A DNA stretch of 64,000 nucleotides from Dimorphilus gyrociliatus (Eukaryota > Animalia > Annelida): the NCBI GenBank assembly GCA_904063045.1, contig CAJFCJ010000039.1:67381-131380 (forward strand), written 5' to 3'. Position 1 is the first letter of the stretch. Every line of letters begins with the position of its first letter. Positions 1-64,000 of the stretch are shown one piece after another. A program made the position numbers and the translations under genes. Below the pieces are notes generated by a model. The model did not search any database. It saw only the letters and a list, made by a program, of their open reading frames with translations, and was not told where the DNA came from.

Positions 1-481
1 ATGTATCACTGTGTATAGTTTATCCGCGTGGTTTTGGCCTTTGTATATTTTGTACTTGGAAAGTAACCTTCTATATGCGCCGAATTAGTAAGATTTATAG
101 ACTCCACGAACTGGCTGATGGTTATATAAAAGACGATGGAAGGTGTTGATACTCTTCCATTCTTCTAATTTATAATCCTAACGGATCTGCAATACTTTCT
201 TCTTTATATAAAAAAAAATAAACTTTCTTTCAACTCGGTGCATAATTGAACAAAAAGGCCACAAGTACGTTTATTGAAAAATCTATAGGCCTAGGATAAC
301 GATAAATTAATAAAGTAAATCTTCGGGGGGAAAAATTCACTGCTATAGACAGCTAAACGCTAAATCTTGAAAAGGAAAGGTAGAAGGTATCTCAATTAAT
401 TAATTAACTAATTAATTAGTTAATTACTTTTATATTCTATAGAGTATAATTAATTACGTTTTGAGAGAGACAACATAGTGC

Positions 482-540
482 AGAGAGAGCGAGAGAGAGA
501 GAGAGAGAGAGTGGAGAGAGAGGAGGGAGAGAGAGAGAAG
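482..540. repeat. (AG)n microsatellite, followed by AT/GT tracts to about 630
   Basis: Direct reading. Confidence 0.9.
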
Positions 541-2431
541 GAGATGATGATGAGTGTATATATGTATGTATGTTGTGTGTATGTGTGTGTGTATTCGCGT
601 ATATATATATATATACATCTATGTGTGTATGCATGCATGTACATTTTACTTTACAGTGGAATGAACATTAAGAGAATTATTGTAAAACTATCTCAGTTTT
701 TTTTTTCTTTCTTTTTTTTATTTTTTAAGTTTCGGAACAAAAGAAGCGGAAAAATTGTCACGTGACAATGTCGAGATCAAAAAAATATTTGTTTGTAATT
801 TTATATCGTAAACAACAGACTATTAGTGTCAAATAACAAGCTGGCAAAAACATTTCAATCATTTGATAGGTGGGGTATAGGAGACTTTTACCTCTACAAT
901 ACGTAAATTAGTGCACTAATTTTTTATGCGTTTTATCAAATTGCTTCAAACGATACGTAGAAAAAAAAAGCTAATAAATAGTTATATGATAGCCATTCAG
1001 CTTACGTTCTCCCTTCTTTTCTCTCTTATTCATTTTGGGTCCTTTTTTTGCGCCTCAAAGAGCTATGCTTAATTAATTATGCAAAATTCCCTTCAGTTGG
1101 ATAACGACCTAATGCAATATTACTAGTTGTTGCATTCGTAAAATAAATCAATTTTCTGGACTCTGCACTTAAGTGTTCCATTAATCAACAAAGATATACT
1201 TTTCAATATTTTGATCACGTAAGATGGGCATTATACAGCAAACTTGTCTTTAAGACATCTGCAAAAAGTGCCAATCTGACACGACCAATATTCCAATAGA
1301 TATCCGAAAAGATTACAACTTGTCTCGCAAACTTGGTAGTTGACGTTAACAAAGATAAACTAAAGCACTTTTATACCCTACTAATCTTTTCTACAAGTTA
1401 TATAACCATACTACTTTTATCCACAAAGGAAACGGAACCTTCTCTTTCCTTTTGCAACTGACAGCTAGAATCGAAAAACACTGATTTTCACTCTAAAACA
1501 GCCAATTCTCACACTTTTAGCCTTTCGCAACTCGTAAGAACTTTTAAGTGATAAAAGGAGAAGGAGAAAAAGAAGAAGAAGAGAAATTTGTATATATTGT
1601 ATGCATTGTATTGCATGTAAAGAATTCAATATGTTTTTTTTTCTCCTCATTCTTATATCTCCTATTCATCTTCATCTTCATCCTCTTGTCCTCTCTCTCT
1701 CTCTCTCTCTCTTCTTTTACTTTTACTTTTTCTACTTAGCGTAACAAAACTGTTAACAACATTTTTAGCACTCCAAGGCTTAAGTGTTCCATTAATCAGG
1801 CAAGATAATTCTCTGTAAACAAGCCAACTGTCCGTGTTTATTTGCAAAGGCGAGCCGAGTTCTTAATTTATGCTAATTAGATTCGTTACCGGACGCCTAT
1901 CGACCCGATCAAGCAAAATTTTTCACGCAAATCGATAACAAAGAAGTTCCTAATCAATCAAAGCTTTTCTCTTTGTTTTTTTGTATTGTTGACGGTTTAT
2001 TGCTATCTGAGCTATATAACCTTGCAGAAAGCTCCTTACCAATAGCATGCTGCGTAATTACACGCAAAAACTTTTCATACTTTATAATAATGAAATATAT
2101 CTTTCCTATAGATTTGAATACTTAACAATATTATACAACATTCAATATAGAAGTATTATATAAATACACGTTATAAACTTGTTTCCTAGGCCTAAAAGTA
2201 AAAAAGTATTAATGACGTCGGGCAAAAATGCCTACATCAAAGTCGCGATTGATGTAGAAAAAATGTACATCTGCCAATTCAATGAGGCGTGTAATACGGG
2301 GAATGTAGGCGATTTTTTTCGTTCGTTTCGTCGTCTTTTTTCATATAGAACTCATTGTAAGCGAGCTAAAAAAATTTACATGCAGTTATACCTGGCGCCA
2401 ATTAGCAATGATTAGCAGGGTGTGGTGGGGT

Positions 2432-2445
2432 GTTGCCATAGCTAC
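2432..2445. promoter_or_regulatory. RFX X-box-like motif
   Basis: GTTGCCATAGCTAC, one mismatch to GTTGCCATAGCAAC. Confidence 0.35.
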
Positions 2446-5400
2446 GAACGCACCTTTTTTGGCAAACTTTTTTTTTCCCCCGCCGCTAATTATCTGATAG
2501 TCATTCTTGTACTTTGAATTTGTATTCTTTATCGGCTATTGACCATAAAAAATTTTTCCCACACTGTCTTTATTCTTCCACCACCTCCCTTCCCTTCCCG
2601 CTCCCCCCCCCCACCGTCTTCTCTTCACGTGGAAGAAAGTAATAATCAAGGTAAATAAATGCTAATGTTGCACAATAACATAGACGAAGTATATGGGAAT
2701 ATGACAATGACATTAGCGTACTTCCTGTCTTACTTTCTTTCAACCGCAGGCGTAATGCTTCTCTTAAGGTATTTTTTTTTGCGAAAGTGTATCTTTTATG
2801 TATGAAAGTCTTCTTAATTACTCTATGGATTTATCTACATAACTTGATTTACGTTTAACTAGCAATTAGTCTCTTCAACCAATCTTCTATCAGTTCTATC
2901 CTATGAACAAATTGAATTTTATACCTAATTTCAAAACTTGACCTTTTGTCCATCTTTTCCAAAGTATTTCCACTCATAATCGACAATATAGACGGAGTAA
3001 TAATGAACTAGTAAGGCAGTTCATTAGAAAAGAGATTTTTATAATCTTAGTCTGATAGATCTATTTGCTTAAAAAACCTACTTTCTTTTAATTAGAGTTC
3101 ATAATTTGGCTAAATCCCTGCGTGAGGCGTCTCTTTCATCTTTGCCGTTAACTTTTTACGTATTTACTGACTTTTATAGTTGACTGTACACAGTACCATT
3201 CGTACTATACGTGTATAGACAATTATATAGTGGAAAAGAAGAGAATAGAGTTATTTTAACAATTATACGTTTATGTCCGCAAAATACATCCTTCGTGCAT
3301 ATCTTATTTATATATTTAATTATGACAAGATACAATACTATATTTCTATAGAGAACTTGTAGTTTATCTCTTGTATATTACGTATTATAGGGTATTATTA
3401 TATGATATTAAGAATACTGTATATATCTTAGAACAGGTATATTGTATATAATATTTAATTTAAAATAATATACACATATTCTAAAGCGTAATTTTGAGGG
3501 ATAATTGGAAATGGGGATATTGGATTATAGAAGCTATAAGAAAGTAGCTTCTTTCGTTCTTTTCCTCCCATCTCTTCTTACCCTCTCTCCGTAAGAACTA
3601 ATAGACAAAAAATGGTTTAATGACACGATAATTTGTTTTAAACATAAGCAGAGTTTTTAAGGTTATTTTGATTTAAATAAACTATATGTCACGAGAAATT
3701 GCTCCATAATTAATCTTACGCTTCGTTTCAGTTCATTCTCTCCCCAAACAATATTACTGACAACTTTGCTCTGAATTATTAACGTGAATATCGACTTTTG
3801 TACAGTCCATAAAATTTAGCAAACACGATAAAAATCATTAAAGTTTGAAACGTTCTAGCATCGGATTTCTCCCTCCCTCCCTCTCTCTCTCTCTCTCTTT
3901 TTCAAGAAACTCAAATCATTCTTCCATTTTATTGTGTTTATTTAAAGAAATTCGACAATTTTCACACGCTTCTGCCAACACTTAAAATGGCCGAACTACA
4001 TATTAAGCTCTGTTTTAATATTGCCTCTTTTTTTTTGTTCTGCATAATTAATTTCGCATGCTGCCTGTTTTTGGTTTCAATTCGAAATTTAATCGGATCC
4101 AACTTCCTTTACCAACTCTTTAAATTCAGTAATTTTGTAATATGGTAGGCTCATACATTCTATTTGCAGGCAGGTTAAAGCTATGAATAGCGATAGTTAT
4201 AAAGTTTATCAAACTTTCGTATGTTTCAACAACATTAAAACCATATTACCGCTAAATCAAGAACAACTTTACAAAAGGATTAGCGTAGTAATATTTGCAT
4301 AAACAAGCAATCTGCCATGCATTAATGGCGCTGATTCAATATGCCTTAAGAACGATTTCGAGTAGGAAATGTCAACAATAAAAAATTTGTAATCGTATTT
4401 AACGGAAGTGGGTTAAAATACTGCTACTACGTACATAGATGCTATTCTTACGTAAAAAATATGGGAGGGGGGAGGAGTTGTACGCTTTAGGAAAATACTC
4501 GGCCTTTTAGCTCAAATGTAAACTCAAATGCTTGGGTGAATACAGGCTAAATACCTAATAATTAGCGACGCCATTAAAATATTACAACCTCTTCTCTTCC
4601 TTCAGCCCCTTCTTTACTCGCTTAGTTTAGCGAAACACTGATAAAAAATAGGCCTAAATCATTCTCCCTCTTTTTTTCTATGTACAAATATAAAATTCCA
4701 ACAATAAAGTGTTAAATATCAAAACACAGTTTTTTTATTCTACTTCAATACATAGCAGTTTTTCAAATTGTACACAATTGCCAGCCAACCAACCACCCTG
4801 GTTTTCCCCTGTTCTGCCCATACAACAGACACATCTTGCGACCGAAAAACAAATAGAGGCCTATAGCCTCACGGTCATAAAACAGTCGCTTTATAACACA
4901 GAAATGCACTCTCTGACTGCGAGGCAAAAATTTTAAGATGGCCGACATGTTAAACGGCAGCTAATTAAGAAAACCACTACTTTTCTCCCTTCTTCACGCA
5001 CGAATAGGAAAAGAGGTTAGCTGAGGGGTTAATAAAGCGAGCGCTCGAACGAAGGTGAAGGTCGTTTTCGGCGTGAGAAACGCCCATAGATTCCTAGGAT
5101 CTAAAGAGAAATATACTGTTCACACTTCTTTCTTTTTTCTTCCTCTCTTCAACATTTTTTATTATTCCTTTCAGAATTCTCTCTTCGCTTATTCTAATTA
5201 ATTTATAATTATTAACAGTGAAGAGTGAATTTCAATACCCTTATTGGGGGCTGGTTGCAATAGGCAGGACAAGTTGGGTCATTCCTCAATAGGTAGAAAT
5301 TCTTTCAATAGTCCTAAATACACTGTTAGACTATTGGTCTATTATTTCCTCCTCTTTTTTCGTTCTCCGACTGAGTTTTTCTTTTATTCTTTCTCTCTCT

Positions 5401-8320
5401 CCCTCCTCTATGTCTCTCTCTGTCTCTGTCTCTCTCTTTCTGTCTGTCTGTCTCTTTCTCTCTTTATTATCCTACCTTGTCTCTCGTTATCCGTGTATTC
5501 TTTCTATCTATTTTGGTACTGATCATTACATTCTCTGCCCTCTCTTTTAGCGTTCCAACTATCACTTAATAAAAGAATAGCGTAAAACACGTAGAACGCT
5601 TTCGAGTTAGTTAATAATTGTTAAGATTAGTCTAACACGTTTTAAATAATGTGGAGAGTATGATATGAATACTTGGGCCAATAGAATGCAGAGGAGGAAA
5701 TAGCGGGGCTTTATAATTGAAGGGTTTTCTTTCGTCAAGACATGGAAGGAGAAAAAGACTTCTTTGATCATTTGTCAATGAGTTACTATAGAGGTGAAGG
5801 TCGTTCTGAGGACGATGTCGATATGTTTGTACTGATTTTTGCTGCGAGCGCTGCAAAACACACCTGCCTTTTTACACCTGCTATTCCTGCTTTTCTTGCA
5901 TAATAGATTGATGAGTTTGTTCAAAGATTTTCCTCTAAGATAGTCGACAATTGTCTCCGTATTTATCTTCTACATGTAATAAGATGTCTAACAAGCAGTC
6001 ATTTTAAAATCCCTCTGACTTGATTAATACGGTCTTCTCTTCATCCCCTTTTCCCTAGTGTCGTTTCAGACTAAGAAAAACACTGTTTCGATATCTATTA
6101 ACTGGAACGTTGGCGTTCAAAGATAGCAATATCCGTGCTCTAATTAACAAGATGAAGTGAATGATCAAACGAAAAGCGCTACCTTAATGAGAGTATGTTA
6201 TACAAAGGTCAAAATAAATGAGAATGAAGAATTTAGGATTGAGAGAGAAATATCACTATCGGTCGCAGTTATGTATCATCCTTGCTGACAAATTGGAGGT
6301 CATACTTGGGAAGATATCTTCCAATTACTAGTTAGAAAAATTCCATAACAAGAGGACAGTTTATGGCACTAACTGCCCCAGAAATGATTGTTTTGGGGGT
6401 GGATGGGGAAAAGTGGGTGGAAATGAAATTGGCCTGCTGACTACCAGGCACCGAAGAGGAAAGGGTAGGGAGATCAGTTTGGAATTCAATTCAATCGTTT
6501 GTCAACGAAAGTACAACGAGTTTGTCAAGTGGAACACCTGGTGCGCTTTTTTCTTTCACAACACGAACCGGTGCAAAAACTCGATTAAAATTTGTAAGAT
6601 CGATTTTTTTCGAGCTCAACTGCACGGCACAAGGTAATGGAATAAACGAAGGATTAAAACCAGTTAATCGGTCTCTATAGACCTGTAATCCTGATCAACT
6701 TAATTCGGCTTGTAAGAATATTGAGGCGGTCGACTCGATCGTGAAAAATTCGATAATTTGACGTGATCTAGACGTGCTTAATTTGATTGTAGAAATTCGA
6801 CTGGTGAAAATTCGATAATCTTACGTGATCCTTATATACGTTGCGGTAGATTTTGGCTTTTTATTCGTTTTTCCTTTCTCCTTATTCTTTTCTTTTTATC
6901 TATTTTATATTCTCTTTCTTTCGCTTTCACTTTCACCTTATCCTTAGCATCATCCCCTTGTATTACTATCTTTCTTTCTTCTCTTTTCATTTGTAACGAT
7001 CCTCTTTCCCGCCACCGCGCCCTTATCCTTTTCCTCAATTTCATTATCATCGTCATTATCACCATTATCACTATCAATTTTCTACTCCACCCTTTTTTCT
7101 ATTCCTATAATTTATTCGAAAGCAAAGAAAACCTTCCATCTTCTAATTCTCTCTCTCTATCATTTTTCTTCGATTGTCCATCAATTGAAAATTTGTTTGA
7201 CGGATAAAAAAACTAGAAATGTTTTTTAAGTAGCATCTGTTGTTCTCTACCTTATCGAATATCATTGAATAAAATCAACTAATTACTAAAACACGTGCTG
7301 TCTGTATAATTTATGATAAAAAATGAAATTAAGCTTGATACATAGGTAGAATAAAAAAATTATTGACTGCCTCCACCCTTTCTCTCTCTCTCTTTCTCTC
7401 TCTTTCTATCTCTATATCTCTCTTGTAGAGTACATCAACCTTTGTAGCACTCGCTCAGGTGACTATTACAACGCCTATATTGATGTTAAACCGGGGCCAA
7501 CAAATGCTAGCAAACACGTATATTTCGCTAAATACACAAAGATAGGCTATATATATATATCATCCAATTTGATTGAATTATTCAACTTAAAGAATAAGAG
7601 AATTGAATTGAAACGGCAGAATAAAACTGTAAAATTAATAAGCGCTATTCAAACAGTATTGCACAAAAGAACCCCCCCCCCGTCATCATCATTTGTAACG
7701 TCTATGTATTATGGAATTCCTTGTTAGACAAGTTTCTCACAGTAAAAGTGAAAGCCGTATTTGAAATTATGTGTTTAAAAGGGATTTTTTTTGCAACGTT
7801 CGAGTTAATTCAGAGTGTTCTTGGTTTCTCCTTTTAGTAGTACCTCAGCTTATCTAACCACGAATAATAACAGTCAAAAAACTCTTACATCAAATGTTTA
7901 CACTTTCTTGTTAAATTTGTTGAGCTTCAAATATTTACTTTGTCTAAATATATGTTTAAGCCACAAACTGATAGTCTTTATATGTAAAAATTACACGGAA
8001 TTCTCGGTTAAAATAGGCCAAACACTGGATATTCCAACGAGCGACTTAACACCTAAATAGATACTGTTCAAGCGTTGTGAACAGACGACTGAATGCCGAG
8101 CAAACATTCTGGTGTATTGAATATTTTCAAACTGCGTTTAGCCGTAGCAGTCTATTAACGCTTAATAATACGCCCTCGTTTTTTGTATTATTCTATTGTC
8201 GCTCAATCGAACGACCCTTTACACCCTTAACCGCCATTTTCATTGCTTGGCCTTTTTCATAAACGTATCCTCCTTCTCAATTGGCTTCATTTTCTTGAAG
8301 GAAACAGGCACCAAGACACT

Positions 8321-8334
8321 GTTGCCTTGGTAAC
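8321..8334. promoter_or_regulatory. RFX X-box motif
   Basis: GTTGCCTTGGTAAC fits GTNRCC-NN-RGYAAC. Confidence 0.5.
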
Positions 8335-9716
8335 GAATTGTGCTCATACCTCTAATTATTAATCAGCACTCTTTACTCTTTTACTTTCAATTTTTATCTT
8401 TAATTATCTATTTGTCGTTTGTTCTTTATTAACTGTCCATTAGTTATGAATAAATCAGTTGATAAGCTTAGTCGATGATATTTACTTGTTCATCTATCTT
8501 CTCTAAGCTTCACTACTCTTTTCGTTTTGTCCTCAATCCCTGACCTCTCCTCGCTCTCTCTCTCTCCCCCTCTCCCCCGTTATTCTTCTTTCTTCCCTTC
8601 CCTTTTGTTTGCCATGTCTTATCCTTAGTTTTCCTCGGCTCTTTAACCCCCACCCTCCCCTGCAACGCAATCTTCCCTTCCCCCCCCCACACACTCACTT
8701 ACTCATATCGGCCCTTTTCTCAACTGTTGAATTTGTTTGAGCACATTCAACCAAACCTTAAAGCTGAATTATAATAAATCTTCATTCTCTCATTTAAAAA
8801 ATCCGAGTTCTTTTTTTTCACCAGAAATAGTCCGCTTGAATAGTAATCCTTTAATAACTCAGATCTGTTTTCTTTTTCTAATCAATCAAATTTCCACAAT
8901 AGAAACACAATAGATACAATTATGAAGCCATATTAAGCGATGGTTTTAAAATGCTTTTATATAGGCTACTATAAGGCGTCTCTTTCAACGTCTGCGCGTT
9001 CTGCCATGCAAACTTTCAAAGATGAGAAGATTAAAGCTATATTTCCATTATAAAAGTAATCGAGATGTCTTAAAATCCATTTGGTATCCTTCGACCGTTT
9101 AAGCAGAATATTTGCGTTTAAGTCGAGGGAAGAGGGATGTGGGCGGGGGAATATGAGAAAATATGAACAAATTAGTTGGTAATATAAAGGATTAAGAGCA
9201 TAAATCTTGTAGTGTCATTTATTCAATTGAATTTTGAACAATCTAGTGAAATAATATGTACAGTATATGTTTATAATATGAGAAAATAGAAGAAGTATAT
9301 ATATACTGTATATATATACTATATATATATATTTCTATATGTATATACATGTACAGCATGTATATATATATATATATTTCATTGTTCAGACTTCTTTGCG
9401 TTAACCTAGCGTTAATTATTGACGTAACAGTCGGTCTGCTCTCTATTACAATCATTAGACTCGCCGTCACGATTTTGCTTTGTTTCTCTGTTCCCTGAGT
9501 AAAAATTGTGAGCTTTCCACCAGTTGGATTATGTGAATTATAAAAGAGAATTGAAGGAAAAGAAGTCAATGCTTCTAAATGGTGTTGTGTCCGTTTAAAA
9601 ACGTTGTTAGTTTGTTCAGAGAGAAAGAAGATAGATAGAAAGAGGATAATTAAAATTTAAGTACGTGTAGACTGTGGTTACCAAGCTACTTTTGTGCACC
9701 GTGTATCGACCGACCG

Positions 9717-9730
9717 CCGCCACCTGCGCC
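9717..9730 (-). promoter_or_regulatory. CTCF-like motif
   Basis: GGCGCAGGTGGCGG on (-) versus consensus CCASYAGRKGGCRS. Confidence 0.4.
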
Positions 9731-10059
9731 GCCTCGTTATAAACACGTGATTTTTATATTGCCGGTGCACACTGTACATCATTTTGTACATTTTTGAAAA
9801 AGAAAAACGTTTATCCATTATTGCTTTATGTGAGTAACTTTACCTTTTCAGGAATTTCCACAAAGCTCTCTAAACACCGTAATGACATTTGGTAAAAGAT
9901 AATTTCATATACTTAATCTACTAATAAATTCTTTTAATAAATTTATACATTTCTTATGATTAGTTAATAAATTTATATTTACTCGTCAGCATTTCAAAAC
10001 ATTTATACACGTATACAAGTTTATAACAAAAGGGATCTGATTAAACACATTTGATAATA

Positions 10060-10130
<71 letters not shown>

Positions 10131-10162
10131 CGCTCGCTCTATCTATCTATCTATCTATCTAT
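10060..10162. repeat. Compound microsatellite (CT)n(CGCT)n(ATCT)n
   Basis: Direct reading. Confidence 0.95.
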
Positions 10163-11151
10163 TTCACTCTCCCGTTCTCTCTTTTTCTCATTCTCTTTGA
10201 CAAAGCAGCATATGTATGAATAAATGCAGTATGATATATATATATATATATGTCTGTATACACTGTATTCATATTAATAACTGTATAAAACTGTATATAT
10301 GTCTACTCAGAATACAAATATATATGCTTTGGTGTATCTAGCAATTCTTATACTCTATACTATTGACATATACCAATGATTATATATTTGAAAAGAAATA
10401 TATATACTTCGTATGGAACATATTTCTTTTCTCTTATTTCCCTCTACTTATATTTTTTTTTTATATATTAATATATTAATGTGCCTACGCATTAAGCTAT
10501 TCAGACAATCATAGACATCTTGTCTTTATCCTTTAGAATTCTTAGTCGAGGGTCCAAACAATCATTCTATATGCTTATATACACGTCTATTAAAAATTCT
10601 TTTTATACGTTTCTTCTATTTATGAATAAACACATGTATACACAGACGCACACATATATATCTATATAATATATATGTCTAAAGCCTTATATATTTAAAT
10701 AAGGTTATATTGTTGTATATAAAAAATTTGTGAATATTCATAAATAAATAAAAATAAATAATAAAAATATATGCAGAGAATATATTTTGATAGGATTTGT
10801 ATACATTGTTCAAAAATATAGGATTCTTTTTTTGTGTTCAATTCAAATTGAAACTTAACAATAAAGGTAAATTAATATATATATATATATGATTTCTTTT
10901 TTCTGTTTCCTTTTTGTATTCTCTTCCTATCTCTTCGAATGTATAGTTTTATTATTCAATCATTCGTTCACTCCACAACACACACACACACACACGTACA
11001 AGCACGCACATACATACATATATTCATACACGTACACCGTAATTACACGTTCAAAATCATTGTTATACAAATTACGGAGAAATAGAATATTATACTCAAA
11101 CATCACACCTAAAACAAAAATGAAAATATAAAAGAATTAACGTAGACTTAC

Positions 11152-11226
11152 TTCTTCGTCGGGATTCGTATTAACCGAATCCATACTTTGAGAAAGAGCT
11201 ATCGAATTTTCCGTATTCAAAGCCAT
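11152..11226 (-). CDS. cpo: First coding exon of couch potato / RBPMS / MEC-8 family RRM protein (partial gene)
   Basis: ATG at 11226 gives MALNTENSIALSQSMDSVNTNPDEE, then a phase-0 GTAAGT donor. This matches the Drosophila Cpo segment LSQSMDSVNTASNEEE, recalled from memory, which directly precedes the RRM (VRTLFVSGLP). Too short for the ORF track. Confidence 0.8.
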
Positions 11227-11320
11227 TTCACTTTGCAAGCATGTGTTTCGCTGGCTCGGATATGACTGTCTGCCGATTTTTTTACCTGTTCTCCCACGGT
11301 GGCGCCGTTTTATTCGAAAA

Positions 11321-11352
11321 GTGACGTCACGGAATAAGAAGCCTTTGATTGG
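11321..11352 (-). promoter_or_regulatory. Proximal promoter of cpo-like gene: palindromic CRE plus CCAAT box
   Basis: GTGACGTCAC palindrome at 11321-11330 and ATTGG (CCAAT on -) at 11348-11352, about 100-125 nt upstream of the ATG. Confidence 0.55.
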
Positions 11353-12249
11353 ACAAAAGCTGTGCGGTTGGGTGTTGTATCGTTAAATTGGGGAAAATAA
11401 TATGAATTGATAGACGAATAACAAACTGTGAATATTATGATGAAATTAACGGGTAAATATAGAGAGAAAGAGGGAGAGAGGTGAGAGGGAGAGAACGTAG
11501 GAGAGGAATAGAGGAGTAGCGCTGAATTTTATAAATAGATACAAAAAATTGGGGTTCGTGTGAAAGAAAAAAATTTCTTTCAATTCTAATCCATAAGAAA
11601 AGGGATTGAATAAAATCAAGTCTTTTATTTAGTTAACGTCATTGTCGTCATCCGGTTAGCTAATCATCTTGAAAAGTTCATCTAAGCGCAATAGATTGTC
11701 TGACAAGTGCTATTTTAAAGATAAATAGATGAAGCAGGTTACTTTACTCCTTTTCTCTTTAGTAAAGAAACATTTACAAGCCACACCCAAAATGGATTAG
11801 CTTTAAATTATCTTGGTACATATTCTAACTTAACTTAGTTATCAAACGGAAGAATAGCGGTAGAATGGGAGACGGAGACGGCACATTCATCAATCAGGAA
11901 TATACTTAATATTAATATACACAATAGATAATAACTCGTTCAAATTTTAGCCTATATATAAACACCTTGAATACTATTATAGATGTGAGAGATTGAGAGA
12001 AAAAGAGCCGCTATATGTTTCCTTATACAGTATAAATCGACAGTCATTTTATCATTCTCTCTCTTTTTCTCCACTTTGGGTATTTGATTAAATAAAAGGT
12101 ATTTATTTTTTTATTTAATCTCTTCATTTGATCTATTTAATGGATACGCAATTTTGCTAATTGACTCGTCAAAATTATCACTTTTTTATTTTCCAAGCCA
12201 ATAAGCAAATTTCTTTTTCTTAAATCAAATTTTCAATTACCTGCCAGGT

Positions 12250-12261
12250 AGAGAGAGAGAC

Positions 12262-12336
<75 letters not shown>

Positions 12337-12340
12337 GACA
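12250..12340. repeat. Compound microsatellite (AG)n(AT)n(AG)n(ACAG)n
   Basis: Direct reading. Confidence 0.95.
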
Positions 12341-14374
12341 GTCAGGGAAAGAATAAATGAAAGGGGGAACGAAAAGAGGACAGATACAGGAAAGCCAAAA
12401 GTAAGGATAACTTTTATCTTGTTTTAGGCGAACAATAACAATAATAGTCAAATCAATCTTTTCGTCATCCTTCAATTCTCTTCTACCTTCTCTTTCCTCA
12501 CCTGGCAACTCTTCCGCCTTCTATCAGTCTTTGCCACTTTTTTCATGCTTTATTCATCTCCTCATCAAAAAACACACGCCAAATTAGCGCTAATTAAACG
12601 ACAAGTCGGAAGTTGAACAATAGTGTATATACTGAGCACATCTTTCGTGCACCTTTATCTTTTTGACTAAAATCCTTTAATAGTAGGAGCGTAACCTATA
12701 ATGAGGGACAAACTAAGAAAGAAAGACGAAGAGATGTCTTACGAGTTTTTTTCGTTTTGAATGGATTAATACTATTCAATATTAGTTAATTTGCGTTTAC
12801 TATTCCAAAATCTTCTCAAATGCCTTATAGACTAGGAGCTTAGAGTCTCTTAAAAATACTGATCCTAATCAAAGTCTGTTTTGGGCCTATTATAGTCCTA
12901 TTGTCTGAACTAAACGTGTGGCTGCAGGCATGTTGAAAGATTTTCCTCTTAATAAACCTTAGCATTATTATAATATTAAGATTAGCACTCGTACAGCTAA
13001 TGTCGTTATAACATTATTAGTAAAATAACCTTTTCTCAAGGAATAATGCGTTCCGGCTATTGACGAAGATAATTGGTAAAAAATATTAACATATTACTTT
13101 ACACAATTACAACGTCAAATCTCCTTTTAGAAAATAAATATACACACTTACATACATTTATACAGATATATGAATATATATATATCTTTATGTGTTTTTC
13201 TTCTTTTGTTTACGCATACAAATACCTAGACTGTTTATACACGAGTATTAAAATACCTACAATTTGCTGTATATAAATAAATATGTATTGTATACTTTTT
13301 TTTCATATGTGTCATTGAATACATAAACCTAGTAATTCTATATATACTGTGTATTCAATTTAAATGTATATATATATATATATATTTATATACCAATGTA
13401 TACATGGATTAGTTGTTATTCATTTAAATCATCTAAAGTACTGTCTTTTCTCAGCTCTCGTTTATTACAGAATTTGCAATAGTTGCACACTTTTTATTAT
13501 CTAAAATTAAAAAGTAAAAGAATCAAACAGATAAAAGTAAAAAACTATTTCTTTTTTTAAGTACATGTTTGTAAATATAGATGCAGTTTATTTTCAGATC
13601 AGTCGGTTCTCTCTCTCTCTCTTCATCTCTTTAATTTCTTTTTTAAGTCTAATTTTAAATGGCAAGAGGCAGAGAGAATAAACACTTTTTTTTTAGTTTT
13701 GATCAAGCGAAAAAAATTGAGATGAAAAAATTGTAAAAAGGATCGGTTTACATCGATACCCTTGAGTGGGGAATCGCATGATAAAGCGAGTGATTAGGCT
13801 AAAGGATGGCGGTGTAAAGCTTATGTTACCGTAAGTTTATATTCTTTTGTGACAATTGTAAAATTATATAGTTTAAAAACTATTAAATAATCTTATTCAA
13901 GTATTTTGTATTGATCCTAAGAAAAGGCGTTTCCTTTAGTAATATACACAAGTAATATATAATATATATATACGGTATATATAGCATATGTAGTAACCGT
14001 CTTATTCTTTTGTAATGTTTTTTTTTATTTACTTTAAAGATTAACTATTTATTTGAATCAATTTCTCATCAATTTTTTAATAGCATAGCTTTCTTGAAAA
14101 CATCAGGGTAAAATCAGACTTCTCCGCTAAAAGTAGGCTTTATTATTGCATTTTAAAGCCGTCTATAAAACACTACAAGCCATTGGCGTGACTATCCTGC
14201 AATTGAATTAATTGAATTTAACAGGGCATTCATTGATGAACTGCTTTTTTCATTCGTCTTTTAGTTTTATTTCTCTTTTGATTTTTATCTTCTTTAACTA
14301 GAAATTCAAAATAGGAAAAATTAAATAAATAAATAAATAAATAAATAACAAATAAATGGGTCAATAATAAATAC

Positions 14375-14412
<38 letters not shown>

Positions 14413-15147
14413 ATATGAGAGAAGATGATAAAAAAAGCCAAGTTATATTCGTTTACAAAAATCTATAAAATTATTTCATAAACAGCTTCGACACCCACAT
14501 TCTATTAAATAGAAAAACAGATAATGAAATTTAGAGACTAATGTAAATTTCGGTCCGAATTCCATAAAAACAAAAATAGTTGGCTTGCATCTCATGAATA
14601 ATTTAAATGTCTTTTTTTTTAAATGTTCTCCCTTTTCTTTTTTATCTACTCTCTTCAATCTTTCTCATATTCTCTTAATTTAAAGAAGGAGAAATTTTTC
14701 ATTCTATTATTAATTCATTTTAATTCTTTTCTCTTTCTTTTTAAAAACGGTTTTTCTTTTCAATTTCTTTTTCTCTTCCTTCTTCATCTCCTCTATTCAC
14801 CCCTTTCCCTCCCTTTCCCTTCCTCTCTCATTCATTCATTACTTTTCTCTGCCTCTCTGCCTCTCCCTCTTTCTGACGATCTGTCTATCTCTACCAAACA
14901 TATTCTTTTTTTTCTATAATTCATTCATGTCTTTTTTTTGTGTTCAATTGAAAAAAAAAGAGAAAAGAATTTTTTTCTTCGCCTTTAACAGTTTGCTATT
15001 TCTATTTGGCACACCGGTTATCCACTTTTAATTGCTGCACGTTAAATTAACCTGTATTCTATTGATTCGACGTATACTTAAGACTTTTTGTACCTAGTTC
15101 TTTGTTTAAATTTTTTAAAAAGAGTAGAGTATATATCTATCTATCTA

Positions 15148-15182
<35 letters not shown>

Positions 15183-16872
15183 ATATGTATACATAGATAT
15201 ATGGATATATAGATATATACATACATAAGGTTAATAAAAAGAGAAACGTGCCTATAAAGTCAACTAGAAAATTCACAAGGTAACAGATGGAATTGCTTAT
15301 GGCTGCATATTGGGGCGTTAGGTAAATTTTTAATGATGGCCGTATTTCATTTCATTTCTACGTGTTTCGACACGATTAGAATTCAAAATGATCTCAAAAT
15401 GAGAAACCAGCAGGCATCTTTATCCGGGTAGAGTTTTTTTTTACTTTATACTTTATACAGGCTGTATATAATATAATTTTCATTCAAACATTTCAACATA
15501 CGCTTAAAGGTTATAGCCTATAATTAAATGATATGCTCTCATATATACAGTATACAGTATATTTACTGTATTTACTATATATAAACTATATATATATATA
15601 TATAGTTTATGTCTACGCCAAAAGATAAATTAATAAGAGAACATATAGACCTATATAGACCTATATTATAATATTTATAAATGAAAGAAAAGCACATGAG
15701 GCCGGCGACAGTACAAACTGCAATATCTTTTATAGTTTATCTTTAAATTCTTATAAAGCCTGTGCATAAGTAATAATTTTTAATCAATGTTTTACCAACT
15801 TTTTCTCTTTTAAGTAGCAGCTCACCGTATTTATTTCCGTATTTAAAGCTTTTACTTAAGAAATATATAGTAAAGAATTACAAAAGATTACCTTTACATC
15901 GTTATATTTTATTATAAATATACTGCAATAATCTATTTTTAACCCAATGCAGTTCTACTACAATATTAAAACTTTATTTAAAAAAAAAGAGAGAAGGAAA
16001 GTAAAGGATAAAGAAATAAATGTTTAATCGTTTCCTTTCAATTCGTGTGCGCTTTTATTAAATTTCGCGTAATTGGTAAAATTAACGAATAATTTATTAT
16101 CATTCATTTTGAAAGCTTCTCTTCTTTTTTTTGCTCTCTTTTCTTTCAGCTCCCTCTCTCTCTCTCTCTCTCTCTCTCTTCCTTACAACCGTCAGTTGAT
16201 TTGTAAAATATTTTATTACGTCTTGACGTTTCTCTTCCTTCTGGAGGAGGAAGCTGAGGGAATGGAAGATTGAATGAAATAAAGAGGATAAAAGTAAAAA
16301 TGAAGCGGCAGAGAAAGAGAAGCAATGTCTTATTTGCGCTACGTATTCAGTTTATTAAACATATTTAGTGTGTGTACTCAGAACATATATGTTCAAGAGT
16401 ACGTGAAATTGTTTGACAAACAACTCTCGTAGGCATTGGTAAAGGGAAGAGATTTTGAACTGAAACCGATTTGGTCAAAATCCCTTACAGATTAGTAAGG
16501 GCGGTGGTTTTTTTGTAGCTAGTAAGAGTTTTAAAGGATTATAATCCGCTAAGTCTGTATTTGATATTCTCAATCGAAAAAAGGGAAAAATTAGCAACAA
16601 AAGGAGGAGAAAATGATGATTTAATAGCGAAAAGATATTTAAATCTAAAAATACATACTTCTTATATATACGGTATATATACTACAAGAAAGGGATTTGA
16701 ACAAAACAACAGTGCGTGTTCAATCAATCGATCTGGTCGATTCTCAAGATTTTTCGAGCGCTTTAATAATGCAGCAATTAATTCGAATTCGCAATTAATA
16801 GGAATCTATCAAGAGGATCGACTTGGGCTACTTCATTAGTTTGCCAATACGCCGCTCACGCTGAAGATATAG

Positions 16873-16886
16873 GTTGCTAAGGCAAC
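16873..16886. promoter_or_regulatory. RFX X-box motif
   Basis: GTTGCTAAGGCAAC, a near-palindromic X-box. Confidence 0.45.
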
Positions 16887-16999
16887 AAGCTCCTGCTTTC
16901 CTAATTAATTTTAGCCTGTTGTTTCAGAGTTTTAATATGGTTGCTCCAATCGAAAAATTGATCTGCGAGTTACTGTTTACAAAATGTAACGAACATTTA

Positions 17000-17013
17000 G
17001 TCGTAGATGGCGC
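17000..17013 (+). promoter_or_regulatory. CTCF-like motif
   Basis: GTCGTAGATGGCGC. Confidence 0.45.
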
Positions 17014-17093
17014 ACTACAAGATAATAATAGCCAACTTTTTTCTCTCTCTCTCTAGCTCTCTCTCCTCGTCTTTCTCTAATGCTAATTACATC

Positions 17094-17107
17094 TCACTAG
17101 ATGGCAC
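17094..17107 (+). promoter_or_regulatory. CTCF-like motif
   Basis: TCACTAGATGGCAC, one mismatch to consensus. Confidence 0.5.
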
Positions 17108-19266
17108 AAAGAACGCTCAGTTAGGCTTTAAAGCCTGTTTTCTGTTTTTTCTCTCCAGTTAAATCATTCTAAAGCACGTAAAAAATATAAAAAACTAGGA
17201 TAAGAATTCATTAACCAAAATTATAAGAAAGTAATAGTTTCGTTACTTTTAGAAGAATTTCATAAAAGATTAATTTACTATGAGAGAATTATTCTTCGCT
17301 CTCATTACCTTAAATCGTAAAATAATCACGACCTTTGGCCTCGTTCTAATCGGCTACTAAAAAGAATCTCCGAGGATTTTCTAATCAGTCTTAAGGAGAG
17401 AAAAATCAACATATAATGATGACAATAATGACGATGATACTACAAATGAGAGAGCAGTAGAAGCGATGACGGTGCAGTTGAGGCGGTGTAAAAGAGAAGG
17501 AGGGGAATGGGAGGGACGGAGGCAAATAGACAGACAGACAAATAGATCGAAAAGAAGGAAAGATAAAGCCAAGTTATTTTTAAAAAGAAAACAATAAAGA
17601 AAGAAGGAGGGCAAAGGAAGCAGGAATAAAGAAAAGTGTCATTTTATCTTCTATTTGAGTTTGTTTTCCCTTTTTTTTCAATTGACCTGGCTGACATAAG
17701 AAAGTGTGATAGAATCGAATAAACGTGTAATAATTTTAAACATATACATACTATATTGATTTTGCTTCTTCTTCCTCTTTCTCCTCCCCTCCTTCTCTCT
17801 CTCTTTCTCTCTGTCTTTTCCTTCCATTTTCTCTCTTTTCTCTCTTTCCTTTTTCAAGACATAGTCCACTACCCTTTGATACGATCCGTATCAGCTTCCC
17901 TCATTTCAACTTTTTTCTCTTTTATTCTCCTCCGCTGGTTTATTAATGACAAATCTAAATAGGCTAAAGTCTTTTTTTTCTCTTCCTCGCCAACGTCTTT
18001 CTCTTTGACTGAGAGATAGAGAGACACAGAGAGTGAGAGAGAGTGAGAGAGAGGTAAGTGGAAAGGGATGAGAAAGAGAGATAGAGAGAAAGAAAGGGAG
18101 AGTTGATCTACATAATTCAACTTTCGTTAATTACCTAAATTAATTAACTGCTCTATTTAAAGAAAAAAATGAACGATTGATTTCTTTTATCTACGTTGAA
18201 CAAAGGAAAAAAATAAAGAGGAAAGTTGATACAAAAAGGTTATAATCAATGTTTAAATGACTGTATCATTTATATAAATATATTAAAACCAACTGCTCCG
18301 TAAACAGCACACATTTTGTATGACATACTGTATATTCTACATAATAATATATATTATATATACCTTTTCTATATATATATATATATATATATGTATTCTT
18401 AATTAGCTTTTTTAGCTTTCTTTCAAGCAACTTAGAAACAAACAAACACACAAAAACAGAGAAGAATCTTATTGATTATCTTATTAAAAAGGATTTATTT
18501 TCCATTTTCCCTCCTATATTATACTACTTGTATGTCATGTGTACATCGAGAATGGCGTTATTCCCCTGCAGATATTTTCTACAGATGGTCATTTTAAAGG
18601 GAACAGGTGAATCTTCATCAGGCAAACACACGTTACAAATTTCCAATAAGATATGGGGGAAAAGAATACTTGGTTAGGATTAATTATCTACTTCTATTTC
18701 AAATAAATAACCCGAAATTTGTCTCTTTTTTGTAATGGCATATTCAACAATAGGATAAAGTAGACCGCAAGGCAAACTAATCCTATTTCTCTTTTAGGTG
18801 TTTCGCCGTTGGTTTTTTAATTAATTAACCTGTCTTCTAAGCTATAGTTGCAGGCAAAATTTCAAGTCTCACAAACCGAGTGATTTCTAATGGGAATCGT
18901 AATGAAATAAACTTTTCTTCTATCCTTTTATCACTCCCTTTTTCTTTTTCCCTTCCCGGTCGCTGGTTTGTCACTTTTTCCCATTTTCTTCCCCTTTCAA
19001 GGCTCTACCGGATCAGTGTCGTTTATTAGGTAAACAATAAATATTTTTATTCCTTTATGCTAAATATTCTCGGTTAGATTTCTCTTCTCGAGATTGTTCT
19101 CAAATTTTTTCTATCTTACCTTTCTCCCTTCTCATTACCCTTTCGACTCTTTCGATTTCTTTTTTATCTCACATTTTACTCTTGTTCCTCTCTCTTCTTC
19201 GTTTTATGCGTCTAGCTAGTTTCTTAACGAACGACAAACAGAGAGAGGAAAAACAAACACCTAATA

Positions 19267-19280
19267 ACGCCATCTATAGT
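19267..19280 (-). promoter_or_regulatory. CTCF-like motif
   Basis: ACTATAGATGGCGT on (-). Confidence 0.35.
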
Positions 19281-20091
19281 CTAATCAAGTGAATAGAACT
19301 AACTGAATAAATGCTTTTCGTAAAGGAGAGCAGGAGAGTCTATTCAAACAAAGAAGTTTTACTCTATTGAACGAAGATATAGTGACATAGGACTAGATTA
19401 AAGCGAATCTCGAAACCTAGATGTTTATTTACGAAATAAATTGTACTTTATTAAGGGACAATCGATGAGAAAACAAAAGTAGTCGACCAAGATTAGGACT
19501 ATTAGCTCATAGGATTGTAAATGATATGGAATTGAATGAGAATAGGCGTTATTTTTCCCTAATAATCATATAGGTTAAAACAAAAACAATAAGTCTAATT
19601 TTTTTTTAGAGGCAGCTTTCCTTTCGTGTTTGTCTTTAACTCTTGTTCTACATAGTCAACATAAAATATATAGCAAATCCTTTGATCTACTTAGACGCTT
19701 ATAACCGCACCTTTTTCTATGCAATAACTCTTTCGGAAACGTACAGAAAACTACTTTGATATGAATTTTTGTGTTATTTTCTTGGTATGTACAAACAATA
19801 ATCAGTTTCTTCAATTTCCTACAAATACACAACCAAAATATTTGATTGTGACTTTTTCTTTTTTATTATTCTTTCTTTATTTCTGTCTTTCTTCCTCTCT
19901 CTCTCTCTCTCTTTCTCTCTCCCTTCCTCCCTCCCTCCCTCCATAGTTCTGCCTTGGGCTTTCATTTTTGGCTTGTTCAACTGTATCTTGCGTATTTGAT
20001 CTTTCTACTTGTTCAAATCAATCAACAAATTTGTCGGCTGCAATTGCGGTAAACTTTCATTTATTTATTATTTTATTCAATCTTTCTTTAA

Positions 20092-20123
<32 letters not shown>

Positions 20124-21819
20124 CTATCTATTTGTTTCTCATATTCTCCAAGAGCAGATCCTTTCCAGCGTTATCGTTCTCGAGTATGCACACTGTCAGG
20201 CGGTTGAAAAGGAGAAAAAATATTCACTGGTTAGTTTATTTTTATATTTTCTCTACTATTAATCATTGTTATTTATAGCAGACAACTTTTTTTTCTTTCA
20301 TTATAACGATACTATTTTGTTTCTTTGTTTTCCCATTCAACAAAATCATTAAAAACTAGGGAGTATTAGCCTGCTCATCCATCTTTCTCATTATACCGGC
20401 AACCTGTAATTGTTTGTTCAATTCATCTTTAAGAATATACGAAAAGATAAGGGTTGTTTCTTTAAATCAAACCCAATTTATCTCCAATATATTTTCGGCG
20501 AATGATGTAAGTTATATTATATTTTTGTACCAAAATCTCTTCTAGTAAATGATAAAACTGTTGTTGTTCTTAGAAAAATTTAACGGCATTGGAAATCTCT
20601 CTTCTAATAACTGCCTTTTTATCGTTAACCGTCTCAGTCTACATCCTTTTCTCACGAATTAAAGCGATGCAATTAAAGAAGAGAGTAGGTTCCATTTGCT
20701 TCTTTCTCCTTTCTAATTGGATCCTGATGCTAATTTTGCTAAATATAATTTTAAATTATTATTCTTTTATGTCATTGCAGGAGGCAACAAGTATTTATCC
20801 AACTGCATCGCCTATCTATTGTACCTTGTGCCATCAATGTATTAATTGTCGAAATATTGCAATTAATCAACAGCAATTCGACTCTCCGCTTTCGGATCAG
20901 GGGAACTTTTTACCAAGAATCTCTTCGAGGGAAAGGTAAAGGCCGAAAAGGAAAGACACAAAGATAGAGGGAAAGAAGATGTGAAGAGAAGGAGGAAGGA
21001 AAGAAAGAAAGTAAATAAAAAAATAGCAAGCAACCAATAAACAATGTAGTAGAAGAACGAAAAAGGAAATTTTAATAAGCACTCTCTTTCTCCCATTTTG
21101 GAAAAGAATTCTATTTCTCACTCATGCTTACTTAAGCTTTTCTCCGCTTCGGGCAATTTTCACGGCAGATTATATAGAGCTCTATGTCTATTGTTAAATA
21201 TTAATATTTAATAAATAAATCTATATAATTTAATAATTTCAATGAATTCTAAAGGTAAACTTTGTCCTTAGGAAAACAATGACAAGTATTATCTTTTATT
21301 TTATAGATTTTCGGAGGCTGCAGCAGCTATGTTTACGTTTAAGAAAGAAGAATAAAAACATAATTTTGGCCTAAAGTAATTGAATTGAAATTTTATAAAT
21401 CCGATACAATCTTAAATCCAGGACCAACTGGTTGTCTTACTTTCAAAGCAGACGTTTAAAGCTTTGTTAATCCGTGCAGGCTTTTAAATCCGTTAATGGA
21501 CCAACTCAACATAGAAAATATATATGTTAATAATTAAAGTAGATCTAATAAAACTTTTAGGCAAAAAATATGTAAAGAATAAAGAAATCTCCTTGTAGTT
21601 TTTGTTGTTTTTTTGTTTAAAATATGTATAGTTTTGTTTAAACTGATATCTTTGAAAAAGCCATTAGTAAACTGTACACTGGTCTTAGTTAAACAGACTC
21701 TCTCTCTCTCTCTTTCTCTTTCTTTATATACATTATCTATACACTGTCAAACATCCATTGAAATCTTTTAAAAGAAAGATATTTGTTGCTATTGTAGCTT
21801 TTTTCGTCTTGAATAATCT

Positions 21820-22497
21820 CTACAACTTCCAATTAACGGTAAAATAGTTCTGTGGTCGTTTAACTAGAACGCTATCGCTTCTTACCGAACGGATGGAGTT
21901 AGCGGAGTCAATTCTATACGATTTGCTCGGTAAACTTTCCATCCAGTTCGAATGATGACCAGAAGAACTGGAATGTTTATAAGGGCTAGAATGGAGTCTT
22001 GGTAAGTTGGACCTCGAACCAGGTGTTATAGCAGTTCTTGGCCGAAATAGTAGCGGACTCTTTTGTAATTCGGTAATATTCTCTTCGACTTCGTCCTCTT
22101 TCTGCCAAGCGTTATGTAAACGCCTTCTTTCGGCTGACTCCTGAGTTCGGCGAGAGATGATCCTATTAAAATTTGACGGTGATATAACAGGCTTTGAGAT
22201 CTTTTGACTTGAAAATTGACTTTGCATAGAATTTGCCCTTAAACTTCTTCTACTCTCGAACTGAGGTGATTTTGGAACGGCGGCTCCAGGTCTCGGTCCG
22301 TATACTCTTTGCAAAGGATTATTCCAATTTAAACTCAATCTTTGCAGGCTAAAATTTAGAGTTTGTTGAGAATGAATATGAATAGGAGAAGATTGATCAC
22401 GTGGTATTTCCAAGATATTTACCAGTACATCATCCGGTTGAAAAGTGACTTTTTTCTTACGTTTTAAAGTTGGAGACGATGTCGACACAGTCGTCAT
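21820..22497 (-). CDS. Intronless orphan Ser/Arg-rich protein (225 aa) with N-terminal PP1-docking RVxF motif
   Basis: 678-nt ATG-to-TAA ORF, far longer than background ORFs and not derived from a microsatellite. KRKKKVTFQPDDVLVNILEIPR near the N-terminus; the remainder looks disordered. No family recognised. Confidence 0.75.
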   Translation of the reverse strand: MTTVSTSSPTLKRKKKVTFQPDDVLVNILEIPRDQSSPIHIHSQQTLNFSLQRLSLNWNNPLQRVYGPRPGAAVPKSPQFESRRSLRANSMQSQFSSQKISKPVISPSNFNRIISRRTQESAERRRLHNAWQKEDEVEENITELQKSPLLFRPRTAITPGSRSNLPRLHSSPYKHSSSSGHHSNWMESLPSKSYRIDSANSIRSVRSDSVLVKRPQNYFTVNWKL

Positions 22498-24004
22498 ATT
22501 TTTTTGCAGTTTCTGCAGTTTCTTTTCGTAAAATCGTTAGTTTTTCAAGTCCGAGTCAATTGAATGTTAATAACAACATCGATTTCATCTCCCACCTTCA
22601 TATTCTCTTCAATTAAACTGTATCCAACTGAAAAGCTAAGGGAAACAACTACACGACACTGCTTACAATTCCAACGTTCGATTAAGTATTGAACGAAACA
22701 ACTGCAAAAGCAGACTATTACTAATTCTCTAGATTAGTCGGCCATGAATAGATTAGTGGATTAGTTAAATATTTTCATTGTTAACCTTATTCAATAACAT
22801 TTTTATCCTAAATTTCTTTAACCATTTTTATTTTCAAACGGAAATCATCTATTTTCAAAGTTTTATGCCAATCCCTAATATTTTTTAATTAGCATAAACT
22901 AGCCGGCCTATCAGAAATGAGCGAATCGATAAGTGTCTTTTTGATGTACATTTTATATCTCAATACCTTTAAATGTTTAAGTAGATTAAAGACTATTTTG
23001 AGTACAACTTTGTACAATTAAGGAAGAATAGATAAATGGTCGTGTTTACTTTAAATATTTTATGAATATTGATAGAAATTCACTTTTCATTTATTAATCT
23101 TATTACTCGTTTTTTAGAATCTCTCTTCTCGTTTGCTTTTCACTTTTCCGCTCTTCTCTTTTCATCATTTCCTCTTCTTCGTCTTTACAATTATGTTGTA
23201 TACGTGAAATTTCTTTCTCTGGGAAATCCGATTATTAATATGACTTTACCCAGAAAGATACGGTTAGTCTATCTATAGACGCTGTCAAGAGGCTTCCTAT
23301 ATGAAGTAATCAACGCATTTTATAACAGCACACACAATATACACAGTATACTGTATACATTGTATATATAGATATATAGATATATATCCATATTTCCATG
23401 CAAAGTTACAAACAAATATAAATACAACTACAATATATTCATGTACATACGTGAATATATTAGTATATATATGTTTATACATATTTTCATTTATGGACAT
23501 ACTGAAAAACTTCCGCAAGCCTGTTCTTTATACACTCTGTAAAAAGAATTATTGATTTGCTGTAGGCCCCTGCTTGGCAGCAGCACTGCAGTTTTTTAGG
23601 AATACAGATCGTATGTAAGTACTTTTCTTAGATTTCCACTAGCTGCAATTGACTAATTTTGCCGATATTTCAAAGGATATTTGTATATTTTTGTATATTT
23701 TCATATATTGCAGCCATGGCCCATTCAAATAGTTCAATCAATCGGACGACGAAGAAGAAAAGAGGTTCACCAAGGTATATTTAGATATGAGTTGTAGAAT
23801 AATCACAGGTTAAAATGCGCAATCACAAAAATCGAGTCATTCAATTATCTAAAACCAACATTATCATATTATATTCGCCTTCCACTTAATACTCCACATA
23901 TAAATTCTAAATAATCAATAGAAACTAAATCGAGTAGATTTTTTTATATAACAGAACGATTAATAAAAATTGCCTTTTGTATTGCAGCTCATAAGACAAG
24001 TCAA

Positions 24005-25450
24005 ATGGATACTGATCAAGCTAGTAGTAGGGATAATCAGTCGTCTGTTAATTTCCTGGACCAGGCCAGCGCTCAACTATTCCAATGCAGTCTTTGTTTG
24101 GATGAGTACAACTCACCAAAAGCCTTGCCATGTTTGCACACTTATTGTGCCAAATGTCTATATCAGCATGTTCAGGTAGCCAAGAGTAGAGGCTACAAAG
24201 ACACTTTCGAATGTCCCCAATGTAGAATTGCAACCAAACTGCCAAACGGAGGACCTTTAGCTTTTCCTGATAATTTTTTGATAAACAGCGCTAGAGATTT
24301 ATTTAGAGACTTGAAATTTAATACAGAAAAGGAGAAGGAGGATGACGACGAGAGGAAAAACGTAGAGAGAGAGAAGCTGTTAAAATGTCTAGATGATCAA
24401 AATGAAAGGGTTAAAGAAGAAATAGATTACGCTTATAAGAAATTTACTAGAATTCTATTAGTGAATCAACAGAAGGACTTGGAAGATTTAAAAGAAGCTA
24501 CTAACAAATTGAAATACTCCATTTCCAATTCTGATAATTCTCAATTTAAAGCCGGTGTATTACGTCATAATTGTAATTTTCAACCATTCGATTATTCATT
24601 TTTGGAGGCCGTTATGGAAACTAGGAAACCTTTACTTAGAATATTTTCAACATTCAAAAGGCCTAAATTAAAGTATATATTTAATGTAACTTGCGATTGG
24701 CTAATGGATATGTCAAGTTATGAGGATAATTTGATACTTGTAAAAAGAATCTCTTCTCATAGAGGAACTGTAGCTAAATTCAGTGAAGATGGCGTTGAAT
24801 TAAAGGATCTATACGGTAATATTCCCGCTAGGTGCGCCATCGTCGGAAAGACCTTGTACGTCACGGATTGGGTCGATAACTTTTTACAAGTAATAGATCT
24901 CACCGATAAGGATAAGACTGTCAAATCGATTGAAGCAGCGTCAACCGAATCTTCTTCCAATCCGTTCAATTTGATTAATTGCGGTAACTGCCTTATGGTC
25001 TTGCATCACAAAAGTGCCGATGGTCTAGCAACAATTCTCGGTCCGACATGGACAGCCCAAATTCAAAAGGCGCTACCCGAAGAAATTAAATTTCACTGGT
25101 ACGCCTGTCACGTGACCGGTAGTACAATCGCGGTAACGGATAAAGAGGAGAGTTGCGTAAGATTTGTAAGAGTAGATAAGGCAAAAAGTTTATCTTCCGT
25201 AAAAGTGAAAGAGGGATTACTCTTTCCGGCCGGTATGTGTAATGATGTGAAATCTTGCCGAATTCTATTAGCAGACAGACAAGCTGGTCGAATTCAAATA
25301 TTATCGTACGACGGAGAGATTGTGGGTGAACTGTTAAATAAAGAAGACGGATTAAAAGAACCACGACTTGTGCATATAAATGAAGTTACGAATTCTTTAT
25401 ATGTAGGCGAACAAGACGGAACTGTTAGAGTATACGAATACCTCTACTAA
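24005..25450 (+). CDS. RING-finger + coiled-coil + NHL-like beta-propeller protein (TRIM-NHL-like E3 ligase, 481 aa, no B-box), intronless CDS
   Basis: C3HC4 RING CSLC...PCLHTYCAKC...FECPQC followed by IATKLPNGGPLAFPDNF, typical of TRIM2/3/56-like RINGs. Charged helical region follows. The C-terminus has NHL-like repeats (LYVTDW, IAVTD, FPAGMC, ILLADRQAGRIQ, LKEPRLVHI). Confidence 0.88.
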   Translation: MDTDQASSRDNQSSVNFLDQASAQLFQCSLCLDEYNSPKALPCLHTYCAKCLYQHVQVAKSRGYKDTFECPQCRIATKLPNGGPLAFPDNFLINSARDLFRDLKFNTEKEKEDDDERKNVEREKLLKCLDDQNERVKEEIDYAYKKFTRILLVNQQKDLEDLKEATNKLKYSISNSDNSQFKAGVLRHNCNFQPFDYSFLEAVMETRKPLLRIFSTFKRPKLKYIFNVTCDWLMDMSSYEDNLILVKRISSHRGTVAKFSEDGVELKDLYGNIPARCAIVGKTLYVTDWVDNFLQVIDLTDKDKTVKSIEAASTESSSNPFNLINCGNCLMVLHHKSADGLATILGPTWTAQIQKALPEEIKFHWYACHVTGSTIAVTDKEESCVRFVRVDKAKSLSSVKVKEGLLFPAGMCNDVKSCRILLADRQAGRIQILSYDGEIVGELLNKEDGLKEPRLVHINEVTNSLYVGEQDGTVRVYEYLY

Positions 25451-28400
25451 TCAAACACAAGCCACTATGTTCATAGTTTTGTTTTATTGATAAAGGAAAT
25501 GTTCATCTTAAATATTCAAAAGTATTGGATAGCGCACAATGCTGTTGTTCCGTTCGTTTCAATGAATGTTGCAAAGAGGCTTAAAAAGCTGTTTAACTTA
25601 GTTGGAGGGAAGGCGATGATATTGTTGAAACTATTCTTTTTTAAATGAAACTAATTTAAAGAGAAAGAACACGAATAAATGAATTAAATATCTAGGAAGA
25701 ACTACTATTCTCTTAATAGTTCATCCATCTATCTTGCTATCTCTCTATCTAGCATTCTATCTTTATCTATATATTTATCAGTCTATTCACTTTTCTATTC
25801 GTTTGTCATTCCAGTACAATTTATTAGAGCTTTATGCCTCTAATTCACCTTTGTATCTATATATAAACTAGAGACATCTTACGTACAAAAAGGAAGAGAG
25901 AATGCGCACGAATTTACGTGCTTAAACTTGCCAAAGGTCGTTTCAGAAAAGAAACGAACGATAAATCAATAAAGAAAACTGGAATAGAGATACATGTCCT
26001 TCGTAATATGAGATAAATAAACTAAGACACTTTTATACGTTTAACGTTTCTGTTCCAAAGTCCTTAACTTGCCCAAACGCCTCTTAAAGGATAAAAGAGG
26101 TTTAAGCCATCTCAATGATAGAGAGAGAGAAAGACAGAAGAATATAACCTTGTTGTCTTTTATCTATCTTTCGTCCTCTTATAAATATTATACAATGAAA
26201 AGAAATTCATCTCCTCATTCTCTTTTCATTCACATTTAATTCTCCACTTTTTATCTATTTATTAAATTATCATACAGTATAATTTACAGGGTTCGACTAT
26301 GAATTGATAATGATGTTAATAATAAACTATAATTCTCTAAGTACATAATTGCTTCTTCTAAGTTTTTATTTCTATTTTCTTATTTATTTAAAGCCATTTA
26401 TCATCCCGCTTTAGCTAAAATTATGTGCATCAATTTCTGCATGTTGAAAATCCGCCGTGTCCTGAGAAAAATTTAGCCTCTCCATAAGGTTATCTTACCA
26501 TCTAATTAATCATTTATCCGTCTATCCTACTATCAATCCATCTACCCTACCCCACTTGTCTCTTTTCTGCCGCGAAAAATATTTGGCTTGGGCAACAGAG
26601 AGCGTGGAGGAAAAGGCATGCATTGCCAATTCTTGTGCTGGTATTTAGGCGGTGGAAATCAGTGAGAAATATTAGGTCAAGGGCAAATATCTTTCGAATA
26701 CTTTTCTAAAAGTGAAAGCAATTTACTTGTAGTGTTTCTCTTTGCATTGTCCCTGTTTACTTCGTTTGAAATAGGAAAATAATTAACAAACTGGCTGAGT
26801 TGATATCACTACACTGTATTGGCTGTGTATTATTTATATATATTATAGTATTTACTCGTGTCTCTCCTCTCATCTTTCGTTTCCTTCCATACTCATGACA
26901 GTCGTGACTCTATTCTAAGACACTAATAACAGTTGCGATACTGACTGAAAAAGCCCAATTTATTTCTAAGAAACTCCTTAATTGTTCGTCTTCCGCTCAA
27001 AGGTCATTACGTAGGTCAAAAAAACTGCTTGAGGACGAGTTTGAAATTTCCCAAGTAGAGTTATCATAGGAAGTCTTAATTAAACTCGTTAGTTTATTTA
27101 TAAGAAACAATCCCAACTTCATAAACTGTCCTTGTTGATTATTTCTTTGGAGAATACCTTCAAGATGTAATTTTTCCTGAAGATTTAACAGAAAACTATC
27201 TTATCGTTTGGAACTACTGTGTGTGTATGTGTGTGGGAGGAATGGGAGATCGAGAGAGACAGAGAGACAGAGACAGAGAGGAGGGGAGGGGGGCAGGAGA
27301 AAAGAATTAAATAGAAAATATCTTCTCCTTGGGGAAATTTTCATCTTTTCAAAAAGAAAACGACGACAATTAATGTAGAAATCCCTTTAAAGGTGTTGTT
27401 TTTTTCCTTAAGCTAATTAATAATCATGAATGATGAAGATCAGGAAGAAAAAACAATGATTTAAAAAAAAATACTATGGAATTTACAGAATCTCTATTAC
27501 TAGAAGACGTAAAGTAAATATTTCTTTATCTCTGACAGTATTATACTTTCTTTATGCGTCGGCATCCTATTCAAAAGTCACTCCATCAAAAGGAATAATA
27601 ACGTCTAATCGGCTTCAATTTTCCCAGATTATTTACCCACAAACATAAGAAGAATGCTAAAGATAAATAAGGCATAAATTTTTTCCAAACAGCCTCCAAT
27701 GTATATAAAGGAGAAGGAGAAGGGAACACACGACGGTTGGTTGGTATTTCATAACTTTTTCCAGGCGTCACATTCTTTTCAATTATTTAATAATTTTACT
27801 TTAATTGACCATTAAAATAATACCAAATTTATTTAAGGGAGACGCCCGAGAAGAAATTACCATCTTTAATTTATTTATTTTCTTTAATCATCTTAAAATA
27901 CTTTTTCTTCTTTCTCTCCTTTTTTCTTTCCCTCTTTTAAACAAGACTATAAGCCTTGAAGATTTCAATTAAAAATTTATATATAATTGATACTTATTTG
28001 ATTGTAGATGAGTGCGTCTAAATATAAATATACAGTTTATACAGTAATAGACGTATACTATAATTGGTTGATTATACTAGTTTTTATCATTCTTTTATTT
28101 ATTCATAACGATAATCTAAGCGCTCTCTTAGACATTATTAATGATAATCTACGAATTTTCAACGATAAGTCTATTATTTGCTAGTAGAACAATACCATTG
28201 TCAAGCAGATCTAATCTCGTATTCAGGATTAAATAAGAACTAAACACCCAAACGAGAATTTTCCGAGAAATTGTTAGTAAATCAGTAGAATTCTTTTGTT
28301 CTTTCAAAAGATGAACAAATGAAAACTGGTAGGAGTTAAAAAAAAATGAAAAAACGAAACAAACATTAACAAGAATTATAGTTAATAAGCAAAATAATAA

Positions 28401-29021
28401 AAACATTTCGATCGGCTTTATTCCTTTTCATTTAAATCGTCTTTTCCTCGTAATTAGCCAATTTCATCAATTATTAGAGTTAATATTATTCATTTAAGTA
28501 ATTAAGTAAAAATACTAATTTAATTATGCATTTAATGATTAGTCTATGTTATTAAAAGAGACAAGAATTGCTAATGAAATAACTAAGCAGAGAAGAGAAT
28601 AAGATAAAAAATTAAAGTGTCTATTAAAGAGAGAAAAAGAGGAGGTGAAGAGAATAGTAAAAAGAGAGAGAGAGAGAGAGAGAGGAGGGGGGGGAGAGAG
28701 AGACTGAAAGAAAGAGGGTAGGGGGCAAAGGGAAGAGAAATTAAAAAGCCATGAAGTATTTCAATTATATAATTATATCAAGATAATAGCAGAGGCAATA
28801 TTTTGGTAATGGATTTTTTCTTTATATATAACATCATATATGCATTTAAAATGTCTTTAGTTATTTATTTAAATTGATTTTTATTGATTAATAAAAAATT
28901 ATTGTCAAATGTTTTGCCATTTCGTAATATAAAAAACGGAAAAAACACCAAGTGCAACTCTGTTTGTTATTTTCTGATGGAATTGTTTATTTGTTTATTT
29001 TCTTCATAATATTTGATTTAT

Positions 29022-30849
29022 TTAGTTATTCCATAATAAGCCTCTTTCAAATATTACAGGATCCTGTGTTTCCCAAAGAACGTTCCATAATTTTTGATAT
29101 TTTCCTCCCGAATCGGATTGGAAAACCAGAGGAAAGGTCATATTCGGATTATTTCCCTTGCGTACTATAAATTCTATTGGTCCTATTAATTTAGCCACGA
29201 ATATTTGTTCGTCAATAGTTGGTAGTAGTTTAGCGTATCCTATATGACCCGATTTTGCCTTTAACGACTCCTCTGATTCGTCATACCAGACAGTAGTATT
29301 GGCGAAAAGTGGATGTCCGTACTCTCCAGTGTACTTTTCCGCATTCATTTTAACGTGATTTGTGAAAGAGAGCGGTGGGATATCGAAACGACTCTTTTCC
29401 TTTTCAGGCAGGGCCGATTTCGGGATGTTATTGATCCAAGGTTCGGGATACGTGCAGGCTGTTGTATCATTAATAAACGGTTTCCTTCCTTGTAAAATGT
29501 CACTGATGTAATACGTTACAGCTACCATGGTATTACTGCAATTAAGAAAATACATTATTTAACAATAAAGTATTGTTATATTTGTTAGCCAACCTTGACG
29601 CATACGTATTTCCACCAACAAAAACACCAGATTTAATATCTGGATACAAGTAAATAAGAGAATTAAACCCATTAATTGATCCACCGTGCATGGAAGCTCT
29701 ATATCCTCCGTAAGTTCCTATACTCCAACCCAATCCGTAGGTTGTTTGCGAGTTCTCTACAGGAAAGTATGGACGACGCTGTACGAAAGGCAATTTATTG
29801 CACGACCTAGTTTAAACCTAAAAATAAATTATAAAGAAAACTACTTACAACGCTGTTTGGATCAAAATTGCTTGCGAATTGCGGTGAATGAATGTCTAAT
29901 AGAGCGTCTCTATTGAATATTGTTTTATTTTTAAATTTTCCTTCATTTAAATTAACTAAAATCCAGTTAGCCATATCGGTAGCCGAACTGAAGATACCAC
30001 CAGAAGATTCTCCACCTAAAACACTTTCTATATTTATCCTATCGATTCTCTTAAGCCGAGAATCAATATCATCATAAGAGTGTGGAGATGCAAACTTTTT
30101 CCAATCCCAATTATTGATATTGCTTATTAAATCAGTATCTCTCATTTCGAGAGGATCAGCTAATTCAGTTTTGAAAACTTCCTCATAAGTTTTACCGCTA
30201 ATTCTTTCAATTATACAACCAGCTAAAGTTAGCATGAAATTACTATATCTGTAGAACAGAAAACGATAAATAGATAATTTCTTTAACGGATAATAAAAAC
30301 TATTAGAGAATTGTTTCTTATTATTTACCTATAACGCCATCTAAACCCAATCGATTTAATATGATTTAAGCGGCCACAATACTCTTGCCGGCTATGAACT
30401 GGATCTAAACCAATTGCCCAAGTGAATCCATAGCCCAGATAGCCCAGTTTATGCGAAAGTAAATCTCTAATGGTTGCTTGATTCGTATTTATATCGTTTC
30501 CCAAATTCAACTCTGGAACAATATCCTTCAGCAAAGAATCCATATTGAAATTAGACTTTTCCAATACTTTGGTCATTAAAGCCGCAGTAAAAGCTTTCGA
30601 TAAAGACCCTATACTGAAGCTGCTATGAGCATCGGCCAATGCATCATCCGATTCAATGTCGAGACTTCCAAAGGCTTCCGTCATCTCAATTTTATTGTTG
30701 TCAACAACGGTTACAGTAAAACCGGGCACATTGTTACAGTTTATGGTGTGCCTAATAAAACGTCGAATGTCGTCCTTTTCATCGTCTGTGATGGAGAGAG
30801 CAAGCTGCAGGGAGGCGGCAAGAAAAATAGCGACTAATTTTAATTGCAT
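29022..30849 (-). CDS. Secreted beta-lactamase-family (AmpC/Pab87-like, peptidase S12) serine hydrolase with DUF3471-like C-terminal domain, about 539 aa, 4 exons
   Basis: Exons 30849-30329, 30248-29849, 29778-29594 (alternative donor ending 29606) and 29535-29022. All introns are GT-AG and the frame is consistent. Signal peptide MQLKLVAIFLAASLQLALS; motifs S82-L-S-K85, LLSH..G, Y175-S-N177, YGLGW, HGGSINGF; C-terminal YTGEYGHPLF. Confidence 0.9.
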
Positions 30850-31229
30850 CTTGTGCTGTAGAATAAAAAGTTTTATTAACTGTTAAACCTACGCGCTTAT
30901 ATACTTGAAAAGTCTAATCAAACTGCATCGAGAATGGTCAGAGATAAGTTAAAGATAAGAAAAAGAAATGACTCTTCCTATGATTCATATTCAGCCGCTA
31001 TTAGAGCTATTCATTCAAAACACCCTAATTATTGTCCTACTCTACTAAGAGGAAGATAAGAAATATGTACAACGACTAGTAGAAAAAGAGACGTCTGTAT
31101 TTATGATCTCTATAGCTGAAAATCAATTTCCATTTAAATGTAGTATTTACTAATAATCATATGAATAGTTAGTCTGTTTTAATGCAACTGCCACTACGTT
31201 AATGGAAATAGTAAACAAATAATTCTTCA

Positions 31230-31946
31230 AGGGCAATCATATATTGGAGATGGTCCAATCTAAAAAAAATCCCTTTAAACCAATTGAATATTCTTGATAT
31301 TTCTGTCTATTCTCGATTAGAATCTAATTGGTCTTGAGGCTTTCTACCAATATATTAACCTTTCAGCATGAAAGTAGCTTGCTCCGTTAATTTAACATTA
31401 AAAATTGCCTTGTCATTCCTTTGGTAATAACTTTACACAATCTATACGATCAGTTTCCAATCTTTGAGTATTGTTATATTTCCAAATAATGGATAACCGT
31501 TAGATCTTCCGTACTTCTCTATCGATCCTTTCAACTTGTTAATTTCAACAAGTTTAGAAACAGGTGGCGCTTCACCCATACTTCTCATTTAATCACCTTG
31601 AAATGGAAGATTTTCACTCCAGGGTTCTGGAGAGGTGTAAGCAATTGCTGAATTAATAAACGGCTCCCTCCCTTGCAGTATATCACTTATGTAATAAGTT
31701 AAAGCGAGAACAGACGCACTGCAAGTACAGTAATGTTCATAAATAATTCAAGCTCAGAGAATAATGCGAAGAGATCTTTACAGTATCGTAAAAGAATTTC
31801 CACTGACAAAAGGCCCAGATTTTATATTGGGAAACAGGTAGAACGAAGAACTAAAACCGCCAATCGATCCTGGATGTGAAGATTGTCGATAACCTATTTA
31901 GAGCGGTTTCTTCAGTCTTAATTCAACAATATCTTGTTCTATTGGT

Positions 31947-31983
<37 letters not shown>

Positions 31984-33472
31984 GAAAGAATAGAAGAGAC
32001 AGATAAATTCCCAGAAGTTCCAATATACAAATCTTCAAGTGTAAGATCTTCAATAGAAGAGAAGGATATTCTCTTTAGTAGAAAAGAGATAGAAAAATGT
32101 ATGAATGCTATACATTGTATATATAGTATAATATGACAAAGACAAAGTATAAGTTTTATATTGTATTACGGATATTTCTTTCAGATAAAAAAGATAAACT
32201 TAATAAAATACACAAGAAATATATTCTGAAATTCGAACACTTGTAGTACTAATCATTTGAATATTATCAGCGTTAAAAGTTGAGGTGAATGAATTTTTCC
32301 TGAGTTGAATTCTCTTCAAGGATTCCCTTCCTCTTTGTTGCCTTTAAATAAATCATTATTTCAATTTGTTAACATTCCCAATCTCCTACATACACTTGCA
32401 TCTTTAGTTGGGCTGGGAGTGTCTTTTTTAGTCCCATCCCCCTTACCAGGATGATGGCATTTGACTCGATAGCTTCTCTATCGATTCTTTTGGTTTTTTG
32501 TGTCGATATTGTCATTTAATTGTTCAAATTTGAAATTAGATCCCTATTAAACACGTTTAAAGGGTTGAACACATGTTTTTTGAGGGCTTCTTCAAACATT
32601 TTACCAGTTAACCTTTCAACAATGCAGCCACCGAAAGAAACGCGTACGCACTATATCTAGTTGAAAAGAAAAGAAAGGTAAGAAGGAAAGGAAGAAGAAA
32701 AAGAAAAAGAAGAGAGAGAAGAAGAAAGAGAAGGTTGCGAAGATTAAGTTTCGTATAAATTCTTATTACGAAAATTTTCCGAAAAAAGCTCGTTAAATTA
32801 TTTCTATTTTATGTAGATTGTATTAACGACAAAATGGCGGATAATCTCAGTAGATTTTGCCATCTTAATAATAGCATCTATAGTAATCTATAATTTATCC
32901 ACATTCTCTACTAAATCCTACAGATTCTAAACGTCCCAATCGTTCACGATACTCTTGACGATCGCTATCCAAATCCCATCCAAACGATCCAACTCAACAC
33001 ATCAAATGGTCAAATGGCCCAGAGAGAATATCACTGATTTTGGCCCTGTTTGTATCGATTACATTCCCAAAATCGATAGCAGGGATTATCTCTTTAATTA
33101 AAGTATCTGTATTAAAAATAGAAATGGCTAAAACCTAGAGATTAGTGAAAATAAGGGAATAAATAGTTTAAAAGTAATATTAAACCAAGGAAAGAAGAGA
33201 TACAGTAAAAGCTTTGTTAAACGAACCAACGTACAAATCTTTTATACTCATCAACTAGATTATTAATAGAATTCAATTTGACTAGATCAAAAACTTTGGT
33301 CATATCTACCTTATTTTTGTCAATAAGAGTAGTCATAACGTTAACTAAACTCTTGCAATCTGTTGTCAGGCGGATAATATGTCTGATCCTTTCTTGGTAG
33401 GCAAAAGAAAGTTGCAAAGCTGAAAAGTACTCGGAAGGGGTGGGAAAAAAGGTGACAACAGTATCTTTTCAT
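31230..33472 (-). pseudogene. Decayed tandem paralog of the beta-lactamase-like gene
   Basis: Collinear remnants of all exons: IRHIIRLTTDC..DKNKVDMTKVF; YVGSFNKAFT; FNTDTLIKEIIPAIDFGNVIDTNRAKISDILS; RQEYRERL; acceptor ag|ATATAG at 32656 then GCIVERLTGKMFEEALK...DLISNLNN*; KRIDREAIES; IHSPQL; GYRQSSHPGSIGGF; TYYISDILQGREPFIN...PEPW; GYPLFGNIT. Several frameshifts, in-frame stops and an (AG)n insertion near 31950-31980. Ends are approximate. Confidence 0.85.
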
Positions 33473-34794
33473 CATATATATCAGAGAAGGATAGAAAGAT
33501 TGAGAGAGCTAAAACTAGAGGAGGAAAAAGAACAAGATAATGTATATAATGCAAATAGTAATATACAATATATACACCAATATAATGGCGCGTACTGATA
33601 TCAGATCTGAATGTTTAATTATTTTAAGATAAAACAATTTGAGCGATGATTAAGAGAGTAAGATAGTAAAAATTGGTCGTACATAGCAAAAAGTCATCTG
33701 ATAAGAAAAGTAGTAAGAAGGAGAAGGATAAAAGGAATTGCTTATGCAATTTTCTCATATAGAATCATCATTTTTCCGCAAATTTCAAAGATATTTAGGA
33801 AGAAATGATGGTTAGATGTTTATTTATTCGATTGATTTTTAAGTTGTCTATTATTAATCAAAGTCGCTAAGAACAAAACATCAAATGCAATGGATACTTG
33901 GTCACGCATACGATTATTCTCTTATTTCTTTTATCCTTACTTAAACGCTTGCTTAAACGATGTTGAGGAGAGAAGGAAGAGGAGGCAAAAGAGCTTTTAT
34001 TGAGACAAAGGTAATTATATTAATATATATTTTTCTATTGTACGTGTCCGATATATATATATATTAGTAACTTTATCAATATTCATGTGAGTTTTATATA
34101 TCTATATCAAGTTGTCGAGCTACATGTATTGCATTTTCGTACGGTGCACAGTATATGTTAGGAGTAGTTTTTTTTTAAGACCACGGCACATGCTGTGGCG
34201 GCAGTGGCCTCGTATCTTTCGAGTAAATCGATTAAAGAGAAAAGATAAGTGTTGTTGTTCTGTCAACAGTCTATCACTTCTATTCAGAATATAGAAATAT
34301 TGCCCAAGGCCTTTTTATTATTCCATTAACAATTAAGATATTTCGCCATTGGGGCCCTAAAATTTTTCTAATGCGTATCTTACTAGGAGGGTTATAGCGG
34401 GAATCGAGAGAAAGAGGGAAGGGGTAAGGGAGAAAGAGGGACGGAGGGATAGAGAGGAAGAGAGAAAGAGAGAAAGAGAGAAAGAGAGAAAGAAAGAGAA
34501 ATGAAAGAGACGGAAGGAGGAGTAGTCAAATAACAATACGAGAAAGGGGCTTATTCTTAAATTGAAATGGAGAGAATAGGGTAAAAATAAACGTTTATAT
34601 TCTCTTTAGTCAAATGAGCCAAAAAAAAGCCAATTAACTTAGTTCAATTCAATTCAAATGTTCGTTCTGTTATCTAAATTGGACTATCTGAATAAAAGAG
34701 AAAAAAAATTGACCCAAATTTCGTACAATATAAAAAAAGAGACTTGGAAATATACATATAATATACGTATATATATATATAAGAATACATATAC

Positions 34795-34827
<33 letters not shown>

Positions 34828-35025
34828 ACAAATAAGGAAAAAAGGTTATTTTGTTATATAAATCTCAATTTTTTTTAATTTTGTTATATGTTTTTTTTTT
34901 AAAAAAAAAATAGAAAAAAAATTTACTTGAGCACTTTTTCGAACTATTCAATATTTTTATGTATTTTTTTTCTTTTTGTTATTTCTATTATTCTCTTATA
35001 TTCTTTTGTTGAAAAAAAATATTTA

Positions 35026-35039
35026 TCGCCATCTGGCGC
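35026..35039 (-). promoter_or_regulatory. CTCF-like motif
   Basis: GCGCCAGATGGCGA on (-). Confidence 0.5.
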
Positions 35040-35980
35040 CTGAATTTTTCATTCGTCATAATCTCAAATAAAATTCTCTAAATAAACATTTTGAACTGGA
35101 GTGCTTGTCAATATTATATTGATACTAACCGATTGCCTTTCAATTTAACTACAACAACAAATTTGATTGAATAAACTTTAGCAAAGAGCCGTTCAATTGT
35201 TTTTTACCAACTCACTTTATTGGCAGCAGGTACGAACTCTTTTCAACATTATCTAAATTTTATTGATGGGTTTAGGAGAAGAGTGAAAGAGCGAATGAGA
35301 GAGAAAATATTTCATAAAAAAACAAAATAAAAAAACAAAATCATATAACGTTGGCCAGAACAAAAAATTTTACTAAGAGAGGAATGAGAATGCAGACAAT
35401 TTTTCTACCCTAAAAACCTAAACTTTAAGGATTCTATTTGTGCTGTGTAACCATCGATTGTGAAAAACCCAGAACACGATTTATCACTCTTCTTCTCAAC
35501 CAACTTGTTCGAAGAGGGAAAAAGACATAAACAAAAATAGAATAAAACAATAACAAATCGAAAAAGGAGGATTTTTAGAGAAGAAGAAGAAGGATAAAAG
35601 AATAGAAGGAAAAGCAAGGAAAGCGAACAAAAAAATAACAAAATAAATAAAAAAAAAAACACCAACAAATTCTCTTGTCTTACTATAAAGATCTATGACT
35701 TTTTTCACCCTAATCTCTTCTCTCTATCAAATCATCTAATGTGAAATGAAAATTGCTGAGAAGGTAAAAAAAATAACTATTTTCTTTTTTCCTGTCCCGA
35801 ATCTATTGTTCATACAGTAAGGTTCGCAATAGTAGCTTTTCAATATTCGATACGCGGCCGCTTTACACAATTCATTTCATTTTAGGTTATACGAAAGAAT
35901 GTTCTTTAAAGGAATTCTTTTTTTTTCTTTCTTTCTTTCGTGCTCTATTCTTTCTTCGGCCTTGCACAGGACAGGGCTTC

Positions 35981-36017
<37 letters not shown>

Positions 36018-36574
36018 TAGAAAGAAAGGGAGAAAGGGAGAGAAAGAGAGAGAGGGGGAGGGAGGGAGGGAAAGAGAGAAAGAGAGAGAAAAATATAGGG
36101 AAGGGAAGAGAAAAAGTAGTCTTTTTCGTGGAAAATTTGTTCAACTTTGTAATGCAAAAAATAGCGGTTACGTAGGACGTGCCATTTATAGTTTTACCTA
36201 CTCTGAATATAGCTTTAGGCATTAGCCATATATGGTTTGTGACTGTGTTTTTTGTATGTTATTTCTCCTTTATTCTCCCTCCCACCACCTCTGTCTTTTT
36301 TTTTCTTGGCTATTTTATACTTGGTCTTACTTGTTGCAATGAATTGACAATGAATAAGGAATTAATTAAGTAATCAATAGCGACAATTAAATTACTCTGT
36401 AAAGAAAGTGCTCGTCGCAAATTTCATCTCTCCTCGAAATCTGCGAAATCTAAAGGGAAATTACGAATAAAATGATAAGTGTAGACCTTTAAATTTAACA
36501 TTTCTTTTTTAGTATTCGCCTACGCTTATTGAATAGTACAATATCTATTTATCATTATTATTATTACTATTATA

Positions 36575-36609
<35 letters not shown>

Positions 36610-36677
36610 TATATACAATTATACGCTAGCTGTATATACTACAATTTCTTAACAAGATTATTATTAGTTTCCTCCCG

Positions 36678-36691
36678 GCGCCATCTACGGG
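36678..36691 (-). promoter_or_regulatory. CTCF-like motif
   Basis: CCCGTAGATGGCGC on (-), one mismatch to consensus. Confidence 0.55.
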
Positions 36692-37017
36692 CCAATAAAT
36701 GCGTAAATAATACTGCATATTTTTCCAGACTGTATGTACACGTCTTATTTACCTTTACTGAAAAGATTAATAACGTTTGTTAAAGGTGCGTTTTTTGAAT
36801 GCTTAGACAGAAATCCATGGCTTAAATGAAAGTTAATTTAAATATCCTCTTTTTTATCTTATCTTTAATCAAAGATTGCTTCTAAAACCATGAAAAAGCA
36901 TACGAGTAAATAAGCGGTCTAGTAAAATAATACTTTATTAATGATGTTAGTTCGTTAGTGTTAATTTGCAGTGACCCAAATATTGTACTGCGGCAGAGTG
37001 CACTTGATAAAGTTGAC

Positions 37018-37119
37018 ATGACCCACATACAGTATATCAATTCATATGCAAATAATTCGCAACAGATGAATAGATTAAAAATGCATAAGGGATGTCAAAG
37101 AGTAACATATTCCGGCAAG
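37018..37119 (+). CDS. PTBP1: Candidate distal alternative first coding exon of PTB
   Basis: Exon 36972-37119 has a ttgcag acceptor and AAG|gtaaac donor and is open throughout. ATG 37018 gives MTHIQYINSYANNSQQMNRLKMHKGCQRVTYSGK in phase 0, joining RTAEQ of the common exon. Confidence 0.4.
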
Positions 37120-37832
37120 GTAAACATTTAACAACTGGGCTTTAAAAAGCAATTAGTTGGAATTAAGTGAGGTAGAAGAGTTAGACAGAGAGGAAGGAGA
37201 CTACTACTCTTGAACAAGTTTGTTGTAGCAGTCAGCTAGCTAGCTAGCTCTTTTTCTCCTTACATACATGGTAAAATATATATATATATATATACTATAC
37301 TCTGTATATATAGTATAGTATATATGTATATATCCCTTTTCCTCCCTCTCTCTCTATCGCAGTCTATTCGTGTTTTAACCGCTCACAGACTCTCTTTGTC
37401 TTTCACCCTTTACCTTTTATAACCCTACCCCCTTCCCCCTACACCAAACACATCAAACGCCGTCCGCACTCAGCAACAGTTTCATACCAGAAATTGATTT
37501 ATTATCGAATTATAGGAAATTGGATACAATACAACTGTAATAACTCGACTCTAGGCCCAGTTATTCTAAAAAATTTTCCGTTTTCGCTCGGTTTTATGAA
37601 GGCGCCGGCCGTTTTAAGTATATCTGAGTTCGTATCGCCGAAATAAAAGCGGAATTGTGCCAGCTGTGACTAACGCTTGATCGATGTTTGGCCGGCAGCA
37701 TTTTGTAGTATTGCGGTTTATGTGAGGTATGTTTATGAATATAATTTTCAATTTGAAAAAAATTATCACAATCCCAAAGAGTAGATTCCCTTTCAAAGTC
37801 ACGAACGATCGTGATAGGACGGTCAGATTTCT

Positions 37833-37873
37833 TTCCTAGGTGGCGCGCGCTGTTCGTCGTCGCCAGATGTCGC
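37833..37873 (+). promoter_or_regulatory. GC-rich PTB proximal promoter with two CTCF-like motifs
   Basis: TTCCTAGGTGGCGC (37833-37846) and TCGCCAGATGTCGC (37860-37873) in a CpG-rich island about 150-190 nt upstream of ATG 38020. Confidence 0.5.
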
Positions 37874-38019
37874 GCGGCGTCGTTGACAGCGCAATAGAAT
37901 ATTGAATGGCGGCGGGAACAGTGCACTGATCACTGATCCGTATCCTCTCTCTCTCTCTCTCTCTGTTCTTTTCTGTCAACGCAAAACGATTCTACTCTTA
38001 ATTTTCTCTACGTAAAACA

Positions 38020-39708
38020 ATGTTAGCTGTGGACGCGGCGACAGGAGGACTAGTCGTAATCCCGGCAAATACCGCCCCAACTTCCGCCGCTCTTCCTCCG
38101 TCCAACGCCCTTTTTCTGACGCCGCAGTCGACCATTGGCTTACAGAACGTTTCTTTAAAGGTATGCTGTTTGTTCTAGTTAAATAGAGGAGCGCCTAACT
38201 ACCTTTTTATGCGTATTGGGAATTTTGCAATATTGTTTGGTGCACCTGTTCTATAGGGAGCGCACCTCTCTCTCTCTCTTTCTCTCTTACTCTTTCGCTG
38301 TGTCTCTCTCGATCTCTCTCTCTCAATCTCTCTCAATCTCAATCTCTCGATCTCTCTCAATACGATAGTTTGGTTCAGAAAATTGACGGCCTAAATTGTA
38401 ATATTTGCGATTAGGAGAGTAAACAGTTGGTCTTACCTCGTACTACCATTGTATAGGTATGATTGAACATAGGAATGCAAAGGTGATATGATTGCTTTTA
38501 TTGGATAGGAATAGAACGAAAACGAGCACCAGTAAATAAGTGTAGAGAGCATTTTAGATATATCTATAAATATATGTATTAATAAAAGAGTTAGATTTAT
38601 CTCATTCACATATATATATATATACTGTATATATAAAATATGAATACGTAGCTCGATAAAGGAATGTATATATATTTGAATGAGAGAGAGAGAGAGAAAA
38701 AATTGTAGATAACAATTACTAGGACCAGATAGAAATTGACACTAATAAAACGTGAACGATTATTTGAATAAAATGTCGCTTATATTCTCCTAGCCTGTGC
38801 ATTTGTTTAATTTCTGCATTTTAACGATAATGGGCGCGTATTTGTCTACCTTTTCAACTATTACAAAAGGTTTGCAAGATGGCTAGAACATGATGCAAAT
38901 ATTTATGTAATTCTAATCAATTAAAATACGAGCCAAGTTTTTTTTTTCACGTAATCCTCTCGCTCTCTCTATCTATCTATTTATCTATTGCTCTCATTCT
39001 CCCTTATATTATATAAGCATATATATAAAAAATATATATATATGCATATATCGCTCTATTCCCTTATCTTACTAAGTCTTATTGTACCTCCTACCCTCTA
39101 TATTTCTTTTCTCATTCCTCCTTTTTCCCATTTCAAACAGCGCACCGCCGAACAGCAACAACCGCAACAACTGTCTTCTGCGGAGGAGAGTCAAGACGCG
39201 AAGAAAGTCAAATTAGATCTAACTCCTTCTGAACAGAGCCAACCGTCAAGAGTGGTACACTTCCGTTCGGTTCCGGCAGACGCTACGGAGCTCGATATTG
39301 TCCAACTAGGCATTCCGTTTGGTCGTATGACCAATTTGGTATTAGCAAAGAAGAAGAATCAAGCCTTACTAGAAATGGACGAAGTACAAAGTGCCCAAGC
39401 ACTGTTGGAGTATTACTCTGAAAGACAGCCTACGGTTAGAGGACGTCCCGTTTACGTTCAATATTCCAATCATCAGCATTTGAAGACGGAACAGGAGGGC
39501 CAAAGTCCCGAAGCCGTTTCTCCGGTTACCAGTCAAGCGGACGACAGAACCGTATTGCGAGTGATTGTCGATAATATGCTTTATCCAGTATCCATTGACG
39601 TACTCAAGCAGATATTTTCCCGTTATGGAGCCGTTTTGAAAATTGTCACGTTTAGCAAAAATAGTAAGTTTTAATTTAATTGATATTTTATTTTCTTATC
39701 CCTTCGCC

Positions 39709-39750
<42 letters not shown>

Positions 39751-42700
39751 ATGTGTTTTTTTTCCATCTTTTCTATCCCGCAGTAAATTTGACTATCATA
39801 GTCATGCCGGTTTGTATAACTAGAATTAAATTTAAAATCGATTTTTCAAACGCATACCGTAGTCTTAATCATTTATTATTCATACGTCATGAAACAAAAA
39901 TTTGAATAGAGTATTTTTCTTCTTCTTCTTTCCCTATTTTTTTCATTATCTATTAATTGTTTATCGTTTTTTTTTTCTTCTCTCTCCTTTAACAGATTTT
40001 CCAGATCAACTGCAAGCTCTTATTCAAATGTCCGAACCAATGGCTGCCCAAACAGCCAAATTTAGCTTGAATGGTCAAAATATCTACGGAGGCTGCTGTA
40101 CCCTTCGGATCGACTTTTCTAAGCTGACATCGCTGAATGTCAAGTACAATAATGACAAGTCGCGGGACTATACAAATCCGACTTTACCGTCTGGAGATTC
40201 GACATCGGGAGCGTTGACCATTGATCAAATAGGATCTCCCTACCGAACAAACCCAGCAGCACCAGGTCCGTAACCTTTTATTAAGAGTGTCTAAAATTTG
40301 ATAGATAACTGTCTAGAGATTGGTTTTGAATAATTAGGAGCTACAACATTCATTTCACCCTTCGCACCTTCGCCAGGTAAAGTGGTGAATTAAAACTCAG
40401 TCACCTTGAACTATCTATCAATTTTATCTGCATGGCCCGTTTTAAAAAAACCACAATGTTTTTATTAGATGACCTATTACTACTATTAATTACTAATTAC
40501 GACGAACCGTCTCTTTACTTTTATTTCAACGAAATTCTCCGTTTCTAATAGCATAAGCTTTCTTCCTTTCTTTCGAATTCTTTTTCCACTACTATAATTA
40601 TTATTCATATTCGTAAATCACTGTTTTTTTCCTCTCGCCCCATTATAACAAAAGAGAGTGAAAAAATAAAGTCGGATTAAACGTTCAATCACAAAAAAAA
40701 CATACTTTCCGTCTTCAGCTTTTTTTCTAAAGTCTTTATATTCTCTTCGTTCTACTTTTAGTTTTATTTCCTATTCGATTATTCGTTAGTTTTATTTCTT
40801 TTTGTTTTGTTGTCGCTTGTAAAAACTTGCTAAAAAGCAAGAAAACATCAAGAAATCAACTTTCATCTCTCTTCCTTGTTTCGTTCTTCTTAGATATTCG
40901 GCTGCTTCGTCCTCCTCTGTTTTTCTCTTCTTCTTAATTTCCTTTTCAAGTCAAAAAAAAATGACAATAAAATAAAATACTTCCAGTTATTGGTCACATG
41001 ACTGCTTTTTGTTAAAACACGTATTAGAATTTGGTAACAGAAGCCGTTTAGCGTTTAAACACAATAAAAAGAGTCACGTGACTAGAAACAGAAAAACAAT
41101 TTATCTAATCTGTTCATCTCATCTTATGAACTTAAATGATATCTTTACAGTCAGGGTAACTTTTATATTAATGTGATATTTTTTTTTACTCTTTATAAAC
41201 AGCTATACCGTTTATAGGACCTTCGAGTGTACCTGGATTGAATCTACCTGGAACAACACTACGATTCCCGTCAATAAGTTCGTCTCCCGCAATCAATTCA
41301 GTTGTGCTGGTATCGAATCTGAATGAAGAAGTGAGTTAATAAAAATTTTTTCCTTATTTTTATGTTTGAAACAAAAACCAAAAAAAAACAATGAAAAACC
41401 AAAATGGCTGCATTATTCAAAAACTCTATTTTTTTTGCACTTTTTCTCAATTCTTTCAATGACAAAAAATAGAAAGGTTGTATAAGTAGGGAGGCGCTTT
41501 TTTCTGAACGTTTGACTATTTAAATATTTACGTTTATGTTAACTAAACTAAACTGGGAAAGAAAAAAAAAGTGCCGCTCTTTTTATACAATTAAAAAAAA
41601 TTATTCGATTTTTGCTGACACATTCGTGTTTTTTTCTCCTCTGCCTTGTTCCGCCGCTCCTACTCCTACTCCTCCTGATCGCTACTCATCAACGAACTAA
41701 AATTCTGCGCATTCTCATTCTAGACGGTCACGCCCGATGCTCTCTTTACCCTGTTTGGTACGTTCTCTATTCATTTTTTTTTTTTGCCGTGCATATAAAC
41801 TATATACTACTATACATTCGCCATAAAATATGCAACGGCGTCGCTCTAAACGCCTGAATGCACGCTTTTTGAATATCATAGAATTATTAATATTGCTTTA
41901 CAATAGGCGTCTACGGCGATGTGATCCGCGTTAAAGTACTCTTCAACAAGAAGGACAATGCCCTTGTCCAATACAACGACCCGTCCGGCGCCCAATTCGC
42001 CATACAGCATCTTAACAACATCCGCGTGTGGGGCAAGCCGTTGAAAGTAACCCAATCCAAGCACGCCGTTGTACAGATGCCTAGGGAAGGACAGCAGGAC
42101 GCTCAGCTGACAAAGGACTACACTTCGTCGTCTCTCCACCGCTTTAAAAAGCCTAACTCGAAGAATCATCACAACATTTATCCTCCGTCTGCCACGCTTC
42201 ATCTATCTAACATTCCACCGAATGTCGGAGAACAAACCCTAAGAGATCTGTTTGGCGAATTCGGAACGATAGTCAACTTTAAATTCTTTAGGTAAGTACA
42301 CTATCTTTTTGCCATTCTTCCCCTCGTCCCTTCTCTTCACCATATAAACCATATCTCTTCCCTCTATTTATACGAGGGTGGGCGACTGGTAAGAAATGAG
42401 AGCGAGAGAGGAAAGGGGAAGAGAATAGTTTTACACACTCTGTATGCCGTAATTAAAGCCAGGTTTCCATTAATTATCAATATACTCTCTTCTCTGACCA
42501 GAGAAGTAAAAATAGGTCTACATCAATATTTAATCATTCTCGATTAGTATCTGACACACAGTAAACAAATAAGTCATAAAACTACACACCCCGCTTTTCC
42601 TGCGTCACACGCTTGCACGCTCAACATCTATTTGATTATTGATACGTTGAAAGAGAATATCTATCTATATCTTTTTTAGCCGATAGACAATTGGCTTAAC

Positions 42701-43632
42701 ACAGACAAGTAGGCCTTGATGACTTATTTTTGAGTATTTAAGTTATTTCAATAGTAGTATTAGAGAGTGAGCTAACATGAATATTCCCTGTGCCTAAGAA
42801 CGAAAGAGAAGCGGTAAAGAATGAAGGGAATTTTTTATTGTGCCTATGTGTGTGCAAGAGTTGAGTGAGTATAGAGAGAAAATTATACATGCGACAGTGT
42901 TTTCGTGTCCCTACTCGTCTCTGGCTTGCGCAAACAGACTGTGTAAACAATTCGAACGGCGGCCTGTTTACCGTCGCTTTATTTGCAGCGCCGATCGGGA
43001 CCGAAAAGATCGCAAGATGGCTCTCATGCAGATGGACGGTGTCGAGGAGGCCGTACACGCTTTAATCGTAAGTTGTCAACTTAGTTTCTCCGGTATCAAT
43101 CGAAAAAAAGACAAAAATCAAAAACACATAAAATGATAAAAGGACCAAGAAAGAGAGAGAAAGAAAGAAAGAAAAATATGCTTTTCTTCTATATTTTATT
43201 TATCCAAATATTTCCCTTTCTCCCCTATATTATCTTTTTCATCCCTTTTGTCTCATTTAACCTTAGTTATCCATATTACACATAGCCTTCTTTCACTCTT
43301 TCAAACGCAATTACTATGATATTTATAAGGACTTTTACCACTTTGAGAAACATTTTGAAAGATTCATATACATTTATATATTTATATTTAAAGCGCCTTG
43401 TACACACAATCTAAATACCTAAATAATGTTTACAAACATGCAAACATACATTTGGCCATTATAGATATCTACTGTTTAATGATTAGTCTAAAAAAATATG
43501 CTTAGTCAAGTAAAAACATGGAGAAATTTCATACGCAACACGTTAATACGTATTCTATGAAAAGTACGTCTGCACAATTCTTATGCATAGTAAATGTGTA
43601 TGTTTAAATAATGTACATGCACATACACACAC

Positions 43633-43669
<37 letters not shown>

Positions 43670-43979
43670 ATATACTGTATATTTACGCACACACACACAC
43701 ACACATACACAGACAGACATACATACATGCATACATACATACAATACATGCATACACTTTTATATCGACCGGGCTTTGCATTCATGCAGTGTCGCCCTTT
43801 ATTATTTCCTTCATCAATTATTCATTAGCCTTTTCCGCGGTATTATCACGTGACCGTAACGCGTCCTTCTCTCCTTGTTTTTTTTTTTCCCCATTTTATA
43901 CCGTTTACAGGGTTTGCACAATTACGAGTTGATGGCCGGCTCGCACCTACGAGTCTCCTTCACCAAATCCGTCATTTGA
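38020..43979 (+). CDS. PTBP1: Polypyrimidine tract-binding protein (PTBP/hephaestus), four RRMs, about 552 aa with terminal exon A
   Basis: Exons 38020-38160, 39141-39663, 40005-40265 (alternative acceptor 39996), 40338-40376, 41203-41330, 41724-41757, 41907-42291, 42989-43067 and 43911-43979 sum to 1659 nt in frame. Diagnostic segments: [118 protein letters not shown]. Confidence 0.95.
41724..41757 (+). CDS. PTBP1: 34-nt PTB exon equivalent to vertebrate PTBP1 exon 11 / PTBP2 exon 10
   Basis: tctag|ACGGTCACGCCCGATGCTCTCTTTACCCTGTTTG|gtacgt encodes [11 protein letters not shown](G), with the same size and phases as the vertebrate NMD-switch exon. Confidence 0.9.
43620..43750. repeat. Compound (AT)n(AC)n(ACAT)n microsatellite in PTB last intron
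   Basis: Direct reading. Confidence 0.9.
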
Positions 43980-44586
43980 GGACGGATATTTAAAAATTCC
44001 TCCCCTTCCCCACAGGTTTCTTAGTTTTTGTTTTGGCTACAAATTTATCAATTTGATAAGATGATACAAAAATTTTTTGCATGCTGGAGATTTCAACGCA
44101 TGGGAGATTAATTCCTTATAATTATTAATGTTTTATTTTTTTATTATCATCATTACTCTATTCTAAATGATATTGTGCTATCTTTCGCCTCTCTATTATA
44201 ACCTATACAGTATGTATATACAGTATATATTGAAGCGTATATGAATTATGTGCGATATATGGAAGTTTTATGAAGCAATTTAGACAAAGAGACATATATT
44301 GTACGTCATTAAATACGAACATATATATGCTGAATATATATATTTATATATATATTTATCTTTTTGTACTGAGTGCACGTCTAAAAAAGTGGTGATCGAC
44401 TATTGAATCGGGCTTATATTGATCTCTATTGAAACGCATCTGCGATGAGAGGCTGTTCTTCATTAGCAGTTAGACGACATATATATGAAAAGAAAAAATT
44501 AAAAAAAAAATTGCTATTGAATCGATTCGCAGATGGTACACAGTCGTATTGAACATTAGCTAATCCTCCTTTTCTATTCCTCACAG

Positions 44587-44727
44587 AATTTGCATAATCA
44601 TCAACTAGCCGAAGCTGCCCATCTCCGGGTGTCCTTTTCTAAATCTTACGTTGTACCCCAATCACAAGCTTTGGCCAATGGTGAAGAGGGGGAAGAAAGA
44701 GTTTTAGATGAAAACGAGGAAGATTGA
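44587..44727 (+). CDS. PTBP1: Duplicated alternative terminal exon B of PTB (end of RRM4 plus acidic tail); isoform about 576 aa
   Basis: Branch-like CTAAT, pyrimidine tract and tcacag acceptor, phase 0: NLHNHQLAEAAHLRVSFSKSYVVPQSQALANGEEGEERVLDENEED*. Paralogous to exon [23 protein letters not shown]. Confidence 0.85.
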   Translation, partial: NLHNHQLAEAAHLRVSFSKSYVVPQSQALANGEEGEERVLDENEED

Positions 44728-44823
44728 AACGTTTAATCTACTCTAATGCTGATAATTAACAATAACAATAATAACAATATTATTTACTAATAATGATGAT
44801 GATGTTCGGCATCCGACGCTGCT

Positions 44824-44903
44824 ATATATATATATATATATATATATACTAAGGAGTTGTTAGTAAAAGTGTATATATATATATACGAACGCAATATATG
44901 CCG

Positions 44904-44950
<47 letters not shown>

Positions 44951-45118
44951 GTATATATATATATATACGTGTGTGTATGTGTGTGTATATGTATACGGTA
45001 TATATATCTTATGCAAAACGAAATTCTCAGTTTCAGTTTTCTCTTATATTTTTTTTTATGTATATATATATACATATATTTATATATTTATATATATATA
45101 TATATATATATGTATATA
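44824..45118. repeat. Long interrupted (AT)n/(GT)n microsatellite block
   Basis: Direct reading; the source of several spurious Y/I-rich ORFs. Confidence 0.9.
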
Positions 45119-46255
45119 GATTATTGAGAATATTCTTTATCGCGTGCCTTAAAAAGAACAGTCCGTGCGCTTATTTTGCGCATGCGCAATATGTGATAAT
45201 GTTGTAGAATATTTTTTTGAAACATTCCAGAAATACGTTAGAAAGAAAGAAAAGAGGAGAGAAAAGAAATATGTATTTCTGTTTTGGTTTATTTTTTTGT
45301 CTTTGTTGTGAATATATTTTGATTGTGGGGAGGACAGCCTTTTTTTTATATCCGGGATTGCATGATAAAACAAAAAACAAACTATAGAAAGCGAAAAGAG
45401 AATAACAAACAGAGAGAAAAACAAAAAATAGAGAAAAAGTACTTTTTTCAAGCTCCATTGAATGTTAGGAGAAAATCAATTGTACTATAGATTATCGAGT
45501 GGAACGTTTTCAAAGTTCGTGCTCTGCAAATTTTATTAAACATAAATGATCATAAATTCGACATGCATTCCCAATCATTTATGGATAGGGATGCATTCAA
45601 TTTTTTCTTCTTATTCTATTTTTAACTTATGCACGATAGTCATGCATCAAATATTCCGTTACAGATTTAATGAAAAAAACACTGCAACAATTGTTCATGC
45701 ACCCGAATATAAGGCCTAACTCTTCATTTCTATAACATATTTTTCGTATATACCAATATATTAAATGTTTATGGTGCCTTTTCATATATATATATATGCT
45801 GTTTAAGGTATATATTTATATATAGCTTATATATAAATGTATATTCATATACATATGTATACAACTTGTAGATACATCTATATGAATATTCAATATATTT
45901 ATATGTATGTATATTTAAATATATACATTTTTAGAGGTCTGATCGTGCCTGCTGTACCCGGGATCAATGCGAGTGTAATAGTTTTTAATTATATAAAACG
46001 ATAAGAGAAAATATTTTACGTTGTCAATACCTGTGAATAATTCAATTGGCAATACAGTGTACAAACGGGACGGAAACTGTTCATCGATCGTTTTTTCACC
46101 GCAAAACGTGCGATTGTCAAGCGGCGCGTAGTGATGACAAACATTTCGGATCGTTCAATAAACGAAAAGCCGATTGACTGTTTATACACGTATGTACACG
46201 TACATATGCATGTACGTATAAACATATACAGTGTCCGTACAGCAATAAGATCTAT

Positions 46256-46285
46256 ATACAGTATATATATATATATACTGTATAC

Positions 46286-46339
<54 letters not shown>

Positions 46340-46340
46340 G
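46256..46340. repeat. (AT)n microsatellite
   Basis: Direct reading. Confidence 0.9.
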
Positions 46341-46646
46341 TATATTAATTTAAATATGTAATAATACCATCTACATGAAAAAGACACAGATAAATACAGT
46401 TTACCTACTGCTGTATATTAGCAAGTTTTCTCTATATTTGCAAATTTATGCATATATAAGGATTGTACATATTTATGTAGTAGTCGTGTTAGAGAATTAA
46501 TTATGATTAAATTATGTATGCGCCTTATGCAGCGCTGATCCATTAATTTTTTAACTTTACTGTTCAAGCTCTATGTTTTATATTTTATTTCTATTTTCCT
46601 TCATTCATGCATACATTCTTTCATTCTTTTTTCGTCCTCTTCCCCA

Positions 46647-46684
<38 letters not shown>

Positions 46685-47089
46685 ATTTTCTCTATTTTTT
46701 CAAGAGTCATATATTCGGGTGAAAACTAGTCAAAGGAAAGGGATATACAGATTTTCGTATTCAATCTTCTAGTCTATTAATATATTTCGAGAATATTTTT
46801 CGATTGCACACTGCCATTCAAACATTGTGCTATTCTTCTATTTAAATTGGGCCGTTGGCCTATCTATTTTACGCCTCTATTCATAAAGGCTGTTGTTCAG
46901 AAAAAAAGAGTGAAAGAGTGCTCTCGAACATTTTAGAATTTTTTTTTCGCGAGACGAGTACGAACGTGTCGCGTCCTCTCGTCGATTTTTCGCCGTTGTT
47001 TGCCTAGCGGCGTTTGTGTAATGCATTTTGCGCGTTCGATATTAGCGGCTATTGTTCACTGGAACGGGCAACCGGGTTTATGCGGGACG

Positions 47090-47103
47090 TCGATAGATGG
47101 CGC
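47090..47103 (+). promoter_or_regulatory. CTCF-like motif in CpG-rich probable promoter of the LRR gene (about 46940-47110)
   Basis: TCGATAGATGGCGC within a CpG-rich island about 1.4 kb upstream of ATG 48483. Confidence 0.4.
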
Positions 47104-47301
47104 TACCTTGTTGAACAGTGTTTCCTTTTAAAAGAGTCTTATCGATTTTCCTGACTTAAATATTATGCATAATGTATAAATTCTACTCTATCTTATTACA
47201 TCTAATTAGTATATATAGACCGCTTTACTTTTATTCTAATCAGTATCGTATATGAAACTTCTATTCTTCTCTTCTAGAAGGAAACTCTTTCAATTTTTCT
47301 T

Positions 47302-47303
<2 letters not shown>

Positions 47304-47375
<72 letters not shown>

Positions 47376-47390
47376 AATATCTATCAACCT
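47304..47390. repeat. (CT)n(ATCT)n microsatellite
   Basis: Direct reading. Confidence 0.9.
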
Positions 47391-47513
47391 ATCTATTTCT
47401 TATTCGCTCTTTCTCTCTATTTTATGTTTGTTTGAATTAATTTACGTTTGTCGTCTACCTATCTGTATATTTATCTGCCTGCATGTTTATCAGTCTGTCT
47501 GCTTGCCTGTCAG

Positions 47514-47556
<43 letters not shown>

Positions 47557-48482
47557 CTCTATCTAGCCATCTTAAATATCTAGCTATCACTCTCTCTCTC
47601 TCCTCTCATCCCTGCCCCTATATTCTCTCTTCCCTTCTGCTTCATCTATTTCCAGGATATTGGTTTTTAATTCTACTGAATACTATCTGAATAGATTACT
47701 ACTTTGAGATATTTATGCAAAATATATGACAACCGGATGGACATTTAGCTGTGCACAAAAAGAGGCTTATCAAATATTTTAATAACTTTACAACACTGAT
47801 ATTGAGCGCTTATCAGCTAATCGATAAATCATAAAACAATAAAAAGGAATGGATATTGTAACTTGTTTCTTTATACGTATTAAACCAAGTTATCTGGCCT
47901 TGTAACTCAACATAATCTATTGATTAATCACAATATTTCTAGAGACAATTTCGTCTACAAACGACCGCTGAAATATTTAATGTTAGGCTCAATTTCCTTC
48001 TTTTAACTCCTTTAAGGCCCATTCTCCAGTTTTACGACTTGGGCATTAATTAAGCTCTACTATTCTTCCTTTTCTTCCTTTCAACGTTTGCCCAGTTGAC
48101 CAGAACCTGTTGCAAATATGTTATATATATATATCCTGTCTACCCACCTATACATGTTGACTATGCGTGCGTTTGTGTGTATGTATATGTGTATCGCTCT
48201 CTTTTTCTCTCTATTTCGTCAATCTATCAAGCACGATTCCATCTTACATTTCACGTAAGAGAAAATTAAAAGGTATTCAAATCGCTTATTCAAGATTACG
48301 TAATTTAAACAGAGCAAAGTTCGAGAGGGCAACCCGACTCTGTTATTCATAGTTCTTCAAAAATTACCGCCGAATAAAGACATCTCGACTATCAGTTGGA
48401 TTCTTTTTTGGTTTATGTCTGTCATCAATTTGAATGAGTCATTGAAATTAGCATTACTGGAACAAAAAGCCTCTTTTTAGAC

Positions 48483-50542
48483 ATGGTGAAAACTTTAATA
48501 GATTTTTGCTATCAGACTATTGCATTTTCTGTGGCTGATCTGGGATGTCTGCTTGACGATTTACCACCATCTTATCGAGAAGCATTAATATACCGTATTT
48601 TCGCTCACGACTTGATTTTCTCTCAAAACTGGGCAGTTATTAAGAAATATGTAATTAAATCGTGTAACATTAGAACACTAAACATTTACAATAGTTATGA
48701 ATTGAACGATTCTCACCTAAAAACAATTGGACAGGAAACTAATAATTTGGTAAAATTTGAGCTAAACTCTTGTTCATTGATTACAGATGAAGGCCTACTG
48801 AGGTAAATGATTAATAGTTTATTAATTACCGTGTTTTATATAGAGTGAAGTGAAGAAATGAACAATTAATTAAATGCTACTTAAATAGAGCTTTATAAAC
48901 TTTATAGTAAATACAAATATATAAATTTACATTTCTTTGAAGTTTACTGGAAAATCAGAGTGGACTGGAGGAGATCAGATTAAAGAAACTGCAAAAATTA
49001 ACATCAAAAGCCTTCCGATTCCATTCGCCGAAATTAAAATTAATAAAACTACGTAAATTAAAGAATTTGCAATCTGATGAAATTCTATTAAACTTTTTCC
49101 GACGTCATACAACGATTGAAGAGATCAAATTAGAAGACAATATAGGAGTAAAGGAGGATGTGATTGAAACCATAGCCAAATCCAGTAATGAAAATTTGGT
49201 AAGAAATCGTATATAAAAAGTAAAAGCCATCAAGTTTTTCTTGTTTTTCTTTTAATGCCTTTCTTTCTTTCTTTCTTTTTTATCCTTATCTTTAGAAAAT
49301 AATTGACGTATCCGGTAGTTCTATGATGACAAATCTTTCATTAAATATTATTGGAGAGAACTGCCCTAATTTACAGACTCTTGGCTTGTTTGGATGTAAT
49401 AAAGTTGATGGAACTTCTCTAGTTTGCCTTAAGGAGGGATGCCCTAATTTAAAAAATTTAGAGCTATCCTTCATCAGTAAACTATCCAATGCGATTAGTT
49501 ATCCCGCCTTAATGAACCTACCTGATTTATCTTCGATATCTTTAAATGGAATAAGCTTGGAATCGGAAGATATTCTTTGCAGAACAATTTGCCGCCTTAA
49601 GAATTTGAAAGAGTTAAAGTTGCGAGGAGTAACATCGTTAAACGATGCAACCCTTTCGAAAATCATTGAAGAAGTTGGAGAAAATTTAGAAGTGTTGGAC
49701 ATAAGTCACGATATGGTTAAGAATATAACCGACGATTCTTTAAAGAAGATCTCGGAACATTGCACTAAACTACGGAGTATTATGCTAAGTAATATGAAAG
49801 GTATTAATGGGAGAGGTTTAGTGCGACTTTTAAATGATCAAGAGAGGTGCGAGAGGATTACTTGGCTCTTTCTTTCCGGATTATCGGTAAAGAATCTTTA
49901 AATATCCTATTTATTTGCTTAAAAAACCATTCTACTCCATTCCTACACACTCTTTTTACTCTTGAGTAGATTGAGCATAACCTAATTATGGATATATGTT
50001 CGAGGTGCAAAAATTTCAAGGTACTAAGCCTATCGGGCGTTACAATAGTAGACGACCAAGTTCTCTTTGCTTTAGCCGACAATTGTCATTCACTAGAAGT
50101 GATGGAACTAAAAGCTTGCAGACTGGTGAGTAAATATCATAATATATTTATCAATAGCTGCTCCTACTTAAAACAATATCATTTTTCATTCTCTTTTCTT
50201 TTCCCACCTCCTACAACTTAATTATAGATTACTGACAAAGGAATTTGCAGTATTGCAGTTGCCAATCCAAATATTCAATTTCTAGTCCTATCCGGCATCC
50301 ACAATCTAACTGACAAGAGTATATTTGCGTTGGCAAATCATTGCTGTTTCCTCCAAGACTTATTCATAAATGGTTGCGCCAATATTACTGGTCAAGCTGT
50401 CAACTACTTGTTAGACGTTGTTATTAATAGAGTAGCGGTCTACCACGATACTCCAAACGCCCAGCCAGGTCAGCTTTTGGCTCTAAATTTAGATACTGGC
50501 GAATATTGCAGAGCCGACTTATTTGAATTTCCACGCTACTGA
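48483..50542 (+). CDS. Leucine-rich repeat (cysteine-containing/RNI-like, AMN1/Rad7-type) protein with N-terminal BC-box/Cul2-box, 545 aa, 5 exons
   Basis: Exons 48483-48802, 48943-49198, 49296-49886, 49970-50125 and 50228-50542 (1638 nt, GT-AG, in frame). Repeats of the type LxxLxLxxCxxITDxxL (CPNLQTLGLFGC, CPNLKNLEL, ITDDSLKKISEHCTKL, ITDKGICSIA). N-terminal TLIDFCYQTI...LPPSYREAL. Confidence 0.88.
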
Positions 50543-50674
50543 TAATAATGACGTTGTTCGATCGTCTCGTTTTCTTTTTTTACCTTTAAATAAAAATGTT
50601 CAGCACGATTAAAAAACGACTAGTTACAATTAATCAATGATTTTCATTTTAAAACGGCCTTTTTCGATTGCATA

Positions 50675-50688
50675 CCGGTAGATGGCGT
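50675..50688 (+). promoter_or_regulatory. CTCF-like motif just 3' of the LRR gene
   Basis: CCGGTAGATGGCGT. Confidence 0.5.
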
Positions 50689-52539
50689 TAGTCCTCGAGC
50701 CGAAAGGGTGTGAGCAAAGGAGAGAGAAAGAGTTATTAGCACAAATAGAGGGGAAGGGAGGAGATAAAAAAGCACGGAATCGTTTTTCACGTTATTTATA
50801 AGTCTCATTTCTAATTAAAAACTAAATTTATCTTTTTATACCTAATCAATAAAAAAAGAGATGGAAGAGAAGAATGATTGGTTTTTTTCTTCCTTGTTTT
50901 TTATTTTTAAAATAGAAAAGAGAATTTATGTAAAAAGAAACAAAAAGGTTTCGAAGATGATTTTCCTCCTCCAGCCAAAAAAAAGCATAAATAGAAATTG
51001 ATGTTTGTATGAATATTACAGTACGGTGTTGCTGTTTTTTTTTGTTTTCCTTACAGTTTTCTATTTGATGATATATTCAAAGTAATTTAATATAAAAACG
51101 TGAACAACACCTATCTTGTACATACATAAAAAATTACATCATTATTTTTACACTCTGATAAAAAAAGGTTTGGTAATCGATGGATTGTGTTCATTGTTTA
51201 AGGTATATAAAAAACATACATATAAGTTATTTTCATTAAAACTCTTACCTTGTTTAGGACTACATTAGGGATTATTGTTATTATTATTAGTATTAGTTTG
51301 TCTTATTCGTATATTGCTGCTATTTTACAACAGGCGTGTAAACGCGTGTGCTAAAGAGAATTTAGTTGTATTTAATTCAAGTAGTATGTATACTTGATAC
51401 TGACGTTTACATAAAGTATGTATTTTGTACGCTTTTGTAAGCGAATGAGTAGATGAGTGGATGAGTGGATGAGTGAGAGATAGATAGAGAAAGAAATTGC
51501 GTTCGAGTGTGCGAGTGTTTGCGTATAAGCGTTTAACATAGAGTGAATGTATGTATGTATGTGTATACAGTATGTGCATTGGGTTGTTCGTTCCTGTTTG
51601 CAGATATGTACTTCTATACGGTATATGGAATATAAAGTGTTAATTATATGCGCATGTTTGCGTAGAATGCGCTCACCGCGTGCATTCGTCGTCTAATCCA
51701 CTGTTTATATTGAAATGATTTTTTTACCGACACTACAATTATTCGCATTTGTTTGTCTCCTATTTTGTGCATATGGAAAAAGTAATATTAATAAGTTGAA
51801 GACAGTATTTATACAGCTTCTATCTTTCTCTCATTTCTCCTCCTACTCCCCCTCCCCCTCCCCCCCTCTACCGTAGACATTTCCTTCTCTCCTCCTACTT
51901 ACGTTTTCTCAACAATTTATTATTATTCTCTCTTGTATTCGACACTCGTCCTAGTAACTTTTTACCCGCAGGCCATATATATCCTTCTTTTAGACTCTTA
52001 AACGTTTCCCAGGGTTCCTAACGTATGGGCGTTGTATGGACAATAGGATAACTTTTACATTGGATTTATGGGTGTATGTTTTTTTTTTCCTAGCGAATAT
52101 AAGCCGACGCGTTCTCGGCGATAATTTATTGTCTACTGGTGAAATGCCGAATAATTCAATCGGAAATACTTGTATACTTCGAAGCGACGAGAATCGTTAG
52201 GTGACGTCAGTGACATTTTAATTAATAGACGCTCCTTACTTAGAACGTTGTATAAGAGTTTAGAGAAAATAATATATGTACGTATGTATGTATGTATGTA
52301 TATATGTGTGTGCGTGCGTGTGTGTGTGTGTGTGATATTATTTGCTTCAGGAATGGAGTTCACTGTGTACACAGAGATTAGGCTTTAAGTGAAAACGGAA
52401 GGAGACAGAGAGAGAAGAGGCGGAGAGAAAAGGAGAAAGAACGAGAGAATAAAGGGGTGGAACAACGATTTGAAGGATAAATAATAAGAGGAAGAGCCGC
52501 ACGAATTCCCTTTTAGAATTTCTTTCAAAAAAATACCAG

Positions 52540-52553
52540 GCGCCACCTGCAGC
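52540..52553 (-). promoter_or_regulatory. CTCF-like motif
   Basis: GCTGCAGGTGGCGC on (-). Confidence 0.5.
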
Positions 52554-55500
52554 TCTGCCAGAAATTCCTTTGCTGGGCTATGTTATATATATAATATACT
52601 ATATTATATTATGTTATATTATATATAAAAATATGTATAGCTGTAAATATATATTCGTATAAATCCTTTCGAATTTTCTCCCCGAATGAGGCGTCATTTC
52701 CGCTCAGTTAGATAATAATTGTTGCGCGACATATACACACAATACATAACGCTTTAACGCCGTACAAGCTCGAAAGTAGGCTTCGGAGCAAGCCGACTGC
52801 ACGCGATCAACCAATTTATTCACCCTAAATAAATAGGGGAAAGGAGTTGTTCATCTAACAACAGCAGCGTCATCGTGTCCGTTAGGGCGTGAAGGGTCGA
52901 AGATTTACTGTTAAAGGGCGAATGATGACCTTTTTATCTCTCGCTCTTATTCTCCATTTCCGTATGGAATTAGACGCCAGTGACGAATGTAAATCGTTAG
53001 ATCAAAAGCGAATGAATTAAATGAAGTATGCGTGAAAGATTTTTGAATTTTTGATATTTTATATTCATTTCTGTCGCATTCCAAACCGAAATGTGGAGAG
53101 AGAGAGAGAGAGAGAAGAGGAAAACTTAGGGAGAAAGCGGGAAAAGTCTCTTTCTTTCTTTTTTTTATGCTTAAACCATTACGGCTTTCTCATTTTCCGA
53201 GAAGTTTTTGGATGAAAAGTTTTTCCTATCACGAAATGTCTGTTTTAGACGTCTCAATATAAAAAAAGCCCATAGTACCGATTAACCCTATCAGAATTGG
53301 CAATTTGCTATATGCTCCTTTGTTTAGTAAGGCTCATAACTTGTCTTTCTCTTCTCTCCCAAGATCATGATCATTTCGGTACGAACTCGTAAATTCTTCA
53401 TTTACGCCGCGTGCCGCTGCATTCTATCTATTTTCTTTCCTAATACCAAATGTTTGCTGTCAATTGGAAAACATAATTATTCGTACGCAAACTAGATAAA
53501 TGTTCCTTGTTATTTTCGGGTCATAATTCAGTAAATCTAAACCGTTTGGACACGTTTAACCTTTTGTTTTTTTGTTTTTTCCTATTATTTCAAAACTTTT
53601 CTATCCAGTTTTTATTCCTTTTTTCTCTTTTTTTTTTGTCTTTTTCCTATTGTTTTTTAACTTTTTGTTGTTGTTGATGTTTATTTTTTCCCAAGACTTT
53701 TGTTTGTTTCTTTTTTTGTAATCCATATTTATCATTAGGCTATTACCTATATATCTTCTTCCTTTTCCTATTCTTTTCTCTCTTTTTTTCTCTCTTCCCC
53801 TCCCCTCCCCTCTCTCTCTCTCTCTACTTTTCTCTATTTCTAGAAAGTAGTTTTTTTACCATTGTTTTTTTTTGCTTTCTAGTTGTAAAAACAGTTCTTT
53901 ACTAGAGTAAAAATTACTAGTGTTGGATTTTTTATTACTTGTACATTTTGTAAGGAAAACAGGAAAAGTGGTAAAAAACTCTCTATATATATATATATAT
54001 ATATATATTTATAACGAGGGCTTTTATTAATGGTTCGATATTATGTATTAATATTTATTTAATAATTTAGTAATTTTATCCTGAAAACGTCTTGTCAGCT
54101 ATATTTTTTATGTAGATTTTTCAAACAAGTGCTCCGTGTCTTTGTTATGTAAGTCAGGTAAGATGCATCGTTTTTTCCCTCTCCTACCTACCTTTCTCTC
54201 TCTCTCTCTCTTCTTTTCTTTTCTTTTTTTTTACTTTTTGTTTAAGCTGCCTATATAGAAAGAGAGCGAAGGAGAGATAAAGAAGGAAATAATGTAATTA
54301 GCGTTCGTATATTATATAGAAAATATCGAATAAATTGGAATAAGGAGAAAGAGAGAGCGAGAGAGAAAACAAAACAGGTGTTGGAAGTGGCGTAACTTTC
54401 ATGCTCTTATATAGTTTTGTAAATTTTATAGCCGGATTGACGGATATAGCATTTCATCATATCATTTGTCATTCGTCGAATTCTGTTTTCCGATAATCTC
54501 TTTTTTCCCGTTAGTGTTTAATATCATTTTCAATTCTGCCAAAACAAAACCTCTCTCTATTTCCTTCTTTCTTTCTTTTCCTTTGCTATAGCATGTGGCT
54601 TTTTATAAATCAACTTTCAATCTATTTTCCATTATAATATTGATTATATTTCAAAGCTATAGCGAATTCGGAATAGAAAATCCAGTAGAATTGGGACGGG
54701 GAGGCAAGAAGAAGAAAACGATAGCCAGTAGGGTGGAAGAGGACGAAGAAGAGGAAACAGTATATAAAGACTAAATACATCAATCAAGTAATAATAAAAA
54801 TGATTTATGTCAATAAAAATATAAGTTATTTTTACAATAGGAAATTTTTCTTTCAATCTATATTTTCCGACGCCTTTGAGCCGACAGTTTCAAGAGTAAA
54901 TCATTCAGCGTACAAATTTTTAAGTAAGAAAGATTGCAAAACTGTTTACAGTTATAAATACAGACAAACTCGTACATGATACAAGAAAATAGAAAGGCAT
55001 ACAAACATGCTTAGAAAACGCACACGCTTGGGCAGTCGTATTTAGCACGATTATGCTCTTCACACCTAAGAAAATATGCATAAGTAGGTGTGTATGTTTT
55101 CGCTATGCATGCATGTGTTTGTGCATTATATGCGCGCGCAGAATTATATATATATATATATATCTTAAGATTCTTTTTTGCTTTCTTTCTTTTCTTTAAT
55201 TATCTCCTTTTCCCTTTGTTTTTCCCTTTTTCACTTTAACGCTATATTTCTAACTATGTCACTTTTTCTCTATTATGTCCCATTGCACTTTTTTTCTTTT
55301 CCCTCTCTCTCCTTCTCTCTCTCTCTCTCTCTCTTTCCCTCTTTTATCAAACCCCAATTCCCTAACATTTCTACGTTTCTTTCAAATTATCTCTAAGCAG
55401 AAAGCTTTAACGAAAATAGGCGATGTCTTTTTTAAATGTAGCAGACTGTTGACGCTAAACAGCCCGAAATATAGCATATAACATTTAACCACAGATAATG

Positions 55501-56751
55501 AAAAATTATACATGTACGTAGGTATATACATACAAATACAGTATATATACATATATATATATACATATATGTATACATATATTATATTTAGTTATAGTAA
55601 TAATTATAAATGTTTAGTAGAGGGCGCTTACTTGTTAAGAAATGTCGCCGACATAGCAGCCGTCACTTACACAAAAGTCATTTACACTTATATGCAAAGT
55701 ATGTATAGAAAGTGAACAAATAACGAAACCTACTATCGTCGAAATTTTTTGTACACGCAAATATAAATACTAGCTGCATGTAGAACAATAAAAGACGAAA
55801 AAATTTTTTATATAATGTATACAGACACTTTCACGCGAATATGGCAAAAAATATCACCGGGCAAAACGTATACATTGTATATGTATAATAGGCATTCTTA
55901 ATAAGACAAACGGTGTTTTGAAAATCAACTTTTGAAAAGAGAGAGAAGAAGAAAAAAAAACAAAAAAACTCCACCTAATTCGTCTTTTGTAATAAATAAG
56001 TCTTTAATGCGTAAAATTTCCGCGAACATAGCACCAAATAACAAAAATGAAAAATAAAGAGAAATATTTCAGCGTATACATATACACAGTCATTTATAAA
56101 TTTACACATAGATGTTTTGATTGGATAGATACGTATATAACTTTGTACATATGTATATATCCATTCGCATTCGTATAAACATATATATATATATATCTAT
56201 ATATACATATAGATACACTAATATATTTACATATATTTACGTATGATCCCGATAAACAGAAAAGTGTGTACCTACATACATACGTTTGCATATCCGTAAA
56301 TGTCTATACATACGCATACACGTAATCTTCAAAAAAAGGAGAAAAAGAGAAAAAAAAAGGAAAAAAAAAAACCAATAGAACCAATATATATGTATATATA
56401 AAGATCTGAATAAATAAGCTATACATACATTATTAAGGAGCTGGTATAGATACAAAAAAAAACTTTTTTCACGTACAAACAAATAATTTTCATTCTTTTT
56501 CTTTTTTTTTACCATATAAACCTTAAACAGAGCAGAATAATAATAATATTAATAATTATGATAATAATGATAATTATAAAAAAAATAGAGAAAAAAAAAA
56601 GAAACAAGGAAAAAAAAATAAATTTTTACTAAGACTATTTTTTGTTTTACATAAATTTTTTTTTCAAAACACCTTTGCTTTTCTTTTCTTTTCAAACGTC
56701 TACAGCGTCCAGAATTAGAACAGCAGTCACGTGATAGCTAAATTGCATAAA

Positions 56752-59700
56752 TTAAACGTAAGGCTGCTGATGGTCCTTTGGACTACTTGAAGTGGATACG
56801 GATGGAAAAAAAGAGTTCTGATTCGAGTACGACTTTATCTGTTGCAGACTAAGAAACGGTGACGATGTCACTGCCGAGTTGTCTGGGCGTCTGTTAGAGG
56901 AAGTTGAACTTGTTGCCGGTGTTGATGTTGAAAATTCACTCGATTGCAGTCCGTTATACTGCGACGGAAGAGGCGGCGGAGGTGGTGGTGGAGCCAGGGA
57001 GGCAAAGGAGGAAATGGGAAGGAAGGCAGAACATTTTATGTCATCTTGATGCGATTGCGTAAGAGAAGTTATCGGTGCCAACGTATGTGGGCCTGGTGGA
57101 GCAAGGTCGAAAATAGACGTGGCAGGATGATGATGCTGCGTTACGGTTGGCGTTTGCTGTTGGCCTGGTTGAATAGGACAATTGCGGTCATAGGCGTGCT
57201 TTTGCATATGTCTAGCCAGATAAGTCTCTTGCGTGTAGCTCTTTCCGCAAACGTGACAAATGTGCGTCTTTAAGTGTTTCGTCTCTGAATGCTTCGGTAT
57301 GTGATCCCTTAACGCCTGTTCGTCGCTGAAGCATTTATAACAGCTGTTGCATCTGTATGGTTTGTCGGTCATATGCGACCGACTATGGGATTGTAAGCTG
57401 CTTAGCTGCGTAAAGGCCTTTCCACAGCTAGGATGAGAACATTTATAAGGTTTCTCTCCTGTGTGAGTACGCATGTGCTGTTGCAGGTGGCAAAGTTGTG
57501 TAAATCGTCTGTCGCAAATCTGTAAAATGTGAAAAAAAAAAAAAAAAAAAAAGCTATAAGTAGGTCAGATTTCATCCTTCTCTATTATTCATCGCCCGAA
57601 CGTTCTTTATAATGAGCAATTAAGCTCGCGTCAATAAGTTGAAAAAGTTGGTTTATCAATTATTGACGACTATGCGATTTTTTATTGTCCCGCAAAAATC
57701 AGTGCAAAACAGCAATTAAAAATATACTTACATTGCAACGATACGGCTTGATTCCGGAATGGATGCGTGCGTGCTGACTTAGATAAGATGAATTGGCGAA
57801 GCACTTGTTGCAGGTTGGGCACTTGTAAGGCTTTGGGTCCTGCTTATGCACTTGTTGGCTATGAACGAGCAGGTCCGATTTGCAGTCGAAAACCTGTTCG
57901 CACATCCGGCAATGATAGGTCTTGGCCGATCTGGACGGTTTCAACGGCTGCGGTACAACTAAGCCTGGCTGCGACATGACGGATGGATGTGGCGGCGGTG
58001 GGCATGGGGGGCAAGTAGAGTCGAAGAGGGCAGACACCTTTGGTGGGGGGTAGTGACTGTTGGTAGCTTGACCGCCGCCCATTGTTGCTACCGGATTGCA
58101 TATGTTGGCGTCGTTGACCTAACAAAACAAGTTAAGTGTATAAATTGTACGTTTAATTTCTTTGACCATTTCCTCTTTTGGTTTGAAAATGAAAAATTTC
58201 ATTCCCTTTCTTTCTCTCGCCCTCACCTTCCCCTCCTGTTAAACATCTCTCTCGCAATGTCTGTCTTTCTTTCTTTCGTTCATTCGTTCGTTCTTTCTCT
58301 CTCACTCACACACTCACTTAAAAAATCTGAAAACCGTCAAACTCGACCTTTGCGTACATATATTTCCCATACATAGAAAAAATTTGACATACAATAATCT
58401 AACGCAACATTCCGAACGCTCGCGGTATGTGGCTCAGGGCGGCGACGGCGTCGTGCATGCCTGCGCTCGTTCAATTCATCGGAATCGAATTCTTCTCCAC
58501 TTCCGATATTCTCCTGGCCCCGACACGCGCGCAAACTTCGATCAGGCGAAAAATTATATTTTACACTTTAAACCTTCCTTTATGAATTGATTTTTTCTCC
58601 TTTTTCTATATGTGCTCTTTCTACATAAATCATACATTTAACATAAAAGCTGACGGCATAAAGAATAAATCATACTCGCACCAGATGGGTGTATACATGT
58701 TATGCTTTTCTTTTCTACCTATACATGCTTATATCTATATATACATTTTAGACTATATACTGTATAATAACGCGCGCATAGCTATGCAAGAGATACGATA
58801 TGAAATTATCTATCCTAAATTGCATAGGAAGAAATTCTTAAATATCTCTTATTTAATCCATACAAAATTATAGTCTTTTTTCTTGTCTTCTTTTTTTACT
58901 TCTCGTTTTTTTTAGTGCTTCGTCGTTTTTTTCTTCTTTTTACTTTTAACGTAATTTATATTTACAGCGAATAGGTTTTGAGTCAAATATACTCGATTAC
59001 TGTAATATAGCCGCGTTCTATAAGTAGTTATAACGATTTATACGGTTTTTCTCTTCATATTTACTCAATTAAGTTTATTATTTTGTTTGTTTATCCTTTT
59101 TTTTTCTTTTTACTGTAAGGCCGACTTGTCGAGCTGCTCTATCTGCTTTATATTTATTTGCCTATTTATATATTAACTACTGTATAAATAAGTATGAGAG
59201 GGTGAGCGACGGGAAAAGGGACTTTAAGAGCATATTAAAATTATCTTCTTTCGTCAATACTGTTTATATAAATAAAAAATGCCAACAATACGATATAGAG
59301 AGACGGTATATTGTCCCAATAATGAAGATAAGAAAGGGATGGGGGCGGTGAAGGACGAGGCAATATAAAATGGAAAAGGCTATGGTAAAATTTCCGAAAA
59401 GATGCTTTTTTAACTAGACTGCAACACGTGCAAAACTCGTTCCGTCTATCACCATCTCTACTTAAAAAAAAAAAAATCGGGTCGCGTTCTAAATTCCGCG
59501 TCGTTTCTTGTCAGATGGTGCGTGAATATTCAGGGCGTTGAGAAAAAAAGCTCCAAGGAAAAGAGCGCGCGCGCGCGCGTTCGCTCGCTTTGAACAGCGT
59601 ATACACCTGAAAAAAAATCCACTCACCCAATAGTCGTACTGGTACATTCCGCGTTCCATGTAAAAATGCAAAACAACAATGGGTACGCGACAAACACACA

Positions 59701-62700
59701 ACGTTAAACAACAGCGCCACCTCGAAATCGGGGTTAAACGAGGGGAAACAGTGGCGCGTGCCGTGGACCGGTCCGAGTCGCGTGGTCAGTAGGCGTGGTT
59801 AAATTGTGGACGGGTCAAGTAGGAGGGGCGTGGTTGACCACGTGTGGTCAAGTTGTTCTTTTAAAATTTTTCCTATTGGTTGTTCTATTTAGTTCATTCG
59901 GGTAACGCATTCAAACATTCGTCTGGGCAATCGGATACGCGAAGTTTAAGGTAAAAAAATCGCGGCAGATGTACGCCACTCAGCTTTTCTGAATCGCGCA
60001 AGCGTAAAAATGTTACCTGCGCTATAGCACCGTCGGACGTCCAAAGAGGATGATACGTTCCCAATTCGCCACCGCGTTCCGTCATACTTCCGGCGGCCGC
60101 TCGAAGTAGATGATCTGTAAAAAATGAAGAAGAATTGAAGAAATTTTCATAGTTGCTTAATCTTTTATAATCCGATTAAGGACGAACACGAATGCTGAAG
60201 GACGCGTCAACATTCCTAATGTTAAAAAAGTTAAACAACACTATCTCATCCGGTTATTTTCCAGAAAATGCCGCAACACTAACCCTGAACAGATTAATAA
60301 ATAAATAGCACATAGACAGACACTCTAACAAGGAGAATTTTTATAAAGAACCCTTTCCACAATCTGCTCAGACGTCTGCTTCCTCTTAATTTTGCTCTCT
60401 TTTCTATGTTTCCATCACCTAGTTCCCTATTCCAATCTGCCAGTCTCTCAAACTCCCTTGTACTCCTCTTATAATTCATTCTAATATAATCATTTAGCTT
60501 TTATTAAATTCCGCATTTTTATCTTGAAATTCTCTAAACGTAAACTAAAAAAATTCGTGTCTACGCATAATTCCAACAATCCGAAATTATTGCGACTGGC
60601 CGAGGTCAATATTTATTTGCCGAATATATTACCGGGCACTTGATCATCCATTGAAAAATGATAAAACCCTCTACCTTATTCTATTTACATACTATACATA
60701 TATAACTTTTAAGATGGAGAAGATTAAAAGGGCAAAATATTAATTCCGCACACATTTCAATATATGACCCGCATTTTTCACGATTTATCGCCAAAATCAT
60801 AAAAATAATATAAAGTTAATAGAAAAGCGGTTAAGGTCTCATAATGTTTTGTAATAAAAGATGGCAAACGGCACGTAAATAATATTGAATGCGTCCAAAT
60901 GGACCTTGTCTCGTGTGCTATTTTTTTTTCGTTCTCTTTTTGATACGTTCGCTTTCGATATTAACTGGGAAACCAGGAATAACGCCAAAAATTCGCAAAG
61001 TTGGAGAGAGGGGAGAGAGGGGAGGGGAGGGAGGGAGGAAAGTAGAGAGTATGTGTGTCAGAGGATATACTGTATGAAAGGTTAACTAGATTTTTATACA
61101 AAAATTCCATTTTCGCTTTTTTCAACATTCCATATATATTAAATTATATACTGCATATAGACAAAAAAAATTTTTAGCCATAGAAAAAGTTCTTATCGTA
61201 TGCGCCATAACGTTCGACCTCTTTTTTCCGATCGACTTAATTCTCTTCTACCGTATCTTTCTAATCTAAATTATTGCCGAAAAGAACTTGTATAGATTCT
61301 TTTATGTGTTTCGGAAAGGCGGAAGGAGATGGAACCAACCAAAAATTAGAATGAAAAAAAAAAAAAGCATAAAGAATAAAAACCAATGCAACGGAGGCGG
61401 TGGTTTATGTAGTAGATCATTTTAAAATATCTCATGAGGCGCGTTTATTGGATATATAAATCAATGAAACGGCCCGATCCCGACCTAACAACAATAAGAC
61501 GAGACGACGAAAGAATTTCATATGAGAGAATATAATAATCAAAGAGGATCACACACGTTGGGGAGAGATTTATATTAAAAAATATACTTTCAGGGTCAAT
61601 TCGAAGGTATGAAGAAAATCGCGTGCTCGACGCGTGCTTTCTCCTCTTTCAAATATTTTTTTTTCTTTAATTCTATACCTCCTTTCCTTAAACCCTTTTT
61701 TCATTTTACAATAGTGTTCAACTAGGAACCTTGCCTTTTAGGCCTATTTATTATGGTAATATACAACAAGCTAACACATCTACCTCTTCACTCGCTGCCT
61801 TCTTTATTTTTTTTTTCTATCAAAACTTTGACAAAGTGTACAGTTAAGTATTGAAATTGGTAGAAATTATATTCTAGAAATATAAAGAAATGAAACGGAA
61901 ATGAGACATGGCTTTCTTTAAGGTTGCTTTCAACAACCCACTTGTCTTTCTGGTCTATACATTAGATATAAAAGGAAAGAGCGTGTTAAGCGCGTGCTTG
62001 GTTCAAGCATATTTCCAAGCAGGCCTATTACGTGCGTTGAAAAGGAAAGAGCTAGCTCGCACGCAATTCACTACGTATAAAGGGTGGCAATACTTAGGCC
62101 TAGAAAAATTCGCGTTAGAGTAAATAATTAGAGAGGAAATAAACTTGGTCGCATCGAAAAAATTATTGTACGTTATTTGAATAGTTAAGTATTTCGTTGA
62201 ACGTCACCTGCCGCCTCTTTCGTTCTTTTGAAATTAATTCATAAAAAAACTACGTAGGACGCTTTTAAACCCTCATACACACAGACATATACAAACGTAA
62301 TAAATATAGTAAATATATAACGTGGTCGGAAGAGATGTAACCTCTAAAATATTCAAATCTAAACGCCTAATTCCTTCGATATTCCCCCTTCCTTCTTCCG
62401 CCGTTCTACTTTGTTATATTTACATATGTCGTTAACTCGAACAGTTTTAATTCTTCTCTTTTTATTTCAATTTTTTATCTTGGTGTTTTTTTATTTATTT
62501 TTCACTTTTTTTTCTCTTTCACCTAAATAGAAATGTATACCCGAATCTTTCGTCTTAAAAGACACACACAAATTTATTCGTTACGAAGGAAAAAATCTCT
62601 TGTGTTCCTACTAAGAAGTTTAATGTCTTTTTTTGTATAGGAAATAATTCATTTACATTCACCACTATCAATAGACTTATTCAATTTTTGAATAACCGTC

Positions 62701-62959
62701 ATCCGCCCGGTTCGTTTTGCGCTACTAATTTTAAAAAGTGAAATTTCAGAGGCTTTAAAGAAAACGATAAAGCTAACCTAATTTTTTTTGACCCAACTTT
62801 TTGTTAAAAAAATATTATAGAAGCAGCAAAAATCGTTTTTTGCGAAAAAATAAAAGAAACCCAGACAAGCTCACCCTGCCGCCAGCTATGTCCTATTCGT
62901 TGATCCCAGAACATCTCCGTTGGCGCGTAATAGGCACTCGAATCCTGATGACCGAACAT
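56752..62959 (-). CDS. rn: Rotund/squeeze/LIN-29/ZNF362-384 family C2H2 transcription factor, six fingers (about 445 aa from distal ATG)
   Basis: Exons 62959-62875, 60114-60017, 58118-57732 and 57519-56752 (1338 nt in frame). Fingers include KPYKCPTCNKCFANSSYLSQHARIH, FTQLCHLQQHMRTHTGEKPYKC, KPYRCNSCYKCF and SKHLKTHICHVCGKSYTQETYL, diagnostic for Rotund. The two 3' exons are near-certain; the 5' exons are less so. Confidence 0.9.
58318..58560 (-). other. Candidate non-coding alternative first exon C of rotund-like gene
   Basis: CpG-rich leader ending TAA|gtgagt at 58318. Translation would start at ATG 58082 (GCAACAATGG, strong context). The 5' end is approximate. Confidence 0.4.
59627..59659 (-). 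CDS. rn: Candidate alternative first coding exon B of rotund-like gene
   Basis: ATG 59659 gives MERGMYQYDYW with a TGG|gtgagt phase-0 donor, in frame with exon 58118. A GC-box-rich island lies just upstream. Confidence 0.5.
59714..59727 (-). promoter_or_regulatory. CTCF-like core motif near rotund exon B
   Basis: TTTCGAGGTGGCGC on (-). Confidence 0.35.
59779..59853 (-). promoter_or_regulatory. Internal promoter motif cluster (GGCGTGG KLF/SP boxes, GTGGTY/GTGGTCA repeats, CACGTG E-box)
   Basis: GGCGTGGTT occurs twice, GTGGTCA twice, and a GTGGTTGACCAC near-palindrome, about 120-190 nt upstream of ATG 59659. Confidence 0.4.
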
Positions 62960-63039
62960 CTCTCTTCTCAATACAACTAATGCGGAGAGAACAGTCAAAG
63001 AAAGAGCGGCGTAAGTGGCGCCAAAAAAGCCGCTCTCAG

Positions 63040-63073
63040 CCAATAGGCGGGTGCGATTGGCGAGACTCCGCCC
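63040..63073 (-). promoter_or_regulatory. Distal promoter of rotund-like gene: two CCAAT boxes and two GC boxes
   Basis: CCAAT 63040-63044, GGCGGG 63046-63051, ATTGG 63056-63060, CCGCCC 63068-63073. Confidence 0.55.
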
Positions 63074-64000
63074 ATATTGCTGCATTTCTTTTAGGACATT
63101 ATAGAAAATACGTCGATAAACGTGTACGACGCTAGTGCACGTAAGAATTATTAGAGTGCAAAAACCCGTTGTTTTCTATGTACGTTACACTTTATAATTT
63201 AGCATTTGTAAATCTAAAAAGAGCCGTCTTTTTTCGATCAACAGAAGACCCGTTCGCTAATTATACGAGTGACATAGTAATTAGGACCAAGAATGTAAAA
63301 ATTGGCCATGCGTTTTGTTTGAAAATAAAAAAAGGAGTGATAAGGCCAAATATGCATTACGCGAGATGACAGACAATCGTTCCTACTACAACAACTAAAT
63401 TGTTTTTCTTATCGTTTGAAAATATGGAAAAACTGACAAAAAGCGGCAAAGACTTTAATCACGTTCGGCAGCAAAAAGTGGGTGGCCAAAATACTTTCTT
63501 AACGCCTTGCTAACGCCCGGCAAAACTTACGAGATAGGCGTTAAAAATCATTTTTCTAATTAAAAAATACAGGGCAAAAAAAGAAAACGCGGCAAAAAAG
63601 AGATGCCGCAAAGAATTAAAAATTGCCAACAGGCGTCTTTTCCAACTTCCTTATGCTTTACATAATGATTTTTGTCGATAGTTTTCAAGAGAACGAAATA
63701 TTGCGCACGTGTTCTCCTACCCACCGTGAAACGTAAACGTTTTTCTAACGTTACCGATATATTGGTGCAAGGAAGCGCGAAAATAAACAAAGGCGTCTGT
63801 ATCGAATAATTCTTCATATCGAACGACGTCTCTTACTTTATCGACGTCTTTCGTACGACAAAACCGTTACGCAACGAGTTTTCTCTTTGTCGTTTAGCTG
63901 ATCAAACGCGACCGTTGCAGACGAACCGCGACCGTATCGGGTTTCCAGCATAAAACAAAGAAAAAGCACACACACGGCGCTGCTGTTTATAAAAAGAGAA

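Follow-up and report, generated by a model that had tools for sequence, protein, structure and literature searches.

Two acceptors at a probably ancient tandem duplication set the C-terminus of PTB in Dimorphilus gyrociliatus

The 3′ end of the gene for polypyrimidine tract-binding protein (PTB) in D. gyrociliatus probably derives from an ancient tandem duplication, with the donor at 43067 being joined to the acceptor of either of two homologous exons, here termed A and B, and thereby setting the C-terminus of the protein (we assign this reading a probability of roughly 0.75). The C-terminus depends on acceptor choice alone, and both mRNA forms have the same 3′ end. All positions refer to the window, i.e., the entire stretch of 64,000 nucleotides that was analyzed.

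PTB is encoded by a single gene in D. gyrociliatus. Its RRM3-4 exon matched the RRM3-4 structures of PTBP1 and PTBP2 in the PDB with E values of 6e-50 to 1e-47, and the exons in the window matched the Pfam families RRM_5, RRM_8, and RRM_1, to which full-length relatives added RRM_occluded. The gene has the four PTB-type RRMs and the RRM3-RRM4 didomain that mark members of the PTB family. The following exons precede the duplicated region:

39141-39663, plus strand: PTB coding exon with RRM1 and the start of RRM2 (translation, splice sites, Pfam RRM_8 and RRM_1; 99% identity to DgyrCDS14445)
39996-40265, plus strand: PTB coding exon with the rest of RRM2 (translation, DgyrCDS14445; weak Pfam RRM_5 match, under the curated cutoff)
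41724-41757, plus strand: 34-nt exon corresponding to exon 11 of human PTBP1 (AG/GT flanks, RNA contigs)
41907-42291, plus strand: PTB coding exon with the end of RRM3, the linker, and the start of RRM4 (PDB PTBP1 RRM3-4, E value 6e-50)
42989-43067, plus strand: penultimate coding exon with a phase-0 end (...AVHALI) and GT at 43068 (sequence, RNA contigs)

The public gene model DgyrCDS14445, whose locus (GCA_904063045.1, CAJFCJ010000039.1:101400-113675) is 100% identical to window positions 34020-46295 over 12,276 bases, is itself 98 to 100% identical to the exons in the window. However, it runs into the intron behind the RRM3-4 exon, terminates at ...NFKFFR (∼42292), and includes neither the penultimate exon nor A or B. 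The model consequently lacks the last 48 residues of the A isoform or the last 72 of the B isoform, and its RRM4 is incomplete; the exons described here correct it.

RNA evidence was taken from assembled contigs, not raw reads. Parts of the region 41880-44800 were contained in 24 runs, and four runs, each from a different study (X1, X2, X3, and X5), supplied the contigs that were aligned to 41850-44825. D. gyrociliatus PTB transcripts occurred in runs that were labeled as metagenomes of coral, marine, or invertebrate origin; presumably, the worm lived in those samples or aquaria. A coral origin of the window, which such labels suggested, was rejected in view of its 100% match to the D. gyrociliatus assembly. 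In all four aligned runs, the consensus of the loose contig ends matched 41727-41756 exactly, i.e., the 34-nt exon was included, and the joint 42291>42989 was present in contigs of X1, X3, and X5. One contig of X2 (42262-42864) extended from the RRM3-4 exon into the next intron at a depth of 28.8, compared with ∼1,090 for the exon. Its intron part was diverged and carried a 160-letter replacement, and it looks like a retained intron or pre-mRNA of a related lineage.

The first-pass annotation of this DNA had proposed two paralogous, acceptor-led exons behind the phase-0 donor at 43067. Inspection of the sequence confirmed both of them, and the duplicated region was resolved into the following features:

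43711-43910, plus strand: conserved intron flank before A, including a U-rich polypyrimidine tract and the acceptor (87.5% identity to the related-species contig L001)
43911-44015, plus strand: exon A, a 105-nt cassette exon (joints 43067>43911 in four runs and 44015>44587 in three runs)
44016-44586, plus strand: intron between A and B, 571 nt, with the weak donor GTTTCT (sequence, RNA contigs)
44587-44727, plus strand: coding part of exon B (joint 43067>44587 in four runs)
44728-44822, plus strand: start of the shared 3′UTR (contigs reach 44804-44822 and halt at simple repeats)

Behind its acceptor AG (43909-43910), exon A encodes 22 residues (43911-43976) followed by the stop codon TGA (43977-43979), and its noncoding part (43980-44015) terminates in a pyrimidine tract and CACAG (TTCCTCCCCTTCCCCACAG). 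Exon B, behind the acceptor AG at 44585-44586, encodes NLHNHQLAEAAHLRVSFSKSY and then an acidic tail ending in EEGEERVLDENEED before the stop codon TGA (44725-44727). The first 21 of its residues are homologous to A, and the tail comprises 25, one more than had been counted before. In the window, A and B had 12 of 21 residues and 35 of 63 bases in common. Codons for the shared residues mostly differed at the third position, which indicates that the duplication is old, and the 22-residue cores themselves showed only modest differences. The A isoform ends with ...SFTKSVI, its stop following the counterpart of human I557 and thus occupying the canonical position for PTB, whereas in the B isoform PTB ends with ...SFSKSY and continues into the acidic tail.

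Both exons were used, as had been anticipated: each of the four runs contained contigs with the joints 43067>43911 and 43067>44587, both with GT..AG borders. Contigs of X1, X2, and X3 additionally contained the joint 44015>44587 (GT at 44016, AG at 44585-44586), which the program listed as 44010>44582 ("cut +5"), with CACAG standing on either side. This third joint makes A a cassette exon that is spliced on to B, so that both mRNAs share B and the 3′ end. Mature mRNAs therefore do not carry strictly one copy or the other, as the joint unites A and B and two transcripts of other species (L006 and L022, see below) also contain both. From the depth of junction contigs, the share of A was ∼27 to 42%, a rough figure only, as abundance is not reliably measured by the depth of contigs. 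Runs X1 and X5 were nearly identical to the window, whereas X2 and X3 differed at ∼2.6% of exon bases, with all of the differences that were checked falling on third codon positions. The same three joints thus occurred in two genetically distinct lineages.

A contig of a related species (L001, from Logan), in which introns were 80 to 89% identical to the window where alignable, retained both exons. Exon A differed from the window by two synonymous changes and one Tyr-to-Lys exchange in its coding part and by a 2-nt deletion after the stop, which shortens the exon to 103 nt. Exon B (141 nt) differed by eight synonymous changes and one Glu-to-Asp exchange, indicating that, in this genus-level group, the acidic tail is under constraint. 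At the end of exon A, the final 20 nt (43996-44015), consisting of a CU-rich tract and CACAG, and the GT donor were unchanged in L001, whereas the 16 nt preceding 43996 showed several changes as well as the 2-nt deletion. The segment 43996-44015 may be a vestige of the old acceptor of B and may act as a splicing element as well. Contigs of low depth from runs X2 and X3 contained a piece of the flank before A (43757-43888). RNA pairing that might loop out A was sought as well, but the only candidates were TA-rich microsatellites (43637-43674 and 44322-44359; at most 92% complementary over 26 nt), which were not counted in view of their low complexity and their location in nonconserved parts of the introns.

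The duplicated pair was also found outside Dimorphilus. In the genome of Capitella teleta (L005), the penultimate exon (...AVHALM|gtaagt) is followed ∼1 kb downstream by an A copy of 22 residues and a stop; an all-pyrimidine spacer of 53 nt with ccag at its end comes next and then the annotated last exon (ALHNHQLAETSHLRVSYSKSTIAPS...). No GT was present in this spacer, so in Capitella a single last exon would offer two acceptors in tandem, one for A and one for B. Likewise, the JGI transcripts L006 (protein P0393) and L022 (P0273) contained A, a stop, a pyrimidine spacer of 45 to 50 nt, and a B-type segment in the 3′UTR, and in a genomic contig from a metagenome (L012) A and B lay 80 nt apart. 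In all four (Capitella, L006, L012, and L022) the intron between A and B was absent, and the copies were contiguous across a pyrimidine spacer of 45 to 75 nt, which is the acceptor tract of B itself. The full-length proteins P0392 to P0395 showed 72 to 74% identity among themselves and with Capitella (92% in the case of P0392 and Capitella), compared with 65% identity to Owenia and ∼62% to arthropods; judged by these values, their sources are probably annelids.

Across species, A copies shared 17 to 18 of 22 residues with each other and B copies 16 to 20 of 22, but A and B shared only 12 to 14 of 22, and dS was saturated beyond correction. A copies were hence as conserved as B copies, and together with the canonical position of the A stop this lent no support to the earlier view of A as the diverged copy. 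As A resembles A more than B, dS is saturated, and the order of the copies is constant, a single duplication preceding the split of Dimorphilus and Capitella would be the simplest reading. Both copies are, as far as can be judged from the comparison of their sequences, under constraint at the protein level.

Only a single copy was present at the leech locus (Helobdella, L008) and at the mollusc locus (Elysia, L009). Four metagenomic genomic contigs (L011, L016, L017, and L018) carried an A-like ending alone (22 residues and a stop), with no B within 0.7 to 5.8 kb downstream; here, B is either lost or located further away. Transcripts L007, L013, L019, and L020 had a similar 11-residue ending and no B segment in their 3′UTR. 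The T and V residues typical of A (see below) are thus not unique to the duplicated copy and may represent the older state in some spiralians.

Conservation in the introns was concentrated around the two exons. Besides the flank before A, the 100 nt after A (44016-44115) were 85% identical to L001 and the 200 nt before B (44387-44586) 89%, in contrast to ∼60% in the middle of the intron. Such conserved flanks are usual for regulated exons, and PTB genes autoregulate by splicing (PMC10342978). It might therefore be argued that A is a regulatory "poison" exon, which lowers PTB output via NMD or a longer 3′UTR, in the manner of exon 11 skipping in mammalian PTBP1, and whose peptide is irrelevant. 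This would agree with the early stop that A introduces, with an exon junction after it, and with the identity of its terminal CU-rich tract in L001. Under the vertebrate NMD rule, however, a premature stop lies more than 50 to 55 nt before the last exon junction, and the A stop precedes the A-B junction by 36 nt in the window and by 34 nt in L001, i.e., inside this limit, insofar as a vertebrate rule can be applied. In Capitella, L006, L012, and L022, no junction follows the stop at all. Moreover, the A peptide is conserved at 17 to 18 of 22 residues despite saturated synonymous sites, which is not the pattern of a peptide free of protein-level constraint, and it terminates exactly at the canonical PTB terminus. 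A junction contigs were abundant, and no clear enrichment of PTB-type motifs was detected around A (two per 100 nt, which is not convincing). We therefore regard a poison exon as unlikely. Given the short distance from stop to junction, the lack of any later junction in the tandem species, and the conserved peptide, the A and B mRNAs would both be productive.

Even less probable is the arrangement that had originally been suggested, in which A and B would serve as terminal exons that exclude each other, with a 3′UTR and a poly(A) site each. The hexamer ATTAAA, proposed as the poly(A) signal of A, does exist at 44308, one X3 contig continues from A into the downstream intron, and transcript L007 combines an A-like ending with a 3′UTR of its own and no B. 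In contrast, the joint 44015>44587, found in three of the four runs at depths like those of 43067>43911, splices A to B, so neither separate last exons nor an exchange of the 3′UTR was observed: the A mRNA carries B as 3′UTR. The X3 contig was low in depth (21.8 versus 165), ran past ATTAAA to 44483, and is more suggestive of unspliced RNA than of an alternative 3′ end. Among the contigs of the four runs, none ended at or near 44308, although a minor form is not provably absent from contigs, and the intron around this position was not conserved in L001 (∼60%). The motif thus stood but its use did not receive support; a minor polyadenylated form ending after A may exist. Finally, read-through of the A stop codon into a longer protein with both copies is barely credible: in the window, the length of A is divisible by three and its frame continues into B, as in L006, but the frame is broken in L001 and Capitella, the 12 codons behind the A stop are poorly conserved apart from the pyrimidine tract, and the 2-nt indel shows that this part of A is not read as protein.

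According to the preferred reading, i.e., an ancient tandem duplication with a choice between two acceptors, the duplication would have copied the acceptor of the last coding exon together with its initial ∼22 codons. Use of the acceptor at 44587 yields PTB with ...SFSKSY and the tail. Use of the acceptor at 43911 places the translation stop inside A; 44015 is then usually spliced to 44587, and B becomes 3′UTR. The 571-nt intron starts directly after the vestigial acceptor tract in exon A and ends in a second CACAG, which would fit a gain of this intron in the Dimorphilus lineage, at or beside the old acceptor of B. Dimorphilus thus has an intron just behind an old acceptor, and none was present there in the other species examined.

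As the first-pass annotation had recognized, each exon completes RRM4, and the choice between them swaps the last β-strand region together with the C-terminal tail. The swapped segment begins after the equivalent of human I535 and comprises the end of helix α2, the α2-β4 loop, strand β4, and the tail. In human PTBP1 RRM3-4, H538 and N539 are interface residues and F552 contacts the linker; within RRM4, S553 and K554 contact RNA and the terminal I557 bonds to one uridine (PMC10342978). Equivalents of H538, N539, F552, and K554 were present in both A and B. In A-type endings, human S553 is replaced by T and T556 by V, and the protein ends at the equivalent of I557; B-type endings keep S553 and run on beyond this point. 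P0393, an A-type protein, could be aligned with the solved human RRM4 up to its last residue. The predicted isoforms would consequently differ in the α2-β4 loop, in strand β4, and in the presence or absence of a C-terminal extension, and the most likely role of the switch is to tune how RRM4 binds RNA. A conserved natural swap within the RRM4 fold provides a ready-made pair for probing the role of strand β4 and the C-terminus in RNA choice.

A more far-reaching version of this reading is tentative and, on balance, doubtful. It would see an annelid-wide switch, several hundred million years old, that provides two PTBs whose RRM4 reads RNA differently, owing to S553T, T556V, another α2-β4 loop, and a free C-terminus versus an extension. 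PTB itself would bind the CU-rich tract between the copies, i.e., the acceptor tract of B, and the PTB level would set the ratio of isoforms and not PTB abundance.

Alternative splicing by tandem exon duplication and alternative splicing of PTB are both well known. Kondrashov and Koonin in 2001 and Letunic et al. in 2002 reportedly described how alternative splicing with mutually exclusive homologous exons arises from tandem exon duplication. A and B resemble such exons in being adjacent homologous copies of the same phase, both present in RNA, that supply alternative versions of one structural element. Unlike in mutually exclusive exons, however, the A mRNA holds both copies and exclusivity is reached at the protein level, through the stop in the upstream copy; in most species examined, moreover, the choice is between tandem acceptors within a single last exon. 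The locus is a clear case in which a duplicated acceptor and a few codons, with the upstream stop kept, provide a choice of C-termini with no need for a second poly(A) site.

PTB is among the best-studied splicing repressors, and its known isoforms alter linkers or abolish the protein. The mammalian PTBP1 isoforms PTB1, PTB2, and PTB4 arise from exon 9 and alternative 3′ splice sites (PMC10342978). As at the annelid locus, alternative acceptor use in a PTB gene yields protein isoforms, but PTB1, PTB2, and PTB4 differ in the RRM2-RRM3 linker, whereas the annelid switch replaces part of the RRM4 fold and the C-terminus. The NMD-coupled skipping of PTBP1 exon 11 or PTBP2 exon 10, by which these genes autoregulate, concerns the same gene family, and the 34-nt counterpart exon is present in Dimorphilus. 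This skipping destroys the reading frame, while the A and B products are both predicted to be complete four-RRM proteins; also unlike the PTBP1 exon 11 event, the A stop is either too near the last junction or not followed by any junction. In agreement with the first-pass annotation, which knew of no such arrangement in PTB, a limited literature search turned up neither alternative endings for RRM4 of PTB nor isoforms of annelid PTB.

The tails of B varied considerably between species. The 25 acidic residues in Dimorphilus correspond to a Gln-rich tail of ∼31 residues in Capitella, an Ala- and Gln-rich one of ∼58 in L006, and 4 to 12 residues elsewhere, none of these tails being acidic. The acidic tail is therefore specific to Dimorphilus and received no support as the general point of the switch, and autoinhibition by it, which had been put forward as one example of how RNA affinity could be tuned, could at most be a local feature.
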